A stretch of 64,000 nucleotides of DNA from Eledone cirrhosa (taxonomy: Eukaryota), in assembly GCA_964016885.1 (NCBI GenBank), contig CAXHJY010000349.1, forward strand, positions 1 through 64,000. The letters run 5' to 3'. Position numbers and translations under genes: made by a program. The notes beneath the pieces were generated by a model. It saw only the letters and a list, made by a program, of their open reading frames with translations. It was not told the DNA's origin and did no database searches. Shown here piece after piece: positions 1-64,000 of the stretch; position 1 is the first letter of the stretch; every line of letters begins with the position of its first letter.

Positions 1-542
1 AACGAGTGTGACTTTTTAGTCGAGCCAGCGACTTGAAAACTCTGGTACAAACACTACACTTGTGACAATTACTGACACATAGTGCTGGGCCCATGGTACC
101 ATGTGACGACAAGTGCAGAGAGATCTCCAGATATAAAGCAATGCCTGTGCCGTGAAGCTTTTATAGTGAGCAAAGGCACTGCACAAAGCCAGTCCCACTC
201 TCTTAACCAAGATGATATTTACCAAAAAGAAGAACAAGTCAACATCATTGGATACCATCAGGGTTGCAGGTGTTATATCAGAGTTTTCCTTCTCCTAGAA
301 TTCTGCCTTGACAAAGGCTAAGGTGTCATCTCTCCCGGTGATTTTGGATGGCCATTGACTCTTAAGAGCTCCTTTGCCCTTTGACAGGTTTTGTTTTTAG
401 TCCTGCAGGATGTCCAAAGTCACCCTCCTCACCAAGAAACCTTGGTGGGGTTGCCAGTTTAGTCGCCAACGACCCGACCATGGGACAGGTTGTACTGGGA
501 TACATGTTACCAGTAGCACCATACATATATATATATACATAC

Positions 543-615
<73 letters not shown>

Positions 616-929
616 CGGATTAACAAATAATAGTTAAATGCAGTCCACTTAGGTAAAGTCCAGTTATGGTATTCCAGGTAGTGGATGATATTAACGCTTG
701 GCTTGGTTTGACTCAACAAGGCGTTTTCATAGTGATGCTGCGGGTATGCTGTAATTCCTATGTTGTAAACACTTGGAGTAATAATAAATCAGGAATGAAG
801 GTTTACATGGTTTGCTATACAAAAAAGTTTTTAATCACATAGCTTACATTTGTTTCACTGAACTGGTATGTCTAGAGATCGCTACCCGCTCCATTTTGCG
901 TTGCCTGTGTATTTTCTTCATTCTCGCAT

Positions 930-1035
930 GCTCCGAAGATCTGACTGGTTATAATTCTGTATTGGCGATCGAGTAACGCAAAATTAAGCGGATAGCGATC
1001 TCTAGACATACCAGTTCAGTGAAACAAATGTAAGC
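930..1035 (+). ncRNA. HHR-like motif with CCGAAGA (U4C) core and long stem II insert
   Basis: GCT-CCGAAGA-TCTGACTGG...CCAGTTCAGT-GAAAC(AAAT)GTA-AGC. The 3' half is repeated inverted at about 840-870. Confidence 0.55.
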
Positions 1036-1087
1036 TATGTGATTAAAAACTTTTTTGTATAGCAAACCATGTAAACCTTCATTCCTG

Positions 1088-1132
<45 letters not shown>

Positions 1133-1229
1133 TTTATATATATATACATATATATATATATATACATATATATACATACATATATATATATATAAACATA
1201 CACACATATATATATATATATATATACAT

Positions 1230-1315
<86 letters not shown>

Positions 1316-1347
1316 GCATACATATATATATATATATATATATATGT

Positions 1348-1376
<29 letters not shown>

Positions 1377-1382
<6 letters not shown>

Positions 1383-1907
1383 TAAATAAAAGTCAAATGA
1401 TTAAAATTTAGCTTCGCTTATTACTGCTATATATATTTCAGTGACAGCCATCTTTGGCTGTGACCTCTTCAGGCAGTTTGAATTAGTATGGTATAGACAA
1501 GTACATATGTTGTTTAGGTGTATGATATTGTCAATACTCTGATATGCCCAGTTCCTTGTTGGGTTGTTAATTCACTGGGGAACTGGAGTCATATGACTCC
1601 AGTTCCCCAGTGAATTAACAACCCAACAAGGAACTGGGCATATCAGAGTATTGACAATATCATACACCTAAACAACATATGTACTTGTCTATACCATACT
1701 AATTCAAACTGCCTGAAGAGGTCACAGCCAAAGATGGCTGTCACTGAAATATATATAGCAGTAATAAGCGAAGCTAAATTTTAATCATTTGACTTTTATT
1801 TAACTTTATTTTACACTACTCCGGAGTAACCAAACCAACCTGCGCACTTCGTCGAGTGCTCCAGCCTGCATACTGAGGTGTTGGTATACAACCAACATAA
1901 ACTCAAT
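1377..1907. repeat. Fold-back palindrome of the family A pLTR (arms about 215 bp, centre 1592/1593) in (TA)n
   Basis: Perfect inverted repeat around GGAGTCATATGACTCC. Confidence 0.95.
1708..1762 (+). ncRNA. Minimal type I hammerhead ribozyme, family A
   Basis: ACTGC-CTGAAGA-GGTCACAGCC(AAAGAT)GGCTGTCACT-GAA-AT(ATAT)ATA-GCAGT: 5-bp stem I, palindromic loop III, AUA site. Other copies: 1423-1477(-), 11573-11627(-, core mutated), 11858-11912(+), 12234-12288(-), 16364-16418(-), 17010-17064(+), 60864-60918(+). Confidence 0.85.
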
Positions 1908-2059
1908 ATATATATATATATATATAGATGCAGCCTCGGCAGATGAATACTGCTTGATTATGGCTGACAACTGATGCAACCAAGTCACCATAGTAAAAAC
2001 CAATATATGGAACATTATATTATGTAGCATTCTTTCATTATTTTAATTTATATTATAAA

Positions 2060-2250
2060 GGGCGGTGAATTGGCAGTATCGGTAGAGGGTCGGGCGCCAT
2101 GCTTTGCAGCACAGTTACGTCCCTTTACGGACTGAGTTTAAATCCCGCCGAGGTTAACTTTGCCTTTCATCCTTACGGGATCGATAAAATAAAGTACCAG
2201 TAATACACTGGGATAATTGCTGGCTTTGTGCCAAAAGTAGAAACAATTAT
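2060..2250 (+). mobile_element. tRNA-derived SINE (about 190 bp)
   Basis: A-box-like TGGCAGTATCGG, B-box-like GTTTAAATCC, body TTTGCCTTTCATCC..GATAAAATAAAGTACCAG; approximate TSD ATTT(T/A)AATTTATATT. Copies at 21955-22135(-), 48156-48340(-), 49100-49290(+), 35580-35772(-), 23270-23420(-), 31610-31760(-), 39808-39910(-). Confidence 0.88.
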
Positions 2251-2271
2251 TTAAATTTATATTCCTTTGAA

Positions 2272-2391
2272 GTTCCGATGAGCCGCTCTGTCTTTTAAAT
2301 ATGTTCATTATTTTCAACTGAACCAGATCAATTATGATATATAATCATCTGATCCAGAAATATCATATGGAGTAGCGAAACAATTGTAAAC
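2272..2391 (+). ncRNA. HHR-like motif with CCGATGA (U4C) core and long stem II insert
   Basis: GTT-CCGATGA-GCCGCTC...GAGTAGC-GAAAC(AATT)GTA-AAC. Confidence 0.6.
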
Positions 2392-2698
2392 GGACATTAT
2401 TATTATTAATATTATTATTATTATTCTCTACATTCCTTACATCAAACTAAAATATGTTGACAATCTTTTAATAATATCTTCCTTGTGAAATTTGCGGTCT
2501 TGTTTTGCTTAACTAATGAGTATTTCCAGCTCTGCGCACCTAACTTCTGCACGAACCCAGTCAGCTAGCTGCTTTCTACTGCATATTGCACATTGAGCGC
2601 ATGCCTTTACGCTTTGGCTTCTAACTAATTCACCAATCTCTCCACTCATATCTCCTGTCCTATCTCCATCTCTCTCTTTAAGATTGGTTATTCTTGAA

Positions 2699-2766
<68 letters not shown>

Positions 2767-2768
<2 letters not shown>

Positions 2769-2815
2769 TTCTACAAGACTAGAACTGTTTCATTCTTTAG
2801 AAATCATCAGGAATC
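2767..2815 (-). ncRNA. Type I HHR with extended stem III (head-to-head partner at 2820-2868 +; relative at 24737-24787 -)
   Basis: GATTC-CTGATGA-TTTCTAAAGAAT-GAA-ACAG(TTCTAGTC)TTGT-A-GAATC. The + copy has a perfect ACAG/CTGT stem III but core CTGATTA. Confidence 0.75.
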
Positions 2816-2951
2816 CCAGGATTCCTGATTATTTCTAAAGAATGAAACAGTTCTAGTCCTGTAGAATCTCATCTATATTAAAACTTTTATACTCTGCAAT
2901 GTATTGAGTACCTTACTTACTGTGGTTACCTCCGACTCAACCCGGAATAAC

Positions 2952-3017
<66 letters not shown>

Positions 3018-3019
<2 letters not shown>

Positions 3020-4705
3020 TAATCATGTTTTTAGAATCACTAGATATAATATATACCATTTCCTCTCCCAATTAGCATAATTAACCATATAAAAAATCAA
3101 TTAGACCAAGCTATAAGAATAAAGGCTCCTATGAAGAAATCTTAGACAAATAACCGAAAGCGGCCTCTTCGCGCTGGCCACGATGGAATATTTATCCAAC
3201 ATTTCAACAGCATGTAGAAATCGACCAGATATACAGTCAACTAAACACAATTAGGTGTAAATTCAAACTTAGAAGAAATGCGTACATACATAATTACCTC
3301 TACCATGGTTTCGTCCGTATTTTAAGACATCCAATAACAGGGAATGTCCAGAGTTTCGGACTCATCAGGAGCGAACTCAAAATTAGACATTTAATTTTCC
3401 AAAGTGATCGCGCCAAAAATAGATTCAAAAATGGCTAAGAATCGTAACGTAGCAGCGGTCAAGTTAGAAAGGATGTGATTAGTTGCTTACAGCGGGTAGG
3501 CTTGTTGCTAGAAAGCGCGGCCCAATATCGCCAAATTGTATCTCAACCTAACGGGAGATTATTACATATAAAGGTTTACATATATATAAAGTCATAGATA
3601 TATATGTTTTGCAACCGGTCACGTTGTGGCTTAATGAAGAATTAAAAAATTAAATAATCAGAGCAATACATCATAAATCATGTCTTTAGAATCACTAGAT
3701 ATAATATATATACCATTTCCTCTCCCAATTAGCATAATTAACCATATAAAAAATCAATTAGACCAAGCTATAAGAATAAAGGCTCCTATGAAGAATTCTT
3801 AGACAAATAACCGAAAGCGGCCTCTTCACGGTGGCCATGATGGAGTATTTATCCAACATTTCAACATCATGTAGAAATCGACCAGATATACAGTCAACTA
3901 AATACAATTAGGTGTAAATTCAAACTTAGAAGAAATGCGTACATACCTAATTACCTCTACCATGGTTTCGTCCGTATTTTAAGATATCCGATAACAGGGA
4001 ATGTCCAGAGTTTCGGTATAATTAGGAGCGAACTCAAAATTAGACATTTAATTTTCCAAAGTGACCGCGCCAAAAATAGATTAAAAATGGCTAAGAATCA
4101 TGACGTGGCAGCGTCAAGTTGGACTGCGCTTTCTAGCAACAAGCCTACCCACCGTAAGCAACGAATCACATCCTTTCTAACTTGACCGCTGCCACGTCAC
4201 GATTCTTTGCCATTTTTGAATCTATTTTTGGCGCGATCACTTTGGAAAATTAAATGTCTAATTTTGAGTTCGCTCCTGATGAGTCCGAAACTCTGGACAT
4301 TCCCTGTTATCGGATGTCTTAAAATACGGACGAAACCATGGTAGAGATAATTAGGTATGTACGCATTTCTACTAAGTTTGAATTTACACCTAATTGTGTT
4401 TAGTTGACTGTATATCTGGTCGATTTCTACATGCTGTTGAAATGTTGGATAAATATCCCATCGTGGCCACCGCGAAGAGGCCGCTTTCGGTTATTTGTCT
4501 AAGATTTCTTCATAGGAGCCTTTATTCTTATAGCTTGGTCTAATTGATATTTTATATGGTTAATTATGCTAAATGGGAGAGAAAATGGTATATATTATAC
4601 CTAGTGATTCTAAAGACATGATTTATGATATATTGCTCTGATTATTTAATTTATTAATTCTTCATTGAGCCACAACGTGATCGGTTGCAAAACATATATA
4701 TCTAT
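3018..4705. mobile_element. ORF-less HHR unit (about 655 bp): 1.7 tandem copies on - followed by an inverted copy on +
   Basis: 3034 matches 3689 and 3308 matches 3965; 4125-4705 is the reverse complement of the unit; flanked by TA. Confidence 0.82.
4273..4346 (+). ncRNA. Type I HHR with palindromic CATG loop III
   Basis: CTC-CTGATGA-GTCCG...CGGAC-GAAAC(CATG)GTA-GAG. Copies at 3298-3371(-) and 6522-6595(+); degenerate copy at about 3955-4028(-). Confidence 0.85.
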
Positions 4706-4706
4706 G

Positions 4707-4823
<117 letters not shown>

Positions 4824-5174
4824 TATATTATATTTGGAGTTATAAACTCAAACAGTCCTTACAATTAATTAGCTGAAAGAAAGAACCATTTCTGAGCCGT
4901 GAAAAATAAGTTAATATAAATTATAAATTAATATATGAAAACACATAAATGTTTGTATTGTAAAAGACGAACTTAGCTAGAATGAAATAAACTAATTCAA
5001 ATAAATAAATATAGTTTGCCTGTCTCGATTTAAAATAATAAATCAATAAAAACAAACCCATATTGGCAAATAGCCGTGGTACCTGGACAAATTTAAATTT
5101 CAAAATCCAAACATGTTCCGCAGATAAATCTGAACTTCAAAACCCAAATAAGTTTCGCAACGATAATATAAAAA

Positions 5175-5680
<506 letters not shown>

Positions 5681-5728
5681 TATAAAAAATAGACAAAGAA
5701 GCCTTCAATACATCAAAAGTCTTTATTA

Positions 5729-5769
5729 GCCTACAATGTTTCGTCAGATTAATAAGGACTCATCAGCGC
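5729..5769 (-). ncRNA. Minimal HHR motif in the pLTR of the 7827-11100 PLE family (copy at 7876-7916)
   Basis: GCG-CTGATGA-GTC(CTTATTAATCT)GAC-GAAAC(ATT)GTA-GGC; stem I is weak (G.G next to the core). Confidence 0.6.
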
Positions 5770-6955
5770 AATTAAACAGATAAGAAGCATTAACGGCCAG
5801 AACAAGCCAAAACTCAGAACAATAGGGAATTCATATCCATGAAAGCTTATGAGAGATATGAAGGATATGGAGGAAAAGCATGCTAAAACTAAAAGTTTGC
5901 AGTTATAAAAATAGATTATATGGCAAGAAATTGAGTAAAATGTCAAACCAACGTTGAAATTACAGTATAATACAAATAGATTAAATACAATATGGTAATA
6001 TAATATGACAATTACAATACAATATAATGGGTAATAAAGCTTAATATATGTATATAGATATATACATCCATATATATACACATTTACACAAACACATACT
6101 AACACTTAATAAGTATAAATATACTCTTTATAATATAAAATAAAAACACCATGATGGTGCGCATAAACTATACAAAAAATAAACTATACAAAAAATATGC
6201 TATACAAGAAATAATATAATAATATACTGACATCAAAAATATACAAAATTACAACATACATATCACTTAATGTCAACAAGTTGAATATAAGGTTTTACAC
6301 AGGACAAGAAAAAAATATCTTAATAAAACTAGAGTATGTTGAGAAATATATATATATATATTTCTTAACATACTCTAGTTTCTAGCAACAAGCCTACCCA
6401 CCGTAAGCAACGAATCACATCCTTTCTAACTTGACCGCTGCCACGTCACGATTCTTTGCCATTTTTGAATCTATTTTTGGCGCGATCACTTTGGAAAATT
6501 AAATGTCTAATTTTGAGTTCGCTCCTGATGAGTCCGAAACTCTGGACATTCCCTGTTATCGGATGTCTTAAAATACGGACGAAACCATGGTAGAGATAAT
6601 TAGGTATGTACGCATTTCTACTAAGTTTGAATTTACACCTAATTGTGTTTAGTTGACTGTATATCTGGTCGATTTCTACATGCTGTTGAAATGTTGGATA
6701 AATATCCCATCGTGGCCACCGCGAAGAGGCCGCTTTCGGTTATTTGTCTAAGATTTCTTCATAGGAGCCTTTATTCTTATAGCTTGGTCTAATTGATATT
6801 TTATATGGTTAATTATGCTAAATGGGAGAGAAAATGGTATATATTATACCTAGTGATTCTAAAGACATGATTTATGATATATTGCTCTGATTATTTAATT
6901 TATTAATTCTTCATTGAGCCACAACGTGATCGGTTGCAAAACATATATATCTATG

Positions 6956-7074
<119 letters not shown>

Positions 7075-7425
7075 TATATTATATTTGGAGTTATAAACTC
7101 AAACAGTCCTTACAATTAATTAGCTGAAAGAAAGAACCATTTCTGAGCCGTGAAAAATAAGTTAATATAAATTATAAATTAATATATGAAAACACATAAA
7201 TGTTTGTATTGTAAAAGACGAACTTAGCTAGAATGAAATAAACTAATTCAAATAAATAAATATAGTTTGCCTGTCTCGATTTAAAATAATAAATCAATAA
7301 AAACAAACCCATATTGGCAAATAGCCGTGGTACCTGGACAAATTTAAATTTCAAAATCCAAACATGTTCCGCAGATAAATCTGAACTTCAAAACCCAAAT
7401 AAGTTTCGCAACGATAATATAAAAA

Positions 7426-11151
<3,726 letters not shown>

Positions 11152-11154
<3 letters not shown>

Positions 11155-11481
11155 AAGGCGGGTAAAATTCCCGAGATCCATGGACGAGTTCTCTCAAGCG
11201 GTCTCTGTCCCTCATTATCGCTGCCATGTCCTGCATCTCCAACAGACCAGTGTCTGTCCTGAGGGCATCAACATACGTTAACCTTGGTCTTCCTCTTCTA
11301 GTGTGTCCATGTAGGGGCTCCCAAAGGAGTACTGAGTGCAATGTCAACTCTGTATTTGGGAGCAAAGATTGGGAATACGGAAGATGATGTGGTTGAGAGG
11401 AAGAGCAAGGCCTGGGCGGCGTGCCACAGCTTGAGATCGGTGTGGAAGTCGGACCTTCGTAGAGACCTGAAAATCCACCTC

Positions 11482-11484
<3 letters not shown>
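11152..11484 (-). mobile_element. RTE-like LINE 3' fragment with 5' inversion, in (TA)n
   Basis: 11152-11355(-): LLWEPLHGHTRRGRPRLTYVD. 11353-11484(+): YLGAKIG...RKSKAWAACHSLRSVWKS. Confidence 0.75.
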
Positions 11485-12172
<688 letters not shown>

Positions 12173-13483
12173 TGCATATATATAAAATAAAGTTAAATAA
12201 AATTCAAATGATTAAAATTTAGCTTCGTTTATTACTGCTATATATATTTCAATGACAGCCATCTTTGGCTGTGACCTCTTCAGACAGTTTGAATTAGTAT
12301 GGTATAGACAAGTACATATGTTGTTTAGGTGTATGATATTGTCAATACTCTGATATGCCCAGTTCCTTGCTGGGTTGTTAATTCACTGGGGAACTGGAGT
12401 CATATGAATTCAAACAAACGAATTTTTGTGTCACAGGTCCCCTTCTCCTCTCATTGGTCAGTTATTAGTGTTGTCATTGCTGGAGTTAGCTTAAAAATTG
12501 ATAAAATGGTAGAAGGGACAAGGTGTTGAAGGAACAAAATATCAAAAAATGTGTCAAACTTCCCATTGTTCAGTTCTGAGAGCATTCCTCAGTCAGAAGT
12601 CTATAGAATTCTTTCTGGGGTGAGGCTCCCTGTAGTGTTTATGCCTGCTATTGTTCAGTACATTTGACCTCCACCATTATTTTGGTACTGTTGTTGTTGT
12701 AGTGGTCAGCTTATACCTTGCTGCTGCTAACAATTTAGAAGTATTCAGTTTGTGTTTTCTCTTCATCCCACCCGCCACCATCGTAGTGGTGGTGGCGGGG
12801 GGGGGGGGGGGGGGCTTCTTTCATGTATATGAAGAAATATAAGGCAATAAATGAAGAAAACAGAAGATAAATAAATAATATAATAAAATAAAATAATTAA
12901 TATAATTTGTGTAATTTGAAAATAAATAAATAAATAAAGAATAAAGAATAAAGAGTAAATGAGAGATTGGTGAAAAAGTAATGATAATGTATATGGAGAA
13001 GTGAGAAATAATGTAGGATAAAGTGTGTGTGTGTGTGTGTGCTATAACCAATCTCAAGGTCAGAATATGTTGGATAGATTGGTATGATACAAGATGTTAA
13101 GATGAGATATTCAATGTGTTTGTGTTATAATCTATCTCAACTTAAAATAAATATAAGGTTATACAGTGAAGAGGGCAGAAAACAAATAACAAATTAATAA
13201 AGAGAAATCAAGATTTAAGATTGGAACTTTAAAGTCAGAAATCTGGTAAATTAAAAGTGTTTGTGTTATAGATGTTGGCCAGATTATTATGGCTGTGTCC
13301 GATTCTATCTCTAGGCTATCATGGTGTCTGCTCCGCCTGGGTTGTTCCCTATGGCTTGAGGGGAGTTCACAACCTAGGGTGTTGTAATTGTCCATATAGC
13401 TTGAGGGAGGTCTGGCCGAGAGGTGTTTTCATGTTCTGTAGAAGTCCCTATAGCTTGAGGGGAGTTCACATCTTCTTGTGCTG

Positions 13484-16161
13484 CTACTGTCCATATATTT
13501 TCAGAAAGGTCCCGGCTCTAAGGTGTCTGCATGTCCCGAAGAAGTCGGTTCTGAGGTTTATCAGGCCGCTTCCACCTCTTAGTATCTCGAGGGTCTCGTT
13601 CAGGCATAGTTTGCATATGCAAGATCCCCCTTTATCGGGTGGTACTTTCCTGATTATGTACCAGGCCAGAGAGTATGGGGTCCTGTCCAGCTTAAGCTTC
13701 CAGATCAGGTCGGAGAGAGCTGTGCTTTTCCTTTTGGCCTCCTTCTTGAATGAATGGCGATGGTTGTACCAGCGGTCCTTAAAGCTCGTTGATGTGGCTC
13801 CTATGTAGAGGTGTTCGGAGTTGGGGGTTTTAACCCTACAACCGTACACTATGTTCTTCTTGAGACATTCATTACCAAGGGGGCATGATTCGGGGTTTCT
13901 ACAGTTGCAGAGGGTGGGCGGCCTCTGCGTGCTTAGATTAGGGTTCTCATTATGTGTTACATGTTGGTCTTCCCCCATGCTCGGTGGGGGTCCTTGGGTC
14001 TGTTTGTGTTTCTTGGGTGGGCTCTGGGTCCCCCCTTCCCTCCTTTCACATGGTTCTGCTGAGTGTTTGTATTGCCATCTTCTGGTTGTGTGTGGTTTTT
14101 AAGCCTACTTCTGTTGATGCTAGCTATGTGTTGGGCCAAATTTCTCGTGGTGGAATACGAAAGCTTCACAGTGTGTCTGTTGAAGATCCTGTGGTATCTG
14201 TGGTCCCTCGGGAAGCATTTGTCAAGTGCTCCAAAGAACAATCGGGCCAAGCTTTTCTTTAGGGCCGCTGAGTAGGGTGGGTTGTACCACGTGATTTGTC
14301 GGTGTCTCCTCCTATATGTGTGGGTTGGGGGCTTCGTGATTTGTTGGAGATTTGTTGGTTTGCTGGTGGTTTCCGCACTGTTGCTTCCCTTTTGGGCTCT
14401 ATACTTTTTGTTATCTTCACGGCCCGGATTTGTGGGGTGGTTGTTGTCTGCCCCGGGAGATCCATCGTGGGGTGGTCGCCCGTTTCCTCCCCCCCACGTG
14501 TCCTGCGGTTGGGGTTGTCCGTCCTGGGGTAGTTAGCATCACGCCTGAGACTGCTACTCATATTGTGCTCCATCTCGTGGTCAAGCGCACTAGTCTCCAC
14601 CGCCCGTGTGGTGGTGTCTGGTACATGGTGCCTATTTGATTTTGCTCTGCCTGTATTGTTAGGGTTCGCCCTCCCCCCTCTGGTAACGCGGTTGTGGGTG
14701 TCTGTTGGGCTATCCACCTCCCGGCTTTTCGGACTATATGTTATATTTTGTCCATGTGCCGCCTTCTTTAGAGCTGCGTTGTAATATTCCGCGTGGTTGT
14801 TGAATATTTCCTTACTTGCGGACAGGCTAGAGATCCTGTCCGAGACACTCTTCACCACTGCCTTGGTTATGGATCTAGGGTGGTTTGATTTGGCGTTAAC
14901 ATATACTAGTTTCTCGTTGGGCTTGTGGTAGGGGTAGTATTGCTCGGTGTTCAGGTTTAGGGTGGTGTCTAGGAAGTTAACTACCTTCCTATTTGGGTCT
15001 ATTTCTATGCTGAGCCCCTGGTTCTTAAAGAAATGGCGAATACGCCTCCTCATACCCTCCAACATATTGGTGCTGTGGTCATGTACTGTGAATAGAGCAT
15101 CGTCACGATATAATCCGCCGCCCAGGCAGGGGATTTCATCTTTTATCTGCTTCAGCAGGTAGAGCCCAACCAGGTCCGTTACCTGCGCTGAGTCGCTGGA
15201 GCCCATCGTGATGTCAAAGTTATTTGGCCAATCACTCCTGGTCCACAGGTCTCCATCGAAGCGGATTAAGGTCTTTCTTGCGGCGTGGATGATGCTCACC
15301 TCCTCTCGGGTTAGGTCCGTATTGGACATCGCTAAAAATAGGGCCTTATTAAGTACTATGGGTGAGATTGAGGAGTAGTAGCTTGCGATGTCCAGTTGTA
15401 TAAAGCTGGTCCTACTTTTCTCATGCAGTATTTTGAACCATTCTATTACTTCTCTCGTGCATGACCATTGCTGTAATTTGTTTTTTTTCCGAAGCTTGGG
15501 CAAAATCCTATCTAGTATTCTTTTACTGACGATCCCTAGGTCAGATCTGGAGGGGGGCTATTAGTCTGACAGGGAGGTCGGACTCAAAGTTTGACTTGTG
15601 GTCTTTAAGGGTAATCCGCGGCTCCCTTGGTTGGTATGGGGCCGTCCTGTCCTCTATGCCGATTCTGGATATAATCCTGTAAGCTGTGGCATTGATCTCA
15701 TCCAGGGTAAATCCAGGTGTTTTTTTGTAGCACTTCCTCAGTTCCCTGAGGATTAGCTTATTGTACAGTTCAGTGTTCATGTTGTAGAGGTTGTTTGTTT
15801 TGTCAGCATGGACAAGTATTCCAGTTGTCCCTTTAAGTACTGTAATCCGGTTTCTCAGGTGTCTGAGGTACTCCTGACTTCTGGTTGGGTTTCCGGAGAA
15901 TTTGAGGTTGGATATGATGTTAATCATCTCGTTTTCAAACTCCTCCATTAGTCTGTTATGGGGGGGATTCCTCCTTGATCGAAAAAGGTACTCCATGTTT
16001 TCTGTGTTTGTAGTTTTCTACGTTCCTCTTTCGAAGTGGAACGCCTTCCATCTCATCCTACGGATGAGGGAGTCCGTACTCTTGATGAGATCACTGGTGT
16101 ATTCTCGTTTATCAGGTAGGGGGATGTTCTTCAGTGACGCTAAGGTTGCCAGTTTATCCAT
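13484..16161 (-). pseudogene. Near full-length Penelope-like element ORF (RT + C-terminal GIY-YIG endonuclease), disrupted
   Basis: ATG at 16161 (MDKLATLASLKNIPLP...IRRMRWKAFHF), in-frame TAG at 16018-16020, then ORFs 15541-15996, 14259-15503, 13957-14250 and 13484-13978 joined by frameshifts (one in the G-run near 15555). Motifs: ADKTNNLY, ITLKDHK, QLDIASYYSSI, FDITMGSSDSA, GGGLYRDD, VNFLDTTLNL, YVNAKSNHP, CNCRNPESCPLGNECL, VYGC...YIGAT, CKLCLNE, CRH. Confidence 0.93.
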
Positions 16162-16363
16162 AGTGACTTAGGTCCGCTACTGTTTGAAGCGCTCAACCCG
16201 TGTGGGAGCTAGATAGATTTTGAGTTTATGTTGGTTGTATACCAACACCTCAGTATGCAGGCTGGAGCACTCGACGAAGTGCGCAGGTTGGTTTGGTTAC
16301 TCCGGAGTAGTGTAAAATAAAGTTAAATAAAAGTCAAATGATTAAAATTTAGCTTCGTTTATT

Positions 16364-16418
16364 ACTGCTATATATATTTCAGTGACAGCCATCTTTGGCT
16401 GTGACCTCTTCAGGCAGT
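16364..16418 (-). ncRNA. Family A HHR in the pLTR upstream of the PLE ORF
   Basis: Same motif as 1708-1762; predicted cleavage at 16369/16368, 207 nt upstream of the ATG at 16161. Confidence 0.85.
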
Positions 16419-17212
16419 TTGAATTAGTATGGTATAGACAAGTACATATGTTGTTTAGGTGTATGATATTGTCAATACTCTGATATGCCCAGTTCCCCCC
16501 CGCCACCACCACTACGATGGTGGCGGGTGGGATGAAGAGAAAACACAAACTGAATACTTCTAAATTGTTAGCAGCAGCAAGGTATAAGCTGACCACTACA
16601 ACAACAACAGTACCAAAATAATGGTGGAGGTCAAATGTACTGAACAATAGCAGGCATAAACACTACAGGGAGCCTCACCCCAGAAAGAATTCTATAGACT
16701 TCTGACTGAGGAATGCTCTCAGAACTGAACAATGGGAAGTTTGACACATTCTTTGATATTTTGTTCCTTCAACACCTTGTCCCTTCTACCATTTTATCAA
16801 TTTTTAAGCTAACTCCAGCAATGACAACACTAATAACTGACCAATGAGAGGAGAAGGGGACCTGTGACACAAAAATTCGTTTGTTTGAATTCATATGACT
16901 CCAGTTCCCCAGTGAATTAACAACCCAGCAAGGAACTGGGCATATCAGAGTATTGACAATATCATACACCTAAACAACATATGTACTTGTCTATACCATA
17001 CTAATTCAAACTGCCTGAAGAGGTCACAGCCAAAGATGGCTGTCACTGAAATATATATAGCAGTAATAAACGAAGCTAAATTTTAATCATTTGACTTTTA
17101 TTTAACTTTATTTTACACTACTCCGGAGTAACCAAACCAACCTGCGCACTTCGTCGAGTGCTCCAGCCTGCATACTGAGGTGTTGGTATACAACCAACAT
17201 AAACTCAAAATC

Positions 17213-17333
<121 letters not shown>

Positions 17334-17336
17334 GTA

Positions 17337-17447
<111 letters not shown>

Positions 17448-17468
17448 GTATATATGTATATGTATATA

Positions 17469-17578
<110 letters not shown>

Positions 17579-17800
17579 AGACGTAAAATAAGAAAATTAT
17601 AAAATTAACTTACTTACTAAAATATTTTAGTAAGTAAGTTAATTTTATAATTTTCTTATTTTACGTCTCTCATATTATTGTTCTGCAACCCCATGCATTG
17701 AACCACAAAGTTACTAAGACAAAACCTATATATTTGCTAGCATTGATATGCATCTGTATGTATATATATGTTACTAGATATTAATTCTTTATATATATAT

Positions 17801-18285
17801 TAATTTCGTTTCGTTATTTGTTTTTATCGTCTCCGTTGAACCGGTACGTACTCACGCTCTATGCAAATTAGTCAACCCACTACTAATTTTCATAGAAAAG
17901 CATATAACGATATGTGCTTTTACGATTCTCTAGAAAGGCCGGAAGATAGGTAAATATTGCTGATGAGATGTAACAACATCGAAACTAGTCCAATATTCCT
18001 TGTCTGGCTTTCTGAAGAATAGAGGAAAGGTGTTTCCTCAAAAACCAGTATGACTCTAAAAACCGGTTTGTCTGTATGTTTACATACAGAATAGCTGGAC
18101 ACTCACAGTAAAGTGACCAGTGAAAAACTCGGTACATCTACATATGTACACGTGTGTGTATTCATATGCATACTAGTATTTCAGTATACATATGTGGATG
18201 TACATTTTTAACTTAATTGTTTAAGCGTCAGTCATACAAAAGTGAGTTACAAACGAAACGAAATTTAATTTCGTTTCGTTATTTG

Positions 18286-18290
<5 letters not shown>
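17801..18290 (+). mobile_element. Monomer-plus copy of the 469-bp HHR unit, in (TA)n
   Basis: TAATTTCGTTTCGTTATTTGTTTTT at both 17801 and 18266; HHR at 17953-17997. Confidence 0.8.
17953..17997 (+). ncRNA. Minimal type I HHR, GUC site, palindromic ACTAGT stem III
   Basis: AATATTG-CTGATGA-GATGT(AACA)ACATC-GAA-ACTAGT-C-CAATATT: 7-bp stem I, 5-bp stem II. Copies at 63108-63152(-, core CTTATGA) and 63577-63621(-). Confidence 0.92.
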
Positions 18291-20767
<2,477 letters not shown>

Positions 20768-20772
<5 letters not shown>

Positions 20773-21893
20773 GTTCTCTGGTTACAATCAGAGATAAAAT
20801 GAGAGTATATAGAGGAGCCAGAACCAAATGTGAAAAAATGGTAAATAATGATACAAATGGCACCTGCCCCTTGTATAGGAGCAAAGTTTGGAATAGAATC
20901 GAAAGAACTAGGAATAAGATTAATAGAATAAACTCATGGCATGATAGCAATAAATACCAGCGTGTAATGTTCATCGATACAACCCCAAGAGGTGAATTAG
21001 CTTACAAATTTAGAAGGGCCCTAGATAAACATAAACTCAATATTAAGATAGTAGAAAGACCAGGTACCTCCATAAAAACACTTATTAGCAATAAATACCC
21101 TTTTCAAAGACCTCCCTGTATAGATAAGAAATGTATAATCTGTAAATTAAGCCCCCATATTAACTATAAAACTAGAAATGTAGTATATAGCATAAGATGT
21201 ACTGAAGGACAATGTAGAGATAAGAATATAGTGTACATAGGTGAGACAGTTCGTAGTATAGGGGAACGGATATATGAACACTGGCGAGAGCTTCAAGATA
21301 GTAAAGGATCATCTTTACTCCACCAAAATGCTAAAATAGAACATAAGGGTAAAGTAGAGAACATAGAAATAAAAAATAGAATCTACACTCAGAAAAGACG
21401 CAATGTTTAGACAAATCACAGAGGCAATAAACATAAATGAACTCCAACCAAAATTAAATAGAAAACATGAATGGAACAGCAACATCACAATTTACAATTA
21501 AGGACAAACTGAAAACACACACACACATAGAACAAACAACCAACCAGTAACATGTAAATAAACAAATAAATAAACGAATATAAACACACACAGACACCCG
21601 GATGTAACACATGCGCAAACTAAGCACACAAGACACACACAGAAACAAGATGGCGTAGGACAGAACAAAGGAGAGGCACAAAAACAAAGAAAAGAATCCC
21701 CAGTCACTGAAGAGGTCACAGAATGTGTGACGAAATAACTTTGACAATATATGAACAATCATCTGGTTGTGGAACCAACCAACCAACCGGAAATTTATAA
21801 ATTCCTAAATTTATAAATTTAATTTATAATAAATTGAAGTGAAAGCAACTGGTGCGTGTGTTTCTTATTGGCAACATGACCCTCCCAAAGTAT

Positions 21894-21900
<7 letters not shown>
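20768..21900 (+). mobile_element. 5'-truncated Neptune-like PLE (GIY-YIG part + family B pLTR) inside (TA)n
   Basis: ORF 20703-21410 is a diverged copy of 54311-55045 (VVYSIRC...YIGETVRS) with frameshifts; flanked by TA tracts. Confidence 0.88.
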
Positions 21901-21936
<36 letters not shown>

Positions 21937-21954
21937 GTATATATATATATATAT

Positions 21955-22135
21955 AATTGTTTCTACGTTAGGCACAAGGCCAGCAATTACCCAGTGCATT
22001 ACTGGTACTTTATTTTATCGACCCCGTAAGGATGAAAGGCAAAGTCAACCTCGGCGGGATTTGAACTCAGATCGTAAAGGGACGTAACTATGCTGGAAAG
22101 CATGGCGTCCGACCCTCTACCGATACTGCCAATCC
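21955..22135 (-). mobile_element. SINE copy (same family as 2060-2250)
   Basis: Reverse-complement match to 2060-2250. Confidence 0.88.
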
Positions 22136-22296
22136 ACATGTTGAAAAGAGAGTCTATGGCTCCATTAATCTATCGTGATATATACATAGGCAAACATATC
22201 AATAAGTTATTTTTATACAACTATTTTTCCATTCATTAAATTACTTTATATCTCTAAATTTGACTGATTCTCTCTCTCCCCTCTCTTCTCGCTTTG

Positions 22297-22354
<58 letters not shown>

Positions 22355-23076
22355 CATACCGTATTTTGCAGCTTCTAAGACGGTTCAATTGACGCGACAT
22401 ACCATAAAATTAGCAATGTATATTTTGGAAGAGAAATCAAACTTTTTCACGATTCATGATTATATTGTCAAAGATCTATTTTGTAAAAACATCTAATCCA
22501 AATTAGATATGTTTTAGAAATGGTGTGGTGGTAGGGGCTTGTGCGGCTTCTTTCCCTGTGGTTTGATATATTCAACTACTAGTAGCTTTTATCTGTATAT
22601 CTGTCTCTGTGATTGTAAATTAGATGTCCGGCAACGTAATGTCGCATTATATTTCACATTATTCCAGTCCACTCAGCTGGCATAAATAAGTTGAAAATAT
22701 AATTCAAAGGCTGACCGTGTCACACACAGTCATACTGAATCCCCATTGGTATACATGTTAAGAGAACATGTGTGAGTGGAATGCCCAGAGCGCAAATCGA
22801 AAGTTCTATCGACTCAACCATTCATCGTCTTATGTTGTTGACATTCTAATTGTTAACATTCAGAGTTAAGAATGTTCGACAGTTTACATCATCAGACCAT
22901 ACACTTTTAATTGTCCGCGATAAAAAAATGTTCAGCTTCTACTACCATCACCCTCTCTCTTTCTGTCTCTTTCTATCACACACACACACACACACACACT
23001 TAACATCGTATGTATGTAAAATCTATTACACCATGGAGTTAAAAACATTTCGGCTTTTCAACTCATTATCACTCAC

Positions 23077-23176
23077 CTTTATAGACACACTCTTACTGTC
23101 CTGTTTACAGCCTGATGGAGTTGTAGGGCCACTGTAGGGCACTTTAAACTTGGCGGAGCCCGTCCACTACCCATAG
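23077..23176 (-). other. Possible isolated host exon
   Basis: Minus strand: (CT)n..TTTCTGTCCAG acceptor, GC-richer 100 nt, AAG|GTGAGT donor. An open frame exists only if the downstream TAG acceptor is used (90 nt, WTGSAKFKVPYSGPTTPSGCKQDSKSVSIK). Confidence 0.3.
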
Positions 23177-23182
23177 CTGGAC

Positions 23183-23187
<5 letters not shown>

Positions 23188-23262
<75 letters not shown>
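23188..23262. repeat. (GA)n microsatellite
   Basis: Pure AG run; (CA)n tracts also occur at 25255-25330, 33344-33425 and 42970-43020. Confidence 0.97.
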
Positions 23263-23265
<3 letters not shown>

Positions 23266-24616
23266 CGATTGAGTACTGGACTGGTACTTTTTTATCGACC
23301 TCGAAAGGATGAAATGCAAAGTTAATTTTGGTAAATTATGAATTCAGAGTGCAAAGAGCCGGAACGAATATCGGAAAACATTCAACCCGACGTTCTAATG
23401 AATCTAAAAATCCACCGCCTACACGAAATATAAAACAGCTTTAATATAATAGATATTTTATAATCGAGTCCGTTGCGCAAAGACGTATTCGAAAAGTGAA
23501 TTCATAAATATATTAATTTATTTAAAGAATATTTTCCTCTAGGAAGAGAAAAATATGCCTCTTTCCTTAAGGTACCAATCACAGATGTCTTTCAATCATT
23601 TATTTAGTGTTGAAATTTATCGACAAAAATAGATAGCCAGATTTGATTGTACATAATTCCAAGTATTATTAAGAATGAAGCTAAATCATCTCAAAATGGA
23701 AACATGAAATATATTGTAATCAAAATTAGAAACTGAATTACACATTTCAAAAGAATTATGTTTCATTCAACCCTTTCCTTGCCGTATTTTTAATGAAATA
23801 CACCACTTATGATTTTCAATTTTGAAAAATCAAGTATTTTAGAAAAGAAATTTGCAAAATTATCTTACATAACATTATGATGGAAGGTTTAAATTTAAAT
23901 AAGAACGCTTTAAAACATATGCTTTGTATCGTAGAACAGGCAGTTGTTTATCAAATGATTTAAATTACAAAATGATTTAAATTACAAAATGATTTCAATT
24001 ACAAAAGGAATTAAATTAAAGGAATTAAATTAAAACCACTGCAAAATGCTAATATAGATTTTGAGAAAAAAAAATGTACAAACGCTTTTTTTTTCGATGA
24101 CAACATGACATTAATATGTAATTCAAATATCTATATTAGATTCCCACGCCAGATGTTTCTTGATGCAGACAATTCATTAGCAATGAACGTTCATTAAGAC
24201 AGTTTATAATGAATGTTATCATTCACTCATTTGTTATTAAGCAAAATACTGAAAGCACAAAAGCTGTATCAAAGTATTGGAGATATCAATTTTATATCGA
24301 AAATATTGTAAATAAAACAGTTTAGGAAAAAAACACAAACAAACTTATCCAGCAGGTGTTTGAGAATAATACAAGATTGTTACGTATTTTTAGTCAATCT
24401 ATCAAACAAATTACTTTGTCTACTTATTTACAGATATGATTAACGACACTTTTTCAACCAGCTGGAGAGCGTTAAATATCTCTTGTTCAACAATACACAA
24501 TCGGTTGAAATAGAAACAAGCAGATACTAAACCACTAAACTAGAAAAATATAAACCTATTTGCGAAGATAGCTTCCTTAGAATATTTCTAGATTAGAAAA
24601 TGGGGAGAATAAGCTA

Positions 24617-24655
<39 letters not shown>

Positions 24656-25282
24656 TTATTCCGGGTTCAATCGGGGGTAACCACAGTAAGTAAGGTATTC
24701 AATACATAGCAGAGTGTTAATGTTTTAATATAGAAAAGCTTCTACAGGACTAGAACTGTTTCATTCATGAGAAATCATTAGGAAGCTGACTGTCCAAATA
24801 ATTGTGGTGGTATTTATATCTTTTCTGGTGGTAGGAGAGGGTGGAGATTGGGTGGGTGGAAGTCATTGGTTGATGGATTTAAAGAAAAGGGAGTTCATTA
24901 AAAGCTAATTCTTTAAAGCTATAATTTATATTAACAAAGTCAGAAAGAATACTGTAAACAGGTTCAAATTGGAATACCAATCCTTGTTTATCTCGTAAAC
25001 TAACAATGCCAGGATGGGTGGGGTTCATTGGTTTAAAGAAAAGGGAAATTGTTTAGAAGCCAATTCTTTAAGGTTGAAATAAGGGTGACAAAGGCAGAAA
25101 GGGTTTTAAGTGTTGGGGTGCTTCCCCTTATTGTGACGTTTCTTTTAATTTATATTCCAGGTGTTAGCAAGCACATTCTCACACGCGCCCACTTACACAC
25201 GTACACACACACGCACACACAGGCAGGAACACACACAAAAACATACATATAAATACATACACACACACACACACATATAAAT

Positions 25283-25331
<49 letters not shown>

Positions 25332-26182
25332 TATATATATATATTTTCGAGACAGTGTGAGATTTTGTTTAGAACTGCTGGAATAACAACCTAGCAGCTG
25401 CCTCAAACACTGATGGTGATTATCGCTAAGTATTGATGTTGATTTGGTTATCAATATTAATATTATTGGGCACCCACTGAAGAATTATAAGAGCCCACTT
25501 GTATAAGTATCTGTTCATCTTATACAAGCTTCTACATAATTTGGTATAATTTCACCCAACTTGTAGAAATCTTATAATGAAACGAGTCGTCTGGGAAGAG
25601 ATATATTTGATATATCTCATATGAAATGATACAGCCAATTCTCCACACAATACAATATAGTTAGCACCCCGAACGTTTAAATATGAATATACTCAGATAT
25701 TTCCTAATGTTTGTTGAGTGAGTTGGAATTTGGCCGGAGTATCGCTATTAGCTTTCTCCGTTTATGTATATATATATAACATGTAAATAAACAAATAAAT
25801 AAACGAATATAAACACACACAGACACCCGGATGTGGCGCATGCGCAGACTGAGCACACAACACACACACATAAACAAGATGGCGTAGGACAGAACAAAGG
25901 AGAGGCACACAAACAAAGAAAAGAATCCCCAGTGACTGAAGAGGTCACAGAATGTGTGACGAAAGAACTTTGACAATATATAAACAACCATCTGGTTGTG
26001 GAACCAACCAACCAACCGGAAATTTATAAATTCCTAAATTTATAAATTTATTATAATAAATTGAAGTGAAAGCAACTGGTGCGTGTGTTTCTTATTGGCA
26101 ACATGACCCTCCCAAAGTATAACAATATCGGTTTCAACACACGTTTTCAGATAAAGAATATTGCTAAACAAATTCAGAAACG

Positions 26183-26248
<66 letters not shown>

Positions 26249-26398
26249 ATACTTTGGGAGGGTCATGTTGCCAATAAGAAACACACGCACCAGTTGCTTT
26301 CACTTCAATTTATTATATATTTATAAATTTATAAATTTACAAATTTATAAATTTCTGGTTGGTTGGTTGGTTCCACAACCAGATAGTTGTTTATATAT

Positions 26399-26443
26399 AG
26401 TCATAGTTCTTTCGTCACACACTCTGTGACCTCTTCAGTGACT
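26399..26443 (-). ncRNA. HHR-like motif of the family B pLTR
   Basis: AGTCA-CTGAAGA-G-GTCACA(GAGTG)TGTGAC-GAA-A(GAAC)TA-TGACT. Copies at 21703-21745(+), 25931-25974(+), 54068-54110(-), about 41167-41209(-). Confidence 0.7.
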
Positions 26444-26816
26444 GGGGATTCCTTTCTTTGTTTCTGTGCCTCTCCTTTGTTCTGTCCTACGCCATTTTGT
26501 TTCTGTGTGTGTGTTGTGTGCTCAGTCTGCGCATGCGCCACATCCGGGTGTCTGTGTGTGTTTATGTTCATTTATTTATTTGTTTATTTACATGTTACTC
26601 TAATCAGAGCAAAAATCATGAGCATTCTATCTCAAAATTATTTTTGAAAAGCATAAGAAATGCGCAACTGGTAAAAACTTAAAACTAAAACTGAATACTA
26701 ACTAATACTTACTAATTTATACTTATTCCTAATGAAACTATTTTTCACTTGGAAAAATTTGTGAGCATTTTCTTTTCCTCTTTACGAATATATCACAACT
26801 CGTGTGTCACACCTCT

Positions 26817-28060
<1,244 letters not shown>

Positions 28061-28330
28061 AACCTTCCTCTCTAAATATATATGTAAAAACTAAAAAAAA
28101 TCTTTTCTCCATTTTATTATTAGGCGTATAAATATGCAATTTATCTGCACTATTCACTTCGGTCGTTGAAAAAAACATATAAAGCTGAAATCGGTACACG
28201 ATTAAATGCGGAAATCCCTACTTTATAAATAAATGTTTTGATATGATACTGAAAAAATCCCTCCAGCATTTTTTACTGTATTCTTTTTCCTTTTTACGAT
28301 TTGTTTACTCGTGTGTCACTTTTCTACATT

Positions 28331-28381
<51 letters not shown>

Positions 28382-28382
<1 letters not shown>

Positions 28383-30008
28383 TAGCAGATTTACCCGGCG
28401 TTGCTCGGGGTTTGAAATTATGCTAAGAATATGCAGCTAGGAAGTAAAAGAAGAACATTATTTGTCCCCAACCTGTCAAAATAAGCAGAAGTCTTCAATA
28501 ATTAATGCAAACGAATATTTAGTGCAATCTTTGTACGCATAAAACTATGCTGATAATGAAGGAAAACACTGAACAGGATGTAGTTATACAAATGATTAAC
28601 GACAATACACGTTGCAAATCTGTAAAAAAACAGGCAGTTTTGCTAAAGTACAAAAAGTTGTAATGAAAGCAGAGTTGTATACAAACAAAAAAAAACAATG
28701 AGAGTAGAATAAGAGAAAATCTATTCTTTGAGAGCATCCTTTGCTGTGTATGGTTAAATTTTGAACTTATAATCCAAAATATCCTGCATGACATATTCAT
28801 TGGTATGTTTTGTAATGAGAAAGGTGAAGTCAAGGCAGAGCTGTAATAAGTTTTTTGTTAACACTAAAGCACTTCAGGATAGACGATATTCTTCGTTTTT
28901 CTTTTCGGAACAAACGCAAAGAGATTATCTCGACTGCCAACTCGTGAGCAGGCAACGTAGAATTGTCCGTGCGAAAAGCAAGGTTCATCCAAGTGAATTC
29001 CCTCGACGGACAGAGTTTGACCTTGCGACTTGTTTATGGACATCGCAAAGGCAACACGAAGAGGAAATTGGGTTCGGCGAAAGGAGAAGGGAGTATCCAC
29101 GCCTGATGTAGTCAGGCTAATTTTTGTTATTATCACATCCTCACCTTTTCCACACCCGGATAGAATGGTAGCGTCAATACTAAGTGGAGACAGTTTTTTA
29201 ACCACAAGGCGGATAGTTTTGGAGGAGTGAACGAAACTACTTTAAAAATATAAAAGCTGTTGGTCCCAATGGTTTGAATGGAAAGTCCCATAAGGATTGT
29301 TCTAAAAATAAACAAACCATCATCAAAATCTCGTCAATTCGAGACTGCTGCGAGATTAGGCCCTTACCACGAAAATTAACACTTAATATAGTGAAACAAG
29401 TTAAAACAACAAGTGTTTTTTTTAACTTTAAAAGTGCAACAATTTTTTTTTTGTATCAACATGGCTTATGAAAATTTTAAAAATGTAAAAGTTGTAGGTC
29501 CCAATGTTTTGAATGGAAAGTCCCATAACGATTGTTCTAAAAATAAACAAACCATCATCAAAATCTCGTCAATTCGAGACTGCTGCGAGATTAGGTCCTT
29601 AACGCGAAAATTAACACTTAATATAGTGAAATAAGTTAAAACAACAAGTATTTTTTTAACTTTGAAAGTGCAACAAAGAATAAACAAAAAACAGGATAAT
29701 ATTAGTGATTTATCTTCAAATGAATCTGTTTATATTTCTGAAAAGTTGGTTATCTCCCTTTTTTATAAGGATTTTCAATAAAGTTGGTTATCTCCCTTAC
29801 ATCAATTTTGCTACCGATAATTTTGATATCGATTTTTTTTATTGCTCAACGGGGGTCGATTTTAAAACTTTTTGTGATGTGACCATCGTAGCGACCTGTG
29901 CAACGTGCACAGACAATTTGGTCAAATTCGGTTGGTAATTGTAAAAGCCTTAGGTATCCAAAGTTGTACACAGACACACACACATCCTCGCTTTTATATA
30001 TATAAAGA
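28382..30008 (-). mobile_element. Non-autonomous Helitron carrying a PIF1-type helicase C-terminal fragment
   Basis: 5' TC at 30008-30007 after A; 3' hairpin CCCGAGCAACGCCGGG then CTAG followed by T (28381). ORF 28864-29205: QFPLRVAFAMSINKSQGQTL..FSHGQFYVACSRV..TKNIVYPEVL. Internal about 235-bp tandem repeat at 29250-29680. Confidence 0.92.
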
Positions 30009-30014
30009 TAAAAG

Positions 30015-30272
30015 TCAGCTCAAAAGTGACACAGAGAAGATTGAGGTTAGCTGAACATGCTCACCGACATCCAGAGCTGACACTGCACTCAGTGCTCCTG
30101 TTGGAGCCCCTGCATGGACACACTGGAAGAGGAAAACCAAGGTTAACATATGTTGATGCCCTAAGGACAGACTCTGGTCTCTTGGAGAAACAGGACATGG
30201 CGGCGATGATGGGGGACAGAGACCGCTGGAGAGAACTCGTCCATGGATCTCGGGAATTTTACACGCCCTAGA
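30015..30272 (+). mobile_element. 3' end of an RTE-like LINE
   Basis: RLRLAEHAHRHPE...GRGKPRLTYVDALRTDSGL...DRDRWR; same family as 11152-11484. Confidence 0.75.
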
Positions 30273-30275
30273 GAG

Positions 30276-30407
<132 letters not shown>

Positions 30408-32727
30408 TGAGTTGCTATAACCGCTATTGTACTTAAAACATTCATATATTAAATTAAACGACCACATATTACATGTAAGCCGATAATAAAATGAAAATGT
30501 GTGCCGTTTCTACGAGCAGAGTTAAACTACTACCCCTCCTCACAAAAACCGATGTAACATTTCTTTTTCATTCACCAGGGTTTTCTAAGTACTGAATTAT
30601 TTATTGAGTTCAATTTAATCGGCTTTTGCCAATCTTAGAAAGTGAATTTTCTACGCTATTGATTTTAACAGCCGTGAAATCTATCATCTCATTCTAAGTA
30701 CTGTTTCGTGGTTAGTTTGAAAACGACTGTCAGTGCCAAAAATCTTTGAAAATCTTTCCAGACTGTTGAGGTCAATTCGGTAGGTTTGTTACTTGAATAG
30801 TTCTGATAATAAAGGTTCAATTGAAGTTTGAAATAAACTAGGAAGGAAAGGAGCAAAAACGTGGTAATCAGCTGAGATTCTGATGTGGTAGTGCATCCCT
30901 TGGAAGTTTAGAGAAACAGGAATAATTATAGAGTGTGACAAAGATGGCCCTTTGAATTACAGGTACAACCCATATTTACCAGCTGAGCGGAATGGAACAA
31001 TGCCTAATAACATGTCTAGCTAAAGGGTACAACTCGCTGCTTGGATTGGAACTCACAACTTTACCATCGTGAGCCTAATACCCTAATCACAAAGCCAGAA
31101 GTAAATAAAGGATAGAACTAGATTTTGGCATTTTACGAAAGTTGATTGGTACTTCATTGATTCATCCATGTGTGGATGTCGTCTGCTATATAAGCGTTCG
31201 TTTCAATTACATTCATTTACTTATTATCATCATGTTTGAAGGTAGCATGACCTAACGATTAAGCTGTTCGCTTCATTATCATTTGTTCCTGGGTCCAATC
31301 CCACAGCATCGCATCTTGGGTAAATATCATTTACCATAGCTTTGGATAGTCACGCTGATTATCAATGAGAATTACAATATGAGTAAGTGTTACGTTTCTG
31401 TGAAATGTTTAGCCACTTTCACGTTAATTTCACGAGCAGCCTGTTCTGTTGACCGACAAACAGGAACGCTCATCGTTGAAGCCGAAGGAGATCCATTTTA
31501 TTATTACACTGTACAGAAAATTTAATTTTGTTTGTAAATATTTTATGAACAGATATTAATTTATAATTTAAGCGCAAGACCATAAAACAGGGAAAGTTGA
31601 TTAAATCAAGTCTAATTATTGACTGGTACTTTATTTTATCGACCCCGGAAGGATGAAACGCTAAGGTAATCTTGACGGGATTTGAAATTAGAATGTAAAG
31701 ATTCAGAACAAATATCGCAATGGCATTTTATCGACGCTCTATCAATTCTGCAAATCAATGGTTTCGTTAGTGAATGCCTCCGATGATCGACCAAGTGGCT
31801 TAGCATTCCATAGACATGTGTACTATTAACGTAATTCTCGGGGTTATTTAACGTGACGCAGTTTGACAAAGCTTGTTCTTTGAATTACAAGTACAGCCTA
31901 TCCAACATGCTTCCAAATTGTTACAATCAGTTACAAGGCATGGATCATCCGGAAATCAGCAAGGGGGACGCAATGGGATCGAACCCGGAGACTAAGGATT
32001 CCAAAGTGAACTCAAACATTTGCTCATGCTGCGTTTACTGTATATAGCAGTGATGAAATTAAACATTGGGTTTTCTGAATTTGTTTTTAGTGTATAGTGA
32101 GGGGAGTGAGGTTCATTACGGTTTTCAGTGTTTCCGAGACGGATGGGAAGAAGGGAAGAAAGTATCCTGAAACTGGAGATCTAGCTTGAATACTTGCAAC
32201 AGAGTCGCTAAATCCACCCAAGGGCCACGTAATGGTATTCAACCTGAGGACGAATTAAGTCTACCATACAGAAAAGTACTAAGTACGTCTAAACTATTTA
32301 TTCTAATTTTGTTTATATAGAGTAAAGGATAATATTTAAGAAATAATTTGGAAAGACATATTTCAAATAAGATAAAGCATTTATATTCCGGGAATAAAAT
32401 CTACTTGTCAAAAGATATAAAATCTACTAGTCAAAACTATAGCACCCTCCTATGTGAAGAATTATTTGAAGAGATAATTGGTAAGTCAATCTAGTATCAA
32501 AGATTTGTCAGCACGTTATTTAAATCAATGTAATTACCTCCGATCTTAAGTATAATAATTAAATCCTTTATATCAGGGCAGTAAGTTTGATACTAATTTC
32601 GTTTCTTTTCCTGTTTACATTTGGTTGGAAATCAACCTTGAGGTTTTTATTGATAATTGTTGCAGTAGTTCCTTATTTCTCTTGTGAAATAAATTATCGT
32701 TATATCTCATTCCTTAACCTTGAGTAC

Positions 32728-32900
32728 CAGTGGCGGATTAAGGAGTGTGTTGATTGAGTTGTAGCCAAGGGCCCGCAATATTTATTTCGTTTTTGCTATT
32801 ATGAATAATGTATTAAAATCAGTTTGATTCAAAGGGTTCTATGTAATTTTCAGCCATGTGCCCCCATGTGATTTTCAGCCATGTGCTTAATTCACCCCTG
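32728..32900. mobile_element. Degenerate hAT-like MITE
   Basis: TIRs CAGTGGCGGATTAAG / CTTAATTCACCCCTG; no clear TSD. Confidence 0.5.
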
Positions 32901-33340
32901 TGTGAGATGTCTAAATCAGTATCTGATTTACAGGAACAAATAAAGAAAAATAACGAATATAGTAAAATAACGAATCAGAAATATGTAAAAAGAAAACTCT
33001 TGCTTCTCAAATGAGATTTTACATTGTAAGAAAATTATCAGCTTTTCATAAGGAATAGTTCATAATCTTGGTTAGCAACCGTTTTAATAACCTAACGATA
33101 TGTGTATTACTTGTCAAAAAAACCATCATTCACATATTTTATGAGATTGACAAACTTCCTTGCTAAGTAACTGAATTTATTGTGCGTCACATTTGCTAAG
33201 AAACCATGGTGAAACATGCTCCCAAACAGTAGACAGATTCAGAAGCAAGCAAACGCAGGCACAACATCCACCCATATATAAATATATAATAGTAATAAAA
33301 TATGTTGTTTTTGTTAAATCATGAAACCTGACGGGATAAA

Positions 33341-33426
<86 letters not shown>

Positions 33427-34329
33427 CATTATCATCATCATCCTGGTCTTGTGCCTATAGTAGAAATCATTATCATCATCATCATCATTATTATTATTAT
33501 CAAAGAGAACAGAGAGGAAAAGGTAGCACCTAAATTGTTAAAAAATGTTCTCTATCGAAGATTGCCTTTTATGTATTTATGACAATCGAAAGAAAGATCA
33601 GAATAAGAAATTTACGAGAAAATGAAATAAACAACATTTGTTCTAGAATGACAATTATTCTTTACCAGCAACTAGAAATATAAGCTGGGAGTGAGTTGAG
33701 GAGAAAATATTCTTAAATCTATCGAAATTGAAATAGAATCATGAAACTATTCCTAAGAATGATTTATGGAGAGAAAGATGTACATATATTGCAATAAGAC
33801 GCAAATGATGCTTGATAAAATCCTTCTATGTTCATAGTTCCATAGATGAGGCTATTTATGAGATTGTGACAGTCGAAACGAACTGCCATTGATAGCTGCA
33901 ATTTGGCAAGGGTTTTAAGGTGTGGTTATAAACTTGGCTTTATATCAAGTTTCCTATGGCCCCACCCCAAGTGTACGGAATATATTTGACAAGAGTAAAG
34001 AATGGAAACCTGTTTTACTTACATGGTTTCGTTTACCACCATGGTTTACAAAATTTGCGCTGTATAGCAAGACTACAAAAATCTAACTGCCTTTAACATC
34101 ACTGGTGGATGAGTTTAAAGTAGCAAAAAACCACAGCTATATGATGCAAGAGATTTGGAGTATCCCATTGTTCGGGCAACCCAACCAAATGTGGTGAGAA
34201 GAAAATGGTGTGTGAAACATGCTGATAAGAGAGCAGAAACTATCCTTAAAAATGAATACTTTTTCTCTACGAAATATTTACAGCATATCCTAAAAGCATA
34301 TTATGCAGGCGAAAACAATCTCCCTACAC

Positions 34330-34523
34330 CAGACCTGTCAACTCTCCTCATCCGGCGGGGAGATGTCCCACCCGCTTTGGGGTGGGTGAGAGATGTCTTA
34401 TCTTGTAAAAATTGGTATAGCTTTCATTATGTAAAATCTCCCCATTTTACCACATTTCTCCCGTTTGGGGGCACTTTTTTTCATGGTACTCCCCATTTGG
34501 GTTTTTAGAGGTTGGCAGATCTG
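34330..34523. mobile_element. MITE (194 bp)
   Basis: Imperfect TIRs CAGACCTGTCAAC / GTTGGCAGATCTG, flanking direct repeat CTACAC; partial second copy at about 40507-40650(-). Confidence 0.7.
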
Positions 34524-36206
34524 CTACACACTTACTATAACACTATAAAGGTACACATTTTAACAGTTGCTCTGTGTTTGGAAACCATAACTAGAGATGA
34601 ACATAAGTAAAAAGGGATAAGGAATCCAAAATTTCTCGGAGCTACAACAATCAATATCCAAATATGCAGGTGATTGCAAATGTTACAGTGTTGCTTATAA
34701 CCATCCAGTAAATTACTCTAGTGGGTCACAAGAAATTCAAATGTTCGCTCACAATGTTTTCGAATTAAAAGAGGTGCCGGACCATTAGTTCCTGAAAATG
34801 AGTATTGTACCTGTATTAATTTATTATCTTGTTCGTAGTTTACTCCATACGCTGCGTTTCGAGTAACACGTTATTTTTTTTTCTGCTTCAAATATGTTAC
34901 TTCTTACACAGGGTTAAACAAATAATATAAGCCTATTAAAGTATATATTATTCTTCCTTAGTTTAAAATTAAAGTACATATTTTTGTCTGAGACTTACAG
35001 TTGTAGTCGTTATATCTTCGTCGGTTCCGATGACGCGTGGCTTACTGTTTACAGCTTGTTTAGGCTATTAATCCTCACTGGCACTAGCAGTAAATACATA
35101 AAATTTGGTCTCACGACGAGAAAAATATAGATAAATACTTATTTTATCGATTTTAGATTGATAAAATGCAAAAATCGATTAGGGCAGGAATTGACCCGAG
35201 AACGGCAAGTTACTGAAATCAATATAGTAAACATCAAAAATGATATTCTATTGTTTATGACATCACCACCACACTCATTAGTTGGAATGTTATGTTGTTG
35301 AAAGCTAAATAATAAAATCAGACAGTATTTGTTTTGCATACAGCTGTAACTTCTCATAAACGATCAGATATCATCTGCTGTTTCATTTGGAAGATGAAAA
35401 GCTCTCTGATAGCTTTGAATGTGTGTTTTATTAATTGTTTCTAATATAATATATTAGTGACAACATTCACCGGTTAAAAATATTTGAACGATATCTAACG
35501 AGATAAGGCAAACACAATCACAAAAGTAACATGAATAATAATTGATTTCTAACATAAATAATACGTCTGTCTCACATTGTCACAAGGCCAGCAATTTGGA
35601 GGAAAGGGAAAGTCAATTATATCAACACCATTACTTAACTAGTACTTTATTTTATCGACCCTAGAAGGGTGAAAGGTTAAGTTGACCTTGGCAGAATTTG
35701 AACTCAGAATTTAAAGAGCCATAACTATATACTCCAAAGCATTTTGTCCGATGCTTTCACGATTCTGCCAGCCACAAGATCCCCATATGTGTGTAACATA
35801 AACGAAATCGTAAGGGGTTACAAAATGTGTGGTGGACAAAATAAAGTTATATAAAAAGGAGGCGAAAGACCAGACACGTTATGCAATATATAATTAAACA
35901 TGTTAATATATATATATATTTATATATAGTAATAATAATAAATGTGAAGACCAAAATCCAAAGAGGGCTCGATACGGATAAATATATATCAAATATATAA
36001 GAACCCTAGAGCAAATATTTATTAAAATAACAGATTAAAGTTCAAGCAAAGAATCGCTGCTTTCACCCTTAACGGGACCCGTAAAGGGTGAAAGCAGAGA
36101 TTCTTTGCTTAAAGTTTAATGTGTTTTAATAAATAAATAAATAAATAAATATATATATATATATATATGTTGGTTGCATATCGTATTCCAAAACTGCCAT
36201 CAGTGT

Positions 36207-36510
36207 AGGCGTATGGTTAAGTGGTTAGAGCGTCGGGCTTGCACTCGTGAGGTTCTGAGTTCGATTTTCAAACCGGGTGATGCAAGACACTTTATTTCAC
36301 TTTGCTCTAAAATGAGTTGTGATGCCACTGATGCCAAGCTGTGTTGGCATAAACTTTACCCCTCGACATCGGTGGCGTGAAAATGGGAGACTGGTATGAG
36401 CGGGCGATTGCTGGTCGTCTACAAGCAACCTTGCCTGGACGTTGTGTCGCGGAGAGCTTTCTAGATGCCAATCCCATGGTCATTCGTGATCGAAAGGTTC
36501 TTTTTTACTA
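36207..36510 (+). mobile_element. Second tRNA-derived SINE family (also 51395-51610 +; degenerate at about 31245-31500 + and 30940-31100 -)
   Basis: TGGTTAAGTGGTTAGAGCG...GAGTTCGATT A/B boxes followed by GCAAGACACTTTATTTCAC. Confidence 0.75.
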
Positions 36511-36574
36511 TATATATATATATATATTATTCATTCCTCTCTTCCCCACCTCAAAGGTGGTCTTTATCGGGTTG

Positions 36575-38375
36575 ATTGTCTATTGATATCTAACAATCTT
36601 AGCAATTCTAATATAGAGAAAAACAAAAAACAAATTAGAAAATTCCTAAAGGACTATTACAACCTTAATATCACCTTTGAAAACACCTCAAAAGTAGCTA
36701 ACTTCCTTGACGTTACCTTAGACCTCTCTACGAATATTTATCAACCTTACCACAAACCCAACCAGAATCTACACTATGTACATTCACGCTCTAACCACCC
36801 TGGCTCTACACTAAAAAACTTAGTATATAACATATCTCTTAGACTTTCTAAATTATCTTCCAATGAGGATATATTTTATAAAAATGCACCCTTCTACAAC
36901 GAGGCCCTAACTAGAAGTGGATATAAAGAAACAATTTCATATATCCTCAACACTACTATGGACCATACTACAAAACCTAGCAAAAACTACAAACACCAAA
37001 AAATACCATCGAAACAAATGCCTAATGGGGTCATTCCCATCACACCAAACAACCGAAAAACCACAACAACTATTACTACACGATCTATGACCAATGTTAA
37101 CAACTCACATATGACTACCAAACATTCAACCTCTCATAATATACCCAATAATAATACCAAATACAACCACTGCAATTTACCAAAATCCACAAATACAAAT
37201 ACTAACCATAGGAACTCTTCTAGAACACAGCACATTAATATAAGTGAGAATAAGAACTTAACTAAAAACCGCAAAAGAAACATAACATGGTACAACGCAC
37301 CCTTCAACCTGCAAACTATTGGACAAATCCCCAAAACTTTCTTCGAAATTCTACATAAACATTTTCCACCAAACCACAGATACCACCAAATATTTAACAG
37401 GTATACTGTTAAATTCTCATACTCTACATCAAACAATCTCCAACAGAAAATAAGCAACTACAACATTTATAAATTTAAAAATAATATGACCACACCACCA
37501 CAACATAATTTAAATAAGACTGCACCTTTAAAAGGACAAATAATACAATTCTTCAACCTGGAAAACACAACCACCCAAATCACCAACACAAAAACAACAT
37601 AACACAAAATCACAATACAACCCCAGCACTAAATCACCCACAAAGCAGCACTCATTCTCTCTCTAACATTAATTACAATAAGAATAGCTCCAGGATTAAT
37701 GAGAATTATGTAGGTACCTCCAACAACCATCTTACGTATGGTTGTAATTGCAGAAATAGAAGCGTTTGCCCCTTAAATGGCAACTGTTTGATTAATAATG
37801 TAATATATAAATGCACTGTGTCTACTACTGACTCCAACAAATCGTATATAGGATCTACATCGAACACATTTAAGAAAAGATATTACGCACACTCCAGTAG
37901 CTTTAATAATACTAAACTAACTAACACGACATCTTTAGCTGAAGCAGTAAATAACTATAAAAAGAAAGGAATAGATTTCAAGCTATCGTGGGATATCATT
38001 CTGCAAAGAACTCCATATCTTGGTAACAGGAGAGAATGCAGATTATGTTCCGGAGAGATCTTGGAAATTATTAAATCTAAGGACGATTTATTGAATAAAA
38101 TACAAGAACTGATTAGAGCTTGTAATCACCGTATACGAAAAACATTTAAGTACTATAAACCTAATTAAACATTCTAAATAGCAGCTCACTATAGCTCTAT
38201 GTGACGTACCATTTTGTTAGTATCCCCTTCTCCTAATTATACGCCTTCCTGTTAATTTTTTAACCTTTACATTTTTTAGCTTCCATAGATTCATGCGTTA
38301 CGGACTAAGGGCATCAAGGTACATAACCACCTGTAATTGCATGGGTATACATGTATCTATGTATGTATGGTAAGA

Positions 38376-38441
<66 letters not shown>

Positions 38442-39450
38442 ATATGTGTGTATGTGTGTGTGTATGTGTATGTACATGTATGTGTGTGTACATGTATATA
38501 TGTATGTATATGTATGTATATATATATATATATGTATGTGTGCGTGTATGTATGTATATGTATATATCTATGTATGCGTATGTATGTTTTTAATGGAGTA
38601 TCAATGTAATCATACCTCTATCTATATATGTGAGTATATGTACTTTTGTGATCTGAGAAAATTATGCGTTTTGGCTATATGGCAACATGCATTTATCTGG
38701 GTTTGGTTACTTATACATAGACCCACTTGAAAATATTTACTATTTTATATTTTATGATGCATCATGCGCTATATTATACTATATACAATGTACCATACGG
38801 CACTATATTATATTACATTATATTATATTATTATATTATTGTATTTTATTATCTTATTATAATTTTCATCTTTTAATATACTATCCTTCCTAGTTATGAT
38901 CATTAATTTACCTATCTATATTTATCCTAGTTATTTCCGTATATTTTATATTTCTTTATTTATATTCACCTAAAAACTCCATACAACACAACTCAACATA
39001 TAATTTTTACATCCCTTTTTAAACTTTACCCCACCATCTACATTCCACTATCAATACAACAATCCCTTTTCTTCATAGGTTCTTCATAGTAATTCTATTT
39101 TTAACACCATTCAACCATTCCTTTCAAAAGTCATGACCTCAACTAAAGTGAGTTATATTTCGTCTTAACATCATATGGCAAAACACCAATTGATTGGTTT
39201 GTTCTTCAGCTACCTCCAAATAAGGTTATAGAACTCAATTTACTATTGATTTTGAATAAAATTTTCGTTGCTTTTGAAAACGCCTGACGATATACACGTA
39301 GGTAAATATATTCCTTATTTGATATTTTGTAACTAACCTTACATAGATCGATAACAAAATATGCGTACGATGTATTATTATCACCTAGAAACGATCGTAA
39401 ATAAGTGAAGTATATTCCTAATGACTTGAATTTTTATTTCATTGTTTTAA
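36575..39450 (+). mobile_element. 5'-truncated PLE (RT thumb, linker, GIY-YIG at 37735-38168) plus 3' UTR/pLTR
   Basis: NFLDVTLDL, YVHSRSNHP, WYNAPF, CNCRNRSVCPLNGNCL, VIYKC..SYIGST, CRLC, CNH; ends in (TA)n at about 39453. Confidence 0.88.
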
Positions 39451-39502
<52 letters not shown>

Positions 39503-39807
39503 TATTTCCGTAGAAAAGGTAAAGGAAAGAATTGTTTCGTCTGACGATTAAGCTAGATGTTTCTGCAAGAATCATCTAGTTACTTGAAACCTTCGGTAAT
39601 TAAATAATTATATTGTATTGTTTATGTAAACACACACACAAATACATACACGCACACATGGATCAGATGGTATTTGAACTCGGAAACAAAATACTGTAAA
39701 ACATGTAAACACTCTTCTAGGTTTATCTGCTTTCCAACCACAATATCAAAGGACATTTGAACAGGGTCAGTATTATTTAAAACTAATGTACCTGTGCTGT
39801 CAATAAT

Positions 39808-39910
39808 TGTTTCTACTTTTGGCACAAGGCCATCAATTACCCAGTACATTACTGGTACTTTATTTTATCGACCCGTAAGGATGAAAGGCAAAGTTAACCT
39901 CGGCGGGATA
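39808..39910 (-). mobile_element. 5'-truncated SINE with an 18-bp TSD
   Basis: ACCTGTGCTGTCAATAAT at 39790 and 39911. Confidence 0.85.
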
Positions 39911-40823
39911 ACCTGTGCTGTCAATAATGATGGCAATAGCGTTGAATGTATTCAATTTTTGCTATTCAGGATTGATGTGCCATGTATATTAGGATTAGCG
40001 GATATATGAACAATCATAATAACTAGGAAATCTGCATTCTGATAAATTAGTGATTTGCATAATAGAAACCGTATAGTTTAATAATTCATGGATATAATTA
40101 CATAAATCTTTAGCGTTTATATACAAATCTTTAGCGTTTATATACAAATCTTTAGCGTTTATATACAAAGTTTTCCTTCTCATACATGATTAAATGTATG
40201 AGAAGGAAAACTTTGGGAAATAATCCAGGACCTTGTGATTGGAGAGCGAACTTTTTACTGTAGTAACATGACTAAGATACGAAATCCACGGTATGTGTGT
40301 GTGTATATACTTGCTTGTTTGCGCAAAAACACACACACATATATATATATATATATGCGTGTGTATGTGTGTTTGTGTTATATTGAAAAGACAACTAAAC
40401 CCCAGTTTGATAATTTTTATTAAGGCTGTTTCATATTTCCTCATTAGTTCTTTACGTTTAGTTTGGAACGTTAGCGTTCATAAATCCATGTGTGTATCAC
40501 ACATGCTAATCTCTAAAAATCCAAACAGGGAGTACCATGAATAAAAAGTGTTCCAAAACGGTGAGAAATGAGGCAAAATGGGGAGAAAGCTATACTCATT
40601 TTCACAAGAGAAAACATCTCTCACCCACCCCAAAGGAGGTGGGAGCTGTGATGGCTTCGAAAGTTTAATACACATGTATATATGGCCGCTTCTGTTAGAC
40701 TCTAGATTAAGAACTATTAAGGAAATATGAAACATCTTTGATAAAAGACTCAAACTGGAACACAATTTTGTTTCTCATTTAACAATAGTGAAAAAAAAGC
40801 TATTCCCTATTCACACAAACACA

Positions 40824-40866
<43 letters not shown>

Positions 40867-40895
40867 CACACACACACAAACACACACACACACAG

Positions 40896-40971
<76 letters not shown>

Positions 40972-41381
40972 CGTTTCTGAATTTGTTTAGCAAGATTCTT
41001 TATCTGAAAACGTGTGTTGAAACCGATATTGTTATGCTTTGGGAGGGTGATGTTGCCAATAAGAAACACACGCACCAGTTGCTTTCACTTCAATTTATTA
41101 TAAATTAAATTTATAAATTTCCGGTTGGTTGGTTGGTTCCACAATCAGACGATTGTTCATATATTGTTAAAGTTCTTTCGTCACACATTCTGTAACCTCT
41201 TCAGTAACTGGGGATTCTTTTCTTTGTTTTTTGCCTCTCCTTTGTTCTGTCCTACGCCATCTTGTTGTTGAATGTGTGACGAAAGAACTTTGACAATATA
41301 TGAACAATCGTCTGATTGTGGAACCAACCAACCAACCGGAAATTTATAAATTCCTAAATTTACATGACCCTCGAAAAGCAT

Positions 41382-41434
<53 letters not shown>

Positions 41435-41438
<4 letters not shown>

Positions 41439-41960
41439 GCCAAAGACCATTAACTTGCAAACCCCTGCAACCGGAATTTGTCGATCTTGGATTTGCAGAA
41501 ACCTAGCGCGGATGTTGTGTTCTGTATGTGATGTATATCGTATGCTATACGATATGCATTATATGTTGCATTAACCCCTAGAATTAACGATTAACTGATT
41601 AATTTAATTAGATAATTCTATTGATTGATTAATTGTTTATGTTTGTTTCATAACTTCTGGTTGAGTGCTTAATTCGGTTTGTCTGAGGAAATTTTATTCC
41701 TTTGTCTCAAATTTCGAATTCACCCTTGGAGAAAACCACGTGTCTATAGCGAAATTTACTGTTAGAACATACACGCAGAGGCTAAAGAACACAAGACTTG
41801 TTGAAGAAGTAAATCCTTTGTTCTGTCGTCAAAGACCATTAACTTACAGGCCCCTGCAAGCGGAATTTGACGATCTTGGATTTGCAGAAACCTAGCGCTG
41901 ATGTTGTGTGCTGTATGTGATGTATCGTATGCTATACGATATGCATTATATGTTGCATTC
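41435..41960 (+). repeat. Direct repeat of about 135 bp with period about 389 bp next to (TA)n
   Basis: TGTCGCCAAAGACC...TATGTTGCATT at 41435 and 41824. Confidence 0.8.
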
Positions 41961-42239
41961 GGTCTCAGCGTTATGTCCAGGTCAGTCTAAAATCTTTTCC
42001 TGACTCCAACCATTTTCGTTGCTGTGGTAATGCGGCTGGACTGCCGATTGCTATATTTGATTTGCTAAGCTGTCTAAACGTGTTGTTATTACTCTGGGGT
42101 ACTATTCCCATTCGAGTGCTAAAGCTACATACCGAATTTGCATTCGTTAGCTTGGCCACGAACTAAAGCTTCGTTAATGCTGTACTAAAATTTGTATATA
42201 TATATTAAAAAAAATAAAGGTGTGACACACGAGTTGTGA

Positions 42240-42968
42240 TATATTAGTAAAAAGGAAAAGAAAATGCTGACAAATTTTTCCCAGTGAAAAATAGTTTAAT
42301 TAGGAATAAGTATGAATTAGTAATAAGTATTAGTTAATATTCAGTTTTAGTTTTAACTTTTTACCGGTTGTGCATTTCTTATGCTTTTCAAAAATAATTT
42401 TGAGATAGAGTGCTCGTGATTTTTACTCTAATCTGATCAGTTTTGGAAATTCTTCCTGTTTTATGTGAAAAAAGTGGCTTGGAAGGTATTAAAATATGGT
42501 TGGTTGTTGAATGTCACGTGAATAAGCACTATAAATTTCGCGCCAATTCGTGTTGCAAAAATTCTTGTAGTGACAATTTTGATTGGTCGGTAGAAGTCAC
42601 GTGAATGTTTAAATTGATTTTACCGTGAACTGGTTATAGTAAAACACAATTTCACATGCGCATCAGAAAACCTAACTTTTGAGAGAATCGTTTTTGAAAA
42701 TGACTGAAAATATGGAATAATGTACGCCATTTTTACCAGTACCACAAAAATACTGGTCCATCCACACACACACACACACAGACGCATGCACACGCGCACA
42801 CCAACATATAGACAGACATACACACACACACTTCTCCGTATAAGACAAGAGTTGAAAAATATGTTTCAACATGTTAAAATAAGCACCCCCCTCTCACACA
42901 CACATACACGTACACACACATTCCTACTGACCGATTCATTTCCATTATCACAACAATGAACCACTTAG

Positions 42969-43036
<68 letters not shown>

Positions 43037-43530
43037 TTGTCTTAATAGACACCTGAACTGTTGATCTCTCAACAGGACTGCAACTCGATCAAGCGGAAAA
43101 GGACACTCTTCGACAAACCTATATTTGGCGCGAAACCAGTTCGCCCCAGAATCAATTTAAACATTCACGTGACTTCTACCGACCAATCAAAGTTGCTTTG
43201 ACTACATGAATTTTTGCAACACGAATTGGCGCAAATTTATAGTGCTTATTCACGTGACATTCAACAACCAAACAAATTTTAGTACCTTCCAAGCAACTTT
43301 TTTCACATAAAACAGGAAGAATTTCCAAAACTGATCAGATTAGAGCCAAAATCACGAGTACTCTATCTCAAAATTATTTTTGAAAAGCATAAGAAATGCG
43401 CAACCGGTAAAAACTTAAAACTAAAACTGAATACTAACTAATACTTATTACTAATTTATACTTATTCCTAATTAAACTACTTTTCACTGGGAAACATTTG
43501 TCAGCATTTTCTTTTCCTTTTTACTAATAT
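42240..43530. repeat. Inverted repeat pair (42240-42620 / 43150-43530) of a TA-associated repeat family
   Basis: Reverse-complement arms of about 380 bp; related pieces at 26598-26822 and 49570-49860. Confidence 0.8.
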
Positions 43531-43679
43531 ATATGTATATAATCTTGTGAGTACACAGATGAACTCCAGAGTAAAAAGACTTATCACTTAGCCATAATAA
43601 ATAATATTTAAAATCTATTTCAGTATTGAATCCTCATTCACAGGTCTGTCAACATCACACGGATATATATATATATTTA

Positions 43680-45922
43680 TATAAATTAATAAAAACAATG
43701 AATAAAAATAAAGAAACAGTTCCTTATATTAAAAATTAATCATTTTACGATCGTTTCTAGGATATATATGTGTGTGTTGGTATGTATATCATATAGATCT
43801 ATGTAAAAGTTTTACAAACTATCAGAGGGAATATACATACCTACACATATATATGCTGTCTTCAGAAATAATGATATTTGTTTATTGAAAAAAAAAAAAA
43901 AAAAAATTTTATATAATAGGTCTGTTTTGAATTGACCAATAGAAAAGTGGTAAGTGGTCAAGTTGATAGAATAATAATTCCTAATAATCATACTAAAACA
44001 CCTAAATCAGTGAATCTAACTAAAAATATGTGTAATAAAATCACTAATACTAATTCTCTTAGTAAACAACAGGATACATCATATAATAATAAAAAACAAC
44101 ATCGAAACCGTAATAGACGAGTTATTTGGTATAATGCTCCATTTAATCTACAAATTAAAGATAATATACCTAAAAAATGTTTTACTATCCTAGAGAAAAA
44201 CTTCCCGACAAACCATAAATACCATCAAATTTTAAATAGATCAACGGTCAAATTCTCCTACTCAACAACCAAAAATATAAATGTAAAAAAAAAACGATGA
44301 ATATACCACCAACACATCAAACTAACCATAATACTAAAATAAACCACAGCAAACTACCATCTCATTCATATACAACAAGTCGAGAAAATTCCACACCTAA
44401 TTTGACTAACTCCCCTGATATAACATTCACGAAAGGCTGTAACTGTAGAAACAAAGCAAATTGCCCATTAAAAGGAAATTGCCTTATAAATAACATAGTA
44501 TATAAATGTAAAATTAGCACTAAGGACTCAACTTATTCATATATAGGAGCTACTTCTAACCAATTTAAAGTAAGATTTAATACCCACAAACACAGTTTTA
44601 AAAATGCCGCATTAGCTAATACAACATCCTTAGCTGAAATAATTAATAATTATAGAAAAAAGAATATCGATTATAACTTGACCTGGAGTGTGCGCAAAAG
44701 GGCTACCCCTTATCAAAATAATAGATATGAATGTAGATTATGTTCCCAGGAACGTTTTGAAATAATGAAATCTAAGGATATCCTATTAAATAAGCGACAA
44801 GAATTAATTATATCATGCAATCATAGAATTAGAAAAACTTTCAGATATTATAAACCTAATTAATATACACTTATATTTTACAAATTATTATAATTATTTT
44901 TTTAAAATTAGTTAACCTATAATTAATATTCTACTACTAAGAACTAGATAATTTTATTTCCCTTTTACAGCTATCTTTTCCTAAAATTTATACCAATAAG
45001 TATACATATACACTATTTTAATTTCCTGTTATGAATCTAAATTCCCTATAATCTATATAAGTTTGTTATTTCTCAAAAATACATTTACCCCCACCCCCCA
45101 CCCCTCACAAAAAAATTTTCCTTCGTTTTTAACAACATTTTAACAACATTTTAATAACATCTAACTCTTATTTATCATATCTATATGAATTAATATAATT
45201 TTATCCCTATAAATATACCTATCAATTAAGTTAATTTAATTTCTTTTTATAGATCTATATTCCTTATGTTTTAAATAAGATTGATATTTTTCACTAACAC
45301 ATTTATAGTAAAATTTTATTCTCCTTAGATTTTAACATTACCATTATTCTTTAATAACATCAAATTTTTGTGTACCTTTCCCCGGCTTGACCTATTTTCA
45401 TCCCCAAAGTAATCTTTTCATTCAAAATACTTTTTCCATTCAAAACTGATGTCTGCATTCCTCTACCCCTAAATTAAATTTCTACTACTACTATTCTATC
45501 AACTTGACCACTTACCACTTTTCTATTGGTCAATTCAAAACCTGTTCCCAAACAGACCTATTATATTAAATCTTTGTTGGTTTTTTTCAATAAACAAATA
45601 TCATTATTTCTGAAGACAGCATATATATGTGTAGGTATGTATATTCCCTCTGATAGTTTGTAAAACTTTTACATAGATCTATATGATATACATACCAACA
45701 CACACATATATATCCTAGAAACGATCGTAAAATGATTAATTTTTTAATATAAGGAACAGTTTCTTTGTTTTTATTCATTGTTTTTATTAATTTATCTTGA
45801 CTCTGTTTTCCTGTTTTTCATCCAAAAAAATTTTGAATACATCATCTCTTTTCATGATATTTGGATTACATTGAGTTCTTCATACGGATTGGACACTACC
45901 GTATATTTTGGTAGATTTATCT

Positions 45923-45925
<3 letters not shown>
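43680..45925 (+). mobile_element. 5'-truncated PLE (GIY-YIG 44297-44863) with inverted pLTR fragment at 43680-43975
   Basis: WYNAPF, CNCRNKANCPLKGNCL, VYKC..SYIGAT, CRLC, CNH. 43680-43975 is the reverse complement of about 45490-45790. Confidence 0.88.
45603..45736 (+). ncRNA. HHR in the 3' pLTR of the 43680-45925 PLE
   Basis: ATTATTT-CTGAAGA-CAGCATATATATGTG...CACATATATATCCTA-GAAAC(GATC)GTA-AAATGAT. Confidence 0.85.
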
Positions 45926-46006
<81 letters not shown>

Positions 46007-46195
46007 CGAAGGAATTGTGGTAAGGAACCAGATGGATCATAACGCACCAAAGTACTCAATGCTTAGGGTAGTAGAGTGGGTAATAGGAACAAGTATGACC
46101 CCGACGGCAGAGCTCAAGCCGTTTCGACGGCTATCTCTGGACTCAGAAATAGCCGTCGAAACGGCTTGAGCTCTGCCGTCGGGGTCATACTTGTT

Positions 46196-46261
<66 letters not shown>

Positions 46262-47245
46262 AACAAATGGGTTTTTATTATGCTTGACGATTTCCATGTA
46301 AATCATGTAACTATCAAGTGCGTTGGCCTTTTCTCTAATTTCTATATCAAGAGACATATTAAGTGTTAAAGTGACACCAGGAAAAATATTTATGTCCATG
46401 TAAACTATGAAAAATAAGTCAATTTACCTCAACGGCTTTTAATAGCTTATATAACGTGTCAGATAAAGAACGTTAATTCTGAGGATGTTACTTTAAAGGT
46501 GTGGAATTAGACCGATATAATCGACTGCATGGGAGATAGCACTGAAAAGCACAAAATAACAGGAGTCATAAAACATAGAATTATAATAAATTTAAGAAAA
46601 ATAAATCTTATTCATTTGAAAGAGCAAAAGATTATTTCTTCACTAAATTTTACTCCAATAAAATGAGAATTTACAGGTGATGTTTATGTGTGACTCCTAC
46701 TGCTTTTTACAGCTCATACATATGTAGATATAGCTGGCCACATACCAGGTTGCATCGTGTAGGAGGTTTGTAGGGTGTTTTATGATATCGAGATCAGTCT
46801 TATCATGTAATGCAACGTGAAATGAAATGTTTTCCAATCCACCACCTTTCATGTAAATAATGAACAGGAGAGATGACAGTACGCACCCATTGCGGAGTCC
46901 GACTCCGACATTGAATTGTTTCGATTTAGCACCAACGTACCACCTGATCCAACATCGAACTCACGTGAGTCCAACACAGTAACCACAATGAAAATATAAG
47001 ACAAAGTCAAGTAAAGAATTAATCCATTGTATTACGATCGTTCTAGAGAGCAAAATGTCCTTCGTGAAGACAACATACGCACACATACATACATACATAC
47101 ATAGCTCGTTGTTTGACTGATTGTCTGCAATGCACTTAAAAACCAGTGGACCAATTATGTTCAAACTGAAATCAATGCATTCAAGATTTCCCAGCTCTAG
47201 AATCGCTTCTTTATAATCAACCTTTGAATTTTTCAGCCTACCCTC

Positions 47246-47299
<54 letters not shown>

Positions 47300-47303
<4 letters not shown>

Positions 47304-48900
47304 TTCTTCGCCCACTTGTTCCTGAGAGGGTCGTGGAGGTTAGAGTACTCAAACACGCCTTCCAGCGGGTCCTGTCAGAGGCAACTGTCTCCAACTGATA
47401 GATCCCCAAGCGTGTTATCCAACCATCTTGTTGGGGAAGGGGTCCATCCCTGGGTCTCCTGCCCGTTGGTTGTGCCCGTAAAATCTCGCCAGCGATTCTT
47501 TCCTGAGACATTTTAACCACACGCCCAAAGTATCGGAGCTGTGATATCTCAATTCAGAGAAGTATCAGCTTTACCTGGAGTGACTCTTTGATCTCTGACC
47601 TACGCACTTTATCGAGTAACGTTACTCCAAAGACCCTTCGGAGAAATGCTATTTCGATCGTTTGCTTTCACGATCGTATTCTTTCGGTCATTACCCAAGA
47701 TTCATGACCCTAGATAAGTGTTTGCATGAATACCAGGAAAACAGCGAGTTTGGCTTTTACGCCTATCTCCGTTCTTCTGATTACTGAGTGCTGAAGCTGG
47801 CGTATCACTGCAACAACTCCTGCAACTCTTGCACTTAATTCAGCTCCCGCCTTCCATCACCTGAGGACACGGCCCCGAGGTACTTGAACTTCTCCACCTG
47901 CTTCAGTGGAACTCCATTCACATTTAGAGTGCACTGCATAGGCTTCCTTGAGAGGACAAGTGTCTCAGTTTTCACAGAACTGATTTTCATTCCAGCCATG
48001 CATCAAACCTATCAAGTACAAGCTAAAGATCGTATTATGTCGAGTTAAGTAACACCATGTCGTCTGCAAATTCCAGTTGACTGATTTTACACCCACCAGT
48101 CATGATACCACTTCCATCCCGGCTGCGCATGTCAATCCTGTTCATGTAAATAATGGTTTCTACTTTTGGCACAAGGCCAGCAATTATCCCAGTGTATTAC
48201 TGGTACTTTATTTTATCGACCCCGTAAGGATGAAAGGCAAAGTTAACCTCGGCGGGATTTGAACTCAGTCCGTAAAGGGACGCAACTGTGCTGCAAAGCC
48301 TGGCGTCAGATCCTCTACCGATACTGCCAATCCACCACCTTTCATGTAAATAATGAACAGGAGAGATGACAGTACGCACCCATTGCGGAGTCCGACTCCG
48401 GCATTGAATTGTTTCGATTTAGCACCAACTATACGAACACAAATACTCGTGCATTCATATAGAGATAACAGGGTAGCAAGAAGCTGACCATCAACCGCAT
48501 ACTCCTGCACAGCCTTCCATAGCAAGTCCCGCGGAACGCGGTCATATGCCTTTTCAACGTCGACCAAACAAGATACTGAGGTCACAAGAACAGTTAATGA
48601 GCTCAAATGTTGCAAGACAAAGATGGTATTCTCTGGCTGACTCGTGTGTGCTGGGTAGCCTCAATCTCTGGAAAGGCACCTAAGCAATAGCACTCGGGAG
48701 TAATAACCCCAATTTTCAAAAGGGGAGACAAGAGAGATTGTTCCAATTTCAGAGGGATCTCCTTGTTAAGACTCCCTGGAAAAATCTATGCTGAGTGTCC
48801 GGAAAAGAGAGGCAGGTAGATTGTCGAGTCCAAGCTAGATGATGGACAGTGTGGTTTTCGCCCAACACAACAGAGCCGACCAAATATTCACACTGTAGTA
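47300..48900 (-). mobile_element. RTE-like non-LTR retrotransposon remnant with inverted 5' part (about 48600-48900, +) and a SINE insertion
   Basis: Minus strand: VDVEKAYDRVPR, GLRNGCVLSSLLF, FADDMVL, VEKFKYLG, (GAA)n-like tail at 47300-47310. Plus strand: PIFKRGDKRDCSNFRGISLL..GK..QCGF. Confidence 0.85.
48156..48340 (-). mobile_element. SINE inserted in the LINE RT with a 15-bp TSD
   Basis: TTCATGTAAATAATG at 48141-48155 and 48341-48355. Confidence 0.9.
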
Positions 48901-48930
48901 GATATTCGAGAAAAGAAATATTACCAAGAA

Positions 48931-48994
<64 letters not shown>

Positions 48995-49099
48995 CCAAAG
49001 ATTAATATGGTTCATTGATTACTCAATGAATATAGTTTTATAATAGATTAAAAGCACTCTACAGTGGGTTTTCTGGAGTTATTATTATTCAGAATAATA

Positions 49100-49290
49100 G
49101 GGCGGAGAATTGGCAGTATCGGTAGAGGGTTGGACGCCATGAGTTCTAGCATAGTTACGTCCCTTTACGATCTGAGTTCAAATCCCGCTGAGGTTAACTT
49201 TGCCTTTCATCCTTACGGGGTCGATAAAATAAAGTACCAGTAATGTACTGGGTAATTGCTGGCCTTGTGCCTAAAGTAGAAACAATTATT
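49100..49290 (+). mobile_element. SINE copy with TSD
   Basis: ATTATTCAGAATAATA on both sides; match to 2060-2250. Confidence 0.9.
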
Positions 49291-49420
49291 ATTCAGAATA
49301 ATAATAAATGAAGACATTCACATAATCAAAATATATGTTTTATTATATATATTTCGAAGGTACTGTGCTGTTTTTTCAATACGTATTGCAAAATACACTG
49401 TATGCTTAATATAATTCAGT

Positions 49421-49483
<63 letters not shown>

Positions 49484-49489
49484 TATATA

Positions 49490-49538
<49 letters not shown>

Positions 49539-50332
49539 GTGTGTGTCTATGTGTGTATATATATTTATATATATATATTTAAAGAAAAAAAGATGAAATC
49601 GAAAATGCAACTGGAGTCTTATTTAAAAAATATATATATATATTTATTTGGTTCCTTTACAGGTTTCGCATTTCTTCTGCTTTTCAAAAGTAGAGTTGAG
49701 ATGGAGGGTCTGTGGTTTTTCTCACATCTCTTTGGTCTCTGAATGTTACTTGTTTTATATGTAAAAAAGTGGCTCGAAATGACAGGTTTTTAGTGAAGTA
49801 ATTTGATTGGTTGGTCAATAATTATAATAAATTTCGTGCCAGTTCGCGTTACAAAGATCTTAAAAGAGTGGGGGGGGGGGCAGTTTTTTTTTCATATAAT
49901 TCTCTGCACACAAGCTTTTTCATATATTTCTCTGCACACAAGCTTCTTTATCATACATAAAAAATACTTTACCAATACAACCCCCATAATACACTTGTTT
50001 ACCCGCTTAAAGTGCTTGTATTGCATATAACACCTTGCCGCAAAATAATCTTATATAAATAAGATACACGTGCATGCCCCACGTGTAACTATTGCATACA
50101 CTAACTACTTCAAACTATCCTCTTGCATTATCTTCGTAAACTGACGATGTTGTATTTTAACTTTAATTTTGTTTTAATTTTCTTTTAATATGATTTTAAT
50201 TTTTGAATTTAAATTGCCATGCTAAAATATTATAATGGATGTCACCCCACTGTGCATCAATATATACATATGTTTCTGTATGTCCCTTGTGTTGGAAAAG
50301 AGGTCATGTATGTAAACAATCATTGGAAAATT

Positions 50333-50377
50333 GCTCCGAAGACCCCAAACCTCGGTTTGGACGAAACAATTGTAAGC
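50333..50377 (+). ncRNA. Compact HHR-like motif with CCGAAGA (U4C) core
   Basis: GCT-CCGAAGA-CC-CCAAAC(CTCG)GTTTGG-AC-GAAAC(AATT)GTA-AGC. Confidence 0.65.
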
Positions 50378-50740
50378 TAATAAATGGTTTCAACAGAACT
50401 TTGATTCATGTGATTTCTATATAACTGCTCTGTAGAACAACTGATGTTATTACAATCAGCTATTTATCTTACTGGTAATAAGGTAGTAATAAATTACTGT
50501 CTTTCACTGTTTAGGGTTTCAAATATATATAACTATAAAAAGTTTTAGTATATAAATAACCATAAATAGTATCCTTCATACTATATTTATATATATATAA
50601 ATATATATATGCAAAAGTTCTATTTAAATTGTTGGGATACAACAAGCAAATATTTTTATAACTGATATAAAGCACTCGACAAGTATTGGGAGTAAATATA
50701 CGATAATAACAAATGGAAACTATATTTATAAAACCATATT

Positions 50741-50805
50741 TATTTTATTATACATATTTCAAGGATACCATGTTAAATTATGGTATACCTTCATCAGACA
50801 AAATA
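50741..50805 (-). ncRNA. Type I HHR (mirror copy at 50958-51022 +)
   Basis: TATTTTGT-CTGATGA-AAGGTATACC...GGTATCCTT-GAA-AT(ATGT)ATA-ATAAAATA, inside a palindrome centred at about 50880. Confidence 0.78.
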
Positions 50806-51058
50806 CAATATATACCAGTTTTATAAATAAACATTGACGTACCTTTCAAAATGCAAGCGTTACTTTTGGAAGACATCAGGATATGATGTCTTCCAAAAGT
50901 AACGGTTGCATTTTGAAAGGGTACGTCAATGTTTATTTATAAAACTGGTATATATTGTATTTTGTCTGATGAAAGCATACCATAATTTAACATCGTATCC
51001 TTGAAATATGTATAATAAAATAAATATGGTTTTATAAATATAGTTTCCATTTGTTAAT

Positions 51059-51153
<95 letters not shown>

Positions 51154-51331
51154 ATTTATATATATATACATATTTATTTAACGAAGGAAATGTGGTGAGG
51201 AACCAGGTGGACCATAACGCACCAAAATACTCAATCTTTAGGGTAGTAGAGTTAGTCCAGAATTAGCCGTCGAAACGGCTTGAGCTCAGCCGTCGGGGTC
51301 CTACTCGTTCCTATATATTTATTTATATATA

Positions 51332-51382
<51 letters not shown>

Positions 51383-51706
51383 TTATATAGTGAAGGCGTG
51401 TGGCTGAGTGGTTAGAGAATTGGATTCGCAATCGTAAGGTTGTGAGTTCGATTCTTGGACCAGGCGATGCGTTATGTCCTTGAGCAAGACACTTTATTTC
51501 ACGTTGCTTCTTCTACCTGGAGTTGCGACCGATAGATGGTATTAGCAATTGGCAAGACCAACGGAAACATTGTTCCCTCGGTCCGATTTGACGAAAGTCG
51601 ATCGTTCCTTTATATATATATATTTATATATATATATATATTTATTTATATACATATATATTTATATATATATATATATTTATTTATATATATATATATA
51701 TATTTA

Positions 51707-51751
<45 letters not shown>

Positions 51752-52164
51752 GTATATATATATTTATATATATATATATTTATATATATATATATATTTA
51801 AATATATTTATATATACATATATATTTAAATATATATATATATTTATATATATATATTTAAATATATATTTATATATATATATATATATATTGGAATATA
51901 TATATATATATATTTATATATAGTTATATATATATTTAAATATATATTTATATATTTATATATATATATTAAATATACTTATATATATATATATAATTAT
52001 ATATATATATACATTTATATATATAGGTATATATTTAAATATATATATTTAAATATATATATATATATTTAAATATATATATATATATATTTAAATATAT
52101 ATATATATTCAAAAATGTATATATATTATATATATATATATATATATATTTAAATATATATATC

Positions 52165-52225
<61 letters not shown>

Positions 52226-52308
52226 CGAAGGAAATATGGTAAGGAACCAGGTGGACCATAACGCACCAAAGTACTCAATACTTGAGGTAGTAGAGTGGGT
52301 AATAGGAA

Positions 52309-53080
52309 CCAGTAAGACCCCGACAGCTGAGCTCAAGCCGTTTCGACGGCTAATTCTGGACTAAATGAAAATTTATCCTGGTATTTAAATAGCCGATCTT
52401 CTCAAGGGGTAATTCCATATATGGTCAAAGTGATTGTCAAAAATCAGTAGTAATTCTGTGGTTGCAAATTAGTAGGGGAGATGGTGGCTAAACCTGCCAG
52501 TAGGAGAAAGAGGGGAGGGGGTGGAGTAGACCCAATCAAGCGTTGGTAGTGCCAGCTACAGCTGGGCATGAGGTCAAAGAACATACAGGGGAGGGGGAGG
52601 GGGAGGAAGTCGGAACCTTAGTAGGGGAGATGGTGGCTAAACCTGCCAGTAGGAGAAAGAGGGGTGGGGGTGGAGTAGACCCAATCAAGCGTTGGTAGTG
52701 CCAGCTACAGCTGGGCATGAGGTCAAAGAAGATACAGGGGAGGGGGAGGGGGAGGAAGTCGGAACGGTAGGTTCCGACTTCCTCCTCCTCCCCCTCCCCT
52801 GTATCTTCTTTGACCTCATGCCCAGCTGTAGCTGGCACTACCAACGCTTGATTGGGTCTACTCCACCCCCACCCCTCTTTCTCCTACTGGCAGGTTTAGC
52901 CACCATCTCCCCTACTAATTTGCAACCACAGAATTACTACTGATTTTTGACAATCACTTTGACCATATATGGAATTACCCCCTGAGAAGATCGGCTATTT
53001 AAATACCAGGATAAATTTTCATTTAGTCCAGAATTAGCCGTCGAAACGGCTTGAGCTCAGCTGTCGGGGTCTTACTGGTT

Positions 53081-53082
<2 letters not shown>
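52309..53082. repeat. Large palindrome (centre about 52770) with an internal direct duplication (52470-52618 / 52619-52767)
   Basis: 52309-52470 and 52619-52767 mirror 52772-53082; one HHR in each arm. Confidence 0.9.
52317..52410 (-). ncRNA. Type I HHR with U3-A8 core (TTGAGAA), 6-bp stem III, GUC site
   Basis: ACCCC-TTGAGAA-GATCGGCTA...TAGCCGTC-GAA-ACGGCT(TGAGCTC)AGCTGT-C-GGGGT. The mirror copy 52977-53070(+) has CTGAGAA; 3' halves occur at 46097-46185 and 51262-51299. Confidence 0.85.
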
Positions 53083-53134
<52 letters not shown>

Positions 53135-53179
53135 AATATATATATATTTTTATATATATATATATATTATATTTATATA

Positions 53180-53220
<41 letters not shown>

Positions 53221-53248
53221 GAAAAAAAAAAAATATATATATATAAGT

Positions 53249-53281
<33 letters not shown>

Positions 53282-53300
53282 AATATATATATATATAAAT

Positions 53301-53376
<76 letters not shown>

Positions 53377-53402
53377 AAAAAAAAAAATATATATATATAA
53401 GT

Positions 53403-53435
<33 letters not shown>

Positions 53436-53454
53436 AATATATATATATATAAAT

Positions 53455-53617
<163 letters not shown>

Positions 53618-53752
53618 AATATATATATAAATATATATATATATATAAATATATGTATATATATATAAATATATATATATATAAATATATATATATAAAT
53701 ATATATATATAAGTATATATATATAAATATATATATAAATATATATATATAA

Positions 53753-53875
<123 letters not shown>

Positions 53876-53913
53876 TATATATATTTAAATATATATATAT
53901 ATATATATATATA

Positions 53914-54310
53914 TTGTTATACTTTGGGAGGGTCATGTTGCCAATAAGGAACACACGCACCAGTTGCTTTCACTTCAATTTATTATAATAAATTTATAAT
54001 AAATTTATAAATTTATAAATTTCTGGTTGGTTGGTTGGTTCCACAACCAGATAATTGTTTATATATTGTCATAGTTCTTTCGTCACACACTCTGTGACCT
54101 CTTCAGTGACTGGGATTCCTTTCTTTGTTTTTGTGCCTCTCCTTTGTTCTGTTCTAGGCCATTTTGTTTCGGTGTGTGTGTTTTGTGCTCAGTCTGCGCA
54201 TGCGCCACATCCGGGTGTCTGTGTGTGTTTATGTTCATTTATTTATTTGTTTATTTACATGTTACTGGTTGGTTGTTTGTTCTATGTGTGTGTGTGTTTT
54301 CATTTTGTCC
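53914..54310 (-). mobile_element. 3' pLTR of the Neptune-like PLE (family B)
   Basis: Follows the stop codon and ends in (TA)n. The same sequence occurs at 21500-21900(+), 25778-26185(+), 26243-26597(-) and 40968-41387. Confidence 0.85.
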
Positions 54311-56530
54311 TTAATTGTAAGTCGTGATGTTGCTGTTCCACTCATATTTTCTATTTAATTTTGGTTGTAATTCTTTTATGTTTATTGCCTCTGTGATTTG
54401 TCTAAACATTGCGTCTTTTCTGTGTGTAGATTCTATTTTTATTTCTATGTTCTCTAATTTACCCTTGTGTTCTATTTTACCATGTAGGTAGCGTACAGAT
54501 GATTCTTTATTATCTTGAAGGTCTCGCCAGTGTTCATTTATCCGTTCCCCTACACTACGAGCTGTCTCACCTATGTACACTATATTTTTGTCTCTACATT
54601 GTCCTTCTGTACATCTTATGCTATACACTACATTTCTAGTTTTACAGTTAATATGGGGGTTTATTTTACAGGATATACATTTCTTATCTATACATGAGGG
54701 TCTTTGAAAAGGGTATGTCTTGCTAATAAGTGTTTTTACGGAGGTACCTGGTCTTTCTACTATCTTAATATTGAGTTCATGTTTATCTAGGGCCCTTCTA
54801 AATGTGTAAGCTAATTCACCTCTAGGGGTTGTATCGATGAACATTACACTCTGGTATTTATTGCTATCATACCATGAGTTTATTCTATTAGCCTTGTTCC
54901 TAGTTCTTTCTATTCTATTCCAAAATTTGCTCCTATACAAGGGGCAGGTCCCATTTATGTCATTATTTACTATCTTTTCCCATTTGGTTCTGGTTCCTCT
55001 ATACACTCTGATTTTATCTCTCTGATTGTAGCCTGAGAACTGCATACGGTGGATGAAGTGTTATATGTGTCTCTCTAGTTCTTCGGGGTTGCACATGCGG
55101 GTCACGTTTCTCATCACCCGTACCAAATCCGCAATCAGTATGTTAATTTTGGTATGGTCCGAAACGGCGGAGTTTCGGTGGATCAGATGTTTGGAAGTCA
55201 TGGGTTTGGCATAATGGGAATGGAGGATTGGTTTTTTGTTATTAATGGTATCTAACCAGAGCTCTGTGTCTAGTACAGGTAATCGATGGTTGGTGTGTTT
55301 ACTTGGGTAGTCTATAGTAACTCTAATGCTCTGGTGGATGGAGTTAGCTATTTCCTGGAGGCTTTCCATTGTGTTTTTCTCTAGTTCCTGACTGTTCTCT
55401 AGTGTGGGTGTCTTAACTACGATGTTTATATCATCAACGTAGCGGGAGTACATTATCAGGGTTAAGGGGTCTTCTAATTGTTCTTTAAGTTTAAGATTAA
55501 GTCTACTGTCCGACCATAACATTAATAAGTTAGCTATGTCGCCTGCAATGCTAACACCAATGGCTGCTCCTTCCTCTTGGGCATATGTTTTTCCATTAAA
55601 TTTGAACATATGTTCCTTAAGGGTTAGCTTTATGTTGGCCCCTACCGCATGTGCAATTATTTTCTTCAGTTCATCGTGGTTTTCGGGTGTCCGTATGGCT
55701 CTGGTCCACCCGTTGCATCTATCTGTGTGGGTTTTCTTGGCCATTGAGGTAATGGTAGGTGGTCTGCCTCTTGCTGGTCTTGTAAGGCACAGGTTGCTAA
55801 GGTCATATGTGTCTAGGTAATTATTACTATAGGTAAGTTTAAGTAGGAGTCCCAGCTCACTGGTATCAATCCCACGGAACTCAACATTGCTCTCACTGAT
55901 CATTTCTACGCATTTCTCCATAGCAAAATCCACGTCAATAGATGGATACAGGGACACAACATCCATACTACCTATTATGCAGTTTGTTAGGTCTCTAGAT
56001 CGGTTACTCACGCCGATTCTGCTGAGGAGGTCGTCCGTGCTGTCACATACATCTGGGGACATTTCAATGATGGGGCGTATGATCAGGGAGAGGAAGTAGG
56101 ACAGTCTGTAGTTACTAGCAATGTTAGCTCCACAGACTGGCCGTGTTGGTGGTCCCGCGAGAGGGTCACTGCCCGTTTTATGGTCTTTTCTAAGCCCATA
56201 CAACGCCGGCACGTCATTATTCCAGGCCTGGAAGTTGTTGGCAGTCCTTTTGTTGGGCTGCATTATATTCGTCCACATCACCATATGGGCATTGAGGGCT
56301 TTTTCTCTATCCTCATGCTCTTGTGGTGTTACCTCTCTTGTGTTAGTGATGTGGGGTTGCATTGCCTGGATGTAGTTTGGCAGGCTGTCAACCGACATTC
56401 TGCCAGACTTGTCTGTTGGAAAGCATGCTATCTCTCCATTACGCGAGCGCTGCATGAGCTTACGCAAGCCATTTGCATATTTTTCTCCCAGCTGCTGGGC
56501 CTCCATTCTATTATGCTTCTTGCTATACTG
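54311..56530 (-). pseudogene. Neptune-like PLE RT + GIY-YIG, split by a single in-frame TAA (55061-55063)
   Basis: PTDKSG, LYGLRKDHK, TRPVCG, SMDVVSLYPSI, QEEGAAIG, YSRYVDD, LPVLD, then CIDKKCISC...CKTRNVVYSIRC...YIGETARS..ERINEH..EAINI...LN. ORFs 55061-56506 and 54311-55045 are in the same frame. Clade assignment is inference. Confidence 0.92.
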
Positions 56531-56539
56531 TTCTATAAT

Positions 56540-57130
56540 ATTTCTAAGTTCGGATCCCGAGTTTACACCAACACCATCAACACCGATGTAAGAAGATTAC
56601 AACTCACCAAAAAACAAGCAGATAGGCTAAAACGAACACTAATTCTAAACATAAAAAAGAAGATCTATAGAGAATTAAGTCATCAAGAAAAACATAAGCG
56701 TAACCTAATACAAGAAATAGCTAGGATCACCACACGAAGAGAGAAACTAATATTTATAAGCCTTATACGTCCTGAAGAACAGTACATTACTCAAGAATGT
56801 GATAAGCACTTTAACAAGAAACTAAAGTGGCTTAAGCAGATAAACCTAAATCAGGATACTGTAGAGAATACCAATAGATATCCCGACAAAATTGACGGTA
56901 TAAATATGGCCGACACCTCATTAACAGATGAGTTCAACAACAACACAAATATATACGGCAACACGATAATAGATGACGATGAGTTATCTGTATTACGTCT
57001 ACCACCGAAATTTGCGACATTCAAGAAGGTAAATATGATTAGTTGTCTGTCATAAATAGAAAAAATCATTTACAAAACTACGCTGGAGCCTCAAAAACAA
57101 AAACAAAAACAAAAGTAACAATATACGCAG
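56540..57130 (+). pseudogene. Inverted N-terminal PLE ORF fragment (probable 5' inversion of the Neptune-like element)
   Basis: IDDDELSVLRLPPKFATF...*IEKSFTKLRWS resembles the PLE pre-RT region; it abuts the 5' end of the minus-strand RT in opposite orientation. Confidence 0.6.
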
Positions 57131-57139
57131 ACAACAGAC

Positions 57140-59097
57140 AGGATAAATTTGGATTTAAAACCTATAATAACCCCCCGTGGAACCCAGCATTGCTACCCTT
57201 CGAAAATGATGTCTTGGAACTCATTCGGAGTATCAAATTTCGGAATAGCAGCAATTCCTTCCAGCAAGACCTGAAGAATAGAATTCGTTCTATTAAGGAT
57301 TCTAATGCCGTGGACGTCCATTCCGACAAAACTGGCAACCTATATCAAGTGGAGCGCAGTACTTATCATCAACTACTACATAATGCTGTAACTAAGGATT
57401 ACCGTAAAACTAATCGGTGCGTCATCAATGAAATCAACGATGCTGGGTTTAAAATCACATCTGATCTCAACATCCTGGACCGGACCGAACCTCTGGACCC
57501 TATTTCTCCCCACTTTACCCTGAAGGATCACAAATCCAATTTTCCGAACAACCCCTCTATTCGGCATATTAACCCTACGAAGTCCGATTTAGGTAGACTT
57601 AGTAAAACGATTCTTGATAGAATTATACCTGAAATTAGAAGTTTGGCCCCTCTTGCACTGTGGAACAATTCTTTCGCGGTGATTGATTGGTTCAACGGCA
57701 TATGTAACAAGGAACATTGCCGTTTTATCCAATTCGACATCAACAATTACTACTCCTCCATCACTTCACCACTTCTCCTTAGAGCTATCAATTTCGCTAA
57801 AACACTCACAGTGGTTAAGGATTTTGAAGTTGATGGCATCCTCAATGCCCGAAAGTCGGTGATTAATTTCAACGACTCTATTTGGATTAAAAAATCCAAT
57901 AGTACCCTATTCGACGTGAGTATAGGCGCCAGTGATTCTGCGGAGGTTTCTGATCTTATTGGCCTTTTCCTTCTTTTCTCTATCAAGGACGAATTCCCCA
58001 ACGCGGGCGGTGGTTTGTACCGTGACGATGGTCTTATGACCATGACTAAGCGCGGACCTCGTGCTTGCGACAGGTTCAGAAAAGAACTCACAGCCTTCTT
58101 TAAAGGCTTCAACCTCTCTATACAGGTTGAGGCCAATCTCTCGGTCGTTAATTACCTCGACGTTACCCTCAATTTATTGAATGGGTTGTATTACCCGTAT
58201 AGAAAGCCGAATGATACGCTTAATTACATAAGTAAGCATTCCAACCATCCTGCCAGCATAACCAAGAACCTGGTACGAAACGTTTCGTTGAGGCTTTCCC
58301 GTCTTTCCACCAACGACCATTCCACTTATTACAATGAAGCTCTTGCTCGAAGTGGATTTGTCGATAAGGTAGCATATACAGAGTACGATAATAGACCTAA
58401 AAGTAATAGACCCCATCGCATTTGTTGGTATAACCCACCATATAATATGGAGGTGGCCACACCATTAGCTAAGATCTTTCTTTCCCTTATTACGAAGCAT
58501 TTTCCCCCTACACATAAATATAGTAAAATTTTTAATAGAAATACTATTAAAATTTCTTACTCTACGACTCCTAACCTTGCACATAACATCACAGCTTCAA
58601 ATTTAGCTAAACTACCTAGCCGTAGGAACACGTGCAACCCTGTAGTTAGTACCAACTGTAATTGTAAGAATCGGGTTGATTGCCCCCTATACGGGAAATG
58701 CCTCTCTAGCAACATTGTCTACAAATGTAAGGTTGTAACACCCACGTCCCGTATGGCTTACATAGGGTTAACCGCCAATAGTTTCAAGCAGCGTCTTTAC
58801 ATGCATACCCATTCTTTTCGTTACCCTCTAAGAAGGAATATGACGTCACTTTCAGTTTATATCTGGAGTCTAAAAGACAACCACACCCAATATAAGTTAC
58901 ACTGGGAGATCCTAGCTAGGGCTAGATCGTATAACGGAAATTAAAGACCATGTGACCTCTGCGCCTCTGAGGCCCTGGAAATACTCTACGCCACAGACCA
59001 CATCTTAAACAAAAAATCTGAGGCAATTTCGGCTTGAAAACATAAATTGCACAAAACTTTCCTGTATTACAGCCCCACGTTATACCCTAACGGATAG
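57140..59097 (+). pseudogene. PLE RT + GIY-YIG ORF (CxCx5Cx5C linker type), 5' truncated, two late stops
   Basis: Part of ORF 57043-58944: SDKTGNLY, FTLKDHK, QFDINNYYSSI, GGGLYRDDG, NYLDVTLNL, WYNPPY, CNCKNRVDCPLYGKCL, VYKC..AYIGLT. The frame continues past TAA 58942 (RPCDLCASE...LNKKSE..SA*KH) to TAG 59097. Confidence 0.92.
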
Positions 59098-59987
59098 GAC
59101 GATCTAAACGTGGATATTTTACGTCTTGATGTGGGAGCTAAGTATATGTTTTGTTTATACCTTTACTTATTTGCATAGGTAAGTATATATTACCCGTATG
59201 TTTTGTGAATGTACGTATAATTTTTATATATTCTGGTACATATGGTCTGGCTATGTGTATACGGGAGTTTTGCGTCTGTGTGAGTATGCAGGTTCGTAAG
59301 TTTGGTGGGTGTGTGTATATGTGTACTTCTTGTTTTTGTTGACTTACGTCTCCGAACATTCGTGTATTTATATGTAGGTATGTGTGTGCGCTTGTTATAT
59401 ACGTATTTATTTATTTATATACGTTTATATAATTATTTATTTATTTGTATACACGCATACACACACATATTTATATGTGCGGGGTTTTGTATACCTATGG
59501 TAAGTTTTTGCGTATGCTTGTGTATGTACGTATTTGTTTGCGTGTATGTATTTATTTATTTCTATTACTTCTGTATTGTATTTATTTACTTTGTTCTTAA
59601 CTCTGTAGCGGAGATTCATTTGGTCTCCTAGTTAGAATTTTAGTCTACGACTTCTGCTATACCATTTACGTGATTTTGTCTTTGCGTGTTATTGTTCTCC
59701 ACACTCCACATATGACGTATTATCTTCGTTTTTTCGTTCATTGTCAGAGAACGTCTCAATGCACCACCTAAGAGAACATTAGTCTACGACCTCTTTTATA
59801 CCATAAACGTGGTTCTGTCTTTGCGCGTAATTGTTTTTCACCGCTCCTATTAATGACGTATTATATCCGTTTTTTCCCGTTCTTTGCAAGCGAACGTTTC
59901 CACGAACCAAAGTATCGTCTTCCTGTCTTCCTCCGGTTGCAACGTTTTTTGAAATATCCAGTTCTGCGTTTACAGATTGACTATGTT

Positions 59988-60038
59988 AGTTTCAGAAGAT
60001 CCCGTTAAGGGTGAAAGCAGCGATTCTTTGCATAAACT
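59988..60038 (+). ncRNA. Degenerate HHR-like motif at the 3' end of the 57140-59097 PLE
   Basis: AGTTT-CAGAAGA-TCCC(GTTAA)GGGT-GAA-AGCAG..TTTGCAT-AAACT. Partial copies in the 36040-36120 hairpin read TTGCTT (CUU site). Confidence 0.5.
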
Positions 60039-60181
60039 TTAATCTGTTATTTTAATAAATATAAATATATATATAAATATATATATATATATAAATATAT
60101 ATATAAATATATATATATAAATATATATATATATTTATATATATATATATAAATCATAATCTATAATATATATATATAAAT

Positions 60182-60212
<31 letters not shown>

Positions 60213-60284
60213 AATCATAATCTATGATATATATATATAAATATATATAAATATATATATATATAAATATATATATATATAAAT

Positions 60285-60343
<59 letters not shown>

Positions 60344-60457
60344 TATATCTATAAAAATATATATATATAAAAATATATATATATATATCTATATATATAT
60401 ATCTATATAAATATATATATATATAAAAATATATATATATAAAAATATATATATATA

Positions 60458-60538
<81 letters not shown>

Positions 60539-60539
60539 T

Positions 60540-60963
60540 TTTGAGTATATGTTGGCTGTATACCAACACCTCAGTATGCAGGCTGGAGCACACGACGAAG
60601 TGCGCAGGTTGGTTTGGTTACTCCGGAGTAATGTAAAATAAAGTTAAATAAAAAATCAAATGTTTTAAATTTAGCTTCGTTTATTACTGCTATATATATT
60701 TCAGTGACAGCCATCAGTGATAGACTGTGGTATAGGAAATGGAATCATATGATTCCAGTTCCTCAGTGAAATAACAACCCAACAAGGAACTCGGCATATC
60801 AGAGTATTGACAAAATGATACACCTCAACAACATATGTACTTGTCTATACCACACTAATTCGGACTGTCTGAAGAGGTCACAGACAAAGATGGTTGTCAC
60901 TGAAATATATATAGCAGTAATAAACGAAGTTAAATTTTAAAAATTTGACTTTTTATTTAACTT

Positions 60964-60966
<3 letters not shown>
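60540..60966. repeat. Diverged family A pLTR, inverted pair
   Basis: 60540-60713 is reverse-oriented and about 60740-60966 forward-oriented, both matching family A. Confidence 0.85.
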
Positions 60967-60999
<33 letters not shown>

Positions 61000-61008
61000 A
61001 ATCATAAT

Positions 61009-61096
<88 letters not shown>

Positions 61097-61111
61097 AATA
61101 TATATATATAC

Positions 61112-61218
<107 letters not shown>

Positions 61219-61619
61219 AGACGTAAAATAAGAAAATTATAAAATTAACTTACTTACTAAAATATCACTTCCAACTAATTAGTTTCTGGAATGGAGTAAA
61301 TATATTTTCCGAAGAATAATATAAAGAAGCATTCCGTCGTCAGGAAAGTCTATTCTCATGTAAGTTTCCAGGCAAAGCGAGGACACTGGAAACTTATTAA
61401 AAAATAATTCAGTGGATAGGAAATGGCGAAGCGTGGACTGAATTACAAGCCATTGAGAAAATCACTGCCTCTACGTCTGTGGCAAATTCAAAAAGATTCG
61501 AACACGTGACATCGAGGTCAATCAGTGGAAAGTGGTTTGCTTATAAGACAGCGGCCTGCCTACAACCGTAGCAGCAGTCATGGCCAATATTGCTCGACAA
61601 ATAATTTGGAGATAATAAT

Positions 61620-62816
<1,197 letters not shown>

Positions 62817-63722
62817 TAAAAACAAATAACGAAACGAAATTAAATTTCGTTTCGCCTCTAACTCACTTTTGTATGACTGACGCTTAAACAATTAAATTAA
62901 AGTGTACATCTACATATGTATACGGAAGTATTAGTATGCATATAAATACACACATGTATACATATGTACATGTACTGAGTTTTTCACTAGACACTTTACA
63001 GTGAGTGTCAGCTAGTCTGTATGTAACCACACAGACGGACCGGGTTTTAGAGTCATACGAGTTTTCAAGGAAACACATTTCCTCTATTCTCCAGAGAGCC
63101 AGACAGGAATATTGGACTAGTTTCGATGTTATTACATCTCATAAGCAATATTTACCCATCTTCCGGCTTCTCTGGAGAATTGTAAAAGCGCATATCGTTA
63201 TATGCTTTTTCTATGAAAATTAGTAGTGGGTAGACTAATTTGCATAGAACGTGAGTCATTGTACGCACCGGTTCAGCGGAAACGATAAAAACAAATAACG
63301 AAACGAAATTAAATTTCGTTTCGCTTCTAACTCACTTTTGTATGACTGACGCTTAAACAATTAAGTTAAAGTGTACATCTACATATGTATACGGAAGTAT
63401 TAGTATGCATATAAATACACACATGTATACATATGTACATGTACTGAGTTTTTCACTAGACACTTTACAGTGAGTGTCAGCTAGTCTGTATGTAACCACA
63501 CAGACGGACCGGGTTTTAGAGTCATACGAGTTTTCAAGGAAACACATTTCCTCTATTCTCCAGAGAGCCAGACAGGAATATTGGACTAGTTTCGATGTTA
63601 TTACATTTCATCAGCAATATTTACCCATCTTCCGGCTTCTCTGGAGAATTGTAAAAGCACATATCGTTATATGCTTTTTCTATGAAAATTAGTAGTGGGT
63701 AGACTAATTTGCATAGAACGGA
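62817..63722 (-). mobile_element. ORF-less tandem repeat, 469-bp unit, one HHR per unit (retrozyme-like)
   Basis: 62821 matches 63290 and 63108 matches 63577 (offset 469). A diverged monomer-plus copy lies at 17801-18290(+) with an about 25-bp terminal direct repeat. Confidence 0.8.
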
Positions 63723-64000
63723 GCAATTTATTAATGCATGGACAGTTATATGACCTCCTTTTCAGCCGAGAGACATACCAATACATATTCAAACATTGAT
63801 ACATATTCAAACATTGTGGGTCAACATTCATTACAGAATTTAGAGTGGCAGTACACACTTCGAGATTACATTTATATTAATAGGTACAATCAAAAATCAA
63901 AGATATAGGTTAAAGGAGGACTGCGGATTGACCTTTGGCCTGCCTGGGGACGATTATCTTTCGACATCCAATGTAGCAAGCGATGACCCAGATCTTACCA

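Follow-up and report, generated by a model that had tools for sequence, protein, structure and literature searches.

In a Penelope-like retrotransposon (PLE) family of Eledone cirrhosa, each family end in the analysed window appears to lie just before one of two hairpins in the leader of the element, which suggests how copying starts. The window is the whole stretch of 64,000 nt (GCA_964016885.1, contig CAXHJY010000349.1, positions 1-64,000 of the forward strand). Taken as a whole, the observations are best explained by twin priming at sites set by the hairpins, on a template that was continuous across the ribozyme cut, with the locus itself a broken Hydra-clade copy; we regard this explanation as rather probable. 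The twin bulged hairpins at the copy ends are possibly new, and the rest of the element is of a known kind. The earlier note on this DNA, which centred on two hammerhead ribozymes delimiting a unit, restated a model of 2014 and applied it to a broken copy (hammerheads in both pseudo-LTRs, with cleavage and circularisation, in the available text of Cervera and de la Pena, PMC4209133); the useful part is the end rule.

A broken Hydra-clade insertion

The locus is a single Hydra-clade PLE insertion in a (TA)n tract, now broken. The features of the element and of the other family copies in the window are as follows.

1376..1916, both arms: head-to-head pair, ends +52 and about +150 (blastn, alignment)
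11522..12060, both arms: head-to-head pair, ends +56 and +154 (blastn, alignment)
12183..12366, minus: 3' pseudo-LTR, ending in (TA)n 4 nt before the hairpin 1 position (blastn)
12234..12288, minus: 3' hammerhead, predicted cut 12239/12238 (descriptor scan, fold, alignment)
12367..13483, minus: long 3' untranslated region (sequence, reads)
13484..16161, minus: ORF with Hydra-type reverse transcriptase (RT) and C-terminal GIY-YIG, full extent, broken (ORF translation, Pfam, homologues)
16162..16368, minus: leader without ATG, 207 nt
16189..16209, minus: leader hairpin 2 (+160), canonical short form (motif search, fold)
16267..16308, minus: leader hairpin 1 (+61), divergent long form (motif search, fold)
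16313..16496, minus: 5' pseudo-LTR, directly repeated part (blastn)
16364..16418, minus: 5' minimal type I hammerhead, predicted cut 16369/16368 (descriptor scan, fold, alignment)
16495..17218, plus: inverted arm, truncated at its 5' end, spanning -564 to about +156 as counted from the cut (blastn)
60539..60966, both arms: older head-to-head pair at 92-95% identity to the main copy, ends +151 and +52 (blastn)

The minus-strand element is placed in the Hydra clade by motif comparison. The first ORF piece reads RRMRWKAF, with RWK in place of GxKF/Y, and DKG is replaced by DKT (ADKTNN; DK[TS] in 107 of 120 homologues). The C-terminal GIY-YIG domain (IVY..YIG) is preceded by a CxCX5C linker (CNCRNPESC), and the endonuclease has CxxC and CxH around the conserved E and N (CKLC..E, N..CRH). 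The Pfam match to GIY-YIG (E 7e-4, 20.3 bits) was under the cut-off of 22.6, and the ORF product was homologous over its full length to proteins of about 700-800 aa. All eight family arm ends in the window join (TA)n, one of them via a short A run. Naiad and Chlamys PLEs were ruled out, given that the endonuclease is C-terminal and not N-terminal and that hammerheads are present, and so was a non-LTR retrozyme (a non-coding tandem of about 170-400 nt with a hammerhead in each), given that the unit is 4130 nt and coding and the short pieces are head-to-head. A repeat scan of the window was dominated by microsatellites.

The earlier note had placed the whole PLE ORF within the unit. Its extent is indeed full, and its frame is interrupted by one in-frame stop, TAG at 16020-16018 (codon 48), and by frame switches at three places, one near 15553, one between 14532 and about 14320 and one near 13985; a low-complexity insert lies at about 14715-14320. 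No single uninterrupted ORF was found, which means that the copy is decayed or mis-assembled. Selenocysteine recoding was ruled out, the stop being TAG and not TGA at a cysteine. In the DNA reads a one-letter indel sets other copies apart at two of the three frame switches, and the read differences listed (40, with 239 further; for indels 12, with 6 further) include neither the TAG nor the middle switch. Given the broken ORF, the copy as assembled is therefore not the autonomous parent that it had been taken for. The 3' untranslated region, in which 1245 nt separate stop and cut, holds short degenerate repeats, a pyrimidine-rich tract, a poly-C run and a hairpin, and its part at 13057-13470 is multi-copy in the reads.

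The direct repeat is only 184 bp long with 3 mismatches (16496-16313 against 12366-12183), and the three 3'-repeat differences are confined to one copy. The end of the insertion lies 56 nt beyond the 3' cut and not at the cut. The inverted arm (724 bp) carries a third, antisense hammerhead (core 17015) and ends in (TA)n just ahead of the hairpin 2 position.

The geometry reported earlier was reproduced by the descriptor scan: two direct minus-strand hammerheads have their predicted cuts 4130 nt apart, and the ATG at 16161 lies 207 nt downstream of the first, with no earlier ATG in the leader. C3 is at 16413 and 12283, and the last base ahead of the cut at 16369 and 12239. The hammerheads have the features of the minimal type I class, namely CUGANGA and GAAA cores, an NUH triplet (AUA in both), helices I and II and a short palindromic helix III; the 5' copy has a 5-bp helix I and a 10-bp helix II closed by G-U, and in the 3' copy two private C-to-U changes give wobbles in helices I and II and a fold about 4 kcal/mol weaker. 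With the descriptor, 10 motifs were counted in the window, whereas 100 local shuffles gave a mean of 0.03 (maximum 1). Since Rfam gave no hammerhead family match in 16300-16480 up to E 10, and none up to E 0.05 in six related loci, the identification depends on the descriptor and on the predicted fold. The G10.1-C11.1 pair was absent, being G-U in 8/8 aligned family copies, which makes efficient cleavage less to be expected. The predicted probability of helix I in its local context was 0.12-0.16 for the 5' hammerhead and 0.02 or less for the 3' hammerhead, low values that speak against circularisation.

Pairing of the two ribozymes, as the earlier note had it, is energetically possible through the palindromic helix III: the predicted swapped dimer, at -33.1 kcal/mol, lies 5.7 below two monomers (-27.4), and the unconstrained dimer fold was another structure (-36.7 kcal/mol). 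Excision from a read-through transcript is disfavoured at this locus. In read-through RNA the 5' ribozyme would be tied up by the antisense arm that lies upstream of it, its helices I and II having P 0.0 in the predicted fold.

Leader hairpins and copy ends

Hairpin 1 consists of a 4-bp lower stem, a 2-nt bulge, a 6-bp upper stem and an AC-rich loop; it is predicted to fold in isolation at -7.3 kcal/mol, and 5 more nt give a competing fold. The leader was not unusually structured (z -1.2), nor was the region +56..+155 unusually stable (z -1.8). The strict hairpin motif occurred 10 times in the window against 0.2 in shuffles. Its first pair was A-U in nine of these ten, against G-C in 42 of 44 instances at related loci.

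In all four family insertions in the window the arms are head-to-head; past the cut, one arm runs to +52/56 and its partner to about +150/156, and none of the eight arms ends at the ribozyme cut. The pair at 11522..12060 is joined at an 8-bp palindrome at -168, and the hammerhead core of its minus arm is mutated; the pair at 1376..1916 has the same -168 junction and two variants common to both arms. At these two junctions the palindrome adjoins the base of a stable hairpin. By blastn within the window the scattered family A pieces were linked to the termini of the full-length element, in agreement with the earlier note. Summed contig depth (X1) came to about 565,000-623,000 for the ribozyme and the leader but to 800-2,600 for the 5' ORF, a contrast that suggests a large excess of terminal stubs, the depth sum not being a copy number. 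Loose ends in (TA)n were found at 16213/16211 in all four DNA read runs (288 reads in X10) and, among the matches listed, at 16313 in one of the four.

The hairpin motif was present in 28/36 related leaders and in two copies in 21/36, with a spacing of 55-79 nt, and a stricter pattern occurred at 7.0 per kb in leaders compared with 0.08 per kb in ORFs. The first pair of the upper stem was C-G in 30 and U-A in 12 of 44 distinct instances (an anchored count, as a MAFFT alignment of 42 hairpins failed to anchor the 5' strand). The 2-nt-bulge register alone beats shuffles, 0/1000 of which reach it. The lower stem was barely variable and G-U pairs were few, so that these pairs are compatible with folding as RNA or as DNA. 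Of 19 distinct copy ends, 15 fell in the interval -8..+6 around the start of a hairpin. With a uniform null chosen generously, P is about 1e-5, for an interval picked after the data were seen, with some loci forming one family and BLAST ends blurred by TA microhomology. The other four do not fit the rule, and that of L024 lies inside the hammerhead, close to the cut. The twin hairpin is without mention in the openly accessible literature searched, in the text and supplement of PMC8557442 and in the main text of PMC11167929. The published Hydra-1_Ajap consensus shows two such hairpins, which PMC8557442 does not mention.

Priming, template and alternatives

The family RNA has, as read from the DNA, the order hammerhead, hairpin 1, hairpin 2, ORF from 5' to 3'. 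The RT-endonuclease, probably as a dimer, would bind both hairpins and nick both strands of the TA target, and two cDNAs would be primed, each just 5' of one hairpin as the copy ends indicate. These would then be joined head-to-head at microhomologies or at the palindrome, giving the observed pattern of one short-ended and one long-ended arm, the difference between which would be the "tail" of about 100 nt in this family. Most events would stop early and leave terminal stubs, and the main copy would have run through the whole unit and about 183 nt more. The head-to-head arms could instead have arisen by self-priming on an antisense template, with the end classes reflecting something other than twin priming. 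Self-priming was proposed for Adineta vaga elements from palindromes at inverted junctions (PMC3846280), and two window junctions do lie on the 8-bp palindrome mentioned above, where a stable hairpin has its base. However, neither the main junction nor the one at 60.5 kb is a fold-back at this palindrome, and the short and the long end in 4/4 pairs, each before a sense-strand hairpin, would be left unexplained; we consider this origin quite unlikely. The hairpins might also act in DNA, the endonuclease resolving a longer-than-unit intermediate before them, so that copy ends would be cut sites and not RT starts. The tail has been attributed to endonuclease-mediated resolution (PMC8557442), the D. 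virilis endonuclease needs it for recognition according to a summary in the main text of PMC11167929, and the hairpin has few G-U pairs; yet the same main text places tail borders at RT start sites in the one reconstituted PLE, and covariation around a fixed bulge presupposes a single-stranded form, which leaves this possibility a minor one.

Since the ribozyme site is read through in each of the two cDNAs, their template must have been uncut at that position. A new copy would be without hairpin 2, or without both hairpins, downstream of its ORF, and a full-length copy therefore needs the leader after the 3' untranslated region in its template; given that the hairpin signals are lost at the 3' end of new copies, a circular or fully tandem template is needed. 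We slightly favour a cleaved, re-ligated 4130-nt circle, at a little short of even chances. The ribozyme cuts would then mark the seam of the circle and not the insertion ends, and its source would be another, intact locus. At the family level the circle may gain indirect support from the copy ends, which need a template continuous across the cut. A joint in DNA reads that goes back 4130 nt was rejected as evidence for a circle, since it is expected from the genomic 3' repeat. Against a circle, ribozyme mutants were without effect on insertion in vitro and no Anolis RNA reads ended at the cut (main text of PMC11167929), minimal hammerheads cleave poorly (available text of PMC4209133), and Naiads spread without canonical hammerheads (PMC8557442). 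The template may instead have been the uncleaved linear transcript of full head-to-tail tandems, renewed by insertion of one copy into the AT-rich pseudo-LTR of another, with starts set by the hairpins and ribozymes that are silent or regulatory. We judge this a serious candidate at somewhat under even chances. Cleavage was dispensable, unprocessed RNA was the dominant substrate and the endonuclease cut its own pseudo-LTR in the main text of PMC11167929; L011 was assembled as two or more repeated units, although L011 and L022 (length equal to the unit plus 127) may be assembly-graph loops. The 3'-repeat differences in one copy fit ribozymes from different template parts, but three changes on one of three copies are not significant (1 in 9, any copy). 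Intact tandems would, moreover, have to be continually regenerated, and hammerhead cores are kept in 28/77 short related contigs. The version in which this locus is the autonomous parent, its ribozymes excising a translatable uncapped unit from a read-through transcript, we hold to be very improbable. The confirmed geometry, the AUG-free leader and the possible dimer fold agree with it, as does the finding, made with UTRs of fungal viruses and with reporters, that self-cleavage is able to favour translation without a cap (PMC13725137), and two frame switches at homopolymer runs could be assembly errors. Against it stand the stop and three switches, the sequestered 5' and weakened 3' ribozymes of the predicted folds, and the fact that read indels at two switches show that unswitched copies exist, not that the locus is intact.

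A joint reading, which we put forward only tentatively, is that a conserved, duplicated leader hairpin docks a dimeric RT and fixes two priming sites, one per strand, and that the clade, since each new copy is left without these signals at its 3' end, would have to propagate via ribozyme-cut, re-ligated circular RNA in which the leader comes to lie after the 3' untranslated region; if true, hairpin docking explains the tail and the head-to-head arms. The end rule bears on start-site choice in PLEs, the one-sided tail, the inverted arm and the role of the hammerhead, and gives an explicit reason for a circular or full-tandem template, which makes the circular RNA idea testable. A covarying duplicated hairpin that predicts both end classes is a defined cis signal that can be mutated in an existing in vitro assay, and the twin hairpin is a simple boundary marker for Hydra-clade annotation.

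Comparison with known systems

A bulged stem-loop bound by a reverse transcriptase fixes the start of synthesis in hepatitis B virus, where the bulge of this epsilon element templates a protein primer. The likeness to this unrelated system is one of analogy; here, in contrast, the ends lie just 5' of the stem and priming would take place on target DNA.

The element resembles the Hydra clade (Craig et al. 2021, PMC8557442) in RWK, DKT, CxCX5C, GIY-YIG with CxxC/CxH, hammerheads and (TA)n, and by eye the Hydra-1_Obim protein in the supplement matches at the RRMRWKAF and DKTNNLY stretches. Unlike the clade, where units are generally under 3 kb, it has a broken ORF and a unit of 4.1 kb, larger owing to the stop-to-cut distance and the low-complexity insert. 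As in the PLEs described in the available text of PMC4209133, minimal type I hammerheads with a long helix II and palindromic helix III flank the ORF, and dimerisation, excision and circularisation were proposed there; helix II is closed beside the core by G-U here, in contrast to a conserved G-C, and that text does not relate copy ends to the cut site.

In vitro, Anolis Poseidon has two internal RT starts bounding the tail, with both strands primed and a predicted dimer (Frangieh et al. 2024, PMC11167929, main text). Two starts downstream of the hammerhead and an AT-rich target are shared with the present element, whereas Poseidon belongs to another clade, its starts lie inside the ORF 30-40 nt apart at an AC-rich stem loop, and that main text reports no conserved duplicated hairpin. 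Compared with Adineta vaga Penelope insertions (Arkhipova et al. 2013, PMC3846280), the tail is about 100 nt instead of 31 and a target duplication is unreadable in (TA)n. The insertions are alike in having two direct pseudo-LTRs and an inverted one at the 5' end, and also in the one-sided tail, palindromes at inverted junctions, low-complexity ORF inserts and a long spacer before the 3' repeat.

Hammerhead pair and state of the reading frame

A descriptor scan placed two hammerhead cores of the main Penelope-like element (PLE) on the minus strand. The 5' ribozyme has its core at 16413 and 16369 as the final base ahead of the predicted cut; for the 3' ribozyme these positions are 12283 and 12239. 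The cut-to-cut distance is 4130 nt and the ATG (16161) lies 207 nt downstream of the 5' cut, as an earlier note had described; the leader before it is free of any ATG. Across the window the same scan found 10 hammerhead motifs, where 100 local shuffles averaged 0.03, and Rfam models missed both ribozymes of the main element. In both, helix I has 5 bp, helix II has 10 bp and closes with G-U, and helix III is palindromic. Taken alone, the 5' motif was predicted to fold as drawn (-15.7 kcal/mol), and the 3' motif, which carries two C-to-U changes in the alignment, at about -12 kcal/mol. Many hundreds of RAD-seq reads over 16346-16425 match the ribozyme only and then run into heterogeneous flanks (agreement 0.34-0.40), suggesting that the ribozyme is better conserved across subfamilies than its flanks. 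Cap-independent translation from the leader, also proposed earlier, is plausible by analogy with the cleavage-dependent case reported in PMC13725137.

The claim that the unit contains the whole PLE ORF held for extent: translation and tblastn with 8 of the 120 homologues indicated that 16161-13484 covers the full 700-800 aa protein. It did not hold for intactness, the frame being in four pieces: codon 48 is a TAG, and the frame switches close to 15553, in the interval from 14532 to about 14320, and close to 13985. With these lesions the locus as assembled is not an autonomous parent. Two of the switches fall in homopolymer runs and assembly error is therefore possible there. Reads from other copies carry a one-letter indel relative to this locus at 13985 (81/81 reads of DNA sequencing run X10, and also X1, X4 and X5) and at 15552 (X1, X4 and 2/4 reads of X10); since reads differ at these positions, copies without these two lesions exist. 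Using the same homologues, tblastn also detected further regions.

9647-10946: decayed Hydra-type ORF region
36421-38165: decayed Hydra-type ORF region
44037-44863: decayed Hydra-type ORF region
57124-59094: decayed Hydra-type ORF region

In the ORF list, ORF fragments of another PLE-like type were seen by eye at 54311-57055 and 20703-21410, one of them adjoining a Hydra-type element back to back, and 52655-52881 holds a 227-bp inverted repeat that is nearly perfect and richer in GC than the window. A third hammerhead family (17800-18200 and 62907-63720) has a more canonical GUC site and could be retrozyme-like. At 17942-18013 it matches Rfam HH9 below the cut-off, and near 63 kb it occurs as two repeats spaced by about 470 bp.

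Copy ends and twin leader hairpins

All four family insertions in the window are head-to-head pairs in (TA)n, in each of which one arm ends at +52 or +56 past the predicted cut and the other at about +150 to +156 (long-arm BLAST ends, +151 to +159); none of the eight arm ends lies at the cut. In all four DNA runs compared, of 12 listed, a loose (TA)n end falls at 16213 or 16211. Ends of either class stop 3-10 nt short of a hairpin, one hairpin per class.

16308 (+61), minus strand: hairpin 1, small and bulged
16209 (+160), minus strand: hairpin 2, small and bulged

The hairpins are conserved and covary. An ORF of 640 aa or more with 89 nt or more upstream was available at 36 of 77 related metagenome loci, where the motif occurred in 28 leaders and twice in 21 (spacing 55-79 nt). 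With a stricter pattern these counts were 28/36 and 17/36, at a density of 7.0 per kb in leaders versus 0.08 per kb in ORFs. Across 44 distinct instances, a 2-nt bulge was the only register in which pairing above the lower stem rose over the shuffled level (2.07 versus 0.52 pairs; 0/1000 shuffles); the first upper pair was C-G 30 times and U-A 12 times, and twice it was unpaired.

Copy ends coincide with the hairpins. The copy-end set of 24 rows, minus two internal-repeat matches, two motif-only cross-matches and one duplicate, comprised 19 ends, 15 of which fell between -8 and +6 relative to where a hairpin begins (7 for the first hairpin and 8 for the second), the others lying at -27, -62, -83 and +32. 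Given a uniform null (p = 0.3) and a -8 to +6 interval picked post hoc, P was about 1e-5, and about 1e-4 for the strict count of 13/17 families. The strict form was found 10 times in the window compared to 0.2 in shuffles, 9/10 with an A-U first pair, and (TA)n followed 62-97 nt from the motif start in 8/8 instances outside the main leader, as expected if long arms end before a second hairpin.

At four hairpins (2891, 46077, 49079 and 52296) the first pair is A-U, (TA)n follows at 62-88 nt and an intact hammerhead core is absent within 260 nt upstream; they are probably ends of other Hydra-type families. In two related leaders (L013 and L061) (TA)n tracts directly 5' of the last hairpin may reflect an insertion event in a leader or an assembly join. 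A second hammerhead family at 50590-51070 (cores 50797 minus and 50966 plus) forms a head-to-head pair whose short arm reaches about +50 and whose long arm reaches about +139; its hairpin lies at 50693. Three of the four main-family insertions have an arm 5' end at -168 (12407; equivalents 11739-11746, 1589-1596 and 60745), where an 8-bp palindrome lies at the foot of a hairpin of -17.6 kcal/mol; it may serve for pausing, for annealing or as the start of a transcript. The inverted arm's 5' end falls within a poly-C run that precedes a stable hairpin (z -5.0) at 12750-12830.

The copied template

The two ribozymes had been proposed to excise a unit from a read-through transcript, which is disfavoured at the main locus. 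If minus-strand RNA starts upstream of the inverted arm, its 5' ribozyme is predicted to be sequestered by the antisense copy (probability of helices I and II, 0.0); in RNA starting within the pseudo-LTR its predicted helix I probability is 0.12-0.16, and that of the altered 3' ribozyme in context is at most 0.02. These are equilibrium, protein-free predictions, and cleavage by the Poseidon ribozyme required protein (PMC11167929).

Since arm ends lie past the cut, the copied template ran continuous across the ribozyme site. A new copy consequently carries neither hairpin, or the first only, behind its ORF, and simple read-through of it would yield only terminal stubs from the 5' leader. It follows from the ends that the main insertion required the 3' UTR, ribozyme and both hairpins in order, with the whole unit upstream. 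A cut-and-ligated 4130-nt circle has close to an even chance of being this template, and is feasible given that host ligases circularised hammerhead-cut retrozyme RNA in vitro (PMC7229834). Against it, ribozyme mutants left insertion of the Anolis element in vitro unaffected and reads ending at the cut were absent in Anolis (PMC11167929); an uncleaved transcript of a full tandem is a serious candidate too, ranking slightly behind the circle. The circle model is already published and is still a proposal. A dimeric protein would bind the hairpins as RNA, and one cDNA would be primed on each target strand; an endonuclease-resolution model, in which the hairpins act in DNA, is possible.

Relation to known elements

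The main element has RRMRWK, ADKT, a CxCX5C linker and, C-terminally, a GIY-YIG domain flanked by CxxC and CxH, and by these motifs, its hammerheads and its (TA)n targets fits the Hydra clade definition (PMC8557442). A 2014 study (PMC4209133) described or proposed hammerheads flanking the ORF, folding as a dimer and a circular template, and retrozymes have been linked to PLE pseudo-LTRs (bioRxiv 10.64898/2026.07.22.740005). A hammerhead-like motif was present in 28/77 related loci (shuffles, mean 0.2); in three of the 77 the same ribozyme flanks an intact ORF of ~700 aa on either side, and a fourth has two different ribozymes, one on each side. Given these relatives and the 2014 description the arrangement is ordinary, and the main element is a broken new member of a known clade. 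The part deserving further work is the twin-hairpin end rule; 'hairpin' and 'stem-loop' are absent from the supplement of PMC8557442, and 'hairpin' from its text.

The main insertion, with two 184-bp direct repeats (3 mismatches) and an inverted, 5'-truncated arm at 16495-17218, has the layout typical of Adineta vaga Penelope insertions (PMC3846280). Its two end classes have a parallel in Poseidon, where a pair of internal RT start sites delimits the tail (PMC11167929), and the published Hydra-1_Ajap consensus contains two such hairpins, as does the leader of the main element.
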